A stretch of 64,000 nt of DNA, from NCBI GenBank assembly GCA_028281525.1, contig JANQJR010000071.1, positions 4,692 through 68,691 of the forward strand, given 5' to 3'. Made by a program: the position numbers and the translations under genes. This document shows positions 1-64,000 of the stretch, one piece after another. Position 1 is the stretch's first letter, and each line of letters starts with the position of its first letter. The stretch comes from Magnetovibrio sp. Lineage in GTDB: Bacteria > Pseudomonadota > Alphaproteobacteria > Rhodospirillales > Magnetovibrionaceae. A model generated the notes under the pieces. That model was not told the origin of the DNA and did not search any database. It saw only the letters and a program-made list of their open reading frames with translations.

Positions 1-1176
1 CTCGAGCACTTAACACACGCTCAAAACCTCGCACCCAAACGAGCGGATATACATTATCTGGTTGGAACAACGTTGCGCGCCCTGGGGCGGGAAGATGAGG
101 CAACGGATGCGTTCCGCCGCACCTTGGGGCTGGATTCCGCTTACGCCGGCGCATGGAAGATGCTTGCTGAACTGGGACAAATCCAGCCGGGTAAAGACAT
201 CGAAACGATAAAACGGATTTGCACTCAGCCATCTACAATCCCCGGCGATACAGCCAAGGCCCATTTTGCTTTGGCGGCATATTTTGAGAAATCCAAGGAT
301 TTTGACACCGCATTCGATCATTACCGCCAAGGCAACAACCTGATCCGCAAATCCCTAGACTACGACATTGCCAACGACGAATCCGCCATGGCGGATATTG
401 CAGAAACCTTCCAAAGCACACTGCTGGATAAGCTTGCCGGAAGCGGGCTGGACTCCTCACGCATGATTTTCATCGTCGGCATGCCCCGTTCCGGCACCAC
501 GCTGGTCGAGCAAATCCTGGCTGGGCATTCCCAGGTTTATCCTGCAGGTGAAACGCCCAACTTCCACAATGCGCTTGCAACATATGGCGAAAAAGGCGGC
601 AAAACCTTTCCTCTCAGTGCGGCGCACTGGGGACGCGAGGATGTGCACAACATCGGCCAGACATATCTTGAGGCAATTGGCGTTCTTAATAATTCATCCC
701 CATTCGTTACGGAAAAACTACCCGGCAACTTCCTATACTTGGGTGCGATACATGCCATCTTTCCACAAGCGCGTATTATCCATTGCCGACGGGATCCGAT
801 CGATACGTGCCTGGGAAATTACCGCCAACTGTTCACGTCCGGACAATACTTTTCCTACAGTCAGGACGACTTGGTTCGCTACTACAAAGCCTATGCACGC
901 CTCATGAAGCACTGGCATTCAGTGTTGGGGGACTGCATCATGGACATCCAATATGAACAACTGGTGGACGCCCCAGAACCCACTGCCCGGAAAATCGTTG
1001 CACATTGTGGCCTAGACTGGGAAGACGCTTGCATTGACGTCCGGAAGGCCTCTCGTCCTGTGCGCACCGCCAGCGCCACTCAAATCCGCAACGGCATTCA
1101 CTCCGGCTACGTTGAACGCTGGCGCAAATTCGAAAACCACATTCAGCCGCTGATCGAAGGCCTAAACGCCACATGA
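1..1176 (+). CDS. TPR-repeat sulfotransferase family protein (5'-truncated by window)
   Basis: Frame is open from base 1 (LEHLTHAQNLAPKRADIHYLVGTTLRALGRED, TPR-like). PAPS-binding motifs IFIVGMPRSGTTLVEQIL and IIHCRRDPIDTC; TEKLPGNF. Confidence 0.9.
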   Translation, partial: LEHLTHAQNLAPKRADIHYLVGTTLRALGREDEATDAFRRTLGLDSAYAGAWKMLAELGQIQPGKDIETIKRICTQPSTIPGDTAKAHFALAAYFEKSKDFDTAFDHYRQGNNLIRKSLDYDIANDESAMADIAETFQSTLLDKLAGSGLDSSRMIFIVGMPRSGTTLVEQILAGHSQVYPAGETPNFHNALATYGEKGGKTFPLSAAHWGREDVHNIGQTYLEAIGVLNNSSPFVTEKLPGNFLYLGAIHAIFPQARIIHCRRDPIDTCLGNYRQLFTSGQYFSYSQDDLVRYYKAYARLMKHWHSVLGDCIMDIQYEQLVDAPEPTARKIVAHCGLDWEDACIDVRKASRPVRTASATQIRNGIHSGYVERWRKFENHIQPLIEGLNAT

Positions 1177-1355
1177 AAATTACGTAAACAGAGTGGCGCG
1201 TTTTGCAAGCCCCTTGTCGTCTTGCGTTAGTGTCTCCATATCTGCTTCTTGTATAATTTCATGCGAATGCTGAAGTCATGCGCTTCCAGTCATTGCGGCA
1301 CATGGCCTTCTTGGCGTTACGCTATAGAACATCAACATCACGCCCGGAGAACGCC

Positions 1356-2423
1356 ATGCACCGATTGACCTTGCTTGTTGGGGCGATGTTCGCCCTCGGC
1401 GCCTGCGGTGAAACGCAAGAAGCCCAAACCCCGCAAGAAGAGTTGTTGCGCCCGGCGAAAATCGCCACCGCCGTTTCCGGCTCGGGTCAGCAGATCAAAA
1501 CGTTCCCGGGCATCACGGAAGCCACGCAAAAGTCCGTCCTGGCGTTTCGCGTCAGCGGTCAGATCATCGAACTGCCGGTGCGGTCGGGCCATGAAATCAA
1601 GCAAGGGGACCTGATCGCACGCCTGGACGATGCGCTGTATCGCAACACGCTTACGGACCGTAAAGCCACGTTCGAACTGGCGAAGACGGAATTGGACCGC
1701 CAGCAAACCCTGTACGAGCAAAAGCACGTCGCCAAATCCACCCTGGACGTCGCGCGTTCCGCCTTTCAAGCCGCCAAGGCTGCGCTGAAACAAGCGCAAG
1801 ACGATGTCGCGTACACGCGTCTCACCGCACCCTACGACGGCGTCATCAGCCGCATCGACGTGGACAATTTCCAAAACGTCCAGGCGCAAGAGCCCATTGT
1901 GCAGTTCGAAAGCATCGACAACATCGACGTGGTCTTCAACGTGCCCGAAAGCCTGTTTTTACGCATCAATGAAGACAACACCAATGGCGGGCATGTTCTG
2001 GTGCGCTTCGATGCATTGCCCGAACGTATCTTCGATGCCTGGTACCGCGAACACGAAACCCTGCCCGATGCTTCGACCCGCTCCTTCAAAGTCACGGTCA
2101 CGATGCCGAGACCCCAGGACTTGACCGTGCTGCCGGGCATGAGCGTCAACGTCGAAGTCGATTTGTCGCGCGTGCTAGGCGGCATGCCCGGGGTCCTGGT
2201 GCCATTGGAAGCGGTGTTCGAGGAAACCGGCCAAACCTGGGTGTGGAAGCTGGACGATGCCAACGTCGCGCACAAGACCGAGGTCACGGCGGAACGCATC
2301 GAAGGCGAAGGCGTGCTCGTCAGCGAAGGCTTGGGCGACGGTGACCGGGTGATCGCGGCGGGCGTCAGTTTTGTACGCGAAGGCCAAAAGATTCGTCCCC
2401 TCGTCAAAGAACGCGGCCTCTAG
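1356..2423 (+). CDS. RND efflux periplasmic adaptor (MFP) lipoprotein
   Basis: Lipobox LGAC; LAFRVSG lipoyl-like half; coiled hairpin; LTAPYDGVIS; start placed at the ATG after GGAGA (1346-1350). Confidence 0.92.
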   Translation: MHRLTLLVGAMFALGACGETQEAQTPQEELLRPAKIATAVSGSGQQIKTFPGITEATQKSVLAFRVSGQIIELPVRSGHEIKQGDLIARLDDALYRNTLTDRKATFELAKTELDRQQTLYEQKHVAKSTLDVARSAFQAAKAALKQAQDDVAYTRLTAPYDGVISRIDVDNFQNVQAQEPIVQFESIDNIDVVFNVPESLFLRINEDNTNGGHVLVRFDALPERIFDAWYREHETLPDASTRSFKVTVTMPRPQDLTVLPGMSVNVEVDLSRVLGGMPGVLVPLEAVFEETGQTWVWKLDDANVAHKTEVTAERIEGEGVLVSEGLGDGDRVIAAGVSFVREGQKIRPLVKERGL

Positions 2424-2434
2424 GGTTCAAACTC

Positions 2435-5400
2435 ATGACGCTCACCGAATTCGCCATTCGCCGAAAAACCGTAAGCTGGATGGTCACATTGCTGCTAATC
2501 GCCGGCGGTGTGATCGCGTTCTCAGGCCTCGGCCGCCTGGAAGATCCGGAATTCACCATCAAGCAAGCCGTGGTCGCCACCGAGTACCCCGGCGCGTCGG
2601 CGCGCGAGGTGGAGGAAGAGGTCACCCTGCCCCTGGAAAACGCCATTCAGCAGTTGGCCTATGTGGACAATATCCAGTCCATCTCGTCCGCCGGGCTGTC
2701 GCAGATCACGGTGGAAATGAAAAGCACTTACCGCAAAGCCGCGCTGGCGCAAATCTGGGACGAGATGCGCCGCAAGATTCGCGATATGGAAGGAGACTTG
2801 CCCCCCGGCGTGATCCAACCGGCCATCAACGACGATTTCAGCGATGTCTATGGTGTGTTCCTGGCCGTAACCGGTGCGGACTACGGCTATGAAGACTTGG
2901 CCGACTATGTCGATTTTCTGCGCCGGGAATTGGTCCTGGTTGACGGCGTGGGCAAGGTCGCCGTCGGTGGCCGGCGCGCGGAGCAGATCGTTTTGGAAGT
3001 CAACCGCGCCAAAGCCACAGCGCTCAACACCCCCTTGAGCGTGTTGGAAGACATCCTCGACAATCAAAACCTGGTCAGTGACGCAGGGCGCATCCAGGTC
3101 GGCAGCGAATACATCCGCATCAGTTCCACCAACGCCTTCAATTCGGTCGAAGACTTAAAGAATCTGATGCTGGGCCAAGCGGATGGACAAATCGTTTATC
3201 TCTCCGACGTGGCGACCATCAAACGCGACTATGCCGACCCGCCGACACATTCCTACCGTTTCAATGGGCAAGCGGCGTTGACCATCGGCGTTTCCTTTTC
3301 CAGCGGCGTCAACGTCGTGGACGTGGGAGAAGCCGTGCGCCAGCGTTTGGCGGAATTGGAATACGCGCGGCCCATCGGTATGGAAATCAGCACCATCTAC
3401 GACCAGCCCGCCCAGGTGGATCAGTCGGTCGACGACTTCCTTCTGAGTCTGGGGCAGGCGCTGAGCATCGTCATTGTCGTGCTGCTGGTCGCCATGGGCA
3501 TCAAATCCGGCATCTTGATGAGCCTGGTTTTGCTGCTCACCATCCTGGCGACGTTCATCGGCATGAACATATTCGCCATCGACCTGCACCGCATCTCGCT
3601 TGGCGCGCTCATCATCGCGCTGGGCATGTTGGTGGACAACGCCATCGTCATTACCGAAGGTATCTTGATCGGCTTGAAACGCAGCCTCACCCGTGTGCAA
3701 GCCGCGACACGGATCGTATCCCAGACCATGTGGCCCTTGCTGGGCGCAACGGTGATTTCGGTGACCGCGTTCGCCCCCATCGGTCTGTCGCCCGATGAGT
3801 CAGGCGAATTCACCGGTGCGCTGTTTTGGGTGCTGTTAATCTCGCTGCTGATCAGTTGGGTTATGGCCGTCACCATCACACCGTTCTTCGCCACCATCAT
3901 GTTCAAGGAAATCAAAACCGAACGCGAAGATAACGGCGAAATCGATCCCTACAAAGGCGTCTTCTATCAGGTATACAAAGGCGCCTTGCTTCTGGCGCTG
4001 CGTTTCCGTTGGGCCACCAGTGGGTTGATGGTCAGCGCGTTGGCGATGGCGATCTTCGGTTTCGGTTTCGTCAACCAGGCGTTTTTCCCGCCGTCGAACC
4101 TGCCCATGTTCACCGTCGACTATTGGCTGGCGGAAGGCTCCGACATCCGCACCACGGCGGAGGATATGGCCACCATTGAGGCGGCCATCGTCACGCACCC
4201 GGCGGTCACCCAGGTCACCACCACGGTGGGCCGCGGCGCGGAACGCTTTATGCTCACGTACGATGGGGAGCGTACCTATCCCAGCTACGGCCAGTTCATC
4301 ATCGAAGTGGACGATTTTTCCCAAGTCGCCCCCACCCGCGCCTGGGTCGACCAACACATCCGCGACAATGCCCCTCAGGCCTTCTTCAAATCCGACCGCT
4401 TCTTCATCGGTCCCGGAAACAAAGCCAAGATCGAAGCCCGCTTGAGCGGCCCCGACGCGGAAGTCTTGCGTCAACTGGCGGCAGACGTGGTGGAGATATT
4501 CCGCTCTGATCCGGCCGCCATCAATATCCGCCACGACTGGCGTGAGCGCACCAAAGTTCTGCGCCCCAGGTTCGCCGAGGCCGAAGCGCGACGCCTGGGC
4601 ATTTCCCGCACGGACTTGGACAACGCTCTGGCCACGAACGTATCCGGCAAGCAAGTCGGTTTGTTCCGCGACGGCTCGACCCTGCTGCCCATCATCGTTC
4701 GCCCGCCGGAAGCGGAACGCTCCACCGTCCAACAACTCGGCAACATTCAAATGCACAGCCCGGCTTTGGGTCAGGTCGTCGGCATCGATCAATTCGTGCA
4801 CGGCATCGATCTCGTCTGGGAAGATCCGTTGATCAAGCGCCGCGACCGCAAACGCACCATCCAGGTATGGGCCGACCCGGACCCGAACGGCGCGGTCAAT
4901 TCCTTCGCCCTGTTCGATCGTTTGCGCCCGCAGGTGGAAGCCCTGGACCTGCCCCCCGGCTACACCCTGACGTGGGGTGGAGAATACGAATCCCAACAAG
5001 ACGCCAACGCCGCCGTGTTCGAGTTCGTACCGCTGGGCGTGGTGGTGATGATCGCCATCACGGTACTGTTGTTCAATTCCGTCAAACAAACCATTGTCGT
5101 GTGGTTGACGGTTCCGCTGTCGATTATCGGCGTGACCACGGGACTGTTGGTGTTCAATCAACCGTTTGCCTTCACTGCATTGCTGGGTTTCTTGAGCCTG
5201 TCGGGCATGGTTTTGAAAAACGGCATCGTGCTGGTCGAGGAGATCAAACGCCTCAACGAACAAGAAAACCACACCATGCACGACGCCATCACCCAGGCCG
5301 CCGTCAGCCGGCTGCGCCCCGTGGTGATGGCGGCGATCACCACCGTGCTGGGCCTGATTCCGTTGTTGGCGGATGTTTTCTTCGCGCCTTTGGCGGTGAC

Positions 5401-5512
5401 CATCATGTTTGGCCTGGGTTTCGCCACCGTCTTGACGCTGATCGTCGTGCCGGTGCTCTTCGCCCTGTTCTACGGTGTGCGCTACCACCGCGCTGACCTG
5501 TCACGCCCCTAA
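2435..5512 (+). CDS. RND efflux permease (AcrB/AcrD/AcrF family)
   Basis: 1025 aa; GRLEDPEFTIK; GMLVDNAIV proton-relay motif; VLKNGIVLVE; SRLRPVVM; about 12 TM segments. Confidence 0.95.
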   Translation: MTLTEFAIRRKTVSWMVTLLLIAGGVIAFSGLGRLEDPEFTIKQAVVATEYPGASAREVEEEVTLPLENAIQQLAYVDNIQSISSAGLSQITVEMKSTYRKAALAQIWDEMRRKIRDMEGDLPPGVIQPAINDDFSDVYGVFLAVTGADYGYEDLADYVDFLRRELVLVDGVGKVAVGGRRAEQIVLEVNRAKATALNTPLSVLEDILDNQNLVSDAGRIQVGSEYIRISSTNAFNSVEDLKNLMLGQADGQIVYLSDVATIKRDYADPPTHSYRFNGQAALTIGVSFSSGVNVVDVGEAVRQRLAELEYARPIGMEISTIYDQPAQVDQSVDDFLLSLGQALSIVIVVLLVAMGIKSGILMSLVLLLTILATFIGMNIFAIDLHRISLGALIIALGMLVDNAIVITEGILIGLKRSLTRVQAATRIVSQTMWPLLGATVISVTAFAPIGLSPDESGEFTGALFWVLLISLLISWVMAVTITPFFATIMFKEIKTEREDNGEIDPYKGVFYQVYKGALLLALRFRWATSGLMVSALAMAIFGFGFVNQAFFPPSNLPMFTVDYWLAEGSDIRTTAEDMATIEAAIVTHPAVTQVTTTVGRGAERFMLTYDGERTYPSYGQFIIEVDDFSQVAPTRAWVDQHIRDNAPQAFFKSDRFFIGPGNKAKIEARLSGPDAEVLRQLAADVVEIFRSDPAAINIRHDWRERTKVLRPRFAEAEARRLGISRTDLDNALATNVSGKQVGLFRDGSTLLPIIVRPPEAERSTVQQLGNIQMHSPALGQVVGIDQFVHGIDLVWEDPLIKRRDRKRTIQVWADPDPNGAVNSFALFDRLRPQVEALDLPPGYTLTWGGEYESQQDANAAVFEFVPLGVVVMIAITVLLFNSVKQTIVVWLTVPLSIIGVTTGLLVFNQPFAFTALLGFLSLSGMVLKNGIVLVEEIKRLNEQENHTMHDAITQAAVSRLRPVVMAAITTVLGLIPLLADVFFAPLAVTIMFGLGFATVLTLIVVPVLFALFYGVRYHRADLSRP

Positions 5513-5619
5513 AAAAATAAAAAACGCCGCCCGCCGCTCTTGAGTGTTTTTGCTCTTAATGCTTTCGTTTATAATTGTTATACGTACCTTTGATTTCATT
5601 CGCGCAGCCAGGGGGGCAC

Positions 5620-6498
5620 ATGGATACGGGCAGCGCACGGTGGGTGTGTCTGTTTGCCATACTCATCGCATATTTCACATCACCGGGCACAGCGACCGCG
5701 CACGAGCAGGCGCGTACGGACGCTTTGATTCTGGCGATTCACCCCTATCGCGCGGCGGAAGACTTGTTGAACCGGTTTACCCCGCTGGCCCGCTATCTGG
5801 AAAACCGCATCGGCCACCCGGTCCAGGTGGTTGTATCCGCGAATTATGGTGCCCACATCAATCATGTCGGCAGAGGGGAGGCCGATATCGCTTACCTCGG
5901 GCCCGCGTCCTATGTCGAGCTGGTTCGGCGCTATGGCCCGCAAAATATTCTGGCGCGCCAAAGCGTCAACGGCAGTCCCACGTTTACCGGCAAGATCGTC
6001 ACGCGCGCGGACGGCACCGTCACCTCCATTCAGGATTTGCGCGGCAAACGCATGGCGTTCGGCGACCCGGTTTCGACCATGAGCCATTTGGTGCCGCATT
6101 ACATGCTGCTGCACGCCGGGGTGAGCAGCGCCGATTTGGCTGCGTATGAGTTTCTGGAAAATCACGACGACGTTGCCCTGGGCGTACTGATGGGCGTATT
6201 TGACGCTGGGGCATTGAAGGAAGCCGTTGCCGACAAATACCGCGATCAGGGCCTTGTCACGCTCGCGGAGACGCCGCGCATATCCGAACACCTGTTCGTT
6301 ACCAGATTCGGATTGAACCCAGACGTTCAAGAGGCGCTGCGCGAGGCATTGTTGAACCTGCATGAGGTCCCCGAAGGCGCACAGGTTCTGGGACGCATCA
6401 AAAGCGGCACCAATGCCTTTGTCCCGGCCGTGGATAGCGATTATGCAAACCTGCGCACGATTATCGATACTCTGCGCCACCACGGAGTTGTGCAATGA
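5620..6498 (+). CDS. PhnD/SsuA-like periplasmic substrate-binding protein (not in a transporter operon)
   Basis: Signal peptide; YLGPASYV, DLRGKRMAFGDPVSTMSHLVP and NHDDVALGV motifs; ATG after GGGGGG at 5611-5616. Confidence 0.85.
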   Translation: MDTGSARWVCLFAILIAYFTSPGTATAHEQARTDALILAIHPYRAAEDLLNRFTPLARYLENRIGHPVQVVVSANYGAHINHVGRGEADIAYLGPASYVELVRRYGPQNILARQSVNGSPTFTGKIVTRADGTVTSIQDLRGKRMAFGDPVSTMSHLVPHYMLLHAGVSSADLAAYEFLENHDDVALGVLMGVFDAGALKEAVADKYRDQGLVTLAETPRISEHLFVTRFGLNPDVQEALREALLNLHEVPEGAQVLGRIKSGTNAFVPAVDSDYANLRTIIDTLRHHGVVQ

Positions 6499-8681
6499 GC
6501 AAGCGAGGAGTCAACCTGACACCGCGCTATGCGGCGTTGATATCGATACTGGGCACCTTGAGCATATTGGCCGCCATCGCCTACACCGTTGCGATGGTGT
6601 TTTGGCACGACAGCTTGCGTAAGGAACAAATCGACCAGGTGTATGCGGAGCTGATGCTCGTCGATTACGCCGTCGAAGAGCAACTGCTGAAAAACCACTT
6701 CAACGACGCCAGGGACCTGCTGGAAGGGTGGGTCGCAGAGCATAAAATCATCTACCGCATCGACGCCGTGGCACCAAACGGTTTCACTATCATGTCATCC
6801 CAAAAACCTGGGACCCCGGAAGCCCTCTACACCATCGATCATGACATCGTTTACAGTCAACGCACGTTATTGACGATCAAGCTGACGCTGGACTTGAACA
6901 ACGTCGAGGCGCGTCTGGGCGAACTGCAACGCAAACTGCTCATCGTTTTTCCGCTCGCCATCCTTGTGCTGGGAATGTTCCTGTGGGGCGTTGTGCGCAA
7001 ATCGGCCATCATTCCGCTGGAGAAAGCCCAGAGCGAACTCAAATCCCAACAAGCCAAATTGGCTTCCACGGTTGAAGAGCGCACCAAAGACCTTCAGTCT
7101 GAAATCAAAACGCGCAGAACCGTTGAACGCGATCTTCGCATCAGCCGAGAGCATTACCGTCGCTTGATCGACGGACTGCGCGAACATTTTGTCTACTCCC
7201 ACGGCACCGACGGTGTCTTCTCGTATGTCAGCCCCTCCGTAGAACATATTTTAGGCTATACGCCGGAAGACTTTCTCAAACACTTCTCAACATACCTCAC
7301 GCCATCACCCATCAACGATGCGGTCGGGAAGAGGACCGCGCTGACCCTGCAAGGCCATCAACAATCCCCCTATCAGGTTGAAATCTTCGACAGCATGGGT
7401 GAGACTCGCCTGCTTGAGGTCGTGGAATCACCGGTGAGAAACGCAGAAGGCGCGATCATCGCCGTTGAAGGCGTTGCCCAGGACATCACGCTACGACGGC
7501 ACATGGAAGAAGAGTTGCGCAACGCGCTGGTGGATGCGGAGCGGGCGAATGAAGCGAAATCCGAATTCCTCGCCAGTATGAGTCACGAACTGCGCACCCC
7601 ACTGAATGCCGTCCTCGGCTTCAGCCAACTGCTGCAGATGGATAGCAGCCATCCCCTGAGCAACCACCAACTCGAACATGTTCAAAGCATACTGTCCGGC
7701 GGTCAACATCTGTTGGAACTGGTCAATCAGGTCCTTGATCTGTCCCGGATCGAAGCGAATCAGGCACCGCTGTTCCTGGAAGATGTGGATGCATCGGACC
7801 TCGTTTCGGAATGCATCGCCTTGAGCCTACCGCTGGCGGAAAAGAAGGATGTCACCATTCACAACACCCTGAACAACGTCAAGGACGTCATAATTCGCAC
7901 CGACCGGTTGCGCATGAAGCAGGTCGTGCTGAATCTGCTGTCCAATGCCATCAAATACAATCGTGACGGCGGCACCGTAACCATCTCGGACGAAACCGAT
8001 GACAGCAATTTCTGGCGGCTTTCCATCCAAGACACCGGCATGGGCATCGCCAAAGAAGACCAAGACCATGTCTTCCAGATGTTTCACCGTTTGGGCGAGG
8101 ACCCGACCATCTCCCGGGAGGGCACCGGAATCGGCCTAACGGTATGCCAGCTTTTGGTCGAACGCATGGCGGGCCGGATCGGTTTTGAGAGCGAACCGGG
8201 GCGTGGAAGTACGTTTTGGATTGAATTGCCGCTCAAACAAAACGACCAGATCGTCATCTGGGCCGATGCGTTGCGCATCAATGTTGACGTCATTGACGAC
8301 GATCACCAACGGATCGTCGCCATGATGAACAAACTTTCACAGAACAACCTCAGCCCGGAAGATGTCGACCGCACGGTGAGCGAACTGGTGGACCACACCC
8401 TGCATCATTTTCGCCGTGAAGAGGCGGTGATGGAAGCCTGCGGTTATCCGGATTTTGAAAGACACCGCGAACTGCACAGCAATCTTGCAGACAGGGTCAA
8501 GAACCTGGAGCGCCAATGGTGCGAACATCGCGACCCGAACTTTGCACTGGAGTTGCAAGGATTTCTGCGCGAGCTGTGGGTCGACCACGTCACCCAGGAA
8601 GACTGCCACATCTCCCAATACGCACGCGGGCGCGAAAAGGATATCCTCAAAGCCCTGGCCGATGTCAAAGGCGCGACTTAA
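6495..8681 (+). CDS. Membrane PAS sensor histidine kinase with C-terminal bacteriohemerythrin domain
   Basis: Two TM helices; PAS (YVSPSVEHILGY); HisKA MSHELRTPLN; HATPase N/G boxes; hemerythrin ligands DDDH, HHFRREE, HRELH, HVTQED. ATGA overlap with the upstream gene. Confidence 0.92.
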   Translation: MSKRGVNLTPRYAALISILGTLSILAAIAYTVAMVFWHDSLRKEQIDQVYAELMLVDYAVEEQLLKNHFNDARDLLEGWVAEHKIIYRIDAVAPNGFTIMSSQKPGTPEALYTIDHDIVYSQRTLLTIKLTLDLNNVEARLGELQRKLLIVFPLAILVLGMFLWGVVRKSAIIPLEKAQSELKSQQAKLASTVEERTKDLQSEIKTRRTVERDLRISREHYRRLIDGLREHFVYSHGTDGVFSYVSPSVEHILGYTPEDFLKHFSTYLTPSPINDAVGKRTALTLQGHQQSPYQVEIFDSMGETRLLEVVESPVRNAEGAIIAVEGVAQDITLRRHMEEELRNALVDAERANEAKSEFLASMSHELRTPLNAVLGFSQLLQMDSSHPLSNHQLEHVQSILSGGQHLLELVNQVLDLSRIEANQAPLFLEDVDASDLVSECIALSLPLAEKKDVTIHNTLNNVKDVIIRTDRLRMKQVVLNLLSNAIKYNRDGGTVTISDETDDSNFWRLSIQDTGMGIAKEDQDHVFQMFHRLGEDPTISREGTGIGLTVCQLLVERMAGRIGFESEPGRGSTFWIELPLKQNDQIVIWADALRINVDVIDDDHQRIVAMMNKLSQNNLSPEDVDRTVSELVDHTLHHFRREEAVMEACGYPDFERHRELHSNLADRVKNLERQWCEHRDPNFALELQGFLRELWVDHVTQEDCHISQYARGREKDILKALADVKGAT

Positions 8682-8884
8682 CCCTGCCGTTGGGGGAATA
8701 TGATTTTCTGAATAGCGGGCCCATAATCACACAGTATTTGCAGAGTGAAGCATGGGCACCACCAGAAATTGTGTTATGTATTATTTTATTTGAGCTGCCT
8801 CCTGCAAACTGCCAAAATTAAACCGTACCAGCTCAGCTTTCTTCCCATGAAATGGGGCGCCACCCAGCCACCATGGAGGCCGAA

Positions 8885-9412
8885 ATGCATCGGGACAGCT
8901 TTACCGCGTATGATCTTCACAGCCTCAAAATCATCATCGTTGACGACAATCAGCACATGAGGCAGCTTGTGCGTCAACTCCTGCATGCTTTTGGCATCCG
9001 CAATGTCCGCGAAGCGGAAGACGGCGCGAGCGCACTTAAGCTTCTCCAAGTTTTTGAAGCCGACATAGCGATCTGTGATTGGAGTATGTCGCCACTCGAC
9101 GGCATAGAATTCACGCAGATGGCGCGCAAATCCTCGGATTCGAGAAACCCGTTTCTGCCCATCATCATGTTGACGGGCCATACCGAAAAGCACCGTGTCG
9201 AAGAAGCAAGAGACGCAGGTATAGATGAGTTCCTGTCCAAACCCATCTCGGCCTCTTCGCTGTATGGCCGCATGGTTTCCATCATCGAACACCGCCGCAA
9301 CTTCGTCCAGTCAAGCACCTACTTCGGCCCCGACCGGCGCAGGCATGGTCACGACAGAAGCTATAACGGCCGAGAACGCCGCAATACATCTGAGATGGCG
9401 CTGGCCAGTTAA
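8885..9412 (+). CDS. CheY-like receiver with arginine-rich C-terminal tail (Cle-like c-di-GMP effector)
   Basis: IIIVDD..ICDW..FLSKP receiver motifs; tail YFGPDRRR...YNGRERR; GGAGG at 8875-8879. Confidence 0.85.
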   Translation: MHRDSFTAYDLHSLKIIIVDDNQHMRQLVRQLLHAFGIRNVREAEDGASALKLLQVFEADIAICDWSMSPLDGIEFTQMARKSSDSRNPFLPIIMLTGHTEKHRVEEARDAGIDEFLSKPISASSLYGRMVSIIEHRRNFVQSSTYFGPDRRRHGHDRSYNGRERRNTSEMALAS

Positions 9413-9424
9413 AACAGCTGCCCT

Positions 9425-9847
9425 TTAGTCTGCCGCACAGGGCCCCATGTCGCGTTTTTGACAGCCTTCCCCCACGCTTTCTTCTTGCGGCAAATCGATG
9501 CCAATACCGCTCAACAACGTCCCGGGCTGAAAGCCGGCGGCCATGCCCTGCAAGGTGCGCAGCAGAGGACGGCGGATCAGCACCGGCTCCGCGATCAAGA
9601 CGGTCAGCGCAGCGGCTTCGTCGAAGCATGCCGGATCAATCTCACCGGACTTGACCTTCACCGCGCTTTTGTTGAACCAGTCCGACACCGGTTGGTCACC
9701 AAAGAAGGGGCGCAGCGTCTTGGGCGTCCACGGCTCGCTCAGCAGATCTTTGATCCGCAGGGTATAGCCAAGCGCCTCCAGGTGGGCGCGCTGTTTGGCG
9801 TTGCCTTTGCATCCGGGTTTTTCGAAAAACTCGACGACGGCGCTCAT
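9425..9847 (-). CDS. ArsC/Spx-like nitrogenase-associated family protein
   Basis: MSAVVEFFEKPGCKGNAKQRAHL...PVLIRRPL; ATGA overlap with the cyaY stop. Confidence 0.75.
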   Translation of the reverse strand: MSAVVEFFEKPGCKGNAKQRAHLEALGYTLRIKDLLSEPWTPKTLRPFFGDQPVSDWFNKSAVKVKSGEIDPACFDEAAALTVLIAEPVLIRRPLLRTLQGMAAGFQPGTLLSGIGIDLPQEESVGEGCQKRDMGPCAAD

Positions 9848-10170
9848 GCCAGACTGACCTTTTGACCCGCGAGTTGACTCAACTCGGCACCCAACACGTC
9901 GAGCAACGCTTCCCCACCCCGTGTCGACACCCATGTTCCGGCTTCCAAATCGAATGCGTAATGTGCGGCGCCGCTGACCGGAGACGACAACCAGATTTGC
10001 TTGTTGGGCGCATGCTTATTGATCACGTACTGGCGGCCATCCTCCAATTCGATGGTCAGGATCGCGTTTTCGAAATCCACATCGGCATCGCCGCCGATGG
10101 CGTCATCGATCGCCTCAAACAGATTTTCCAGGGTTTCATCGGCCAAATTCTCGAATTCAGTGGCGTCCAC
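9844..10170 (-). CDS. cyaY: Frataxin-family iron donor CyaY
   Basis: ILTIELEDGRQYVINKHAPNKQIWLSSPVSGAAHY frataxin signature. Confidence 0.95.
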   Translation of the reverse strand: MDATEFENLADETLENLFEAIDDAIGGDADVDFENAILTIELEDGRQYVINKHAPNKQIWLSSPVSGAAHYAFDLEAGTWVSTRGGEALLDVLGAELSQLAGQKVSLA

Positions 10171-10349
10171 GGGCCCTCTCCAACTCAGCAGGGGTTTCTC
10201 GGATGTCCGGTTTTTGATGTCTTAATCTTCATATACGTACACCACAAGGTAAATGCAGGCATTGAAATAAATTTGCAAAACCCCTGTTCTTCCCTTGCCT
10301 TACGTCCGGCGCTTGGTTATATAAGCGCTCTGTTTTTTGGAGTTCAGTG

Positions 10350-10574
10350 ATGAAAAAAGATATTCACCCTGACTATCACGAGATCACCGTCGAAATGACC
10401 GATGGGTCGACCTTCAAAACCCGCTCCACCTGGGGCAAGGAAGGCGACACCATGAAGCTCGACATCGATCCGAAGACCCATCCGGCTTGGACCGGCGTGC
10501 ACCGCTTGCTCGACAGCGGCGGCCAGCTCGCGAAGTTCAACAACCGTTTCAAAGGCTTGGGCCTCAAGGCTTAA
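10350..10574 (+). CDS. rpmE: 50S ribosomal protein L31
   Basis: [19 protein letters not shown]...[13 protein letters not shown]. Confidence 0.97.
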
Positions 10575-10602
10575 GTTTTTCGAAGCAGCGGAACGAAATT
10601 AT

Positions 10603-10634
10603 AGGGGCGCCCGCCTCCGCGTTGGCGCCCCTTT
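10603..10634 (+). terminator. Intrinsic terminator after rpmE
   Basis: AGGGGCGCC...GGCGCCCCT stem followed by TT. Confidence 0.6.
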
Positions 10635-10869
10635 GTCGTGCCTGGATTTTGCCACAATGCCGATGGTTGAACGGCTCTCAATTTTCTCCAAGCCCCTTGA
10701 GAAAGGCAGACATTCCCCGGAGCGCCATTTTTGTTTAGAATCCCCCGCTTAGTATTGTGTGCGATTGTGTCATACTGACTTGAAAATGACTGGCTAAATT
10801 AGGCATACACACACCTGCGCCACGTAGAACCGTGAGTATGTCCATGCAGCGTTTGGATATGGGGCAATT

Positions 10870-13011
10870 GTGAATTCGACGAGCTATGAAGTCCAAGTGA
10901 TGCAAGGCGGCAAGTGGCGTATCCACGCCCAGTTTCCGCCCTCTGGTCGCGAGGACGCCATCGAAGAAGCCAAAACGCTGGAATCCATGCCTGGCCTGTC
11001 CGGCATTAAAGTTGTGCGCGACAACTACGATGACCGTACGGGTCTGCATAGAGAGCATGTCATTTACAAATATATGCCGAAAAAGACCGCCCAGACCGAA
11101 GCGGAGATAGGCTCGCCTTCTTTCGACGGCGGCAAGTACGCCCATTACATGGCCCGCGCCCAGGCCAACCGTATGAGCGATATCGACTTTGGCGACAGCC
11201 CCCTCATGCCAAAGCCCAAATCATCCGGCTTGAATGTCTTCATCAAACTGCTTTTGGTTTTGTTGTTCTCCATCGCCTTCGCGGCGCTGGTGGTGTTCTT
11301 GGTCAACGGCGTTCTGCCGTATAAGAAGATCGGTGACATCCGGCTTTACGGTGAGATGCGCTCCAGCATCATGATGGGCCTGGGCATCAGCACGTTCTTG
11401 TTGAGCGTGCTGATCGCTTACTTCGCCTTCATGCGCGGCGAAGAGTTGGACGCCCCCGATCTCGCACTTCAGGAAAAACTGAAAAGAGCCGAGACCGCCA
11501 AACGCGCCAAGCAGAAAGCCCAGGAAGAAGCGCAACGCAAGGCCAAAGAGGACGCGCTGGAACATGCCCGCGAAGAGCTGGAACGCAAGAAGGAGGAAGA
11601 GGAAGAGCTCAAGCGTGAGGCCGAAGAGGAATTGAAAGAAAAAACCGAACAGGAAGAAACAGTTCAAGAAGACGAAAAGCCCGAAGAGCAGCCGGCCGAA
11701 GAAGAAGAAAAGGAAGAAGAGGAATCGTCCAATCTCTCCCCCGTGGCCGAAGCACAAAAGGCCGTGCTTATGGGCTTTTTCGGCGCAGCCATCCGTGCCC
11801 TTCCAGCCGAGCGCAAGAAGATGGATAACTACAATCGCTTCGGTGTGAACCTGTTCTTGGCCGGTGCGACGGAAAGCCTGGGCAGTACGCGCAACCTGGA
11901 TTCGGACAGCATGTCGCAGATTCTGACCTATGCCTTGGGCATCATGGGCCTCAAACCTGAACATGCGGCTGCCTTCGCCAACCGCTACGAAGATTATTTG
12001 CTGCAAGACGCCCGTTACATGGAGATGTTTCAAGCCGGCCGCCAGACCATGAACGCGTATACCGACGGCGACGAAGAAGCGCCGCAAAAACTCGATGAAT
12101 TCCTGCACGAATGGAACAAGCCCAAAGCACCCGAAGATCCGGAAAAGGAAGTGGTGGTGATGTTCACCGACATTGCCGGCTCCACCGCCATGACCCACGA
12201 AAAAGGCAACTTGGCCGCCCAGGAAGTGGTGCGCGCCCACAACCGCGTGGTCCGCGACGTGCTGGCGAAAACCGGTGGTCAGGAAATCAAACACACCGGC
12301 GACGGCATCATGGCGTCTTTCCAAAAGGTCACGGAATCTTTGATGGCCACGCAACAAATGCAAATGATGATCGCCATGCACAACCAGCAGAACCCGGACA
12401 TTCCGCTGAAAGTCAAGGTCGGCATCAATGCCGGACGCGTGTTGATGGAAGAAAAGGACCTTTACGGCGTCACCGTGCAGATGGCCGCGCGCATCGTGGA
12501 CAAAGCCAAGGCCAGCCAGATACTGGTGTCCGACACCGTCCACGGCATGGCCAAAGGCGGCAATTGGCGCTTCGTCAAACGCGGGCCGTATTATCTGAAA
12601 GGAATCGACGGCCCGGCCTATCTGCAGGAATTGGTGTGGAACGACAAACTCGACATTGAATCCGTTAAGACCGCCGCCGAAGCTGAACGCCCACAGTTGG
12701 AACAGATGTACGCCGCCGCCATCGGCACGCCCCCACCACCCGGCGCCAAGACCGACCAAGACGCTGCCGTCCAACACCCCGCGGGCGAACCGGCGCAATC
12801 CGCCGCGTCCGGCGCAGCCACGCAACCACAACAGCCGCAAGCGCCAAAAGAGCAAGCGTCACAAAAACCCCAAGACCAGCCCTTGCCCCAGGCTCAACGC
12901 GCAGCGCAAAACCAACCTCGGACCAAGCCCCAGATTCAAGTGCCCCGGCGTGAACCGCGTCGCGAACCTCGGCGCGACCCCAAACCGCCCCAGCAACCGC
13001 AACGCCGCTAA
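10870..13011 (+). CDS. Membrane-anchored class III adenylate/guanylate cyclase domain protein
   Basis: Two TM helices; Glu/Lys-rich linker; VMFTDIAGST, IKHTGDGIM and GVTVQMAARI motifs; Pro/Gln-rich tail. Confidence 0.85.
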   Translation: MNSTSYEVQVMQGGKWRIHAQFPPSGREDAIEEAKTLESMPGLSGIKVVRDNYDDRTGLHREHVIYKYMPKKTAQTEAEIGSPSFDGGKYAHYMARAQANRMSDIDFGDSPLMPKPKSSGLNVFIKLLLVLLFSIAFAALVVFLVNGVLPYKKIGDIRLYGEMRSSIMMGLGISTFLLSVLIAYFAFMRGEELDAPDLALQEKLKRAETAKRAKQKAQEEAQRKAKEDALEHAREELERKKEEEEELKREAEEELKEKTEQEETVQEDEKPEEQPAEEEEKEEEESSNLSPVAEAQKAVLMGFFGAAIRALPAERKKMDNYNRFGVNLFLAGATESLGSTRNLDSDSMSQILTYALGIMGLKPEHAAAFANRYEDYLLQDARYMEMFQAGRQTMNAYTDGDEEAPQKLDEFLHEWNKPKAPEDPEKEVVVMFTDIAGSTAMTHEKGNLAAQEVVRAHNRVVRDVLAKTGGQEIKHTGDGIMASFQKVTESLMATQQMQMMIAMHNQQNPDIPLKVKVGINAGRVLMEEKDLYGVTVQMAARIVDKAKASQILVSDTVHGMAKGGNWRFVKRGPYYLKGIDGPAYLQELVWNDKLDIESVKTAAEAERPQLEQMYAAAIGTPPPPGAKTDQDAAVQHPAGEPAQSAASGAATQPQQPQAPKEQASQKPQDQPLPQAQRAAQNQPRTKPQIQVPRREPRREPRRDPKPPQQPQRR

Positions 13012-13049
13012 CCATCTGAATTCTCACTTAACTTTTTTAAGCCTCGCCC

Positions 13050-13078
13050 CTTGCAGGGGCGAAAACACATGCATAGAT
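13050..13078 (+). promoter_or_regulatory. Putative RpoH (sigma32) promoter
   Basis: CTTG-N17-GCATAGAT upstream of a small heat-shock gene; the -10 is an imperfect match. Confidence 0.5.
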
Positions 13079-13084
13079 CAACTC

Positions 13085-13199
13085 TGCACCCGGGGATGCC
13101 ACGAAGTGGGTCCCACAGCGCGTGCAGCATGAACCGGAGTTTCGCCGATTGCCGGGAAACTCCATATCCATAGTTGCTCTGAAAAGGAGAACCGTTATG
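13085..13199 (+). promoter_or_regulatory. ROSE-type RNA thermometer in the hsp20 5' UTR
   Basis: 3' hairpin GUU(G)CUCU-GAAAA-GGAGAAC (13173-13192) with the conserved UUGCU bulged-G motif paired to the SD; upstream hairpin GGAGTTTC/GAAACTCC (13136-13163). Confidence 0.8.
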
Positions 13200-13658
13200 C
13201 GTACCATCGATTTGACTCCCCTCAACCGTTTTGCCGTCGGCTTTGACCGCATGCAGCGCCAGCTCGAAAGCCTGGCCCATCTCGACGAAGCCGCAGGCGC
13301 ATACCCGCCCTACAATATCGAAGTTCTGGGTGAAGACGCCTATCGCATCACCATGGCCGTTGCCGGTTTCGGCATCGACGACCTGGAAATCACCGCGCAA
13401 GACAGCCGCCTGAGCATTGCCGGCCGTGTGGAGCGCGACGACAGCGGCGTGGAATACCTGCACCGCGGCATCGCGACGCGCGCGTTCGAACGCCGTTTCG
13501 AACTGGCCGACCACATCAAGGTCGCCGGCGCGGACATGGACAACGGCCTGTTGCACATCGAACTGGTCCGTGAAGTTCCGGAAGCGTTGAAACCACGCAC
13601 CATCGCCATCAAAGGCGGTGCGAAAGCGACCAAAACCATCGAACAGCAGGCCGCTTAA
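13197..13658 (+). CDS. ibpA: Small heat shock protein (Hsp20/IbpA family)
   Basis: YPPYNIE, AVAGF, YLHRGIATRAFERRF and NGLLHIEL motifs; AGGAGA SD. Confidence 0.93.
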   Translation: MRTIDLTPLNRFAVGFDRMQRQLESLAHLDEAAGAYPPYNIEVLGEDAYRITMAVAGFGIDDLEITAQDSRLSIAGRVERDDSGVEYLHRGIATRAFERRFELADHIKVAGADMDNGLLHIELVREVPEALKPRTIAIKGGAKATKTIEQQAA

Positions 13659-13747
13659 GCCCTGTTCGAGCCAGGCCGCTTGTTCTCCCCCGACAGACCC
13701 CAAAGCGGCCTGCCCCCCTCTCTATTCGCCATATGAATGACTCCCTT

Positions 13748-13778
13748 CGGCGCGTTCGTTTGAGCGCGCCGCTTTTTT
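13748..13778 (+). terminator. Intrinsic terminator after hsp20
   Basis: CGGCGCG...CGCGCCG stem followed by CTTTTTT. Confidence 0.65.
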
Positions 13779-13810
13779 CGGGGATGGGAGGAAATAGGAA
13801 AGGCGGTTGC

Positions 13811-13886
13811 AAAAGGAAAAGGGCTGCCGTGGAGCAGCCCTTATACCGGTTTCGAGCCCTGTTAAACTCGCCGTCTCAATTTTTGT
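13811..13886 (-). ncRNA. Putative ~75-nt small RNA (B) with its own sigma70-like promoter and terminator
   Basis: Minus strand: TTGACC (13920-13915)-N16-TAAAGT (13898-13893); terminator GGGCTGC/GCAGCCC (13821-13840) plus U-tract. Contains the 17-nt complement of putative sRNA A. Confidence 0.45.
13857..13873. repeat. 17-bp inverted repeat, left copy (CCCTGTTAAACTCGCCG)
   Basis: Exact reverse complement of 14553-14569. Confidence 0.9.
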
Positions 13887-13987
13887 GGCGAGACTTTACC
13901 ATTTCAATGAACGAGGTCAAGCAGGCAAATATACCTGCATTGCAAAAAGCGCATGCCTGTTTTCCAGCCCCCCAGGGGCAAGTCCGC

Positions 13988-14395
13988 CTAATACACGGTG
14001 CTCATGCCATCGCCGCTGCCTGGTTCGTTACGGAGCTTTGCCTTTTCATAACGCTTGGCCACGTCTTTAATTTGCTCACCTGACAAAGTGCTCACATCCT
14101 GGTCACCGATAAAATAAAACCGGCAGTCCTTGCGGATATTATATTCTTTTCTAATCTTCTGGCAGTGTTGCATCGCCCGGTCCATGGCCTGTTTCGCTGT
14201 AGGTCTGTTATATGACCAAGCATAGGAATAACCTCGTCCCATCCCCGCATAGGCTCCGGCCATGGCCTTCATGTGGTTATGCTGAGAGTATTCGTTGAGG
14301 TTATAGTGCATTCTTGCGGGCACATGAGTGGTGGTTTGGCATGCCGTTAATGTGAATGCCGACAAAACAGCAAACGATAAGATGAAAACTTTCAT
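13988..14395 (-). CDS. Hypothetical lipoprotein (AT-richer orphan)
   Basis: Signal peptide with lipobox LTAC; conserved-looking AMDRAMQHC..KDCRFY segment; A/T-rich codons. Confidence 0.75.
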   Translation of the reverse strand: MKVFILSFAVLSAFTLTACQTTTHVPARMHYNLNEYSQHNHMKAMAGAYAGMGRGYSYAWSYNRPTAKQAMDRAMQHCQKIRKEYNIRKDCRFYFIGDQDVSTLSGEQIKDVAKRYEKAKLRNEPGSGDGMSTVY

Positions 14396-14526
14396 GGTCA
14401 CGCCCCCATACCGATAACGTCAACACATGCGTGCCAACACGATCATGGGACAATCGTACACAGTTCAAGCTAACTAAGGCAAACCTGTCTCGGGTTGCTT
14501 TAGGGAAGCTAAGCGATGAGGGGGCG

Positions 14527-14605
14527 AAAAATACCGCCCCAGATCTGCGGGGCGGCGAGTTTAACAGGGAGGCGCCGGAGGTCTTGTGCGAAAACCTTCC
14601 GGCAC
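14527..14605 (-). ncRNA. Putative ~80-nt small RNA (A) with CCUCCC anti-SD motif (suhB/MmgR-like architecture)
   Basis: 5' hairpin GCCGGAAGG/CCTCCGGC; single-stranded GCCTCCCTGTTAAACTC; terminator CCGCCCC/GGGGCGG (14534-14555) plus UAUUUUU; -10 TATGGT at 14615-14610. Confidence 0.55.
14553..14569. repeat. 17-bp inverted repeat, right copy (CGGCGAGTTTAACAGGG)
   Basis: Exact reverse complement of 13857-13873. Confidence 0.9.
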
Positions 14606-14627
14606 ATGCACCATAGCCAGCCTAGCG

Positions 14628-14643
14628 TTAAAATAGTGTTAAC
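14628..14643. promoter_or_regulatory. CtrA binding site (TTAA-N7-TTAAC)
   Basis: TTAA-AATAGTG-TTAAC, a perfect consensus, overlapping the -35 position of putative sRNA A. Confidence 0.7.
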
Positions 14644-14692
14644 CTAAAACGGGTTTCCCATAGGTGGCGCCCCGGTCAAGCACCCTGCCACC

Positions 14693-14875
14693 TCAACTCT
14701 TGAAAAACGCATCCGCCCCGGCGCGCGCGGCTTTCTTGGCTTCGATGGCGGCTTCGGCACGGGCAATTTCCGCCTTCAGGCCGCCGATGTATTCACCGAT
14801 AGCCTCGATGGACATTTCATCCAAGTCCTTCTGACCGGCCTTGGGTCGGGTCGGCTCCAAATCGTCGCTATCCAT
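14693..14875 (-). CDS. DUF1192 family protein
   Basis: MDSDDLEP...DLDEMSIEAIGEYIGGLKAEIARAEAAI..KKAARAGADAFFKS. Confidence 0.88.
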   Translation of the reverse strand: MDSDDLEPTRPKAGQKDLDEMSIEAIGEYIGGLKAEIARAEAAIEAKKAARAGADAFFKS

Positions 14876-14959
14876 GCGTCCCTCCTCTTGTCTTCGTGCG
14901 CAGCTTGAGCATACTGACTCCCTTACTCCCCGGGAAGTGTCGAAAGGTGACCAGCGAGA

Positions 14960-15964
14960 ATGTCTCAAACCATGAAATGCATCGAACTCAGCGGTGAAAC
15001 GGGCGCGGACGCGCTGGTTCTGGGGGAACGTCCAGTGCCCGAACCCGGCCCCGGCGAAGTGCTGCTTAAAATCAAAGCCGCCGGAGTCAACAGGCCGGAT
15101 ATCCTGCAACGCGATGGCCTCTACCCCGCACCGCCGGGTCACAGCGATATCCTCGGCCTCGAAGCCGCAGGCGACGTGGTGGCGTTGGGCGATGGTGTGC
15201 AAGACCTCAAGGTCGGCGACCAAGTGACGGCGTTGCTGAATGGCAGCGGCTACAGCGAATACGCGGCGGTGGATGCGGGCGCGTGCCTTTCTATTCCCGG
15301 CGGCCTGAGTATGGCCGAGGCCGCGTCGTTGCCGGAAACCTTCTTCACGGTTTGGAGCAACCTGTTCGACCGCGCGCACCTGACCGAAGGCGAAAGTCTT
15401 CTGGTGCATGGCGGCACATCCGGCATCGGCGTCGCCGCGATCCAGATTGCGTCGCGTCTCGGCGTGCGGGTGATCGCCACGGCGGGCAACCCTGAAAAGC
15501 GCCAGGCATGCATGGACCTGGGCGCGGAGCGTGCGGTGAACTACAAGGAAGAAGACTTCGTCGAAGCCGCGCGCGAATTTGGGTCCAAAAATGAAAGCGC
15601 CAAAGGCGTGGACGTCATCCTCGACATGGTTGGCGGCGATTATATTGCACGCAACATCAAATCCCTGGCGCCGGACGGGCGGCTGGTGAACATCGCCTAC
15701 CTGCAAGGCTCCAAGGCCGAAGTGAACTTCATGGCGGTGATGTTGAAGCGCTTGACGCTCACCGGCTCGACGCTGCGCGCGCGCGACGCCGCGTTCAAAG
15801 CCGAAATCGCCCGCAACCTGAAAGAAACCGTGTGGCCGCTTCTCGAAGATGGCTCCATCAAACCCGTGGTGCACGCGACGTTTCCCCTGGCCGAGGCTGC
15901 TAGAGCCCATAAGTTGATGGAAAGCAGTCAGCACATCGGGAAAATTGTCCTGGACGTCGGCTGA
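14960..15964 (+). CDS. NAD(P)H-quinone oxidoreductase (PIG3/zeta-crystallin family)
   Basis: AAGVNRPD, ILGLEAAG, VHGGTSGIG, TGSTLRAR and HIGKIVL motifs. Confidence 0.93.
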   Translation: MSQTMKCIELSGETGADALVLGERPVPEPGPGEVLLKIKAAGVNRPDILQRDGLYPAPPGHSDILGLEAAGDVVALGDGVQDLKVGDQVTALLNGSGYSEYAAVDAGACLSIPGGLSMAEAASLPETFFTVWSNLFDRAHLTEGESLLVHGGTSGIGVAAIQIASRLGVRVIATAGNPEKRQACMDLGAERAVNYKEEDFVEAAREFGSKNESAKGVDVILDMVGGDYIARNIKSLAPDGRLVNIAYLQGSKAEVNFMAVMLKRLTLTGSTLRARDAAFKAEIARNLKETVWPLLEDGSIKPVVHATFPLAEAARAHKLMESSQHIGKIVLDVG

Positions 15965-16092
15965 GGCGGTCCCGCCCGGAAGCCGGAAAAGTACGCACAA
16001 ACGGTTTACCTGACCTGCAATTTGCGATACATAAAGGCCCACTCAACCCCCGCAAAGGGGGTTGAACCGTTTTTAGAATAAGGAACCCCAAG

Positions 16093-16803
16093 ATGGCGCA
16101 GCCTTTGATGCCCAAGGCGACGGCCGTGTGGCTCGTCGAAAACACCGCCCTTTCGTTCGACCAGATCGCCGAATTTACCGGCCTGCACGAACTGGAAGTC
16201 CAGGCCATCGCCGACGGCGAGGTCGCGGTGGGTATGCAGGGCGCGGACCCGATCGTCTCCGGCGAGTTGACCCAAGAAGAGATCGACCGCTGCCAGTCTG
16301 ACCCCATGGCGTCCTTGAAAATGGCCAAGGCCACCTTGCCCCAGCCCAAGGTCCGCGGCAAGGGTGCGCGCTACACCCCAGTGTCCAAGCGCCAGGATCG
16401 CCCGGACGCCATCGCATGGCTGTTGAAGCACCACCCTGAACTGACCGACGCGCAAATTTCGCGCATCATCGGCACCACCAAGCCGACCATCAAGGCGGTG
16501 CGCGAACGCACCCACTGGAACATTTCCAACATCAAACCGCAAAGTCCGGTGGGCCTGGGGCTGTGCAGCGAAGCGGATCTGGAAAAAGTCGTCGCCATCG
16601 CGCGCGCCAAGGCCGGCACCCAGCATGCGCCGAACCAAGTGCCCGCCGCGCCCGCGCCGACGGCGGTGACCGAAGCGCCGGAACCGCAACTGCCGGCAAT
16701 GACGCCACCCGCCCCCGAACCGGAAGCGGAAGACGAGCCGACGGTGGAAAGCGTGTTCGGTCCCGCACCGACGGAAGACGAAGGCGAGAGCGAAGAGCGT
16801 TAA
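16093..16803 (+). CDS. trcR: DUF1013 protein (TrcR-like RNA-polymerase-associated cell-cycle regulator)
   Basis: PLMPKATAVWLVENTALSFDQIAEF...RYTPVSKRQDRPDAIAWL...SPVGLGLCS. Confidence 0.85.
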   Translation: MAQPLMPKATAVWLVENTALSFDQIAEFTGLHELEVQAIADGEVAVGMQGADPIVSGELTQEEIDRCQSDPMASLKMAKATLPQPKVRGKGARYTPVSKRQDRPDAIAWLLKHHPELTDAQISRIIGTTKPTIKAVRERTHWNISNIKPQSPVGLGLCSEADLEKVVAIARAKAGTQHAPNQVPAAPAPTAVTEAPEPQLPAMTPPAPEPEAEDEPTVESVFGPAPTEDEGESEER

Positions 16804-16825
16804 AAGCCGATCTCTTTAGACGAAC

Positions 16826-16852
16826 AAAGGGCCGCGAACGCGGCCCTTTTTT
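16826..16852. terminator. Bidirectional intrinsic terminator
   Basis: AAAGGGCCGCG-AA-CGCGGCCCTTTTTT between convergent genes. Confidence 0.85.
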
Positions 16853-16872
16853 GTTTGGATCGAAGGCGCTGC

Positions 16873-17262
16873 TCAATCGCCGCCGCAAGACAAGCCGAAT
16901 TGGTTGAGCGCGTCGGCCAAGTGATCACTGATCAGGGGATTCTGCAAAAGTAGGTGCGGCGTGTTTTCATCCAGATCGTCGCGCGCGTTTTGCATGGCGT
17001 CTTCCCAGTTGTCCATGTCCACGTCGCCACGCCCCAGCATCACCATGGCATGCATTTCGCAAATCTCTTCCTGGCTCATCGATTCGAAGAACGACAACAG
17101 CTCTTCATAGACGGAATCGTCGGGTTGTTCGGAAAGGATTTGGTGATCGCCGTCGTCCGTCGCATTGCCGCCCGGATTTTCATACGGCGCGCCTTCCTTG
17201 GCGTCGAATTCGCGGGCTTTGACGATCACGTAGCAGATTTTTTCGGAAGAGATGGCTTGCAT
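16873..17262 (-). CDS. DUF3775 domain protein
   Basis: ISSEKICYVIVKAREFDAK...MVMLGRGD...LLQNPLISDHLADAL. Confidence 0.8.
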   Translation of the reverse strand: MQAISSEKICYVIVKAREFDAKEGAPYENPGGNATDDGDHQILSEQPDDSVYEELLSFFESMSQEEICEMHAMVMLGRGDVDMDNWEDAMQNARDDLDENTPHLLLQNPLISDHLADALNQFGLSCGGD

Positions 17263-17571
17263 GACGAAGCTCCTGTCCCCAACACATTCTGTGCCCCTAT
17301 TATAGCACCGAACCCTTTGAAAAAACAAAGCATTCCGCTTTCCCCGTGAAAAAATAAAACGCTTGAGCTTTATGCCTTGCAGGGGCTACGCGGGACTGTT
17401 TTCGATTCTGGAGTTCCTAACGCCGGCGCGTAACCTATGCAAATAATTTGACCGATTACAGCTACCTAAAAGTGTGCTACCATTGATAGCAAATCAGAAT
17501 TATTAAACTATTTTTATGGTGGCGCTTGCCGCCATGGCGACGTATCGGGACAAGCTCTGGGGAGGGTCGAT

Positions 17572-19284
17572 ATGCCAAAAACACGCCTGCCAAAACCATT
17601 CCTATACACTGCGTTATGTTGCGCCAGCCTGACACTCACGGCATGCCCGGGAGGAACGATCCTGGAGCGCGACATCTATCTCGATGCAGACAAGAAAGCG
17701 GGACCCTCGATCACCACAGGGGCGCGTCAACGCCTGATCACCAATACGACGATGGGCGTCGCCTCCGTACCCGGGCGTGTCCACGCCAAGCGAATCATCT
17801 GTGTGGAACCCAGTCCCGACGTGGCAGTCGCCATGGCGAATTCCTTTGGCCTCGGGCTCAGCGTTTTCGCCAAGGGCAGCGGCTCCCTGACCGGCGCGCA
17901 GGTCGAAGGCGTAGCCCAAATCGCGGAACGCACGGTCGCCATCCAGGCGATCCTGAAACAAGGTCATCAAGCCTGTCTGGATTACGCCAACGGCGCCATC
18001 ACCGGCACCACCTACAGCCTACGCACCAGCCGACTGGACGATTTGTTGGTGACGCTGGTTCTGAGCGAAAATGCCAGCGGAGCGTTCGGCCGAAGCGGCG
18101 CGGCATTGGGCACGCAAGCCAGCGCAGACGCCAAAGCGACTCTGACGGACCTCACCAACGCCGAGGACGAAGTAGACAAGCTGCAAACCGAACTGAGCGC
18201 TGCAGAAGAAACGGTCCAAACCCAGCAAGCCGCCGTGGATGAGGCGCAGGCCGCGTTCGACAACGCCCCCGCCGACAACAACCAGACGGAACAACAAACT
18301 TTGGAGACGGAACAGACCAAGCTCAACGCCGATAAAGCCACGCGCAACTCTATCCTCCTGCGACTCAAGGCCAGCACCGACACGTTGAGCAAGGTATCCA
18401 ACAAAGTTTCCAACGCAACGGGCATCGGCGGCATCGCGGCATCGCCCAGCGCGGAAGTCGCGGCGGTGATCGGGGATATGCAGGCCCGGTTCCTGGAAAA
18501 AGACATCGACCAATCCGTGATTTCGGCGTGCCTGACGGAACTTGGCCATAGAAAAGTGGAAACCCAAGAATACAAAGACTTCCTCGCCATGGTGATTCAG
18601 CGCATGGAAAAAGCAACCCAAAAGAACACTGCGTTTAGCGAGGTAACGCTCGAGGACTATTACCTGGGCAGCCAGTTGCTCGAAATGAATTTGCTGACGG
18701 AGTATTGCCGGGATAATCTGCCCACCTTCGTCGCAACGTCCATCGAAAACCGCCACGAGTTGAAACTGGTCAAACTCGAACTTGAGCGGGCAAAGGTCGC
18801 GTTGCTGACCAAGCAGGCCGAAACGGCCACCGCGACCCTCAAGGCCATCCATCCCAGTGCCACCTTAAACACCCTGAAAAAAGACCTGGAAGTTCTCGTC
18901 AAAACACAAGACCAGTTAAAGGGACAGGCCATCCCGGCCGCCAAGGCCCCGCTGTTCCCTGCGGACGCCCGTAAGAGGTACACCGACGCCAAGAATAAGA
19001 AACTAGCGGAACTGGTGGAGGTGAAGGCTGAAGCTGAACGCGTGGCAAAAGATAGTGCCAACGACGTGAATGATCTTGAGGCCCGCTATTTGGCTCTGGT
19101 GGCCCACATCGACAAAGGCGGCGCGGCCCTTGAGCGCAAAGCGTGGCAAGCCGATTTCGACAAACAGCAAGCCGAAGCGGAACAGAAGCATGTCGAGCTC
19201 AGCAAGCTTGCGCGGAAAGTTAGAAGCGCCACGGAAAGCGCCCAATCTCTGATCAAATCCATCAAGGCCATTAAAACCGAATGA
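17572..19284 (+). CDS. Hypothetical lipoprotein with long coiled-coil C-terminal half
   Basis: Lipobox LTAC; CVEPSPDV...QACLDYANGAI globular region; heptad-rich segments; GGGAGGG SD. Confidence 0.85.
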   Translation: MPKTRLPKPFLYTALCCASLTLTACPGGTILERDIYLDADKKAGPSITTGARQRLITNTTMGVASVPGRVHAKRIICVEPSPDVAVAMANSFGLGLSVFAKGSGSLTGAQVEGVAQIAERTVAIQAILKQGHQACLDYANGAITGTTYSLRTSRLDDLLVTLVLSENASGAFGRSGAALGTQASADAKATLTDLTNAEDEVDKLQTELSAAEETVQTQQAAVDEAQAAFDNAPADNNQTEQQTLETEQTKLNADKATRNSILLRLKASTDTLSKVSNKVSNATGIGGIAASPSAEVAAVIGDMQARFLEKDIDQSVISACLTELGHRKVETQEYKDFLAMVIQRMEKATQKNTAFSEVTLEDYYLGSQLLEMNLLTEYCRDNLPTFVATSIENRHELKLVKLELERAKVALLTKQAETATATLKAIHPSATLNTLKKDLEVLVKTQDQLKGQAIPAAKAPLFPADARKRYTDAKNKKLAELVEVKAEAERVAKDSANDVNDLEARYLALVAHIDKGGAALERKAWQADFDKQQAEAEQKHVELSKLARKVRSATESAQSLIKSIKAIKTE

Positions 19285-19341
19285 TAGGTAGGCGCTCGGC
19301 CCTGCCTAAAGCGAGCGCCAATGTGAACAAGGTGAGCGATC

Positions 19342-19497
19342 ATGAATGAAGCAAGACAACCGCGAGAAGATGGGCGCCCCAAGGAACCTCGTCCCAGCGA
19401 TCCCCGCCCGGACGATCCCCGCCCCGACGACCCTCGTCCCGACGACGAGCGTGCCGAAGACGAGCGTGCCAAAGATAGGCGCGGCGAAGAACGGTGA
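19342..19497 (+). CDS. Unannotated 51-aa peptide with (PRPDD)n repeats
   Basis: AAGGTGAG SD; MNEARQPREDGRPKEPRPSDPRPDDPRPDDPRPDDERAEDERAKDRRGEER followed by TGA TGA; absent from the ORF track (<60 aa). Confidence 0.5.
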   Translation: MNEARQPREDGRPKEPRPSDPRPDDPRPDDPRPDDERAEDERAKDRRGEER

Positions 19498-19535
19498 TGA
19501 CACCGACGGCCTCTCGCAAAGCCGCCCCATACACA

Positions 19536-19572
19536 AGGGCCGGAGGCTTAGCCCCCGGCCCTGTTCTTTTTT
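19536..19572. terminator. Intrinsic terminator between the peptide ORF and prpE
   Basis: AGGGCCGG(A)GGC-TTA-GCC(C)CCGGCCCT followed by GTTCTTTTTT. Confidence 0.7.
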
Positions 19573-19588
19573 GCAAACGCCGAAGCTA

Positions 19589-21496
19589 TCAGCCGCGTGC
19601 TTTCGCGTAACCGACCGTTTCCAAGGCCGCTTCGATTTCATCCAAGATGGCCGGGTCGTCGATGGTCGCGGGCATCTTGTACGCTTCGTTGTCGGCGATC
19701 TTTTGCATGGTGCCGCGCAGGATCTTGCCCGAACGGGTCTTGGGCAAACGATCCACCACGGTCGCGGTCTTGAACGCCGCCACGGGACCGATCTGTTCGC
19801 GCACCATCTTGACCACTTCCTTGACGATATCGCCGTGATCGCGGTCCACACCGGCCTTGAGCACCAACAAGCCCAGCGGCATCTGCCCCTTGAGCTGATC
19901 GGCCACCCCCATCACCGCGCATTCGGCGACGTCCGGGTGGGAAGCCAGAACCTCTTCCATCGCGCCGGTGGACAGGCGGTGGCCCGCGACGTTGATGATG
20001 TCGTCCGTGCGCGCCATGACATAGACGTAACCGTCTTCGTCCAAGTAGCCCGCGTCCCCGGTTTTGTAGTAGCCGGGGAACTCATCCAGGTAGGCCTCCT
20101 GGTAACGCGCGTCGGCCTGCCACAAGCTCGGCAGCGTGCCCGGCGGCAGCGGCAGCTTGCAGCAAATGGAACCGATGTCGCCCGCAGCGACCGGGTGGCC
20201 GTCGTCGGCCAGGACCTGCACGTCCCAGCCAGGCGCGGCCTTGGTGGGCGAACCGGGTTTGGTCGGGAATTCATGAAGCCCCAGACAGTTAGCCGCGATG
20301 GACCAGCCGGTTTCGGTCTGCCACCAGTGGTCCACCACCGGCGTGCCGAGAATTTTTTGCGACCATTCCAGGGTATCCGGGTCGGTGCGTTCGCCCGCCA
20401 GATAGAGCGCCTTGAAATGGCTCATGTCGTAGCGCTTCATCAGCTCGGCATTGGGATCGTCGCGCTTGATGGCGCGCAAAGCCGTCGGCGCGGTGAACAG
20501 CACCTTGACCTTGTGTTCGTCGACCACGCGCCAGAACGCACCCGCATCGGGCGTGCCCACCGGCTTGCCTTCATAAATCAACGTCGTGCAGCCGTACAAC
20601 AACGGACCATAAACGATATAGCTATGACCCACGACCCAGCCCACGTCGGATGCGGCCCAGAACACGTCGCCGGGCTCCATGTCGTAGACGGCCTTCATGG
20701 TGTAGTTGAGCGCCACCATGTGCCCGCCGTTGTCGCGCAGGATGCCCTTTGGCACGCCGGTGGTGCCGGACGTATAGAGGATGTAAAGCGGATCGGTCGC
20801 CGCCACGGTGACGCATTCCGTGGGCTCCGCCGTTTCCATGGCTTGGGCCCAGTCGACATCGCGCGCACCCGATAAGTCGGCTTCGGCCTCGGGACGTTGC
20901 AGGACGATGATTTTGTCCGGCTTGTGGCTCGACAGTTCAACGGCCTTATCCAGCATCGGCTTGTATTCAATGGTGCGCCCCGGCTCCAGCCCGCAGGATG
21001 CGGCGACGATGGCCTTGGGCTTGGCGTCGTCGATGCGCGTCGCCAATTCCGCCGCCGCGAACCCGCCGAACACCACGGAGTGGATCGCGCCCAAACGCGC
21101 GATCGCCAGCATGGCGATGGGCGCTTCGGCGATCATCGGCATGTAAACGATGACCCGGTCGCCCTTACCGACACCGTTCGCGCGCAGCACACCGGCGAAG
21201 CGGGAAACCTGATCTTGCAACTCTTTGTATGTGATGGTGCGCTTGGTCCCGCCGGTCATGGGACTGTCGTAGATGATCGCGGCCTGGTCGCCACGGCCGT
21301 TTTCCACATGACGATCCACAGCGTTGTAGCAGGTGTTGCATTCCGCACCCGAGAACCAACGGTAAAACGGCGGGTTGGAGCTATCCAGGACTTTATCCCA
21401 AGGCTTCACCCAATCGATATTCCTGGCTTTGTCTCCCCAAAACGCTTCGGGATCGCTCAGGGATTGCGCATGCGCGACTTCATAAGGATTGGACAT
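19589..21496 (-). CDS. prpE: Propionyl-CoA synthetase
   Basis: YILYTSGTTGVPKG, VVDHWWQTETGW, HRLSTGAMEE and LPKTRSGKILR motifs. Confidence 0.88.
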   Translation of the reverse strand: MSNPYEVAHAQSLSDPEAFWGDKARNIDWVKPWDKVLDSSNPPFYRWFSGAECNTCYNAVDRHVENGRGDQAAIIYDSPMTGGTKRTITYKELQDQVSRFAGVLRANGVGKGDRVIVYMPMIAEAPIAMLAIARLGAIHSVVFGGFAAAELATRIDDAKPKAIVAASCGLEPGRTIEYKPMLDKAVELSSHKPDKIIVLQRPEAEADLSGARDVDWAQAMETAEPTECVTVAATDPLYILYTSGTTGVPKGILRDNGGHMVALNYTMKAVYDMEPGDVFWAASDVGWVVGHSYIVYGPLLYGCTTLIYEGKPVGTPDAGAFWRVVDEHKVKVLFTAPTALRAIKRDDPNAELMKRYDMSHFKALYLAGERTDPDTLEWSQKILGTPVVDHWWQTETGWSIAANCLGLHEFPTKPGSPTKAAPGWDVQVLADDGHPVAAGDIGSICCKLPLPPGTLPSLWQADARYQEAYLDEFPGYYKTGDAGYLDEDGYVYVMARTDDIINVAGHRLSTGAMEEVLASHPDVAECAVMGVADQLKGQMPLGLLVLKAGVDRDHGDIVKEVVKMVREQIGPVAAFKTATVVDRLPKTRSGKILRGTMQKIADNEAYKMPATIDDPAILDEIEAALETVGYAKARG

Positions 21497-21704
21497 TCAT
21501 CCTCCCTCTCACCCTCCGGTCTCTCGGCCTCGTTTTGCGAACGTGCGACCTGCCGGAGTTCATCAATCTACTGTGCGCACACCCCCGCGCACGCGCAGCT
21601 AACTCCTGGTCTGAATTTTGCGGCAAAAGACGGTTTTTTGCAATGCAGCACTGTGGCAAACTGGCGAAAATTGACGAATATTTTAAGTCTGAGGAGGCCT
21701 CCCC

Positions 21705-23348
21705 ATGAGCACGGGCAACAGCATTTACGACCAGGACCTGGGCAAGAACGCCGCGAATTACCAGGCTCTCAGCCCGCTGAGCTTTTTAGAGCGCGCCGCA
21801 CGCGTCTATCCGGACGCGGAAAGCGTGGTGCATGGCAACCGCCGTTATACCTGGTCGGAGACGTTTACCCGCGCGCGCAAACTGGCCTCCGCACTCACCA
21901 AACGCGGCATCCAAAAGAACGACACCGTCGCGGTGATGCTCTCCAACACGCCTGAAATGTATGAAGCGCACTTCGGCGTGCCCGCCTGCGGCGCGGTTTT
22001 AAACGCGCTCAACTACCGCCTGGATGCGGACAACATCGCCTTCATCTTGAACCACGGCGAAGCCAAATTCCTGATCACCGATACGGAATTTTCCGACACC
22101 GTGAAAGAAGCCTTAGGCAAGATCGGGCGCGACGACGTCACCATCATCGACGTGGACGACGAACTGGCCGAGGTGCGCGGCCCGAAGCTGGGCGAGAAGG
22201 ATTACGAAGCGTTTTTGGAAGAAGGCGACGCGGACTTCCCCTGGACCCTGCCGGGCGACGAGTGGGACGCGATCAGCCTCAACTACACATCGGGCACCAC
22301 CGGCAACCCCAAGGGTGTGGTCTATCACCACCGCGGCGCATACCTGAACGCGATTTCCAATGTGGTCGGTTGGAACATGGGCCACCATCCCCGGTACCTC
22401 TGGACGCTGCCGATGTTTCACTGCAACGGCTGGTGCTTCCCCTGGACCTTGGCCGCCAACGCGGGCACCAGCCTGTGCCTGCGCCGCGTCAACGCCGCCA
22501 ACATCTACGCCGCCATTGCGGACGAAAAGGCCACGCATTTTTGCGGCGCGCCGATCGTGCTGAACTTCGTCATCAACGCGACCGAAGCCGAGAAAAAAGC
22601 CTTCGACCACACCGTCGAAGTCATGGTCGCCGCCGCGCCGCCGCCGGCCTCGACGCTGGAAAACATGCAAAAGGCCGGCTTCAACGTGACCCACGTTTAT
22701 GGCCTGACGGAAACCTACGGCCCCGCCGTGATGTGCGCATGGAAACCGGAATGGGATGAGCTCAGCATCGAACAACAGACCTTGAAGAAAGGCCGCCAGG
22801 GCGTGCCCTATCACGTGCTGCAAGACCTCCAGATCATCGATCCCGAAACTATGGAAGCCGTGCCCAACGACGGCGAAACCATGGGCGAGACCATGTTCCA
22901 GGGCAACATCGTGATGAAGGGATATCTGAAAAATCCGGACGCCACGGCGGACGCGTTTCGCGGCGGCTGGTTCCACTCGGGCGATCTGGGCGTGATGCAG
23001 CCGGACGATTACATCAAGCTCAAAGACCGCTCCAAGGACATCATCATTTCCGGCGGGGAAAACATTTCATCCATCGAAGTGGAAGACACCTTGAACAAGC
23101 ACGACGCCGTGTTCGCCGCCGCCGTGGTCGCCAAGTCGGACGACAAGTGGGGTGAAACGCCGTGCGCATTCATCGAGCTTAAACCCGGCACCGAAGGCAC
23201 GGTGACGGAAGAGGAGATGATCCAGTTCTGCCGCGACAACTTGGCGCACTACAAATGCCCCAAGAATGTGGTGTTCGCGGAACTGCCGAAAACGTCCACC
23301 GGAAAAATCCAGAAGTTCAAACTGCGCGAGGTGGCGGAGGATTTGTAA
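21705..23348 (+). CDS. Acyl-CoA synthetase (AMP-binding, medium/long-chain)
   Basis: LNYTSGTTGNPKG, YGLTETYG, WFHSGDL, DIIISGGENIS and PKTSTGKIQK motifs. Confidence 0.92.
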   Translation: MSTGNSIYDQDLGKNAANYQALSPLSFLERAARVYPDAESVVHGNRRYTWSETFTRARKLASALTKRGIQKNDTVAVMLSNTPEMYEAHFGVPACGAVLNALNYRLDADNIAFILNHGEAKFLITDTEFSDTVKEALGKIGRDDVTIIDVDDELAEVRGPKLGEKDYEAFLEEGDADFPWTLPGDEWDAISLNYTSGTTGNPKGVVYHHRGAYLNAISNVVGWNMGHHPRYLWTLPMFHCNGWCFPWTLAANAGTSLCLRRVNAANIYAAIADEKATHFCGAPIVLNFVINATEAEKKAFDHTVEVMVAAAPPPASTLENMQKAGFNVTHVYGLTETYGPAVMCAWKPEWDELSIEQQTLKKGRQGVPYHVLQDLQIIDPETMEAVPNDGETMGETMFQGNIVMKGYLKNPDATADAFRGGWFHSGDLGVMQPDDYIKLKDRSKDIIISGGENISSIEVEDTLNKHDAVFAAAVVAKSDDKWGETPCAFIELKPGTEGTVTEEEMIQFCRDNLAHYKCPKNVVFAELPKTSTGKIQKFKLREVAEDL

Positions 23349-23364
23349 TCCTTCGCGCCGCCCG

Positions 23365-23835
23365 CTATTTCGGCTGCAACCGTTGCGCTTCTAAGATCGG
23401 CATCCCGGCTTCGGTTGGGATGTAGATCGTTTCACGGCCCTGGCCACCTGTTTCCTGCAGCATTTCTATGTAGCGCCATCGCAGATAGCCCTCGGCACCG
23501 CCAAGACTTTCAGCAATGATTTTATTGGCTTCGGCCACGCCGTGCGCTCGCGCGATTTCCGCTTCCGCCTCATAGACGGCAGCTTCCTTTTTCGCTTTGG
23601 CTTCGTTGATTCGGATTTGACGGTTTTGCTCCGCACGCGCAAGTTCAGCTGCGCCGGTCAATCCCTGCACCCAAACGTTATAATGCGGATTGATCACGAT
23701 GGCCGCTCCCATCGCCCCCAATCCTATCAATCCTGAAATCAGAGAGCCGAACGACAAGCCATCGTTTTGCACGAACAAAACAACTGCGATGTATCCAAAA
23801 ACCAATAACAGAACGATTGCAAAAATGATCAGCAT
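23365..23835 (-). CDS. Membrane protein resembling the C-terminal coiled coil of SPFH/prohibitin proteins
   Basis: Two TM helices, then AEAEIARAHGVAEANKII..YLRWRYIE..TIYIPTEAGMPILEA. Confidence 0.7.
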   Translation of the reverse strand: MLIIFAIVLLLVFGYIAVVLFVQNDGLSFGSLISGLIGLGAMGAAIVINPHYNVWVQGLTGAAELARAEQNRQIRINEAKAKKEAAVYEAEAEIARAHGVAEANKIIAESLGGAEGYLRWRYIEMLQETGGQGRETIYIPTEAGMPILEAQRLQPK

Positions 23836-23931
23836 GCTGCCCCCCTCACCAGTATAGGCCCGCCATTTATACGTCTTGCACCTTAAAGCCCCCTTAAGTT
23901 GCGCCAGTCAGAGAAAGGGTGGGCCGCTTGA

Positions 23932-24366
23932 TTACGACCAATCCACCAGCAAGCTGATGTCGCCGATGAAGCCGCGCGGATAGCTGATCACGCGCGCCTT
24001 GAGCCGGTAGCCTTGGGGCTTGCCGTGTTCCTGCCAGAGGTCGTGGAAGTTTTTGGCCTTGCCTTGCAAGGTGTTGGGCCACGTCGGCTCGGAATTGTTG
24101 ATGGCGCGCCCGCCGTCCGAGCAAAAGGCCGATGGAAAGTCCATGACCTCGTATTCGAACACACCGCTCCGCGCCGCGATGGCGATGTGGTCCAACAAGA
24201 TCAGCAGTTCGGATTCGTCGAATGCGCCGTCCATGAAGACGCGGCGCTGTTCTTCAAGAAGGCTCGCATCCGCGTCCAGGCTGTTGTGACGCCGTTTGTC
24301 GGATTCCATCTGCTTGATGCGGGTGTAGCGGCGCAATTGATCTGCGCTCACAATACGCAAAACCAT
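23932..24366 (-). CDS. Conserved hypothetical protein
   Basis: GC-biased codons; [39 protein letters not shown] motif. Confidence 0.75.
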
Positions 24367-24543
24367 CTGAGTTCACTCTCTCAGATCCGGTTAAAACATC
24401 TTTTTAGTGTGCTTATGTGCTGTATGACGAACATGTTGCACTTTTGCGGGTTAATTGCAACCCACCTTTCGTCCAAAACCATGACAGCTCCCCGTCCCGT
24501 CCCCATATGTGGTGTGAACCCCTATGTGTTGTGGAGCAATCCC

Positions 24544-24984
24544 ATGTCCGAATACCGAAAATCCGAACAAGCCGTCGCCGCCTTGTCGCCGGAGCAATAT
24601 CGCATCACCCAGCAAAACGGCACCGAACGTCCGGGCACGGGGGAATACCTCCACAATCATGAGCCGGGCATTTACGTCGATGTGGTCTCCGGCGAACCGT
24701 TGTTCGCATCATCGGACAAATTCGAATCCGGCTGCGGATGGCCAAGCTTCACCAAACCCATCGAACCGGCAAACGTCCAGGAATTGGGCGATCTGTCCCA
24801 CGGTATGGTGCGTACCGAAGTGCGCTCCACCCATGGCGACAGCCATCTGGGCCACGTCTTCCCGGACGGCCCGGTGGATCGGGGCGGGCTGCGCTATTGC
24901 ATCAATTCGGCGTCGCTGCGCTTCGTGCATGTGAACGACATGGAAGCGGAAGGTTACGGAGCGTACGTCGATCAAGTGCGTTGA
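24544..24984 (+). CDS. msrB: Peptide-methionine (R)-S-oxide reductase
   Basis: [34 protein letters not shown] and RYCINSASL motifs. Confidence 0.97.
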
Positions 24985-24986
24985 TC

Positions 24987-25487
24987 TTACGGGGCGCTGA
25001 TCACCACCACACCTGCCGGGCCGGCCTCCACGCTCACCACCATGCCCGCATAGCCGGGCGTGGCGGAAACGGTGCCGGCAAAGGGCGCTTTGAGACTGGC
25101 GCGGTCCAGCGTCCACACCGCAAGCGCCGCGTCGCGCCGGGCGTTTTCATAAGCGATCAAAGCCTCCGCCCGCGCGGTTTCGGCAATCTCCACATTTTCC
25201 GCCGAGGTCGAGAGCGCGTCGAACAGTTCGCGGGTTTGGTTGTAGCGCAGATCAGACAACTCGAAGATCGTCTTGGTGGCCTTCAGGGCCGCATCCGCCG
25301 CACGCTTTTTCGCCTGAAACGGTTTCAAGTCCAAAACCGCCAGCACGTCGCCGACCTTGACGCTTTGGCCCGCCTTGACCTTGATGTCCGCCACCACGCC
25401 GGAAACCGCAAACGCAAGGCTGCGGTCCGCCGCCCAACCGGTGGCGGACAATACCATCATCAAGGCGGCAAGTATGATCGCTCTCAC
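24987..25487 (-). CDS. Short efflux adaptor-like protein (biotin-lipoyl / HlyD-like)
   Basis: Signal peptide; VSGVVADIKVKAGQSVKVGDVLAVLD lipoyl half; coiled hairpin; LKAPFAGTV; only 166 aa. Confidence 0.75.
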   Translation of the reverse strand: MRAIILAALMMVLSATGWAADRSLAFAVSGVVADIKVKAGQSVKVGDVLAVLDLKPFQAKKRAADAALKATKTIFELSDLRYNQTRELFDALSTSAENVEIAETARAEALIAYENARRDAALAVWTLDRASLKAPFAGTVSATPGYAGMVVSVEAGPAGVVVISAP

Positions 25488-25517
25488 GGCAGTCTTCCCT
25501 TTCTCAATGCACCCGCT

Positions 25518-27005
25518 TCAATTGACAGGCACGGGCGCGACACCTTCCACCGGCGCCGGTTTCGGTGCGGGCGGCTGGCCCCCAGGTTGAACGTCCGGCT
25601 GAACCGGCACGATGTCTTGGCGTTTGAATTCATCGGCGTCGTCCTGACCGAAGCCGGTGCCGGACTTCGGCACGAAAGTGCCGGTATCGTCCATCACGCC
25701 CACGGTTTCGGCCAGGAAGTCCGGGTCCAGCCCGCGTCCCGGATGTTCGCCCAGCATCACCGCGATCTTCGCCTGGATCATGGCGTACGCGCCGGTGGCG
25801 CGCACCAATTCCGCTTCGGCGGCGGTGTGATCGATCATGGCGCGGCCCAGTTCCGAAACACGTTCCTGGGCATAGAGCTGTTGGCGGCGCAGCAGGTTCT
25901 TCGACGTGAAACCGTGCTGCGCCAACGCGGACAGGACACGCTGGAAGGCGTCGTCGCGTTCCATCAGCACCGTATAGGCCTGGCGGCGCAGATCGCTTTT
26001 TCGGGCCTCGTACCGGGCCATCGTGCGGCTCAGTTCTGCGGCCATGCGGGTCTTCTTGGCCTGGGTCAAGCCGCCATCGAAGATCGGCCAATTGAACCGC
26101 GCACCCACGGCGTAATCGTTACGCCCGCGCAAATCGCGGGTCGAATAACCGGTGCTGGCGAAAGCGTCCAAGCTCGGCAAAGCTGCCACACCGTCGCGGC
26201 GCAAGCCCGCGGCTTCCGCCTGCTTGGCGAGAATCAGAAGATCCGGATTGCGCGCCCACACCACCTCCACGAACGCGTCGCGGTCCACTTCGCCGTGTTT
26301 GGCCTTGGGCGGCTCCGGCGGCGAGATCAGCTCTTCGGGCAGGCTCACGCCCATCAACTCTTCCAGGCGCAAACGGTACCCCGCGTTGCGCGTGCGTTCA
26401 CGAAAATAGACCAGGCGCGTTTTTTCCGCCAAGGCCAGGGTCTCTGCCACCCCGATGGGACTGTCGCGGCCCAACGCCTGATTTTCCTTGGCCCGATCCC
26501 ACTTCAGATACGCCGACGTATGCCCTTCGTAAAGCGCGCGCATCTCCAACTCCGAAGCATGCAGATCGTAATAAAGCGCAAGCCCCTCCATCAGCACCGT
26601 GTTACGCGCGGCCGTAAAGGCAAGTTCCGCGGCCTCGGCGTCGCGGCCCGCCGCATCTTGGACGCTTCCGGCCTGCCCGAAATCGTAGACCGGCTGCACG
26701 ACCTCCAGCTTGCCGTAAACTTCGCGGTTGTCGTCGGGATATTTTTTGTGCGCGCGCGGTCGGTAGACCTGAGCGGTGGTGGACAAGGTCAGCGATGGCA
26801 TCAACCCCGCCCCCGCTTCCTTGAGCTTGGCGCGTGCGATATCCATATCCGCCTGGGCGGCGGTGATGGCGTAATCGCCGTTGTTTTCGATGCTTTGCAA
26901 AACTTGCTCTGCCGTGAGCACGCCCGCATCTTCCTGCGCAAATGCCGTGGACACACCCAGCACCACGCCAAGCAGAACCGTCAGGTATCTCCTGACCCGC
27001 TTCAT
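25518..27005 (-). CDS. TolC family outer-membrane efflux protein
   Basis: Signal peptide; two OEP repeats (PSLTLS..VVQPVYDFG; PSLDAFA..FNWPIFDGG). Alternative start at 27020. Confidence 0.85.
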   Translation of the reverse strand: MKRVRRYLTVLLGVVLGVSTAFAQEDAGVLTAEQVLQSIENNGDYAITAAQADMDIARAKLKEAGAGLMPSLTLSTTAQVYRPRAHKKYPDDNREVYGKLEVVQPVYDFGQAGSVQDAAGRDAEAAELAFTAARNTVLMEGLALYYDLHASELEMRALYEGHTSAYLKWDRAKENQALGRDSPIGVAETLALAEKTRLVYFRERTRNAGYRLRLEELMGVSLPEELISPPEPPKAKHGEVDRDAFVEVVWARNPDLLILAKQAEAAGLRRDGVAALPSLDAFASTGYSTRDLRGRNDYAVGARFNWPIFDGGLTQAKKTRMAAELSRTMARYEARKSDLRRQAYTVLMERDDAFQRVLSALAQHGFTSKNLLRRQQLYAQERVSELGRAMIDHTAAEAELVRATGAYAMIQAKIAVMLGEHPGRGLDPDFLAETVGVMDDTGTFVPKSGTGFGQDDADEFKRQDIVPVQPDVQPGGQPPAPKPAPVEGVAPVPVN

Positions 27006-27023
27006 TTCCCCCCACTGCATGTT

Positions 27024-27536
27024 CTAGTGCTGTTCCTGGATGTAGCGGAAAAACGACTTGCCGCTCTTGTGTACACCGTCGACGACGTATTTTCCGGCCA
27101 ACAGAAATTGTTTTTCATCCAAATAGCCGGTGGTGCGCAACGCCTGGGCGCCGTCCTTGTCGTAGAACACGAACACCGGCGTGGCCCGGACTCGCAGCTT
27201 GCGCGCGAAACCGACTTCGTTGGTTTCGGTCCCATCGGGCATGACCACATCCAGATTGCCTTTGATGTTGCTTTCGATCATCACGAAGTTCTGGCTGTAA
27301 TAGTCCATGACGGATGGCGCGGGATGAACGCGCGCGCGCATCTTATCGCAATAAGGACAGCCCGCTTGGTGAAAGAACAGCACCAGGAACTTGTCTTCGT
27401 CGGCCGCCGCCTCGATTTCACCTTGGAAATCGTTGTCGATGCTTTCCGTGCGGAACTCCGCACTGGCTGGCGGTGCGGACAGCGCCCAAACCAGCATCAA
27501 AACGGGTAACAACCACAATCGTCTCACGAAATTCAC
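27024..27536 (-). CDS. Periplasmic thioredoxin-fold protein (SoxW-like)
   Basis: Signal peptide; LFFHQAGCPYCDKM (CPYC); LRVRATPVFVFYD; TTGY. Confidence 0.8.
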   Translation of the reverse strand: MNFVRRLWLLPVLMLVWALSAPPASAEFRTESIDNDFQGEIEAAADEDKFLVLFFHQAGCPYCDKMRARVHPAPSVMDYYSQNFVMIESNIKGNLDVVMPDGTETNEVGFARKLRVRATPVFVFYDKDGAQALRTTGYLDEKQFLLAGKYVVDGVHKSGKSFFRYIQEQH

Positions 27537-27624
27537 CTCACCCCTTGTTGTACAAGTCCCCTGGAATCGTTCTCAATCATAGCGAAAAGCCGGAAATCAC
27601 GCCATCAAATTGAAAAAAACCAAT

Positions 27625-27658
27625 AAAAACCGGCCCTTCCTTGAGGAAGAGCCGGTTT
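27625..27658 (-). terminator. Intrinsic terminator after the DUF465 gene
   Basis: AAACCGGC..CTTCC-TTGA-GGAAG..GCCGGTTT with A-tract on the plus strand. Confidence 0.7.
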
Positions 27659-27697
27659 GATCGTGTGGCCCTCACTGGCTCTGTCGACCGGAACCGG

Positions 27698-27865
27698 TCA
27701 ATGGCGGGTGAGGACTTCCAATTCGTCTTTAATTCGCAACTTTTCTTTCTTTAGGGTGTGGATTTCAGTGTCGTCAGGATAGGGTTTTGAATTTTCCATT
27801 TCGATGGCCGTTTCCAACTCGCTGTGGCGTGTTTTGAGCGAATCGATCCTGCTATCCAATGCCAT
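27698..27865 (-). CDS. DUF465/YdcH family protein
   Basis: RIDSLKTRHSELETAI..LKKEKLRIKDEL. Confidence 0.88.
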   Translation of the reverse strand: MALDSRIDSLKTRHSELETAIEMENSKPYPDDTEIHTLKKEKLRIKDELEVLTRH

Positions 27866-28056
27866 TGTAATTTCTCCCAGCATTTTTGATCCATACTGGC
27901 AAGAATCTTACGCCTCAGGATGCCAAAAATAAAGTCCCACCTGATCGCTCCGAGTTTTCAAAGCGTTGAACCGTGTCCTTTAAGGAATCGCATTTCCGGA
28001 CCTGTAAAAACGGCTGGGATGTGTGATATGGTGAGGCGAATTTGAACGGACTTTCC

Positions 28057-28263
28057 ATGCACGAAGACACTTTCGACGACCCCCGCGCCCGGCTTGAAGA
28101 GCTGAAATCGGAACACCGCGATTTGGACGACGTCATCGCCCGCCTTTCCGAGGACGCGGCACCCGATTTGTTGCAATTGCAACGGCTCAAAAAGCGCAAA
28201 CTGCTGCTGAAAGATCAAATCGCAAAACTGGAAAGTGGTTCCATTCCCGACATCATTGCCTAA
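28057..28263 (+). CDS. DUF465/YdcH family protein
   Basis: EHRDLDDVIARL..LQRLKKRKLLLKDQI..PDIIA. Confidence 0.9.
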   Translation: MHEDTFDDPRARLEELKSEHRDLDDVIARLSEDAAPDLLQLQRLKKRKLLLKDQIAKLESGSIPDIIA

Positions 28264-28299
28264 ATAACCAAAATCAGAATATGGTTTTTGGAGGGGCAT

Positions 28300-28902
28300 A
28301 TGAGCAACGATGCCATCATCGATTATTATTTTTCCGTGGTTTCGCCTTTCACCTATCTGGGCGATGCACGCTTCCAGGAGCTGGCCAAAGCGCACGGCAC
28401 GCGGGTCATCTACCACCCGCTCAGCTCTCCCGACCTGTTCCCCGCCACCGGCGGGCAACTGCTCAAAGACCGCGCCCAGCACCGCAAAGACTACCGCATC
28501 GTCGAATTGAAGCGCTGGCGCGATCACCTCGGTCTTGCGATCAACATCCAGCCGCAATTCTTCCCCGTCCCCGAAGCGCCCGCATCAAAACTCATCCTCG
28601 CCGTTCAAGAAGCCGGGCATGACGCAGGCGCGTTGGTGTCGTGGCTGCTGAAAGCCGTGTGGGTGGACGAACTGGACGTCAGCGACGCGGATACCCTGGT
28701 GACGTTGGCCAATGCCGCAGGGTTGGACGGCGCAGCGATGCTGAATGCCAGCCAGGATGCAAGTTTCGATCAGGCCTTCGCGGACACCACGCAAACGGCC
28801 ATCACGCGCGGCGTGTTCGGCTATCCAAGCTACATTTACAAGGACGAACTGTTCTGGGGCCAGGACCGCCTGGACTTCCTAGAGCGCGCCCTGAGCACTT
28901 AA
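28300..28902 (+). CDS. 2-hydroxychromene-2-carboxylate isomerase / GST-kappa (DsbA family)
   Basis: IDYYFSVVSPFTYLG and GVFGYPSYIYKDELFWGQDRLDFL motifs. Confidence 0.9.
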   Translation: MSNDAIIDYYFSVVSPFTYLGDARFQELAKAHGTRVIYHPLSSPDLFPATGGQLLKDRAQHRKDYRIVELKRWRDHLGLAINIQPQFFPVPEAPASKLILAVQEAGHDAGALVSWLLKAVWVDELDVSDADTLVTLANAAGLDGAAMLNASQDASFDQAFADTTQTAITRGVFGYPSYIYKDELFWGQDRLDFLERALST

Positions 28903-28918
28903 AGGGATGAACGCCTGA

Positions 28919-29878
28919 TCACGTTGCCGCTTGGGACAGGCGCTCGATGCGGATGGGGCCCTTCAACTGACGTAGGGCCGCACGTGCAAAACCCAGTTCG
29001 AACGCCCCGTCTTTGGCGGCGTGAACCGCCGGCAAACCGCTCCAAGGCACGTTTGGAAAGCGATGGTGCACCCGGTGGTAATTAAAATGCAGGATCAACT
29101 GAGACGCCCAACCGGGTAGGGCCAAGTTGTAGCTGTAGCGCACTTGATCCAGCGGCGTGGCGTAGTGGTAAACGTTGTCGAGGAACGACACCAGAAATCC
29201 GCGCCCTGCGATCAACGCCAGCAACAGCGGCCAATCCGCGCCATAGAGCCAAAAGCCCACGCCGTAAAACCCCGCAATCAAAACGGAATCGGTCCGCAGC
29301 TCCCAATAGCGTCCTTCCGCCACCAGTTGCTTGACCGCCCAATCCCGCACGTCCGGAGAGCCCTCCCCGCGCGGCCGAAACAGATGACGCACCAAAGATT
29401 CCAAACGGCGTTTGGGCGCCCAGCACAGCACCAGCGCGGACAATTCAATCAAATAGAGACCGATAATCAGGATGAAATAATAATGCGCCGCCCGCGAGAA
29501 CCAGCTTTCTTGCTTCGGCGCGTAGGCTTCCGAGCGGTCCATGGCGGTGCGGCTGACCTTGTGATGCACCAAGTGACCCAGCCGCAAGGCGCGAAACGGC
29601 GCGCCGAACTGCACCGCCAAAAACCGACCCATGGCGTTGTTGGTGTTCTGGGCGGGATGAAACACGCCGTGCACAGCTTCGTGCATCAAAGCCCAAAAGG
29701 CCGGCGTCACCAACACGGCGGGCAATACCAACCAAGCCCACGCATCATCCAAGGGCAGCAGCCACAGCGGCAAGGCCAAAACGATGCCCACATTGATGAC
29801 GCTGAACAGCGCGGCCAACACCATGTTCGTGCGAACCGGAATGCGTGCGGCATTTTGCAGGTGCGAATACATCGGCAT
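28919..29878 (-). CDS. Membrane fatty acid desaturase family protein
   Basis: Three His boxes: HEAVH, HLVHH, HRVHH; several TM segments. Confidence 0.88.
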   Translation of the reverse strand: MPMYSHLQNAARIPVRTNMVLAALFSVINVGIVLALPLWLLPLDDAWAWLVLPAVLVTPAFWALMHEAVHGVFHPAQNTNNAMGRFLAVQFGAPFRALRLGHLVHHKVSRTAMDRSEAYAPKQESWFSRAAHYYFILIIGLYLIELSALVLCWAPKRRLESLVRHLFRPRGEGSPDVRDWAVKQLVAEGRYWELRTDSVLIAGFYGVGFWLYGADWPLLLALIAGRGFLVSFLDNVYHYATPLDQVRYSYNLALPGWASQLILHFNYHRVHHRFPNVPWSGLPAVHAAKDGAFELGFARAALRQLKGPIRIERLSQAAT

Positions 29879-29985
29879 CTGGCGTCTCCCACTCAGGGGT
29901 ATGGAGAACCCGCCATACCAGAAAAATATGAAAGGCCTTTGACACCCGTGGACAAGACGCCAAAGAGCAAGCCAAAAGCCCAATT

Positions 29986-30792
29986 TTACGGCATCGGCAG
30001 CGGGCGCGCCTCCATGTTGTCTCTGGCGCGCCGGATCACTTCGTCGCCCGATTCCCCCGGCAAGATGATCGCACCGCCATAACGGGCTTCGATGCCCAAC
30101 GTCTGCCCCTGCCACGAAAAAGACCGGCCGCCCAACATTGCGATCAATTGCGCGGCCTTGGTCTGGCCAGACTCCAGAGTGGTGCCGGGCAAAAGCAAGC
30201 CAAAGTCGAAGTTCTCCAAGCTGCCCAGAACGTCGCCCGCCTCGGCCCCTTCGCGCAGCGCCTGCGCTGCTTGCACCATCAGGCTTTCCAGCGCGCCGTG
30301 GCCAAAGTCGGCGCGCACTTGGGCGGCGTTGGCGATTTGAATGTAGATCAACGTGAAGGAGACCTCTTCTTCTTCGGTACGGCGCACCGCCAGACCCAGG
30401 CGCGCCATAAAGGCACGCCGGCGCATGACGTGCAGCATCCGGTCCTTTTCCGCCTGCTCTTCCAGATAGGCCTCGTGCCCCTTGGTGCGCGCCAACTCGC
30501 CACGCAGGTGGTTGATCTCATCCAGCAAGGTTTGAATCGCGCCGCGCACGTTTTGGGTCATTTCCTCTTTGGGAATGCCCAGCACGGTTACGTCGTCGTC
30601 GATGGAGGTCTGGCTGTAGCCGCCATGATGAAAGTCCGCGCCGTCTCCATCGTCGTCCTCGCTATGATGGCCATGTTTTTGCTTACGTTCGCGTTTGGCG
30701 GCCTGCAACGCCCGATCCTCTTCCGCCAGACGGTTGCGTCCAGGGCGGACCGAAACGATGGGCGCGGACGGACCGACATTGTCTTGTGACAT
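29986..30792 (-). CDS. Degenerate GGDEF-domain protein
   Basis: LGIPKEEMT coiled N-region; RRAFMARL; FGHGALE; the GGDEF position reads ENFDF. Confidence 0.75.
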   Translation of the reverse strand: MSQDNVGPSAPIVSVRPGRNRLAEEDRALQAAKRERKQKHGHHSEDDDGDGADFHHGGYSQTSIDDDVTVLGIPKEEMTQNVRGAIQTLLDEINHLRGELARTKGHEAYLEEQAEKDRMLHVMRRRAFMARLGLAVRRTEEEEVSFTLIYIQIANAAQVRADFGHGALESLMVQAAQALREGAEAGDVLGSLENFDFGLLLPGTTLESGQTKAAQLIAMLGGRSFSWQGQTLGIEARYGGAIILPGESGDEVIRRARDNMEARPLPMP

Positions 30793-31019
30793 GGTCTTGA
30801 GCTTTGGCCTTCCATCATATGTGCGTGCACCATCCTTAAACGGACGGTCGAGATTCTGCATTTTGAATGTAGCACGAATCCCGCCCTCGGTGGAGGGCAA
30901 CCGGCGTTTTCGCCGCATCGCGCCTAGGGGCTTGCCTGATAGGGCGCGATGCCTATAATTGCCCGCTTTCCCGGGGCCTGAATGCGCCAAGAACGGCCCC
31001 CTTGGAGGAGCAAGACAAA

Positions 31020-31511
31020 ATGAGCGTCAAGGACCCCGCCGTGGGCATCATCATGGGCAGCCAGTCCGACTGGGAAACCATGAAAAACGCCGCCGATACG
31101 CTGGAAAAATTGGGTGTCCCGTTCGAAACCAAGATCGTCTCCGCGCACCGCACGCCGGATCGGCTTTACGACTACGCCAAGTCCGCCAGGGATCGGGGTC
31201 TGCAGACGATCATCGCCGGCGCCGGGGGGGCCGCGCACCTGCCGGGCATGGCCGCCGCCATGACCACCGTACCGGTGCTGGGCGTGCCCGTGGAAAGCAA
31301 GTCTCTCAAGGGCATGGACTCCCTGCTCTCCATCGTGCAGATGCCGGGCGGCGTGCCCGTCGGTACACTGGCCATCGGCAAGCCGGGTGCGATCAACGCA
31401 GGCCTGTTCGCCGCCTCCATCGTTGCACTCAATGATGAAGCCGTGGCCGCCAAGCTGGACGCGTGGCGCGAAAACCAGACCTCCGCCGTGGCGGACGAGC
31501 CCATCGACTGA
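31020..31511 (+). CDS. purE: N5-CAIR mutase
   Basis: [16 protein letters not shown] and [12 protein letters not shown] motifs. Confidence 0.97.
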
Positions 31512-31527
31512 CGCTGTAGGTATTTTC

Positions 31528-32628
31528 GTGCGCAATGCCAACGCCCCCATCGCACCCGGTTCCACCATCGGCATCGTCGGCGGCGGACAGTTGGGACGCA
31601 TGACCGCCGTGGCGGCGGCAGAGCTCGGCTACAAGGTGCACATCTTCACGCCGGAACCGAACGCGCCCGCCGTCCAAGTCGCCAAACACGCCACCGTCGC
31701 GCCCTACGATAATCAAGACGCCATCGAAGCCTTCGGCCGCATGGTCGATGTGATCACGTTCGAGTTTGAGAACGTGCCCGCCGAAACGGTCAGGCACTTA
31801 ACTGCGCTCGCCCCCGTGCGCCCGAGTTGGGAATGTCTGGCGGTGTGTCAGGACCGCATCGAAGAAAAGAGCTTCTGCGCTGAACTCGGCATCGAGACCG
31901 CGCCGTGGAAAGCGGTAGGCAGCGTCGAAGAACTGCACACCGCGATTGCGGAAATCGGTGCACCCGCGGTTTTGAAGACCGCGCGGCTGGGTTATGACGG
32001 CAAAGGCCAAGTGCGCATCCACGACGACACCGATCCGGCCCGAGCGTGGGATGAGATCGGCGGCGGCCCCGCGGTTTTGGAAGGCTTCGTGGAATTCGAG
32101 CAGGAAGTCTCCGTCATCACCGCACGCCGTCCGGGCGGCGAAATGGCGTCGTTCGACGTGGTGGAAAACCGCCACCGTGACGGCATCCTGGACGTCACCA
32201 TCGCGCCCGCCGACATTCCGCCCGAGGTGGCCGAAGCGGCGCGGGACATCGGCCAAAAGCTGACCGAAGCCATGGACTTGGTCGGTCTTTTGGCGGTTGA
32301 AATGTTCGTCACCAAAGGGGGCCGGTTGCTGGTCAACGAAATGGCGCCCCGCCCCCACAATTCCGGCCACTGGACCCAGGACGGCTGCGCCACCAGCCAG
32401 TTCGAACAATTCGTGCGCGCGGTGTGCGGCCTGCCGCTCGGCGCCACGGTGCGCCATTCCGATACGGTGATGAAAAACCTGTTGGGCGAAGACGCAAACT
32501 TGTGGGAACAGCACCTGTCCGATCCCGGCAACAAGCTGCATTTGTATGGCAAGGACGACGCCAAGCCTGGCCGCAAAATGGGCCACATCAACCGCATCTA
32601 TGCAAAAGGCTCCCAGCCGAAAGGCTGA
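31528..32628 (+). CDS. purK: N5-CAIR synthase
   Basis: GIVGGGQLGRM, GYDGKGQ, NEMAPRPHNSGHW and RKMGH motifs. Confidence 0.96.
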   Translation: MRNANAPIAPGSTIGIVGGGQLGRMTAVAAAELGYKVHIFTPEPNAPAVQVAKHATVAPYDNQDAIEAFGRMVDVITFEFENVPAETVRHLTALAPVRPSWECLAVCQDRIEEKSFCAELGIETAPWKAVGSVEELHTAIAEIGAPAVLKTARLGYDGKGQVRIHDDTDPARAWDEIGGGPAVLEGFVEFEQEVSVITARRPGGEMASFDVVENRHRDGILDVTIAPADIPPEVAEAARDIGQKLTEAMDLVGLLAVEMFVTKGGRLLVNEMAPRPHNSGHWTQDGCATSQFEQFVRAVCGLPLGATVRHSDTVMKNLLGEDANLWEQHLSDPGNKLHLYGKDDAKPGRKMGHINRIYAKGSQPKG

Positions 32629-32646
32629 TGCACAGTTACGCTGGGA

Positions 32647-33786
32647 TCAGCGAAACGCCTTCAAATAGTGGTGCTCAAACCACCGCTTCGACCAATGGCC
32701 GAAAACGGACATGGGGAACTGCAGATTCCGTTTGGTGTCGCGATAGACCATGGTGCCCGACGACAAGGTGTCGACGATGCAAATCAACTCCACCCGGAAG
32801 GTGTTGTCCGCAGACTGGCCCGCCAGTTCCGCGGTCAGGTTTTGAACGGCGGCCTTCGCTTGCAAATCCGCCATGTGCGCCTGCTTCGGCATCCAGTCGG
32901 GACCGCCCGCGTAAGATCCCGTATCGCCGACGACATAGGTTTTTTCCCAGCCTTCGATCTTGCAACGCATATCCGCCTGCACCATGCCGCCGGGCGAGAG
33001 GGGCAAACCGCTGTCCTGTACCCAGGCAGGACCGGTCAAGCCGGGCATGAACAAGATCAGATCGGCGGAGAACGCACCGCCCTCGGTCACCACCTGGCCG
33101 TCTTCGAACGCTTTCATTTTATGGCCCAAGTGCGTTTCGATGCCGCGCTTGGACATTTCGCCGAGCAACCGTGCAACGGCTTTTTCCCCCATGCGGATGC
33201 CGGGCTTCGGCGCCGGCGAGAAAAACACCAGCTTGAATTGATCGCGCTTGTTTTGTTGACGCAAGTAAGTGTCGATGCCGAACAAGAATTCGAATATGGG
33301 GCCGCCACGCACGCCGCTGGGCTCCTTGGGATTGCCACCAAAGCCCATGGCGATGGTGCCGCCGCCGCTTTCCATCATGGCATGCAGGCGGTCGTGGATT
33401 TGCTGGGCCTCGGCGGTGCCGGAGCACGGCACGATGGCGTTTTCGATACCGGGAAGCTTGCGGATGAAGCGCCCGCCGGACGCGATGATCAAGCCGTCGT
33501 TGGTGACTTCTCCCTGGTCGGTCACGACGGAGCGGCCACCTTGGTCCAGTCCCGAGACAGCGCCCGGATGAAAATCGATGCGATTGGCGACCAAAAAATG
33601 ATCCAACGGGATGACCAAATCTTCCGCCTTGCGCAGTTTCGTCGGCACCCAAATCAAGCTCGGGTAATACACGAACTCCGGTTTCGGCGCGATCAGCGTG
33701 ATGGACGCATCCGGGTCGCTTTTGCGCAACAACTGCGCGGCGGTGAGCCCGCCGAACCCGGCGCCGATAACGGCATAATTCACCAT
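32647..33786 (-). CDS. sqrF: Sulfide:quinone oxidoreductase, type VI (SqrF-like)
   Basis: 379 aa; GAGFGG FAD motif; Cys at 121, 275 and 336, matching the C121/C272/C332 pattern I recall for Thiocapsa SqrF; PKQAHMAD. Confidence 0.75.
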   Translation of the reverse strand: MVNYAVIGAGFGGLTAAQLLRKSDPDASITLIAPKPEFVYYPSLIWVPTKLRKAEDLVIPLDHFLVANRIDFHPGAVSGLDQGGRSVVTDQGEVTNDGLIIASGGRFIRKLPGIENAIVPCSGTAEAQQIHDRLHAMMESGGGTIAMGFGGNPKEPSGVRGGPIFEFLFGIDTYLRQQNKRDQFKLVFFSPAPKPGIRMGEKAVARLLGEMSKRGIETHLGHKMKAFEDGQVVTEGGAFSADLILFMPGLTGPAWVQDSGLPLSPGGMVQADMRCKIEGWEKTYVVGDTGSYAGGPDWMPKQAHMADLQAKAAVQNLTAELAGQSADNTFRVELICIVDTLSSGTMVYRDTKRNLQFPMSVFGHWSKRWFEHHYLKAFR

Positions 33787-33862
33787 GGTCGTTCCTTTGC
33801 CAGAAAGCGTTTCTTTTGCAAAAACCTAACAAGAGGTCGGGCTTTTTTCAAACCAGCTTTGT

Positions 33863-34004
33863 TAGGGTCAGGGCCCATTATTGTGATGCGTTTGGCAGCG
33901 TCAGAGCCGCCTGAAAGTGGTGGCGCGCTTCCGGCGTGTCTTTATCCTTGTCAGAAACCGGTTTTCGCAAACCAGACACACCAGAGTAATGGGTTCCGAC
34001 CCTA
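33863..34004. mobile_element. MITE-like repeat, copy 1
   Basis: Terminal inverted repeats TAGGGTC..CCCATTA / TAATGGG..GACCCTA; shares a 23-nt identical block and a similar 3' half with 46437-46547. Confidence 0.7.
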
Positions 34005-34096
34005 ATGCGATTTAGTCTCAATCACAACAAAAATTGAATGGAATCCTGTTCTGACATATACTGCCCGTTCGAGGCATCACCGCGACGGAGCCTTTC

Positions 34097-34405
34097 ATGG
34101 CCGATACCGCCATCGGATCTGATTTAAACGCCCTGACGTACGCACGCAGCCGGGAGCTGCGCGCCCGTGACAATCAGCTCGCCATCGATGCCAATCGGAC
34201 CAATCGCACTGAGCGCACGCAGGAGACACAGGACAGCGTGCGCCGCGCGGAAGACGCGGATGCATATCAGCAGCGTCTCGACGATGAGCAGCGTGCGCGC
34301 GACCAACAACTGCAAGCCGCACTAGACGCGCAGCGCGATATTGAGGCCAACGCACAATCCAACGAACCCCAACCGCGCGGCTCGCTCATCGATCTTTTGG
34401 CTTAA
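34097..34405 (+). CDS. Hypothetical coiled-coil protein
   Basis: GGAG SD; GC-biased codons; ends PRGSLIDLLA. Confidence 0.75.
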   Translation: MADTAIGSDLNALTYARSRELRARDNQLAIDANRTNRTERTQETQDSVRRAEDADAYQQRLDDEQRARDQQLQAALDAQRDIEANAQSNEPQPRGSLIDLLA

Positions 34406-34417
34406 ATTCTGGGAAAT

Positions 34418-35299
34418 TTACGCCCGCCCGCTCACACCGCTGTAGGCGGCGGCCGTGTTGGCGCGGGTGAGCGACTTCTGGATGTCCTGGGCGGAGATGC
34501 GCTGTTCCTTCACCGCTTCGAGAAGTTCGATTTCCACCGCCAGGCTTTTGTCCAGGTGCAACGCGATGGCGTGGCGGATGAAGTCCTTGGTCGAACGGTC
34601 CACGCCCCGGTTGGCAAGCGCATTGGACAACAACTCGCGGCGCACCAGCGGCGGGAACCGCAGCACTTCGATCGTCACCATCTTTTTCACCTGCAGCGGG
34701 ATCATCGGTGTGGCGAAGATGCGGTCCAGGCAATAGCTGTAGATGCCGAAGTCGAGCCGCCCCGCAACGGACTTGGTGAAGTCCACGAAGTCGTCGATGA
34801 ACGTCCCGGACGCGATCTTGCCTTCGATCAGGAAGCGCACGGTTTCCAGGAATTTGCGGTAGCGCGTTCTTGCGGGGTTGAGGTCGTCGCTGAGCACCGC
34901 TTCCAGCTCACGGATGCGCACTTCACGAAAGCCCGATTGCAAGACCGCTTGCGCGCCGGTGCGCACCTGAGGCGAAAGGGTTTGCTTTTCGATCAGTTCG
35001 AACAATTCTTCGAACGCTTCGCGCCGGGCATCGTCCAAGTTGGCGGCGCGGTGCGCCAATGGCATCAAAGCCGCACGCGCGACCAGTTCGTCTTTGGAAC
35101 AAATCGACGCCATGGCCTGGGCGTCACGGGGAATGTGCAGCTTGGCGGATTGGAAGTCGTCGGTGATCAAGAACCGGCCGTTGCCTTGGAACGTCAAGTA
35201 ACGCCCCAGCTTGTTGCACATGAGGAAGTGATCGGCGAGGCCAATGCCCTGCACCGGTTTGGCGGTCGTGGCTTGAGACGCGTTCATCTGCGTGGTCAT
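34418..35299 (-). CDS. Conserved hypothetical protein
   Basis: 293-aa ORF with strong host codon bias and GAGGAG SD. Confidence 0.8.
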   Translation of the reverse strand: MTTQMNASQATTAKPVQGIGLADHFLMCNKLGRYLTFQGNGRFLITDDFQSAKLHIPRDAQAMASICSKDELVARAALMPLAHRAANLDDARREAFEELFELIEKQTLSPQVRTGAQAVLQSGFREVRIRELEAVLSDDLNPARTRYRKFLETVRFLIEGKIASGTFIDDFVDFTKSVAGRLDFGIYSYCLDRIFATPMIPLQVKKMVTIEVLRFPPLVRRELLSNALANRGVDRSTKDFIRHAIALHLDKSLAVEIELLEAVKEQRISAQDIQKSLTRANTAAAYSGVSGRA

Positions 35300-35365
35300 G
35301 AATGGTTTCCCTTCTGTCTCTCCTCAAGCCTTCCGATTTTCAGATATTTTGTTTACGGGTTGTAA

Positions 35366-36067
35366 CTAGGGGCGCATTTCCAAATCCGTTTTGGCTTTGC
35401 CTGTGAAGCGCGCAAACGGTCCGCCCTTCACGATGTCCTCCACGGCCTTCATCACCTTGGCCTTCATCGGCGGGATTTTCAAAACGTCGTCGATGCGCCG
35501 CTCCAAGAAGCCCCAGGTGTCTTCACAGCCTTCGGAATTGTCGTTCAACCAATAGAGCACCGTCGCGGCGTAGACCGGCGCAAGCAGGCCGCGCTTGGTG
35601 TACCAGTTGAAGTCCGCCGAGCGATCGCCCGCCATGTACCACATGTGATCCACGGTGGTGTGCGTCAGTTGCGCCATCAGCCCCGCGTGCAGCGGGTTGG
35701 CCAGCACGTGCAGGCCGCCGCGTACCGCTTCGCGGTGTGGCGTGAGAAATTCGAGCCGCGCGCGCACGCCGAAAATCACCCGGTCGCGCACCCGCATGTT
35801 GGGCATGTCCGCGCGTTCCATGGCCTGGATCATTTCCCGGTCCGCAATGGCGGCGAATTGGGCGATGGCGTCCTCCGCCCCGCCCGGAAACAACCGCTTG
35901 GCGGTATCGGCGTCAAACCCCAAATCCTGAGCCCCCGCCGCAAGCGCGACATCGCCCCAGCCGTCGAACGCCACGTGCGGTGCGGCGGCGAGCACGATTT
36001 GATCCTTTTTCGCTTCGCGTTTGGCCATCCGCTCAGCCATGGTTTTCGCTTTTGTCTCGGCGCTCAT
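35366..36067 (-). CDS. COQ9 family ubiquinone biosynthesis protein (rpsU-divergent)
   Basis: HVAFDGW, MRVRDRV, AGDRSADFNWYTKRGLL and TWGFLERRI motifs. Confidence 0.88.
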   Translation of the reverse strand: MSAETKAKTMAERMAKREAKKDQIVLAAAPHVAFDGWGDVALAAGAQDLGFDADTAKRLFPGGAEDAIAQFAAIADREMIQAMERADMPNMRVRDRVIFGVRARLEFLTPHREAVRGGLHVLANPLHAGLMAQLTHTTVDHMWYMAGDRSADFNWYTKRGLLAPVYAATVLYWLNDNSEGCEDTWGFLERRIDDVLKIPPMKAKVMKAVEDIVKGGPFARFTGKAKTDLEMRP

Positions 36068-36094
36068 ACGGTTGGATCCTTGTTGTTCTTCCGC

Positions 36095-36649
36095 CTATTC
36101 CTCTGAGGGCTCTTCACGCAGATGGGCCTGGCGGGTCATTTCCTCGGTAAAGCCGAAACGGCTCATGTCCTCGATCCGGTAAGGATACAGGATCCCGTCC
36201 AGGTGGTCACATTCGTGCTGGATCACCCGGGCGTGAAACCCATTTGCTTCGCGCACATGGCGCTCGCCGTCCAAATCATACGCTGAATAGCGGATATGGG
36301 TAAAGCGCGGCACTTCACCCATCATGCCGGGAATCGACAAGCATCCTTCCGGGCCGATTTTTTTTTCAGGGCTCAAGGGCTCGATCTCCGGATTGATCAA
36401 CACCGTCAAGGGGACACCCTGCCCTTCGCCGCCTTCGGCCTTATCACGTTCGGGGTAAACGGTATAGACAACGACGCGCAAAGGCACATGGACTTGTGGT
36501 GCGGCCAAACCGGTCCCGTTGGCGTCGTGCATGGTTTCAATCATGTTTTCAACCAGTTCCGCGATGTCCGGACGGGTCGGGTCGTCCACCGGCACGGCCT
36601 TGGCCTTCAAAATGGGGTGACCCATGCGGGCAATCTTAAGTATAGCCAT
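36095..36649 (-). CDS. def: Peptide deformylase
   Basis: GTGLAAPQ, EGCLS and QHECDHLDG motifs. Confidence 0.96.
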   Translation of the reverse strand: MAILKIARMGHPILKAKAVPVDDPTRPDIAELVENMIETMHDANGTGLAAPQVHVPLRVVVYTVYPERDKAEGGEGQGVPLTVLINPEIEPLSPEKKIGPEGCLSIPGMMGEVPRFTHIRYSAYDLDGERHVREANGFHARVIQHECDHLDGILYPYRIEDMSRFGFTEEMTRQAHLREEPSEE

Positions 36650-36932
36650 TTGATTCTACCGTATTATTCCAATCCACAGCCCGCTTCGCGGGCAAGGCAA
36701 GCGCCCCAATGTGGGGGCACCCCACACCGCGCGAATGCGCGTAAGCCAAGCGACCGAAAGGCGCGCCCGGCGTTTGAGGGCTTTTAACAAATAGCTGGCA
36801 AAGCCAGCCAACGCTTCACATATGGGGATGCGTGTGCTAAAACACGCCCCGTTTCCCGCCACTGTGGCTGGGAAACCGTTGAGAAGCAAGGCTTCTCGAC
36901 GAAAAACCCAAACTTGAAAGGAAGTGATTAAC

Positions 36933-37136
36933 GTGCAAGTTGTCGTTCGTGATAACAACGTTGATCAGGCGCTGAAAGTGCTGAAGAAGAAAATGCAGCG
37001 GGAAGGTATTTTCCGCGAGCTGAAGCTTCGCAAGCACTTCGAAAAGCCCTCCGAAAAGCGTGCGCGCGAAAAGGCCGAAGCGGTCTCCCGCGCCCGTAAA
37101 ATGGAGCGCAAACGCCTGGAACGCGAAGGTTTCTAA
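36933..37136 (+). CDS. rpsU: 30S ribosomal protein S21
   Basis: [32 protein letters not shown]. Confidence 0.97.
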
Positions 37137-37163
37137 CCGAAACCACCGCGTTTCAAACGAAAG

Positions 37164-37186
37164 GCCCGCCGTCTGGCGGGTTTTTT
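37164..37186 (+). terminator. Intrinsic terminator after rpsU
   Basis: CCCGCC-GTCT-GGCGGG followed by TTTTTT. Confidence 0.85.
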
Positions 37187-37368
37187 GTTGGGCAAACCGC
37201 GCCGCGCCGTTCTGTCGGCTTTGTGACAAGCCCCTCGCCCCCATGGCGCACAACAGGCCACAAGCGCAGCTTTTTATTCTAAATTACAAACAAAAACAAT
37301 GTTTTATGATGCAGGTGCGCATCTTGCATGAGGGTCCTCACCAATAATCTTCAAGGTGCGGACAACGA

Positions 37369-38700
37369 ATGAACTTCGACACAGACCATTATACGCAAAG
37401 CTTTGGTTTCGACACTTTTTCTAGGGGAAGCGGCGATTATTCCGGGCCGTACATCCCCGAGGCCATTGACTGCCAAAGGTGTGGATACTGCCTGCGCACT
37501 TGCCCGACCTACAAGGTCAAAGCCGAGGAAGCCTACAGCCCGCGCGGCCGGGTGCGGATGATCGAGCGTGTGCTCAAACAGAAGGATGTGCTCAATGACG
37601 GCGAACTGGCGGCATTGAACGCATGTACGCTGTGCCGGACCTGCGAACCGGCCTGCCCCTCGAAGATGGATTATGCCGGACTGTACCGCCAAGTTATGGA
37701 AGCCATTGAACCCAAGCCTCAAAAGAGCTTGGCGATCAAGCTGCTTCTGCATCTCTCCGCCACGGGGCGTTCGACGCAACGCGCACTGCGCGCCTTGATC
37801 CACACGTACCGGCGCAGTGGACTTCAGTGGCTGCTGAGAAGGTTGCCGCGCACACCGCTCAAAGGCGATTTTAAGCAACTGGACGCGCTTCTGCCCGTCC
37901 CCCATGCGACGGGCAAAGTTCCCCACCACAGTCAAGCGGCGGACACTGCTGTGCGGCAAGGGGATGTGCGGCAAGGAGAAGTAACGCTGTTCACCGGCTG
38001 CGTCGCAAACACTTTGGACACTGAAACGCACACCGCCACAACCACGTTGCTGACACACCTCGGTTATGACGTGCGCATACTCAAGACCCAAACCTGTTGC
38101 GGCGCCATGCATGCCCATAACGGGGAAATGGAGCGCGCCAAAGCCCTGGCCCAAACGAACATCACCGCCTTTTGTGAAAGTGGGACGGACGCAATCCTCT
38201 ACAACGCAAGCGGCTGCGGCGCGTTTTTGAGCGAATATGAAATGGTGCTCAAAGATGATGCGCATGACGGCTCCCTCGAACGCCAGCCACTGATTGTCGA
38301 CGTCTTGAGTTTCCTTGTCGATGACGGGCGGATCGGTGAACTGTCGTTTCGGGCGCTCAAGAAACGCGTGGCCGTGCATGAACCCTGCTCTCAGCGCAAC
38401 GTTTTGAAGACGCAGGATGTGATTTATGAGGCTTTGTCACGGATTCCGGACCTGGAGGTCGTCCCGCTGCCCGACAACTCTATGTGCTGTGGCGCCGGCG
38501 GAACCAAGATGGTGACCCAGCCCGAACTGGCTGCACCGCCGAGAGACGAAAAGGTGCAAGCGCTCATCGACAGCGAAGCCGAAATCCTGCTCAGCACAAA
38601 TCTCACCTGCGCACTGCATCTGGCGCAGGGCGTTCGTGAGGCCGGCCGCAAGGTCGAGGTCTTGCATCCCGTCAGTCTCCTGGCGCAGCAATTGATGTAA
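37369..38700 (+). CDS. glcF: GlcF-like Fe-S subunit (2x 4Fe-4S plus 2 CCG domains)
   Basis: CQRCGYCLRTCP, CTLCRTCEPACP, CCGAMHAHNG, NASGCG, HEPC and CCGAGG motifs. Confidence 0.8.
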   Translation: MNFDTDHYTQSFGFDTFSRGSGDYSGPYIPEAIDCQRCGYCLRTCPTYKVKAEEAYSPRGRVRMIERVLKQKDVLNDGELAALNACTLCRTCEPACPSKMDYAGLYRQVMEAIEPKPQKSLAIKLLLHLSATGRSTQRALRALIHTYRRSGLQWLLRRLPRTPLKGDFKQLDALLPVPHATGKVPHHSQAADTAVRQGDVRQGEVTLFTGCVANTLDTETHTATTTLLTHLGYDVRILKTQTCCGAMHAHNGEMERAKALAQTNITAFCESGTDAILYNASGCGAFLSEYEMVLKDDAHDGSLERQPLIVDVLSFLVDDGRIGELSFRALKKRVAVHEPCSQRNVLKTQDVIYEALSRIPDLEVVPLPDNSMCCGAGGTKMVTQPELAAPPRDEKVQALIDSEAEILLSTNLTCALHLAQGVREAGRKVEVLHPVSLLAQQLM

Positions 38701-38723
38701 AGCCGGCGCTTGTCGCCCGCGCC

Positions 38724-39866
38724 TTACAACGCCTCGCCCAACCCCGCTTTCACCAACCGGTCGCGCACGGCGTGCAATTTCGCCATCAGGGCCGGTTCGG
38801 CCTGAGCGTAGGCGTCTTCGTCCGTGGTGCGTTGCACGACGATGCCCAACAGCTCCGTAATGGCATTACCGATGGAGTTTTGACTGATGGTGACGATGTA
38901 GCGCCCCTCGTCGTCGCGATAGATGACCTGCTTGTAGGCCGGACGCCAGCGGATTTCGTTGGCCCACTGCGGGTCGGCCTTGATGCGGTCGCGGATGTCC
39001 TTGGCCACGGCGTGGAAGTGGTTGTTGAACAGCAACACGTTTTCCACCTGATCGGGGAAATAGAGGCCTTCCGGCATGGAGCCTTCGGGCTGAGCCACCA
39101 GGGTGAAAAAGGTGCGGTAGAAATCCAGGAAGCCTTTGAGCACGTCGTCGTATTCCTTCCAGAACTTGGCCTTGGCGAGGCCGTCCAGCCCCCCCTTGAC
39201 CACCCAACTGGGCAAGCCCTGGGGATAGCCGGTCGCCGCCAGCGCGCCGACGCCGGTTTCCATGGGGCTTAAGACCTCCAACTTCAGGACGTCCAGGAAC
39301 TCGTGATAGACGGCGCTCAAGCGCGAAGAAAACAGGCTGTTGTGCCCGCCGTCCGTCAGGTTCGGATTGTCCGGATCGGCGGCGGGGGCGGTGTTCAACG
39401 TCTCCATTGGAAACACGATGAAGTGGTTATGGATCATGCGAATGGTCGGCACGCCGGGTTTGCTAAGCGGCCAGGTGGCGTCCAAGCTGGCTTCGCCGCA
39501 CATGATCAACGCTTCGCCGGGGTCCGGGTATTGCTCCGCCATATAGTCGATGATGGTGTGGCTCATGCGGCTGAAGACGTGGCCTTCGCGTTCCGATAAC
39601 TGATCGCGGCGCACCGGACGGCCTAAGGGATCCAGGATGCGCTGGGAGGTGTCGAGGATCACCGAGGTGTCGAATTCCACGCTGTGGCCGATAGCCTTGC
39701 GGTACAGCAACAGGTCTTCCGGGGTGCGCAACAGGCCATTGTCGTCCGACAGATTGCGCAGGTTGGCGGCGGAGTTGAAAAACTCCACGGCCGTCATACC
39801 ATCCGGCACATCCAGCGGAATCTGACGGTGGGGGGTGACGACTTGCCTGGGAAAGCCGGTGTTCAT
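38724..39866 (-). CDS. Conserved hypothetical protein with a HIT-like His motif
   Basis: 380 aa with very strong GC3 bias; IRMIHNHF segment. Confidence 0.8.
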   Translation of the reverse strand: MNTGFPRQVVTPHRQIPLDVPDGMTAVEFFNSAANLRNLSDDNGLLRTPEDLLLYRKAIGHSVEFDTSVILDTSQRILDPLGRPVRRDQLSEREGHVFSRMSHTIIDYMAEQYPDPGEALIMCGEASLDATWPLSKPGVPTIRMIHNHFIVFPMETLNTAPAADPDNPNLTDGGHNSLFSSRLSAVYHEFLDVLKLEVLSPMETGVGALAATGYPQGLPSWVVKGGLDGLAKAKFWKEYDDVLKGFLDFYRTFFTLVAQPEGSMPEGLYFPDQVENVLLFNNHFHAVAKDIRDRIKADPQWANEIRWRPAYKQVIYRDDEGRYIVTISQNSIGNAITELLGIVVQRTTDEDAYAQAEPALMAKLHAVRDRLVKAGLGEAL

Positions 39867-40116
39867 GGGATCGTTCCTTCGCTCTCAAGACTGCAGTCGC
39901 AAGGGGGCGCGGCAAAAGAAACGATGATGGCCCTCCCCCCGGCGAACCCGTAACGGCAAACCATTACGTGAGCAAAGTCTAATATAAAACCCGCGAAAGG
40001 GAAGTGCGAAGGTTGAAGCCTATGGGTGCATACTGAAGCATATTGCTTATCGCTTGCCTTGAAAGCACTTTTAAGATGAGTATCGATTAAAGGTGGATAT
40101 TAATGGGGGAATCAAG

Positions 40117-41205
40117 ATGGCGGTTTTTGCATTTACAAAAGGAGCGTTCCTGCATGGTGAAGATGTCACGTGTTACGTGGACCTCATGCCTGGTGAAACT
40201 CTTGTTGACGAACTTCACGGAACCCAATTCGACGTTTTCTGGAATCACTATCCCGAAAATGTATTTTCAAAAGGCACTGGTCCTTCAGAACAAAAACAAG
40301 AAGCGCTCTACGACCGCTATTATTTCCGTTGGAAAAAACTGGGGGATTATTCACAGCTGCAAGACGGCATGTTCATTGCCGTTTGCGGGGAATACCGCTG
40401 GGAATCAAGCGTGGAATTGAAAAACGGTACGCTCGAAATCAAAGAGCCATTTTTTGTGGCCGACCCAAACTTGGTTTTTGTCAAGAAAACAGCAGGCTGG
40501 CTATGCGAACTGTCCTTTACCGCTCTAAACTACGTACCAGGAGTAACCCTCACTCTCCGAAAGGGGATCGGATATGGTCTAACGCGGATTACCACGGTTT
40601 TCGATCACTTTGTCAATGATCCCCCAGATCAGGAAAATTGTTCCGAACGGGCCACGCTCAAAAACACCCTAGAAACATATAGCTCAACTTTATCTGAACG
40701 CTTTGGCGTAGAGGCGTTTGAGCATCCTTTGGTCGTCGGGCTGTTTTCTTTAAGTGATCACATGCAACGCCTTCTCGATACCTTAGAACGCCAACAGGGC
40801 GCACGTGAAAAAGGCGAAACAGTAGACCGGCAGATGCAAGCAGATACCTTCAAGGCTTATGCCCGCATCGCCGCAACTGAAGCCACGGACCTATGTGACA
40901 TGCTTGAAAAATATGATGATAAATTACATGAAGTCTCTATCGATACTTCTGCTGGGCTCCAAGAAAGAGATATGATCATTAACGAAGCTGCTCAGATATT
41001 TAATATAAATGTCGAAACACTTGAAAAGTGGCGATCTGCCCCACTCGAGAGTGTTTCCCCAAGATATGTCATCCTGGTACTCCGCCAGAGGCTTCAAGAA
41101 CTCTCCAATACGCTTAATATGCTTTCAGAACGTTGGACAAACACAGCCGATCTTTTCAGAGGATTCGAAGAGCCACCAGCGATACGTAGAGCTGGCCATG
41201 GTTAA
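40117..41205 (+). CDS. Hypothetical protein, AT-richer orphan
   Basis: Long ORF with visibly non-host codon usage; GGGGGA SD. Confidence 0.7.
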   Translation: MAVFAFTKGAFLHGEDVTCYVDLMPGETLVDELHGTQFDVFWNHYPENVFSKGTGPSEQKQEALYDRYYFRWKKLGDYSQLQDGMFIAVCGEYRWESSVELKNGTLEIKEPFFVADPNLVFVKKTAGWLCELSFTALNYVPGVTLTLRKGIGYGLTRITTVFDHFVNDPPDQENCSERATLKNTLETYSSTLSERFGVEAFEHPLVVGLFSLSDHMQRLLDTLERQQGAREKGETVDRQMQADTFKAYARIAATEATDLCDMLEKYDDKLHEVSIDTSAGLQERDMIINEAAQIFNINVETLEKWRSAPLESVSPRYVILVLRQRLQELSNTLNMLSERWTNTADLFRGFEEPPAIRRAGHG

Positions 41206-41218
41206 ACCGTAATTTAAA

Positions 41219-41249
41219 CAAAACGGCGGCCCCGAAAGGCCGCCGTTTT
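41219..41249. terminator. Bidirectional intrinsic terminator
   Basis: AAAACGGCGGCC-CCGAAA-GGCCGCCGTTTT-type stem with A/T tracts on both sides. Confidence 0.85.
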
Positions 41250-41272
41250 ACGTTAGTTTAAACCGTCGAGCC

Positions 41273-42667
41273 TTAGTGCCCAAGAGCCTGAACGATTTCC
41301 TCGGTCATCTTCTTGGCGTCGCCGAACAGCATCATGGTGTTGTCGGCAAAGAACAAGGAGTTGTCCACGCCCGCATAACCCGAAGACATGGAGCGTTTCA
41401 AGAACAACACCGTGCCCGCCTTTTCCACGTCCAAGATCGGCATGCCGTAGATGGGGCTTTGCGGATCGGTCTTGGCGGCGGGGTTGGTGACGTCGTTGGC
41501 GCCAATGACGAAGGCCACGTCGGCGGTGGCGAACTCGTTGTTGATTTCTTCAAGCTCGAACACTTCGTCGTACGGCACGTTGGCTTCGGCCAACAGCACG
41601 TTCATGTGTCCAGGCATACGGCCCGCCACCGGGTGGATGGCGTAGGCGACATCGACGCCTTCGGCCTTGAGCAAGTCGCCCATTTCACGCAGCGCGTGCT
41701 GCGCTTGCGCCACCGCCATGCCGTACCCCGGCACGATGATGACCTTGGACGCGTTGCCCATGATGAACGCGGCATCGTCGGCCGAGCCGGATTTGACCGA
41801 GCCGCCGCCGGAAGACGCGGCCGCAGCCCCACCGGTGTCGGAGCCAAAGCCGCCCAGCAACACGTTCCAGATGGAGCGGTTCATGCCCTTACACATGATG
41901 TAGGACAGGATCGCACCCGATGCACCGACCAGCGCACCGGTGATGATCAACAGCGGATTGCCCAGCGTAAAGCCGATGCCGGCCGCCGCCCAGCCCGAGT
42001 ACGAGTTCAACATCGACACCACGACGGGCATGTCCGCGCCGCCGATGGGGATGATGATCAAGAACCCGATCAGGAACGCCAGCGCGGCCAACATCCAGAA
42101 CGCGGTGTACTGTTCGGTTGAAGCGAACCAGAAGAACAGGAACACCATGACCACGCCCAAAAGCGCATTCAGCGGGTGCTGCATGGGGAAGGTGATGGGC
42201 GAACCGCTCATCACGCCTTGCAGCTTGGCAAACGCGATAACGGAGCCGGAGAACGTGATCGCACCGATCGCGGTGCCCAAGCCCATTTCCACCAGGCTCA
42301 CCACCGGGATGGCGCCCGGCGTACCGAGACCGTAGGCCGCCGGGTTGTACAGCGCCGCAGTGGCGACGAACACGGCCGCCAAACCGACCAAAGAGTGGAA
42401 CGCGGCCACAAGCTGCGGCAACGCGGTCATTTCGATGCGCAACGCCACCACGGTGCCGATGGCGCCGCCGATCAGAATACCGGCGATGATCATCGGATAG
42501 CTGACCACGTTCGGGTCGATCAAAGTCGTGGCGACGGCGATGACCATGCCGATCATACCCAGCAAGTTGCCGCGGCGTGAGCTTTCCGGGTGAGACAGAC
42601 CGCGCAACGCCAGAATGAAGCAGACGGACGCGATCAGGTACGCAAAAGCGCTCATGTTTTCAGTCAT
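41273..42667 (-). CDS. pntB: NAD(P) transhydrogenase subunit beta
   Basis: AAFHSLVG, IGGADMPVVVSMLNSYSGWA, VPGYGMAVAQAQ and HPVAGRMPGHMN motifs. Confidence 0.97.
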   Translation of the reverse strand: MTENMSAFAYLIASVCFILALRGLSHPESSRRGNLLGMIGMVIAVATTLIDPNVVSYPMIIAGILIGGAIGTVVALRIEMTALPQLVAAFHSLVGLAAVFVATAALYNPAAYGLGTPGAIPVVSLVEMGLGTAIGAITFSGSVIAFAKLQGVMSGSPITFPMQHPLNALLGVVMVFLFFWFASTEQYTAFWMLAALAFLIGFLIIIPIGGADMPVVVSMLNSYSGWAAAGIGFTLGNPLLIITGALVGASGAILSYIMCKGMNRSIWNVLLGGFGSDTGGAAAASSGGGSVKSGSADDAAFIMGNASKVIIVPGYGMAVAQAQHALREMGDLLKAEGVDVAYAIHPVAGRMPGHMNVLLAEANVPYDEVFELEEINNEFATADVAFVIGANDVTNPAAKTDPQSPIYGMPILDVEKAGTVLFLKRSMSSGYAGVDNSLFFADNTMMLFGDAKKMTEEIVQALGH

Positions 42668-42679
42668 GTCAGCGCTCCC

Positions 42680-43096
42680 TTATTTCTTAGCTTTCTTCTT
42701 GAACATCTGCAGCATGCGCTGAGTGACGATAAAGCCACCGAAGATGTTCACAGAAGCCAAGGTCACGGCGATGAAGCCCATGATCTTGGAGAAGTTCATG
42801 TCCGCCGGACCGGCGGCGATCAACGCACCGACGATGATCACCGACGAAATGGCGTTGGTCACGCCCATCAGCGGCGAGTGCAACGCGGGCGTCACGCTCC
42901 ACACCACGAAGTAGCCGACGAAACACGCCAGCACGAACACGGTAAAGAGCGCGACGAAGGAAAAGCCTTCCGCAGGCGCGCCGGTTTGCACCACCATCTG
43001 CGCCGCGCTGCCCGCCAGATCGGCGGCCTGCTGCGCCAGATCGGCCGCGCCTTCGGCCAGCTTGCTGGATTGTTCTGCAATGGAAGCTGCGTCCAT
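42680..43096 (-). CDS. pntAB: NAD(P) transhydrogenase subunit alpha part 2
   Basis: [18 protein letters not shown] and [16 protein letters not shown] motifs. Confidence 0.95.
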
Positions 43097-43099
43097 GAC

Positions 43100-44257
43100 T
43101 TAAGCCTCCCCTTTCTTGGCATCTTGGCCCGTCAACATCGGGTGTATGAGCTTGCCGTCCTTGCACACGCATGTGCCGGACACGGTCTCGTCCTCGAAGT
43201 CAAAGGTGATGGTTTTGGCTTCCTTGTTCACATGCGGGCTCAGGAAGTTCAAAAGGTTCTTGGCGAACAGGTTGCTCGCGTCCTTCGGCAAACGGCCCGG
43301 CACGTTGTTGTGGCCAACGATGTGCACGCCGTTCTTGGCCTTGGCCACTTTGCCGGGCTTGGAGCCTTCGACGTTGCCGCCCGCTTCCACCGCCAGATCG
43401 ACGATCACGGAACCGGTGGACATGCTCGCCACCATGTCCTTGGTCACCAGCACCGGAGCCTTTTTGCCCGGAATCAACGCCGTGGTGATGACGATGTCCT
43501 GCTTCTTGATGTGCTCGGACACCACAACCTTTTGTTTTTCGAAGTATTCCGGCGGCATCTGCTTGGCGTACCCGCCTTCGGTTTCGGCGTCCTTTTCCAT
43601 CTCTGCATCGACGGTGAGGAATTTGCCGCCCAGGCTTTCCACCTGTTCGCGGGTGGCGGGACGCACGTCCGTGGCGGTGACCACCGCGCCCAAGCGCTTA
43701 GCCGTGGCGATGGCTTGCAGCCCCGCGACGCCGACGCCCATGATGAAAACCTTGGCCGGCGCAATGGTGCCGGCGGCGGTCATCATCATCGGCAGCGCAC
43801 TGCCATATTCATTGCACGCATCCAGCACGGCCTTGTAACCCGCCAAGTTGGATTGGCTGGAGAGGATGTCCATGCTTTGCGCACGCGAAATGCGCGGCAT
43901 CAATTCCATGGCGAACACGGTCAGCCCGGCTTTGGCCATGGCCTGCATATCCGCCTTCTCGGTCAAGGCCGACATATGGGCGCAGACCACCGCGCCTTTT
44001 TTCATCAACTTGACCTCGTCCGCAGTGGGGCGCTGAATTTTCAGCACCACATCCGCGTCCTTGAGCGCCGCTTGCGCGCTCGCCGCTATGGACGCGCCAG
44101 CGCCCTTGAAATCGTTGTCGGTGATGGAAGCCGCCGCACCTGCGCCTTTTTCCACCGCTAGATCGAAGCCGAAGCCGACAAGCTTCTTCACCACCTCAAC
44201 AGACGCCGCGACGCGGGTCTCACCGGGGTGGAGCTCCTTGGGAATTGCGATTTTCAT
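43100..44257 (-). CDS. pntAA: NAD(P) transhydrogenase subunit alpha part 1
   Basis: MKIAIPKE..ETRVA, RISRAQSMDILSSQ, GVGVAGLQAIATA and ITTALIPG motifs. Confidence 0.96.
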   Translation of the reverse strand: MKIAIPKELHPGETRVAASVEVVKKLVGFGFDLAVEKGAGAAASITDNDFKGAGASIAASAQAALKDADVVLKIQRPTADEVKLMKKGAVVCAHMSALTEKADMQAMAKAGLTVFAMELMPRISRAQSMDILSSQSNLAGYKAVLDACNEYGSALPMMMTAAGTIAPAKVFIMGVGVAGLQAIATAKRLGAVVTATDVRPATREQVESLGGKFLTVDAEMEKDAETEGGYAKQMPPEYFEKQKVVVSEHIKKQDIVITTALIPGKKAPVLVTKDMVASMSTGSVIVDLAVEAGGNVEGSKPGKVAKAKNGVHIVGHNNVPGRLPKDASNLFAKNLLNFLSPHVNKEAKTITFDFEDETVSGTCVCKDGKLIHPMLTGQDAKKGEA

Positions 44258-44509
44258 GATGAACCGTCTTAAACCTGGGAGATCCCTGTATGAACTGAGC
44301 CAAAATTTATGCCCGCTTATGTCCGGTTACACAAGTGTTGCGTTGCACAAAAATCGAAAAATGTCCGATTTTCCACATCGCGCCGGTTCTCGGGCTTAGG
44401 TTCCAAGTGGGGGGATTAAGCCTTGGTTTCAAGGCCGTATTCGTGTTTTCAGACACTTAAACCGACGGGTGACTTGGCGATCCCCGCCCACCGGATTATA
44501 TTTCCGCTC

Positions 44510-45391
44510 ATGTGGTTTCGTTACAAAATTTTCGGGTTCGGCGTGTTGATAATGGCGCTGGGGGCGCTCTTCCACTCGCCCGCTGCCGCGTCCGCGGACT
44601 TGCATTTGCGCTACGCCGCCAAATGGGGCGGTTTGCACGTGGCCGACTTCACCTTGTCCCTGGTTCACACCGGCGGCACCTATGAGAACCGCTTTCATTT
44701 GGAAACGCGGGGCTTGGCGCGTTACTTCTCCAACGTCGGCGTCAAAGCCAAGTCCCAGGGGCGGATCGTCGCCCCGCCGCCTTTAAACAACGATGAAGTC
44801 CAGGGGTTGACCTATCTGAGTGATCACTACCGCACCGAATACACCAACCACAAACACTTCCGTTGGGTCGATATCGCCTTCCCCGCCCCGCCCGAGCCGG
44901 CGCAGGCGATGACCGGAACCGAGCCCGTCCCCGGCATGGAAGACAAGTGGAACCCCGACGACAAAGGGCCGGAGGAAATCGACCGCGTCGAAGCGGCACA
45001 GCGCATTGGTGTCAACGACCCCATTACGCTGATTGCGCAAATGATCTCGGTGGTGCGCACGCACTTGGAGGGCGGGCCGAAACACGGCGTGGTCAAAGGC
45101 TTCGACGGACGCAGACGCTTCGACATGCACATCACGTATCTGGGACCGATGGAACGCACCGTGGGCGACACCCGGCATATGACCTATCGCGTGCGCATCG
45201 ATCCCAAACCCGTGGCCGGCTTCAAGGAACGCCACAAGAAGATATGGAACGAAGCGGCGTATGACTTTTATCTGTCCCGCGACGGCAAGTTCGTACCCTT
45301 GCAGATCGTGCCGGTCAAACGCGGCCCGGTGCTGACTTTGGTTAGGGAATGTCCCAGCGATTGTGAGATCAAAGCCGTGGAAGAGAACTGA
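44510..45391 (+). CDS. DUF3108-like exported beta protein
   Basis: Signal peptide; Y..KWGGLHVA; FDGRRRFD; DGKFVPLQI. Start uncertain. Confidence 0.65.
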   Translation: MWFRYKIFGFGVLIMALGALFHSPAAASADLHLRYAAKWGGLHVADFTLSLVHTGGTYENRFHLETRGLARYFSNVGVKAKSQGRIVAPPPLNNDEVQGLTYLSDHYRTEYTNHKHFRWVDIAFPAPPEPAQAMTGTEPVPGMEDKWNPDDKGPEEIDRVEAAQRIGVNDPITLIAQMISVVRTHLEGGPKHGVVKGFDGRRRFDMHITYLGPMERTVGDTRHMTYRVRIDPKPVAGFKERHKKIWNEAAYDFYLSRDGKFVPLQIVPVKRGPVLTLVRECPSDCEIKAVEEN

Positions 45392-45412
45392 GCGCCGTCA
45401 ACCGATCACACG

Positions 45413-46294
45413 TCAACCGACCGCGGCTTGAGCGTCCTGCTGCGCTGCCACCTGAGCCTTGTAAGCCTTGAAGTGGTCGCGGATCGTGTCCAGGCGGCTG
45501 GCGGTGCCTTCGCCGAACATAAAGTCCAGCTTGACACTTTCCTCATCATCCCACAGGGCGCGGAACAGGTCTGAAAACAGCGCTGTGAACAACAGTTGGA
45601 AGTGGGTGTCTTCGAACAAGAAACCGGACTTGCGCTCCGTCACGTTGTTGAGGATGGAGATGAAGTTGCGCTTGGCCCAGTCGAAGTCCTCGAATTTGAG
45701 TAGGATACGGATCAGAATATTGTAGGCGAACCGCTTGTTGCGGTCGTTTTTGCCGATCATTTTCCAGATTTCGCCGTCATCGTCGGTGGCGAACTGACTG
45801 AGCAGTTCCTGCGCCTCCACGTTCAATTCGCTGTAGAGCACGTCACCCAACAGTTTTTCCAGGTAATTGTCGAAGCCCATCACCACTTCGCGCGGGAACA
45901 CCGGGTTTTCCGGATCGGCGAACAGGTGGGAAAAGCGCCCGGCGATCAGACGCAGCAGGAATTTGGAGCGGTTGCCGGATTCTTTTTGGGGCGGCGGCAC
46001 ACCCGCCGCATCGCCACCAACCTGGGTTTCGGCGAGCAACGCCTCTTTGCGAACCTTTTCCGTGACCTCGTTGCCGTGATTCAAAAGATTGGTGCGGATC
46101 ACCACTTCGATTTCGCGCACCAATTCTTTGATATCTTCGTCCAGCTTGGGCGTCTTCTTCTCCTTGGTCAGGAGACTGTTGGACATCATCAGATCAAGAA
46201 CCGAGCGGATGATTGTCTTGGTCGCGGCGGTCGAGCGCTGGGCCACCTGCAGGCTGCCGCCGGTTTCGTTCGGTTTGTTGTCCTCTTCGAACAT
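45413..46294 (-). CDS. Conserved hypothetical protein
   Basis: 293-aa ORF with host-like codon bias. Confidence 0.8.
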   Translation of the reverse strand: MFEEDNKPNETGGSLQVAQRSTAATKTIIRSVLDLMMSNSLLTKEKKTPKLDEDIKELVREIEVVIRTNLLNHGNEVTEKVRKEALLAETQVGGDAAGVPPPQKESGNRSKFLLRLIAGRFSHLFADPENPVFPREVVMGFDNYLEKLLGDVLYSELNVEAQELLSQFATDDDGEIWKMIGKNDRNKRFAYNILIRILLKFEDFDWAKRNFISILNNVTERKSGFLFEDTHFQLLFTALFSDLFRALWDDEESVKLDFMFGEGTASRLDTIRDHFKAYKAQVAAQQDAQAAVG

Positions 46295-46436
46295 TCATGA
46301 ATTCCGCTGTCTCAACGCCAATAGGCCGGGCCGCCCTCGATTCGGCGAACTTCGCTATTTTCTCTTAGCACATTACACCCTAACAGTTCACTAAGCGGCT
46401 GTAACGCCACTTATTTTATTTTGCGGGGCAAAGGTT

Positions 46437-46547
46437 TAGGACCAACATCCCATTATTGTGATGCGTTTGGCGGTGGCGCACCTTTTACCTTGCCAGGAAC
46501 CGCTTTTTGCAAATCAAACACAACAGAATAATGGGGCGCTGGCCCTA
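46437..46547. mobile_element. MITE-like repeat, copy 2 (its end coincides with the pepF stop codon)
   Basis: TAGG..CCCATTATT / AATAATGGG..CCCTA; homologous to 33863-34004. Confidence 0.7.
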
Positions 46548-48320
46548 GCTCACCGCTTCCAACTCATCGATGAAGCCGGAGATGACGCTCAAACCCCGCT
46601 TCCAGAAATCCGGATCGCTGGCGTCGAGGCCAAAGGGCGCCAACAATTCCTTGTGGCGCTTGGTGCCGCCTGCCGCCAGCATGTCCAGATACTTCTGCTG
46701 AAAACCCTCGTGTCCTTGGGCAAACACGTCATAGAGCGAATTCACCAGGCAATCGCCGAACGCATAGGCGTAAACGTAAAACGGCGTGTGCACGAAGTGC
46801 GGGATATAGGCCCAATAATTCTTGTAAGCATCATCGAAGCGGATCGCCGGGCCTAAGCTTTCGCCTTGGACGTCGAGCCAAATTTCACCCAACCGGTCCA
46901 CCGACAGCTCGCCCGCCTTGCGTTCGTCATGAACACGGCGTTCGAACTCATGAAAAGACACTTGGCGCACCACGGTGTTGAGCATGTCTTCGACCTTGCC
47001 CGCCAACAGAATGCGTCTGCGCGCCGGATCGGATTCGGTGTCGACCATTTTGCGGAACGTCAGCATTTCGCCGAACACCGACGCAGTTTCCGCCGTGGTC
47101 AAGGGCGTGTCCGCCATCAACCCACCTTGGTCCGCCGCCAGGACCTGATGCACGCCGTGGCCCAATTCGTGGGCCAAGGTCATCACGTCGCGCGCCTTGC
47201 CATGGAAGTTCAACAGGATGTAAGGGTGCGCGCTGGGCACCACGGGATGGGAAAAAGCGCCGGAGTCCTTGCCTTCTCGCGGCCGGGCGTCGATCCAGCT
47301 TTCATCGAAGAAGCGCTGGGCCGTGTCCGCCATGTTTGGCGCGAACGCGCCATAAGCGTTCAGCACCAAATCCTTGGCTTCCCGCCATTCGAACTTGGCG
47401 GCGTCATCGTCGGGCAGCGGTGCATTGCGGTCCCAGTAATCCAAATGCTCCTGACCGAACCACTTGGCCTTCAGTTTATAGTAGCGATGCGAGAGGTTTT
47501 CGAACTGGCCCTGCACCGACGTGACCAGGGCGTCCACCACGTCGTCCTCGACCTGGTTGGAGAGATTGCGTTCCGACACCGGGCGTTCATATCTGCGCCA
47601 GCGGTCCTCAATCTCCTTGTCCTTGGCCAAGGTGTTGGTGATCAACGCCAGCAGCCGCACGTTTTCGCCCAACACCTTGCCAAAAGCTTCGGACGCGGCC
47701 TTACGCTTGGCCCCGTCCTTATCGGACAACAAATTCATCACTTGGGACTGGGTCAAACCATCGCCCACGCCGTTCACGTCGAAACGCATGTCGGCGAAGG
47801 TTTCCTCAAACAAACGCACCCAGGCGGAACGCCCGGTAACGGATTTTTCCAACAACAGCTTTTCCATGTCATCAGACAGCTGGTGATCGCGGAATTGGCG
47901 CACCTCGCGCAGCCATGGCCGGTAGCGCGCCGCACCCGGGTCGGTCAGCAGTGTGTCCAGGACGCCATCGTCGAGGCGGTTGATCTCAAGCGTAAAGAAC
48001 AAAGTTTCGGACGATATCGCCGTCACACGCTCCTGCAGCGTTTGGTAGAATCGGCCCACTTCCGGATCGCCGGTGCTCACCGAAAACAACAACTGGCCAT
48101 AGCTCATGGCCTTGTGGAGAATTTCCAAAATGCCTTCGTATTCGCTGATGGCGGCGGCAAAAGCCCCGCTTTCCAAGCCGCCCAGCTGGCCCGCATAGGC
48201 TTCGGCGAAGGCCTTGGCGCGGGTTTCCGCCGCGTTCAGGTCCGTTTCCAGGCGCGCATCGTCGGGGTTGTCATACAAATGTGACAAATCCCAGATAGGA
48301 AGCTCTGCAGTTTGGGCCAT
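46545..48320 (-). CDS. pepF: M3 family oligoendopeptidase F
   Basis: LPIWDLSHLY, TLAHELGHGVH, AETAS and HFVHTPFYVYAY motifs. Confidence 0.92.
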   Translation of the reverse strand: MAQTAELPIWDLSHLYDNPDDARLETDLNAAETRAKAFAEAYAGQLGGLESGAFAAAISEYEGILEILHKAMSYGQLLFSVSTGDPEVGRFYQTLQERVTAISSETLFFTLEINRLDDGVLDTLLTDPGAARYRPWLREVRQFRDHQLSDDMEKLLLEKSVTGRSAWVRLFEETFADMRFDVNGVGDGLTQSQVMNLLSDKDGAKRKAASEAFGKVLGENVRLLALITNTLAKDKEIEDRWRRYERPVSERNLSNQVEDDVVDALVTSVQGQFENLSHRYYKLKAKWFGQEHLDYWDRNAPLPDDDAAKFEWREAKDLVLNAYGAFAPNMADTAQRFFDESWIDARPREGKDSGAFSHPVVPSAHPYILLNFHGKARDVMTLAHELGHGVHQVLAADQGGLMADTPLTTAETASVFGEMLTFRKMVDTESDPARRRILLAGKVEDMLNTVVRQVSFHEFERRVHDERKAGELSVDRLGEIWLDVQGESLGPAIRFDDAYKNYWAYIPHFVHTPFYVYAYAFGDCLVNSLYDVFAQGHEGFQQKYLDMLAAGGTKRHKELLAPFGLDASDPDFWKRGLSVISGFIDELEAVS

Positions 48321-48422
48321 GATTTACTCCTTTGCGTCTCGACGCCTTGACGGGCATCAGATATAGGGTTGGAATGTGGCTCAACACAATACGCAATCTG
48401 GGGATTTCGGGGATTTTCGACG

Positions 48423-50210
48423 ATGTCTGTACAAACTTGGCCTAACTTGGTCACCATGTTCTACGACCAGGTGGAAAAGTACGGCGAGCACCCGTTCCTG
48501 TGGGCCAAACGCGACGGTCAATATCAGCCGCTGACGTGGCGTGAAATCGCAGCCCAGGTGACCGAGCTGGCGCGCGGTCTGCAAGCGCTCGGCGTCAAAG
48601 ACGGCGAACGCGTGGTGTTGGTGTCCGAGAACCGTCCCGAATGGCTCATCGCGGACATGGCGATCATGGCCGCGGGCGGCATCACGGTGCCCGCTTACAC
48701 CACCAACACCATCGACGATCATCGCCACATCGTCGATCACTCAAAAGCCGTCGGCATGATCATTTCGACGCCCAAGCTCGCCGACAAGGCTTTGCAGGCG
48801 GCACACCTCTCAGACCTCGCCACCTTCGCGGTGATGATCGAAGACTACGAAATCCAGCAAAGCCTCAATGTCGAAGTGCTGGGCTGGCAGGCGGCCATCA
48901 ACCGCGGCATGAACGCGACCACCAACATCATCGAAGATGCAGCCCGCCTCAAACGTACGGACACCGCCTGCATCATCTACACGTCCGGCACCGGCGGCGT
49001 ACCCAAGGGCGTGATGCATCCCCACGGGGCAATCCTGCATAATCTGGCGGGCGCGACCAGCGTTCTGGAAAAGCTGGGCCTCAACTCTGAAACGTTCCTG
49101 TCGTTCCTGCCGCTGTCGCACAGCTATGAGCACACCGCCGGCCAATTCTGGCCCATGTCGCTGGGCGCGCAGATCTATTACGCGGAAGGCGCGGATCAAT
49201 TGCTGGCCAACATGGCCGAGACCAAGCCCACCATCATGATGGCGGTGCCGCGCCTGTACGAAATGATGCATACACGCATCACCCGCGGCGTCGCCAAAGA
49301 AGGCGGCAAGAAGGAACGCCTGTTCAACAAAACCGTGGCGTTGGGCAAGAAAGCCTACCTGGCGCCCCAGGACATGACGCTGCTTGAAAAACTGCAAAAC
49401 TTCGCATTGGAGCGCTTGGTGCGCGCCAAGGTGCGCCAGAAGTTCGGCGGACACCTCAAGGCGTTTGTCTCCGGCGGCGCGCCCCTGAACCCCGACATCG
49501 GCTTGTTTTTCACCGCGTTGGGCCTACGCATCCTGCAAGGCTACGGCCAAACCGAGTCCGGCCCGGTGGTGTGCGTCAACGTGCCCGAAAAGGTCAAGAT
49601 GGACGCGGTTGGTCCGATCTTTCCCGACACCGAAGTGCGCATCGCCGACGACGGCGAAATTCTGGTCAAGGGCGAGTTGGTGATGAACGGCTATTGGCGC
49701 GACGAAGAGGCAACCCGCGCCACGGTGATGGATGGCTGGTTGCACACCGGTGACATCGGCATGATCGACGAAGACGGACATTTGAAAATCACGGACCGCA
49801 AGAAAGACATCATCGTCAATTCCGGCGGCGACAACATCGCGCCGCAACGGGTCGAGGGGATTTTGACGCTGGAACCCGAAATCTCCCAAGCCATGGTCTA
49901 TGGCGACAAGCGCCCGCACTTGGTTGGCCTGTTGGTGCCGGATACGGACTGGCTGAAAGGCTGGGCCAAGGACAACGGCAAGTCCCAAGACCTGTCCGAT
50001 CTCGCCAACGACGACGACCTGCATAAAGCGCTGGGCGCAGCGGTCACACGGGTCAACAAGCAGCTGTCGAACATCGAAAAGGTGCGCAAATTCATCGTCG
50101 CCCAGGAACCCTTCACCATCGACAATGGGCAGATGACGCCGACCCTAAAGGTCCGGCGTCACAAGCTCAAAGCCGCCTACGGCGATGACTTGGTGAAACT
50201 TTACGCTTAG
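48423..50210 (+). CDS. Long-chain fatty acid-CoA ligase
   Basis: IIYTSGTGGVPKG, FLPLSHSYEH, QGYGQTESGP, WLHTGDIG and TPTLKVRR motifs. Confidence 0.93.
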   Translation: MSVQTWPNLVTMFYDQVEKYGEHPFLWAKRDGQYQPLTWREIAAQVTELARGLQALGVKDGERVVLVSENRPEWLIADMAIMAAGGITVPAYTTNTIDDHRHIVDHSKAVGMIISTPKLADKALQAAHLSDLATFAVMIEDYEIQQSLNVEVLGWQAAINRGMNATTNIIEDAARLKRTDTACIIYTSGTGGVPKGVMHPHGAILHNLAGATSVLEKLGLNSETFLSFLPLSHSYEHTAGQFWPMSLGAQIYYAEGADQLLANMAETKPTIMMAVPRLYEMMHTRITRGVAKEGGKKERLFNKTVALGKKAYLAPQDMTLLEKLQNFALERLVRAKVRQKFGGHLKAFVSGGAPLNPDIGLFFTALGLRILQGYGQTESGPVVCVNVPEKVKMDAVGPIFPDTEVRIADDGEILVKGELVMNGYWRDEEATRATVMDGWLHTGDIGMIDEDGHLKITDRKKDIIVNSGGDNIAPQRVEGILTLEPEISQAMVYGDKRPHLVGLLVPDTDWLKGWAKDNGKSQDLSDLANDDDLHKALGAAVTRVNKQLSNIEKVRKFIVAQEPFTIDNGQMTPTLKVRRHKLKAAYGDDLVKLYA

Positions 50211-50214
50211 GCTG

Positions 50215-51141
50215 TCAGACCGTTTTCTCAGCCTGTTTGTCCCCAGCGCGCTTATCGACGTCTTTGCGGGTTGCGGGACCGATACCCGCAACCGCAATCC
50301 CGGCGAAAATCAGCGCCAGCGCGATCAATTGGTCGTTGCCCACCGTTTCGCCAAGGAACAGATAGCCCCACAACACCCCCATCAACGGGATCAGGTAGTT
50401 GTTGAGCGCCAGGAACGTCACACCGCGCGATGCGATCACGATGATCAACAAAATGGTGGCGATGGCCGTGGGGAAAACGCCCAAGTAAAGCGACACCAAA
50501 ACCGTCTCGGCGTTTACCTCCACGGTCCACGGCTGCTCCGCCGTCAACGCCGCAGGCAGCAAAACGACGACGGACGCGATCAAGACCCCGGTTCCGTGCT
50601 CTAAAGGTTTGGCGGTGGGCAGTTTGCGCACCAATATGCCCGCGATGGCGTAACACACGCCCGCCGTGGCGACGGCCAACTGGCGCAACGCCTGATCCCC
50701 CAAAGCCAACAGTTCAAACGGGCCGATCAACACCACCACGCCGGCGAAACCGATCAGCACGCCGACGAGCCGGCGGGCATTCAAGATTTCATCGGAAAAG
50801 ATTCGACCCAGTACCAACGCCGCCAGGGGCATAGTCGCAATCACGATCACGGCAAGGCCCGATGGAATCGCTTGTTCCCCCCAATTGATCAAGGTGAAGG
50901 GAAAGGCGTTGCCGATCGTACCGATCAGAAAGAACGACCACCACAAGCGCGGCTCGGTCGGCAAGCGAAACCCCTTGAGTCTGAGCCACGCATATAAGAG
51001 CACCGCGCCAATGGCGACGCGCAGCAGCGCCAGCGTCACCGGTGGAATGGTTTCGACGCCCACCTTGATAACGGTGAACGACGAGCTCCACATCACGGCG
51101 AGAACCACCAGCAAGCTCAGATCGCGGGCAAGTGTCGGCAA
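50215..51141 (-). CDS. DMT/EamA family transporter
   Basis: About 10 TM segments; WSSSFTVIK..PPVTLALLR. Confidence 0.9.
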   Translation of the reverse strand: MPTLARDLSLLVVLAVMWSSSFTVIKVGVETIPPVTLALLRVAIGAVLLYAWLRLKGFRLPTEPRLWWSFFLIGTIGNAFPFTLINWGEQAIPSGLAVIVIATMPLAALVLGRIFSDEILNARRLVGVLIGFAGVVVLIGPFELLALGDQALRQLAVATAGVCYAIAGILVRKLPTAKPLEHGTGVLIASVVVLLPAALTAEQPWTVEVNAETVLVSLYLGVFPTAIATILLIIVIASRGVTFLALNNYLIPLMGVLWGYLFLGETVGNDQLIALALIFAGIAVAGIGPATRKDVDKRAGDKQAEKTV

Positions 51142-51150
51142 AACCGTCTC

Positions 51151-52026
51151 CTAAAGAATGAACCACAACAACGCGGGCAGCGTGATGAACGACGCCACGG
51201 TCGAGATCACGACCGATCCCGCGACGGCTTCGGGCTCGGTCTCGTAACGCATGGCGAAAAGATAATTGAACACCGCGACCGGCATGGCCGACTGCAGGAT
51301 CAAAACGCCGCGCATGGCGCCTTCGAAACCCAAAGCTTCCGCCAGCCCCCAACCGATGGCGAAACCGACCAACATGCGAAAGGTGGCAACGACGGTGCTG
51401 CGCTTCAAGGATTGAACCTTTAAATTTGCGAGAGAGACACCCAACGTGATCAGCATCAGGGGAATGGCAAAGTCCGCCAGCATATCGACCGTATTGCCGG
51501 CCCAGGCCGGCACCTGCCAGCCGGTGTACATGAACACCAGCGCGATCAAGGTTGCGTAGAGCGGCGGTATGCGCAAAAAAGCCGACAAGCTGGTGCCGCC
51601 CGAGGCGACCATCATCGCGGCCGAGAAGCCGATCACCGCACTCACCGTGAAATACGCCACCGACAGCGCCATGCCCTCTGAACCAAACGCCAGGAACGAC
51701 AACGGCAAACCCATGTTGCCGGTATTGGCCATCACAACCGAGGGCAGAAACGTGCGGATCGACTGTCCCCAAGCCTTCAGGAATACGAGACCTAAAACGG
51801 TGGTGATGACCAGCACCGCCATGGCCGCCCCGGCCATACGGCCTAAGGCCTCGAAATCCACTTCCACTTTGACCAGGATCGAAAACACCAAACACGGCAC
51901 GCCCACGGTGGTCACCAGGTGAGACACCATTTCCGCATCGAACGGCCGGTCGAAGCGCGCCCACGCGTAACCGACCGCGGCGGCGATCAAAACGGGAGCG
52001 ATGATGGAAAACAGCTGTTCGAACAT
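51151..52026 (-). CDS. AEC (auxin efflux carrier) family transporter
   Basis: NTGNMGLPL and QSAMPVAVFNYLFA motifs. Confidence 0.9.
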   Translation of the reverse strand: MFEQLFSIIAPVLIAAAVGYAWARFDRPFDAEMVSHLVTTVGVPCLVFSILVKVEVDFEALGRMAGAAMAVLVITTVLGLVFLKAWGQSIRTFLPSVVMANTGNMGLPLSFLAFGSEGMALSVAYFTVSAVIGFSAAMMVASGGTSLSAFLRIPPLYATLIALVFMYTGWQVPAWAGNTVDMLADFAIPLMLITLGVSLANLKVQSLKRSTVVATFRMLVGFAIGWGLAEALGFEGAMRGVLILQSAMPVAVFNYLFAMRYETEPEAVAGSVVISTVASFITLPALLWFIL

Positions 52027-52085
52027 GGGACCGCGATCCTGGGGAGCATGAACTTCATCCACGCTAGCTCCCCGGCAGACAAAAG

Positions 52086-52121
52086 AAAAGCGGCGTCCGC
52101 TTAAACGGATGCCGCTTTTTT
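52086..52121. terminator. Intrinsic terminator after pyk
   Basis: AAAAGCGGCGTCCG..CGGATGCCGCTTTT. Confidence 0.75.
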
Positions 52122-52151
52122 GTCAGGATACAATCGTATCGCGTTCGCGCC

Positions 52152-53567
52152 TTATTCGACGTTGGCGATGTGCAAGATGTTGGTGCCGCCGGGAATGCCG
52201 AACGGAATGCCCGCGACGATGACGATAGTGTCACCATCCTGGGCGAATTCCTGACGCTTGGAGATGCGCACCGACTTGCCCATCATTTCGCCGAAGCTGC
52301 TGACGTCCTTTGTGCGCACGGAGTGCACGCCCCACGCCAGCACCAATCGCCGGGCGATGTCCAGGTTCGGCGTCAAACCCAGGATCGGCACACTGGGCCG
52401 CTCGCGCGCGATACGCAACGTCGTCGAACCGGTGGACGAGAACGACACAATGGCCTGAGCGGAAATGGTTTCCGCAGTCTGACGCGCAGCGGCGGAGATC
52501 GCATCGGCAGCCGTCGCCTCGGGTACGGAGCGCGCCGCTTCGGTAATCTTGCGATACAGGCGGTCGCGTTCCACACGGTTGATGATGCGGTCCATGATGG
52601 CGACCGATTCAATCGGATATTCACCCACCGCCGTTTCGGCGGACAGCATCACCGCATCCGCGCCGTCGTAAATGGCCGTGGCGACGTCGGAGGCTTCGGC
52701 GCGCGTCGGTGTCGGTGCGTGCACCATGCTGTCCAACATCTGCGTGGCAACCACCACCGGCTTACCGGAAATGCGGCACGCGTTGATGATGCGCTTTTGT
52801 TGTACCGGCACGTCTTCGGGCGGCAGTTCTACGCCCAAATCACCGCGCGCGACCATGATGGCGTCGGCCAGTTCCACGATGCCGTGCAGATGTTCGATGG
52901 CCGACGGCTTTTCCAGTTTGGCCATGACCCCAGCACGACCTTGGACGATGTTTTTAATCTCCTCGACGTCGGAGGGGCGCTGCACGAACGACAGCGCCAC
53001 CCAATCCACTCCCAGTTCCAGACCATAGGCCAGGTCGGCGCGGTCCTTTTCGGTGAGCGGCGACAAATCCAAGATGGCGCTCGGCACATTGACGCCCTTG
53101 TGGTCGGAAAGCTCGCCGCCGAACACCACTTCGGTTTCGGCGAAGTCCTTGCCGGCCTTGACCACACGCAAACGGATCTTGCCATCATCCAACAACAGAT
53201 CCATATCGGGGCGGAGCGCCGCAAAGATTTCTGGATGGGGCAAGGGCGCGACCGTTTCGTTGCCCTTGGCGTTGGTCAGTTCCAGACGCAGGGGTTGACC
53301 CGGCGTCAGTTCAATGCGGCCATTTTCGAATTCGCCGACACGCAGCTTCGGACCCTGTAGGTCCATGAGAATGCCGATGGGTCGCTGGTATTTTTCTTCC
53401 AGAGAGCGGATAACGTTGTAACGACGTTTGTGGTCTTCGTGCACGCCGTGCGAAAAATTGAGGCGGAAGACATCGGCGCCAGCTTCGATCAATTCAGCGA
53501 TGTCTTGTTCAGAGGATCTGCCAGGCCCTAGCGTGGCGATAACTTTAGCGTTTCTTGTCCTTTTCAT
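52152..53567 (-). CDS. pyk: Pyruvate kinase
   Basis: RLNFSHG, DLQGPK, MVARGDLGVE, ATQMLDSM, PTRAEASD and MLSAETA motifs. Confidence 0.97.
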   Translation of the reverse strand: MKRTRNAKVIATLGPGRSSEQDIAELIEAGADVFRLNFSHGVHEDHKRRYNVIRSLEEKYQRPIGILMDLQGPKLRVGEFENGRIELTPGQPLRLELTNAKGNETVAPLPHPEIFAALRPDMDLLLDDGKIRLRVVKAGKDFAETEVVFGGELSDHKGVNVPSAILDLSPLTEKDRADLAYGLELGVDWVALSFVQRPSDVEEIKNIVQGRAGVMAKLEKPSAIEHLHGIVELADAIMVARGDLGVELPPEDVPVQQKRIINACRISGKPVVVATQMLDSMVHAPTPTRAEASDVATAIYDGADAVMLSAETAVGEYPIESVAIMDRIINRVERDRLYRKITEAARSVPEATAADAISAAARQTAETISAQAIVSFSSTGSTTLRIARERPSVPILGLTPNLDIARRLVLAWGVHSVRTKDVSSFGEMMGKSVRISKRQEFAQDGDTIVIVAGIPFGIPGGTNILHIANVE

Positions 53568-53881
53568 AATGGCCCGCAACATACTGCGCTATCTGTGAAA
53601 GCGCTATCTATTTTGTATTAAGCATTTTTGAAGGCAGACTTTTTTCCGCCCCGTGAGAATGCCACGATCACTTCCGCACGCACATGTGGCGCGCACGGGT
53701 ATTCGGTCAGGGAGGTCGCGATTTGGCCCCGGAAGGAAAGGATTCCGGTTGGGCCTATCCTAGCCAGCACAGACGTATTTGCAATGCTGAATATGGGGTC
53801 CAAATATGCAACGGTCCGCCAGATTGCCCCGCCAGGCGGAATCGCGTTAGGCTGTTGCGCTTCCGCCGCGAGGATCCGCGT

Positions 53882-54262
53882 ATGTCGAAATTCTCAAAAG
53901 CCTTCATGTCCCTGTTTTTGGACCAAAAAGCCCGTGACGCAATGGAACTCGCCCGCCATCGCAAGACGGTCTTGGAGGAAGGTGCAAAAACACAGCCGGG
54001 AACGCCGCCAACTTCCCAGCCCGCCCCCGAAGACCTGCCACGGGAAGACATCAAGGAACAACTCGATGCCAAGCTCGACGAAGTCCAGAACCGTGCGGAG
54101 CGCACCGGCTCGCCATCCCGGCAGGCTCTGATCCAAAACGCGATGCGGGTGCGCGCGCAAAAGCAAGACGTTTTGTCCGACCTGTCGGACGAGCAGCGTC
54201 TGAAGTTACAGGTTTTGGCCTTGAAGGCGATGATGCCGCCCAAGCCCGGTGAAAGAGATTGA
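53882..54262 (+). CDS. Hypothetical protein
   Basis: 126-aa ORF with host-like codons; helical. Confidence 0.7.
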   Translation: MSKFSKAFMSLFLDQKARDAMELARHRKTVLEEGAKTQPGTPPTSQPAPEDLPREDIKEQLDAKLDEVQNRAERTGSPSRQALIQNAMRVRAQKQDVLSDLSDEQRLKLQVLALKAMMPPKPGERD

Positions 54263-54399
54263 GGCCATAGCGCCAAAAACGGAAAATGTTTAATTTTTAG
54301 CAACATTTAACCGTTTTTGCTGTTACAGTAGGTTCAGACTGGGGATTGCGCTGCCGTGCGTGATGAGTGCGAATTTTGGGTAAGAGGACTGCGGCATAC

Positions 54400-54942
54400 A
54401 TGACGGCACAGCTCGATGAATTGGACTCTGAAGCTCTGCGCCAAGAGCTTCAAGGCTTACTGCGTTATATCAACCGGGTGCGAGAAGAAATCGCCAGCAT
54501 TTCCCGCCCCGCAGACGACGACCACGAATTTTCCACCATGTCCGACCAATTGGATGCGGTGATCAAGGCCACCGACGAAGCCTCCAACACCATTATGGCT
54601 TGCGCCGAAGGCAACGAAGACATCGTGCAGGAACTGCGCGGCACACTGAGCGATCCGGCCCAAATCGCCCTGTTGGATAAAATCTCCGAAAACGACATGA
54701 ACACCATCCAGGCCTGCAGCTTCCAAGACATCACCGGGCAGCGCGTAACCAAGGTGGCGCGCTCGTTGACGTATGTGGAAGACCGGGTCACCGCCTTGAC
54801 CGAACTTTGGGGCAAGGACGAAATCGCCAAGGTCGACGTCAAAGGCGAAGAAAAAACGGAAGATGAAAAGCTGCTCCATGGCCCGGCCCTGGATCCCAAC
54901 CGCGCCATCAGCCAGGACGAGATCGACGCTTTGTTCGATTGA
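54400..54942 (+). CDS. cheZ: Alphaproteobacterial CheZ-family phosphatase
   Basis: ACSFQDITGQRVTKV (DxxxQ motif); LLHGPA; SQDEIDALFD tail. Confidence 0.85.
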   Translation: MTAQLDELDSEALRQELQGLLRYINRVREEIASISRPADDDHEFSTMSDQLDAVIKATDEASNTIMACAEGNEDIVQELRGTLSDPAQIALLDKISENDMNTIQACSFQDITGQRVTKVARSLTYVEDRVTALTELWGKDEIAKVDVKGEEKTEDEKLLHGPALDPNRAISQDEIDALFD

Positions 54943-54991
54943 TATGCATCGATCTCCCACCAGCTGCACGCTCCGCCACCTCGTATGACGG

Positions 54992-55030
54992 TTCTGAAAT
55001 ACGTTGAACGCGTCACAACGTATTTCAGAA
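54992..55030. repeat. Perfect 15-bp AT-rich inverted repeat
   Basis: TTCTGAAATACGTTG-N9-CAACGTATTTCAGAA. Confidence 0.85.
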
Positions 55031-55177
55031 ACTGAATCACCTTAAGCCTCAATATATAGTGGCCTGCTGAACCCAGTCATTTTGCATTTTTGGGGTAGGA
55101 CACAGGCGGGGTTTTGCTTTCCAAATCATCGTGCTAGGCTCCCCCAAAGATTCCACGCATCAGTCCAGGGGGACACC

Positions 55178-55720
55178 ATGACCCGCTTCGTTTCCGCCTT
55201 TACCGCCCTCATTGTTGGAGTTTTGATCATGACCGAACAGGCCTTGGCCCTTGAACCTGAAAACACGCTGTATCTGGATCTCAAGGACGGCCGGGTGGTG
55301 ATCGAACTGCGCGAAGACTTGGCGCCGAAACACGTGATGCGCATCAAACAGTTGACACGTGAAGGGTTCTACGACGGCCTTACTTTTCATCGCGTGATCC
55401 CAGGCTTCATGGCCCAAGGCGGCGACCCGGACGGTAATGGCACTGGCGGTTCGGGTGTGAGCCTGCCGGCTGAATTTTCCAACCAACCGTTCGAACGCGG
55501 CATCGTCGGCATGGCGCGCAGCCGGGACATCAACAGCGCCGACAGCCAGTTCTTCATCATGTTCGCGCCCGCCTCGCATCTGAACGGGCAATACACCGTG
55601 TGGGGCCAAGTGGTCAAAGGCATGGAATTCGTCGACAACATCAAGGTCATCGAAGGCGGCTATGGGGGCGAGCCCGATGCAATCGTGCGCATGCAAGTCG
55701 CCGCTGACGCCAAGGACTGA
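55178..55720 (+). CDS. Cyclophilin-type peptidyl-prolyl isomerase
   Basis: FHRVIPGFMAQGGDP, GMAR..SADSQFFI and LNGQYTVWG motifs. Confidence 0.95.
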   Translation: MTRFVSAFTALIVGVLIMTEQALALEPENTLYLDLKDGRVVIELREDLAPKHVMRIKQLTREGFYDGLTFHRVIPGFMAQGGDPDGNGTGGSGVSLPAEFSNQPFERGIVGMARSRDINSADSQFFIMFAPASHLNGQYTVWGQVVKGMEFVDNIKVIEGGYGGEPDAIVRMQVAADAKD

Positions 55721-55751
55721 CCTTTTCCGGACGATCTGACGGAGTCGAAAC

Positions 55752-56372
55752 GTGCGTATCCTGGTTTTGGTGACCATCGTGCTCGCCGTTGCAGCCGGTG
55801 CTTGGGTGGTGACCGGGCAGGCGCCCGTGAGCGCATCCAACGGCAAGACCAAAGTGTTTCAAGGGGCCGGCGAAACCAACCTTGACCTCAACCACCCGGA
55901 CAACATCCTGTTGCTTGACACCCGGCACGGCCGCGTCACCATTCAAATGCGACCGGATCTGGCGCCCAAACACGTGCAACGGATCAAGGAATTGGTCCGC
56001 CAAGGCTTTTACGACGGGCTGGCGTTTCACCGTGTCATTCCCAGCTTCATGGCCCAGGGTGGCGATCCGGCGGGCAACGGCACTGGTGGGTCGGGTATAA
56101 AAATCCCGGGTGAGTTTTCAGATATCAAATTTGAACGCGGCATCGTCGGCATGGCCCGTTCGCGCGGCGTGAACAGCGCCGACAGCCAGTTTTTCATCAT
56201 GTTGGGCAATGGCCGTTGGCTGGACGGTCAATACACCGCCTGGGGCCAGGTGAGCGACGGCATGGATGCGGTTTTCGCCATCAAGAAAGGCCGCGCCAAC
56301 GAAAACGGCAAGATCGATGGCGAGCCCGACCGCATCTTGCGCATGCACATCCAAGCGGACAGCCAAAACTGA
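55752..56372 (+). CDS. Cyclophilin-type peptidyl-prolyl isomerase (tandem paralog)
   Basis: FHRVIPSFMAQGGDP and SADSQFFI motifs. Confidence 0.94.
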   Translation: MRILVLVTIVLAVAAGAWVVTGQAPVSASNGKTKVFQGAGETNLDLNHPDNILLLDTRHGRVTIQMRPDLAPKHVQRIKELVRQGFYDGLAFHRVIPSFMAQGGDPAGNGTGGSGIKIPGEFSDIKFERGIVGMARSRGVNSADSQFFIMLGNGRWLDGQYTAWGQVSDGMDAVFAIKKGRANENGKIDGEPDRILRMHIQADSQN

Positions 56373-56400
56373 GGCTGAGTTCCACCGCTGTCCGATACAA

Positions 56401-56775
56401 CTAGACCGCGTACGAACCGTCCAAGACCCGATTCACGCAATCGGCCAAATCGGACATGGAGAACGGTTTGGTCAGAGCGCAATCGGCGCCCACACGGTAC
56501 GCGGTATCCATAATGTCCAAGTTGTTGTCAGCCCCTGAAATGGCGATAATTCTCAGATCCGGATTGCCGATCTTCAGTTCCAGGATGGTTTCCACGCCAT
56601 CCTTCCCGGGCATGATCAAATCGGTGATCACCAGATCGAAGTCCTTGACGTTGCACACGGCGATACCTTCGATGCCGTTGCCCGACACGTCCACGGCATG
56701 GCCCATGCCTTCCAGTGCGGACTGCAGAGCCAGCCGAACGGCTTTGTCGTCGTCGATGATCAAAACGGTTGCCAT
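56401..56775 (-). CDS. Single-domain response regulator (receiver)
   Basis: VLIIDDD, VITDLIMP, ISG and LTKPF motifs. Confidence 0.9.
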   Translation of the reverse strand: MATVLIIDDDKAVRLALQSALEGMGHAVDVSGNGIEGIAVCNVKDFDLVITDLIMPGKDGVETILELKIGNPDLRIIAISGADNNLDIMDTAYRVGADCALTKPFSMSDLADCVNRVLDGSYAV

Positions 56776-57060
56776 GACCATCTCCCTACTCCCCACTTCA
56801 ATCATAGGTCGATTTCGTCGAGTTGCCCATCGTCAAATTGGCGGATAGACACCGAACATGGCCGCGGCTTCGTTCAGTGCGCGACAAACCGGCCTGGATT
56901 TCACCCCGAGGCGCGTTGAGGGTTTTCATGGCATTGGCATAAGGTTCGATTTGTGACGCCACCCGCGCAAAAGCGTATTCTCGGCGTGGAACTTGGCACA
57001 GACAGCGGCTTAGGTTCTGCGTGACCCAGCAGCCGCTAAGCGCTTCTGGGGGTCAGGGGC

Positions 57061-58272
57061 CTATTCGCCCGCAGCCGCTGTAGACGGTTCCAGCTTAGGC
57101 TTGCTGAACACGGTTTCACGCCCGTGTCCCGGATCGCGGGGCACCAACAGCGCCAGCAGCAACGATCCGGCCGCCATGGCTGCCCCGGCCATGAACACGT
57201 ATGAGTGATCGCTCACCCAAATCTGGCCGAACGTCACCGGGATCGCCACGGCGGCGATGTGGTTGATGGTGAAACTCACCCCAGACGTGGAGGCGATGTC
57301 TTGGTGGTCTGCAATTTTCTGAAAGTAGGTCTTCGACGCAAACGACATGGCGAAAAACAAATGGTCCAGCAGATACAGCCCCACTGCGATCCACGCCGTT
57401 TCGACAAAGGCATAGGCCAGGAACACACCCACCAGTCCGCTATATTCGATGATCATCACGCGCCGCTCGCCAAGTCGCGCGATCATACGCCCGACCTTGG
57501 GCGAAAACCACATGGTGATGGCGCTGGTGGCGAGAAACATCAGGCTCATGGCGGCCGCGTCGAAGCCGAATTTTTCAACCATCAAAAAGCCCGCGAACAC
57601 CACGAAAATCTGGCGCCGCGCGCCCCACAGAAACGTCAGCGCGTAATACAACCAGTAGCGCTTTCGCAAAACCAGGTGCTTGTGCTGCTCGGCCTTGCCC
57701 TGCATGCGCGGGAACGCCGCCCAACAGTAAAGCGTCAACGCCACGGTCAGGCCGCCGCCCGCCATGTAGACCCACACCATGTCCACGGCAAGGACATCCA
57801 AGGTCAGCCAGATCAGCGCGAACGCCACCAAACCGGCGAACGAGCCGGCAGCGACCATGCGGCCCATGGCGATGGGCGCACGGTCCACGTCCAGCCACTG
57901 CAAGGCCAGGGACTGGCGCAAGGTCTCGAAATAATGAAAGCCGATGGACATCACCACGGTGGTGACGTAAAGCCCAATTTCAGAGGGGAATAGCCCCGTC
58001 ACCGCCGTACCGATGCCCAAAAGCAGCAGCGCGATCATCGCCAACGGCTGTTCGCGCACGAACACCAGCAAAAACACCACGCCGAAAGCGAGGAAGCCGG
58101 GGATTTCGCGCAAGCTCTGCAGAATCCCGATCTCCACACCCGTAAACGCCGCGCGCTCAATGGCGAAGTTGTTGAGCAAGGCCTGCCACGTGCTGAAGCT
58201 CAGCGGCATGGCGATGGACAACAGAATCAACAGAACTTCGGGACTTTTCCAGGCGGAGGTGCGGTTACTCAT
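57061..58272 (-). CDS. MFS transporter
   Basis: SLREIPGFLAF, WGARRQIFVVFAGF and FTINHIAAV motifs; about 12 TM segments. Confidence 0.88.
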   Translation of the reverse strand: MSNRTSAWKSPEVLLILLSIAMPLSFSTWQALLNNFAIERAAFTGVEIGILQSLREIPGFLAFGVVFLLVFVREQPLAMIALLLLGIGTAVTGLFPSEIGLYVTTVVMSIGFHYFETLRQSLALQWLDVDRAPIAMGRMVAAGSFAGLVAFALIWLTLDVLAVDMVWVYMAGGGLTVALTLYCWAAFPRMQGKAEQHKHLVLRKRYWLYYALTFLWGARRQIFVVFAGFLMVEKFGFDAAAMSLMFLATSAITMWFSPKVGRMIARLGERRVMIIEYSGLVGVFLAYAFVETAWIAVGLYLLDHLFFAMSFASKTYFQKIADHQDIASTSGVSFTINHIAAVAIPVTFGQIWVSDHSYVFMAGAAMAAGSLLLALLVPRDPGHGRETVFSKPKLEPSTAAAGE

Positions 58273-58368
58273 ATGGCGCTCATTTACAAACGAAGGACGT
58301 TGACTTGCAAAATACCTTAGCAACGCGCTAGGCTTATACACGAGAATTAGACATCTTATATCGAGAAT

Positions 58369-59175
58369 ATGCCAAACGCGCCTGTCCCCCCCGTACCATA
58401 CGTCATTCCCGGCGTCGCCCTGGATGAACGCCACATCCCGCGGCCCATCGTGATCCGCCCCCAGTGGATCGCAGGCGGCGAAGACCGCCCGATCCACCGC
58501 CACCAACGCGAACAGTTGGTCTACGCCGATCAGGGGGTGATGTCGGTCACCACGGTGCACGGTACCTGGGTGGTACCGCCCAACCGCGCCGTGTGGGTGC
58601 CCAGCAACCTGGACCACGGCGTGCGCATGATCACGGATTGCCACATGCTCAATGTGTTTTTGGAGCCGGGGCGCGTCGCCAAACTGCCGAAGACCTGCAT
58701 CGTGGTTTCCGTGCCGCCCTTGTTGCAAGAGCTGTTGCGCCATGCCTCCACATTCGAAGACGAATACGACGAAGACGGACCGGATGGCCGCATCATGGCG
58801 GTGATTATCGACGCGGTGCAATCCCTGGAAACGGTGCCGCTGCACCTGCCCATGCCCACCGATGCCAGATTGCGCCGCATCGCCGACACCATCATCAGCG
58901 ATCCGGCGGACAACCGCTCACAAGCCGACTGGGCCAAAGTGTCGGGCGCGAGCGTGCGCACGCTGGCGCGCCTTTTTCCGGAGCAAACCGGCATGACGTT
59001 TAGCGGCTGGCGGCAACAGGCGCGCCTTATGGCCGCGCTGGAACGCTTGGCCGCAGGCGAGCCGGTGGTCCGCGTCGCGCTGGACCTGGGCTACACCAGC
59101 CAGAGCGCCTTCATCGCCATGTTCAAAAAGGCGCTGGGCACCACACCCGGGAAATACTTTTCATCTTCGTCTTAA
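58369..59175 (+). CDS. AraC family transcriptional regulator (cupin + HTH)
   Basis: [20 protein letters not shown]; [14 protein letters not shown]. Confidence 0.92.
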
Positions 59176-61811
59176 GAAGCGAGCGCCGCCTCGATGGCGT
59201 CCAAACCGGCCTGGGCCTTATCCGCGTCGGGGCCGCCGGCTTGCGCCATATCGGGACGTCCGCCGCCGCCCTTGCCGCCCACGGCGGCCGAACCCGCGCG
59301 CACCAGCGCCACCGCGTCGATCTTGTCCGTGAGATCGTCGGTCACGCCGACCACCAGGGACACTTTGCCGTCCGCGACGGAAACCAACGCCACGACGCCG
59401 GATTTGACCTGCGCCTTGATGTCGTCGGCCAGCCCCTTCAGCTCTTTGCCGGGAACGCCGTCCAGAAGCTTCGGCGCGAAGGTTACGCCGTTCACGTCCT
59501 TGGTCTCGGTTCCACCACCACCGCCGCCACCGGATGCAAGTTTCTTGCGCAAGTCGGCGATTTCACGCTCCATCTTCTTGCGCTCATCCAACAGGCTTTG
59601 CACACGTGTGGGCACATCGGACGGCGCCGACTTCAACGCCGCCGCCGCCGAATGCAACGCGGCTTCCTGGGCCTCCAGGTATTTCACGGCCACAGCACCG
59701 GTCAGCGCTTCGATCCGGCGCACACCGGAAGAGACCGCACCTTCGGAAACGATCTTAAGCAGGCCGATATCGCCGGTGCGCGTCACATGGGTGCCGCCGC
59801 AAAGCTCCACGGAGAAATCGCTTTCATCTTCCGTGCCCATCGACACCACGCGTACTTCGTCGCCGTACTTTTCGCCGAACAACGCCATGGCGCCCGCTTC
59901 CACCGCTTCGTCCGGCGCCATCAGACGTGTGGTCACTTCGGTGTTGGCCCGCACTTGGCCGTTGACCATGCTCTCCACGTTGGAGAGCTCGCCTGACTGG
60001 ACCGCCTTGGGATGGCTGATGTCGAAGCGTAACCGCTCGGCGGCCACCATGGAGCCCTTTTGCGTGACATGATCGCCAAGCTCTTTCCTCAGCGCCGCGT
60101 GCAGCAGATGCGTGGCGGAATGGTTGGCCCGCGTCGCCGAACGGTTGGCGTGATCGACGCTGAGCGTGACCTCTTGGCCGACTTTCAACGTGCCGTCCGT
60201 CACCGTGCCCGCATGCACATGCACGTCACCCAGCTTCTTTTGCGTATCGGTGATCTCGATTTGGACACCATCAGCACTGAGCGCGCCGATGTCACCCATC
60301 TGGCCGCCGGACTCGCCATAGAACGGCGTCTGGTTGGCGACGAATAGGATTTCATCACCTGCAGAGGCTTCGTCCACACGCGCACCGTCCTTGACGATGG
60401 CGGTGATCTGGCCTTGGGCTTCTTCGGTCTTATAGCCCAAGAAATCGGTCGCACCGACCTCGTCCTTCACGTCGTACCACAACGCATCCGTCGCCGCTTC
60501 GCCGGAGCCCGCCCAGCTCGCACGCGCGGCGGCCTTCTGCGCCTCCATGGCCGTGTTGAAACCCGCTTCGTCGACACCGATGCCCTTATGCTTCAAGGCG
60601 TCTTGGGTCAGGTCCAACGGGAAACCATAGGTGTCGTAAAGCTTGAAAGCGGTCTCGCCGTCCAACTCCCCACCCTCGGCCATATCGCCGGTCGCTTCGT
60701 CCAACAGCTTGAGACCGCGATCCAGCGTTTTCTTGAAGCGTGTTTCTTCCAGTTTGAGCGTTTCGGTGATCAACGCTTCGGCGCGGTTCAGTTCCGGGAA
60801 GGCCGCGGACATTTTGGCTTGAAGCGCGGGGAACAGCTTGTAGATCACCGGCTCTTCGGCGCCGATCAGGTGCGCATGGCGCATGGCGCGGCGCATAATC
60901 CGGCGCAGCACATAACCGCGCCCTTCGTTGGACGGCAGCACACCATCGGCGATCAAGAATGCCGTCGCGCGCAGATGGTCCGCGATGACGCGGTGCGACA
61001 CGCTATGGTCCCCATCCGGGTCCGAGTTGGTGGCGCCGGCCGACGCTTCGATCAAGGCGCGCATCAGATCGATGTCGTAGTTGTCGTGCACGCCTTGCAT
61101 CACGGCGGCGATGCGCTCCAACCCCATACCGGTGTCGATGGAGGGCTTGGGCAGCTCCACGCGCGTGTCCGCGTCCACCTGCTCGTACTGCATGAACACT
61201 AGATTCCAGATTTCGACGAAGCGGTCGCCGTCTTCGTCGGGGCTGCCGGGAGGCCCACCCGGGATGTGGTCGCCGTGGTCATAGAAGATTTCGGAGCACG
61301 GACCGCACGGGCCGGTGTCGCCCATGGCCCAGAAGTTGTCCGACGTCGGGATACGGATGATTTTTTCATCCGCGAAGCCGGTGACCTTCTTCCAGATGTC
61401 GAAGGCCTGATCGTCGGTGTGATAGACCGTGACCAACAAGCGCTCTGGGTCCAAACCATAATCCTTGGTGATCAGGTTCCACGCCAGTTCGATGGCGTCG
61501 TCCTTGAAATAGTCGCCGAAGGAAAAGTTGCCGAGCATTTCGAAAAACGTGTGGTGGCGCGCGGTGTGGCCGACGTTTTCCAAATCGTTGTGCTTTCCGC
61601 CCGCGCGCACGCATTTCTGCGAAGTTGTGGCGCGCACGTAATCGCGGGTTTCCATGCCGGTGAACACGTTCTTGAACTGCACCATGCCCGCGTTGACGAA
61701 CATCAGCGTCGGGTCGTTGTGCGGCACCAGGGGGCTTGAGTCCACCACTTCGTGGCCGTTTTTGGCGAAGAAGTCGAGGAAGGCCTTGCGGATGTCGTTG
61801 GCGGTTTGCAT
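59172..61811 (-). CDS. alaS: Alanine-tRNA ligase
   Basis: [49 protein letters not shown] and [11 protein letters not shown] motifs. Confidence 0.98.
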
Positions 61812-62036
61812 GGGGCGCGTGCTCGTGTTTGGGGCGGCTGGTTTTCTCAAATCGATATATGCCCTCATGGGGGGAATTCCCACCCTTTGGGCGAAACCTG
61901 CTTTTACTAGGGATAGGCCTGTCTGTCCACCGCAACGGCGCGGAAATCCGGGCCTCTGCAACGCCTCCCACAACGCAAAGCACGGCCCCCGCTACGATCG
62001 CCGTGACGATCCGGGGGGCCGCGTACGAGAGCCGGA

Positions 62037-62153
62037 TCATTCTCATCAGAACGACATTGCGTAACTCTGATGAGAATGTGAAACCGTCTCTAAAAAATTT
62101 TTGAGGGCGATTCACGACCTATTTCCGGTCACACCGTGACTGGAAATAGGTCG
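62037..62153. repeat. Two long AT-rich hairpins between recA and alaS
   Basis: CATTCTCATCAGA-N15-TCTGATGAGAATG (from about 62037) and CGACCTATTTCCGGTCAC-ACC-GTGACTGGAAATAGGTCG (62115-62153). Confidence 0.75.
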
Positions 62154-62189
62154 ATCGCACTCAGCATGGGGATCATGCGGAGAAAGGGT

Positions 62190-63281
<1,092 letters not shown>

Positions 63282-63335
63282 GATCCCCACTCCAATCTTC
63301 CATAGAGGTTAACTATGTTCAACTGGAGCCAGGAT

Positions 63336-63350
63336 GTACCACTTTTGTTC
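63336..63350 (-). promoter_or_regulatory. Alphaproteobacterial LexA (SOS) box within the recA promoter
   Basis: GAAC-N7-GTAC on the minus strand, lying between -35 TTGACA (63360-63355) and the -10. Confidence 0.85.
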
Positions 63351-63403
63351 TCATTGTCAAAATAATTTTTAATACATTGTTATAGTTAAGTTTTATGGAT
63401 CAT

Positions 63404-63418
63404 GTTCTCACAGTGTTC
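63404..63418. promoter_or_regulatory. Second LexA box
   Basis: GTTC-TCACAGT-GTTC, a perfect consensus. Confidence 0.7.
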
Positions 63419-63445
63419 CGCATAAAGTGGAACGCATATATCCCC

Positions 63446-63474
63446 TTGACGTACGTAGGCGGTTTTGCTACTCT
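63446..63474 (+). promoter_or_regulatory. Sigma70-like promoter of the transposase
   Basis: TTGACG-N17-TACTCT, followed by AAGGAG SD. Confidence 0.65.
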
Positions 63475-63496
63475 TTAAGCATAAGGAGAGCGAATC

Positions 63497-64000
63497 GTGG
63501 CACAGACATTCACCATCACAGACTTCTTTCAGCGCTTCCCTACGGATGATTCTTGCTTAGAGCATCTCATGCACATCCGGTACGGCGAACGCATGGCGTG
63601 CCCGAAATGCGGCAAGGAAAGCAAGTTTGCCCGGATCAAGAAGCTCCCTGCGTACTCATGCCCCCACTGTGGGCACCACATCCACCCAATGGCCGGAACG
63701 CCCTTTGAGCGGTCCCGTACGCCCCTGCAAAAGTGGTTCTACGCCATGTACCTGTTCACCACCACGCGCAACGGCGTGTCGGCCAAGGAATTGCAACGCC
63801 AGTTGGGCGTGACGTACAAGTGCGCATGGCGCATCGGTCATGAAATCCGCAAGTACACGGCGCACGTCGATGGCGATACGCCCCTTGGCGGTGGCCGCGT
63901 TGTCGAAGCCGACGAAGCCTTTGTTGGCGGTCATGTCCCCGGCGGTCGCGGCGGTAAGGGCAAGACGGTTGTGTTCGGCATGGTGGAACGTGAAGGGGAT
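63497..64000 (+). mobile_element. IS1595-family transposase (3'-truncated by window)
   Basis: Open frame from GTG: MAQTFTITDFFQRFPTDDSC..CPKC..CPHC zinc ribbon; GVSAKELQRQLGVTYKCAW HTH; VVEADEAFVGG first catalytic Asp. Missing from the ORF track because it has no stop in the window. Confidence 0.92.

Follow-up and report, generated by a model that had tools for sequence, protein, structure and literature searches.

Two small RNA genes, here called A and B, lie on the minus strand of the window (the whole 64,000-nucleotide stretch of Magnetovibrio sp. DNA that was analysed, contig C37:4692-68691), and they probably constitute an ancient linked sRNA/anti-sRNA module of the Rhodospirillales, in which the two genes would be independent of each other and B would antagonise A. 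Both genes are conserved, as are their promoter and terminator signals and their linkage, and the duplex between the two RNAs is under selection at the RNA level; transcription of A and B is predicted from these sequences. The window contains an exact 17-bp inverted repeat, with arms at 13857-13873 (CCCTGTTAAACTCGCCG) and 14553-14569 (CGGCGAGTTTAACAGGG) and 679 nt separating them. By our own estimate, an exact 17-mer inverted pair with arms at most 1 kb apart would arise somewhere in the 64-kb window with a probability of about 4e-3, and a search of the whole genome (3.58 Mb, 58.5% GC) identified unit B as the sole long complement of the A seed. The initial annotation of this DNA had described the repeat as 17-bp inverted copies about 700 bp apart, and this and every other sequence feature that it listed could be located (Table 1).

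Table 1. Predicted features of the A and B genes, their promoters and the gene between them.
Feature	Positions	Strand	Basis and remarks
sRNA A	~14606-14527	minus	~79-80 nt predicted; fold, terminator call, covariance model R1
A 5' hairpin	~14603-14574	minus	fold
A single-stranded seed, GCCUCCCUGUUAAACUCGCC	14573-14554	minus	fold
A terminator stem and U-run	14556-14533	minus	terminator prediction
A portion pairing with B, CCCUGUUAAACUCGCCG	14553-14569	minus	complementarity searches and pair counts
TTAA-N7-TTAA box, TTAAAATAGTGTTAA (TTAACACTATTTTAA on the minus strand)	14628-14642	minus	sequence; C at 14643
Putative A -10, TATGGT within GCTATGGT	14610-14615	minus	sequence; 12 nt downstream of the box
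Orphan lipoprotein ORF	13988-14401	minus	135 aa from ATG at 14395; lipobox LTAC
B promoter: -35 TTGACC (13920-13915), N16, extended -10 TGGTAAAGT ending at 13893	13893-13920	minus	promoter prediction
sRNA B	~13886-13808	minus	~76-79 nt predicted; fold, terminator call, covariance model R2
B A-rich 5' leader, ACAAAAAUU	13886-13878	minus	sequence
B antiseed, CGGCGAGUUUAACAGGG	13873-13857	minus	complement of A
B terminator stem (10 bp) and U-run	13842-13819	minus	terminator prediction

For the minus strand from 14612 to 14520, the predicted fold (-40.4 kcal/mol, z = -3.4) consists of a 5' hairpin, then an unpaired CCUCCCUGUUAAACU stretch, and then a terminator made up of a 9-bp G+C-rich stem and a following U-run. 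The seed contains a CCUCCC anti-SD motif, and both the fold and the terminator call bear out the layout first drawn for unit A, with a 5' hairpin, an exposed CCUCCC stretch and a terminator on the minus strand. BLAST of unit A against relatives matched the seed region in many genomes. An alignment of 14 homologues showed a CCUCCCUGU-A core that is invariant between a variable hairpin and terminator, while the wider seed GCCUCCCUGUUAAACU is unpaired and nearly invariant. Compensatory changes were present in 7 of the 14 predicted pairs of A across the same homologues, with covariation in the hairpin as well as in the terminator. A covariance model of the unit A family (R1) was searched in 201 genomes sampled from the Rhodospirillales and matched 166 of them, representing 73 of 90 genera, with 2-5 matches per genome in many cases. 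One sibling in the Magnetovibrio sp. genome, A2 on contig C16, is a longer RNA whose seed differs from that of A by one A-to-G change, and the 150 nt read upstream of it held no CtrA box. By these comparisons, A is an ancient sRNA family conserved across the Rhodospirillales.

The TTAA-N7-TTAA box of A is located at about -39 to -25 relative to the predicted start, where it stands in for a -35 hexamer. Among the 54 lineages, counted as distinct A/B loci, the exact box was found upstream of A in 51 and a version with at most one mismatch in all 54, which strengthens the earlier view that a box at 14628-14643 replaces a good -35 of A. The distance from the end of the box to the base of the 5' hairpin was 23-24 nt in the five lineages measured (this genome, G010, G013, G008 and G003), and TAnnnT or GCTAnnGT elements, similar to the -10 of A, were found in relatives. 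A full box overlapping the -35 region is a mark of CtrA-regulon promoters, and CtrA boxes in this position activate transcription in Caulobacter. Contig C52 encodes a CtrA orthologue with 70% identity to the Caulobacter protein, and CtrA may bind the box upstream of A. Given a CtrA-type box in its -35 region, the output of A should follow CtrA~P activity. The exact pattern occurs 10 times in the 3.58-Mb genome, and a crude view of the ORFs near the remaining nine sites revealed no obvious flagellar or chemotaxis theme or motility regulon. The initial annotation had called the sRNA cell-cycle-timed, a term derived solely from the box, and we do not retain it. CtrA is mainly linked to motility in the Rhodospirillales; in Magnetospirillum and Rhodospirillum centenum it governs motility or cyst formation and is non-essential. 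A motility or lifestyle role of the CtrA-type control at A is at least as likely as a cell-cycle role.

Unit B has a near-consensus sigma-70-like promoter of its own, which reads TTGACC-N16-TAAAGT with a TG extension and a -35 in the context CTTGACC; the predicted start is the A at 13886. The conserved core of B is GCGAGUUUAACAGG. Four congeners keep the -35 TTGACC, the extended -10, the antiseed GCGAGUUUAACAGGGCUC and the terminator, with the extended -10 reading TGATAAAGT in two of them, TGGTAAAGT in Magnetovibrio sp. and TGATATTGT in one. The same elements recur in further genera and families, and the promoter pattern was matched in 47 of the 54 lineages. A covariance model of unit B (R2), searched in the same 201 Rhodospirillales genomes, gave full-length matches (E < 1e-6) in about 100. 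B is present in a single copy in the Magnetovibrio sp. genome. Its antiseed core is as conserved as that of A, and beyond the antiseed the mean column identity is 54%. The leader has an A fraction of 0.34 compared to a background of 0.20, with ACAAAAAU runs in family f1. In this family the antiseed can also fold on itself (GAGUUU/AACA/GGGCUC), which might limit access. We rejected the idea that B is a decayed plus-strand paralogue of A, as its promoter and terminator are on the minus strand and its substitutions match G-U pairing, not conservation of a seed. The promoter, terminator and strand proposed for B at the outset were confirmed, with promoter and terminator conserved, and the proposal of two separate small RNA genes on the same strand holds in that both are conserved and separately bounded.

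When the R1 and R2 coordinates were compared by eye, about 50 pairs had B immediately downstream of A with both on the same strand. The distance is nearly always 110-180 nt, and one genome (G115) carries two A-B pairs. The widespread gene order is QOR - DUF1192 - A - B - HSP20, with DUF1192 adjacent in 60 of 76 loci, and it is probably the ancestral order. In a few genomes A and B are separated by 0.4-9.4 kb, the largest distances being those of G103 and G066, and in G041 1.2 kb is inserted between them. The congeners, which include M. blakemorei MV-1 (contig NZ_MCGG01000011), illustrate both states. The distance from seed to antiseed is 157 nt in G003 and 129 nt in G004; G005 has a porin gene, encoded on the opposite strand, between A and B, and in G002 the contig with A breaks inside the homologous porin gene and B is found on another contig.

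In the Magnetovibrio sp. genome the space between the A terminator and the B promoter is occupied by the lipoprotein ORF. The 20 other genomes of the family, a contig scan and a search of 5.8 billion proteins yielded no homologue of its product, and it has only a weak DUF4189 match, under the cut-off. The gene has a GC content of 47-50% compared to 58.5% for the genome, and the inserted segment (about 13937-14526) sits within the A-B spacer with ends that differ from the repeats. These comparisons identify the lipoprotein gene as an insertion outside the ancestral module, with B predating it. The orphan gene that the initial annotation placed between the units is thus present, but it is incidental to the sRNA module. 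As no terminator was called between the gene and B, the lipoprotein mRNA probably ends at the B terminator and so carries an anti-A site, which is a secondary consequence of the insertion and not the origin of B. The occurrence of the orphan lipoprotein gene in one genome and of a porin gene at the same spot in two congeners suggests that A and B act in trans, and the same swap indicates that the repeats do not bound a cassette.

The 17-nt duplex spans the 3' part of the A seed and the first five bases of the A terminator stem, as had been proposed for B pairing with half of the seed and the start of the stem. A:B complementarity of 12-18 nt was found in 52-54 distinct lineages from more than 20 GTDB families. 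As an unselected test, we took the best 30 A matches and sought in each the longest complement to its own seed, with G-U pairs allowed. In 23 of these loci a downstream complement of 12-18 nt was found on the same strand at +109 to +178 nt, and in two it is displaced by inserted DNA, to +1216 in G041 and to +699 in the genome described here. The corresponding control searches in the 30 loci gave 7-12 nt upstream and 7-10 nt on the opposite strand. Three of the 30 had no complement in range, two owing to contig ends and one (G005) to an insertion that puts B beyond range, and two loci of family f2 have only 10 contiguous complementary nt because of a 1-nt bulge in the complement.

We then counted pairs in a gap-free concatenation of 52 distinct seed/antiseed pairs, each required to have at least 12 nt of complementarity, and the 12-bp core contained standard pairs in 624 of 624 cells. 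One-sided changes were seen in 46 core cells, each giving a G-U pair, and two-sided compensatory changes in 4 (one position changing from U-A to A-U or C-G, and another from C-G to U-A). In the proposed register 86% of cells were paired, compared to 23-47% in slid registers, and the observed covariation score was reached by none of 500 shuffles. Since the core duplex is almost invariant, true covariation rests on a few lineages and on the flanks. The latter vary by lineage, and pairing tends to be kept (A CUCGCCG with B CGGCGAG here, A CUUGCGC with B GCGCGAG in genus g7); in several families B continues with ...UUGAGGC, and this would form pairs with GCCUC if a short bulge is allowed. The strand-specific G-U or compensatory changes indicate that A:B pairing is selected at the RNA level. 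A G-U pair on the strand of A and B corresponds to an A-C mismatch on the other strand, which places the constraint on the RNA of the A/B strand and not on the DNA. The complementarity of the 17-mers in relatives, which the initial annotation had put forward for examination, is in this way kept through wobble and compensatory changes in more than 20 GTDB families. A long complement to the seed of a trans-acting sRNA that is conserved along with it is a mark of sponges, and in the A:B duplex the 12-bp core is 100% paired. In a cofold of the predicted 79-nt A and 76-nt B the heterodimer was favoured by -16.3 kcal/mol and engaged the A seed and the 5' side of the A terminator stem.

In the mechanism that we propose, A would be an alpha-r8-like trans-acting sRNA transcribed from the CtrA-box promoter, and B would be made constitutively from its near-consensus sigma-70 promoter. 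Downstream of its A-rich leader, B would offer a site of 12-18 nt to the 3' half of the A seed and the base of the terminator stem. B would bind free A, and probably also A2, so that the seed is blocked, and would open the base of the A terminator hairpin, leaving A inactivated or destabilised. In this way a threshold would be set, and A could act on mRNAs only once its CtrA-driven transcription rose above it. An hfq gene is present in the genome and the A-rich leader of B appears to resemble target-type Hfq sites, and we would expect both an involvement of Hfq and mRNA targets of A. The genome contains no long perfect mRNA target of A beyond B, and no conserved mRNA target of A was found. A cheY-like gene located 2.5 kb from ctrA has an 11-nt GUUUAACAGGG site at its ribosome-binding site, but this candidate A target was rejected because 29 relatives do not keep the site upstream of the orthologue. 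A genome-wide ranking of start regions by duplex energy with A was dominated by GC-rich spurious ORFs, and the 5' region of ctrA showed no notable complementarity to A or B.

The pairing itself is inherently symmetric, and the core of B is conserved as much as that of A. The roles could accordingly be reversed or mutual, with B regulating mRNAs of its own via GAGUUUAACAGGG and the CtrA-induced A serving as its sponge, or with the two RNAs forming a co-degradation toggle; in Caulobacter, CrfA and SisA do lower each other's levels (PMC12559287). We consider this unlikely. It is A that has the anti-SD motif CCUCCC, as trans-acting sRNAs of alphaproteobacteria typically do, and a sibling sharing its seed, whereas B is single-copy, resembles a target-type Hfq site in its A-rich leader and is poorly conserved beyond the antiseed (54%). 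Binding of A fully accounts for the conservation of B. We infer from the anti-SD motif and the siblings of A, and from a single-copy B conserved only at the antiseed, that B antagonises A.

The location of A and B on the same strand, usually 110-180 nt apart, would also suit two arms of one read-through transcript joined in a long-range helix, which might serve as a substrate of RNase III or be a structured RNA; G-U-tolerant pairing is equally consistent with a helix in cis. The strong terminator and U-run conserved after A and the -35 and extended -10 conserved before B make such a helix improbable, as do the gene-sized insertions tolerated in four lineages, one of them a porin gene on the opposite strand, and separations of up to 9.4 kb; the conservation of the A terminator and of the B promoter, together with the tolerance of insertions, favours two trans-acting RNAs. 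The initial annotation had itself raised two other possibilities, that B is the 3' UTR of the lipoprotein mRNA serving as a target site or that the repeats mark the two ends of a cassette that was inserted or can invert. Both draw on this genome, where the repeats flank a low-GC orphan gene and the mRNA of that gene, with no terminator before B, probably includes B. In relatives that have no lipoprotein gene, B is nevertheless present with its promoter, antiseed and terminator, so that B predates a gene unique to this genome. The borders of the insert fall within the spacer and not at the repeats, which in every relative are parts of A and B and are thus not cassette ends, and the strand-specific G-U changes point to a constraint on RNA and not on DNA. 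To either possibility we attach very little probability, and as the primary explanation they are already refuted by the comparative data.

The sRNA/anti-sRNA reading of the initial annotation is well supported by the comparisons with relatives, which extend it to a module conserved across the order. With two independent RNAs and antagonism of A by B as the preferred reading, we lean slightly towards a further view, that the A-B pair is an undescribed, order-wide, hard-wired cassette in which adjacency matches gene dosage and CtrA~P is converted into a thresholded post-transcriptional output. Most known sRNA sponges came out of interactome experiments and are scattered and lineage-specific. The A-B antagonist pair is visible from sequence alone, is found across the order and is nearly always linked; literature searches found no published description of it. 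If this view is true, no sponge before B would have been known to be inherited in tandem with its own sRNA over a range of more than 20 bacterial families, and A and B would each found a new, easily modelled RNA family that Rfam 15 lacks. The insertions between A and B represent a natural trans experiment, in which adjacency is not needed for retention. The pair would offer a system for studying how titration by a sponge shapes the output of the master regulator CtrA, and it would make accessible to testing what forms the post-transcriptional arm of the CtrA regulon in alphaproteobacteria whose CtrA governs motility instead of the cell cycle.

Neither A nor B reached the threshold of any Rfam family. 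Across the window and 20 homologous loci, no family of Rfam 15 attained its gathering score, and weak matches to SorX, suhB, ncS025 and ctRNA_p42d were rejected. SorX of Rhodobacter sphaeroides (RF02784) shares the hairpin-seed-terminator layout, and the seed stretch CCUCCCUGUU of A aligns with its consensus, but A scores 17.1 bits (E = 0.43) compared to a cut-off of 46.6. SorX arises by processing of an mRNA 3' UTR, and A differs from it in having a boxed promoter of its own.

The suhB/MmgR-type label that A had been given was likewise not upheld. A scores 15.2 bits with suhB (RF00519), compared to a cut-off of 41, and A-type relatives reach at most 32.8 bits; the best RF00519 match in the genome is on contig C43 (42.1 bits), away from A. 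The alpha-r8 (suhB/MmgR) sRNAs and A are alike in being alphaproteobacterial RNAs of about 80 nt with a weak 5' hairpin, a single-stranded CCUCCCU stretch and a Rho-independent terminator. The core of A is however GCCUCCCUGUUAAACU, which has CCUCCCU alone in common with the alpha-r8 10-mer UUUCCUCCCU and does not contain that 10-mer, and the synteny of A is with DUF1192 and HSP20 and not with the N-formylglutamate amidohydrolase gene that neighbours alpha-r8. On sequence grounds A resembles alpha-r8 in architecture and is not a member of it.

The closest CtrA-dependent sRNA is CcnA of Caulobacter, a CtrA-activated RNA of 182 nt encoded in the replication origin, which acts via a CCCC loop on ctrA and gcrA (PMC8959179). 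CcnA has no linked antagonist and no sequence or structural similarity to A, and it is thus unrelated in sequence, size and location.

Bacterial sRNA sponges, or anti-sRNAs, form a class that includes CrfA, SroC and AgvB. Caulobacter crescentus CrfA sponges the alpha-r8 siblings SisA-D (PMC12559287). As proposed for B, a dedicated non-coding RNA there inactivates sRNAs of the hairpin-seed-terminator type by pairing with their conserved C-rich core, which is single-stranded, and SisA-D, like A and A2, are siblings with unrelated promoters. The differences lie in arrangement and in the site of pairing. CrfA is unlinked to its partners, is induced by starvation and pairs with the UUUCCUCCCU 10-mer itself, whereas B adjoins A in nearly every genome, has a constitutive-looking promoter and pairs mainly 3' of the CCUCCC motif, into the terminator stem; nor is order-wide conservation together with its partner known for CrfA. 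Together, these comparisons make CrfA and SisA-D the closest functional precedent for the A-B pair.

The spacer (window 13937-14526) that separates A and B, the two predicted small RNAs of the minus strand, looks like a hot spot for insertions. Its content is a low-GC orphan lipoprotein gene in the source genome, an opposite-strand porin gene in the congeners G005 and G002, and other DNA of 0.4-9.4 kb in several other families. Judging from the reading frames, the usual call for the lipoprotein gene is probably too short (truncated), since a longer frame starting at ATG 14395 adds a signal peptide that bears a lipobox (LTAC); the sole family signal was a weak, sub-threshold match to DUF4189. 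Comparison of 76 loci across the order Rhodospirillales revealed synteny of the A-B pair with DUF1192 at 60 loci and with HSP20 at 36, and it is possible that the RNA pair is functionally tied to these small proteins. Besides its cyclase domain, the 713-aa protein encoded nearby has a membrane segment, a long coiled region rich in Glu and Lys, and a tail rich in Pro and Gln.

Features around the A-B pair and related loci elsewhere in the source genome (window coordinates unless a contig, C, is named)
Feature	Position	Strand	Remark
Class III adenylate/guanylate cyclase-domain protein	10870-13011	plus	713 aa
HSP20 gene	13122-13658	plus	convergent with B
Lipoprotein gene	13988-14401	minus	protein-database entry gives a 107-aa product
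DUF1192 gene	14693-14878	minus	directly upstream of A
A2, sibling of A (locus L003)	C16 ~56140-56302, outside the window	minus	~160 nt
RF00519 (suhB/alpha-r8) match (locus L068)	C43:1454-1531	minus	42.1 bits against a cut-off of 41

The antiseed of B (window 13857-13875, minus strand), which complements the seed of A, can fold on itself in family f1 as GAGUUU/AACA/GGGCUC, a 6-bp stem that includes three G-U pairs. Such a fold would account for the conservation of GGGCUC in the f1 antiseeds, its counterpart in other families being GGGACU or GG-UUGAGGC, and the stem may act as a gate or provide a loop at which pairing with A is nucleated. B could also pair with A2 over 16 nt, including one G-U. 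In A2, 3 hairpins with C-rich loops are followed by GCCUCCCUGUUAGACUCGCC and a terminator. A2-like RNAs are also present in G006 (2 copies) and G039.

Full TTAA-N7-TTAA sites, the CtrA-type box found upstream of A, number only 10 in the 3.58 Mb of the source genome. This box is absent from the 150 nt read upstream of A2. On C52, about 100 nt 5' of the ctrA start codon, TTAA-N6-TTAA stands in its place. Compared with the suhB/alpha-r8 model, the source genome has a sole match above the cut-off, that on C43; TTAA-N5-TTAA lies immediately upstream of this locus, and its single-stranded stretch, CCCCCUUGCAAACUU, differs from the family 10-mer.
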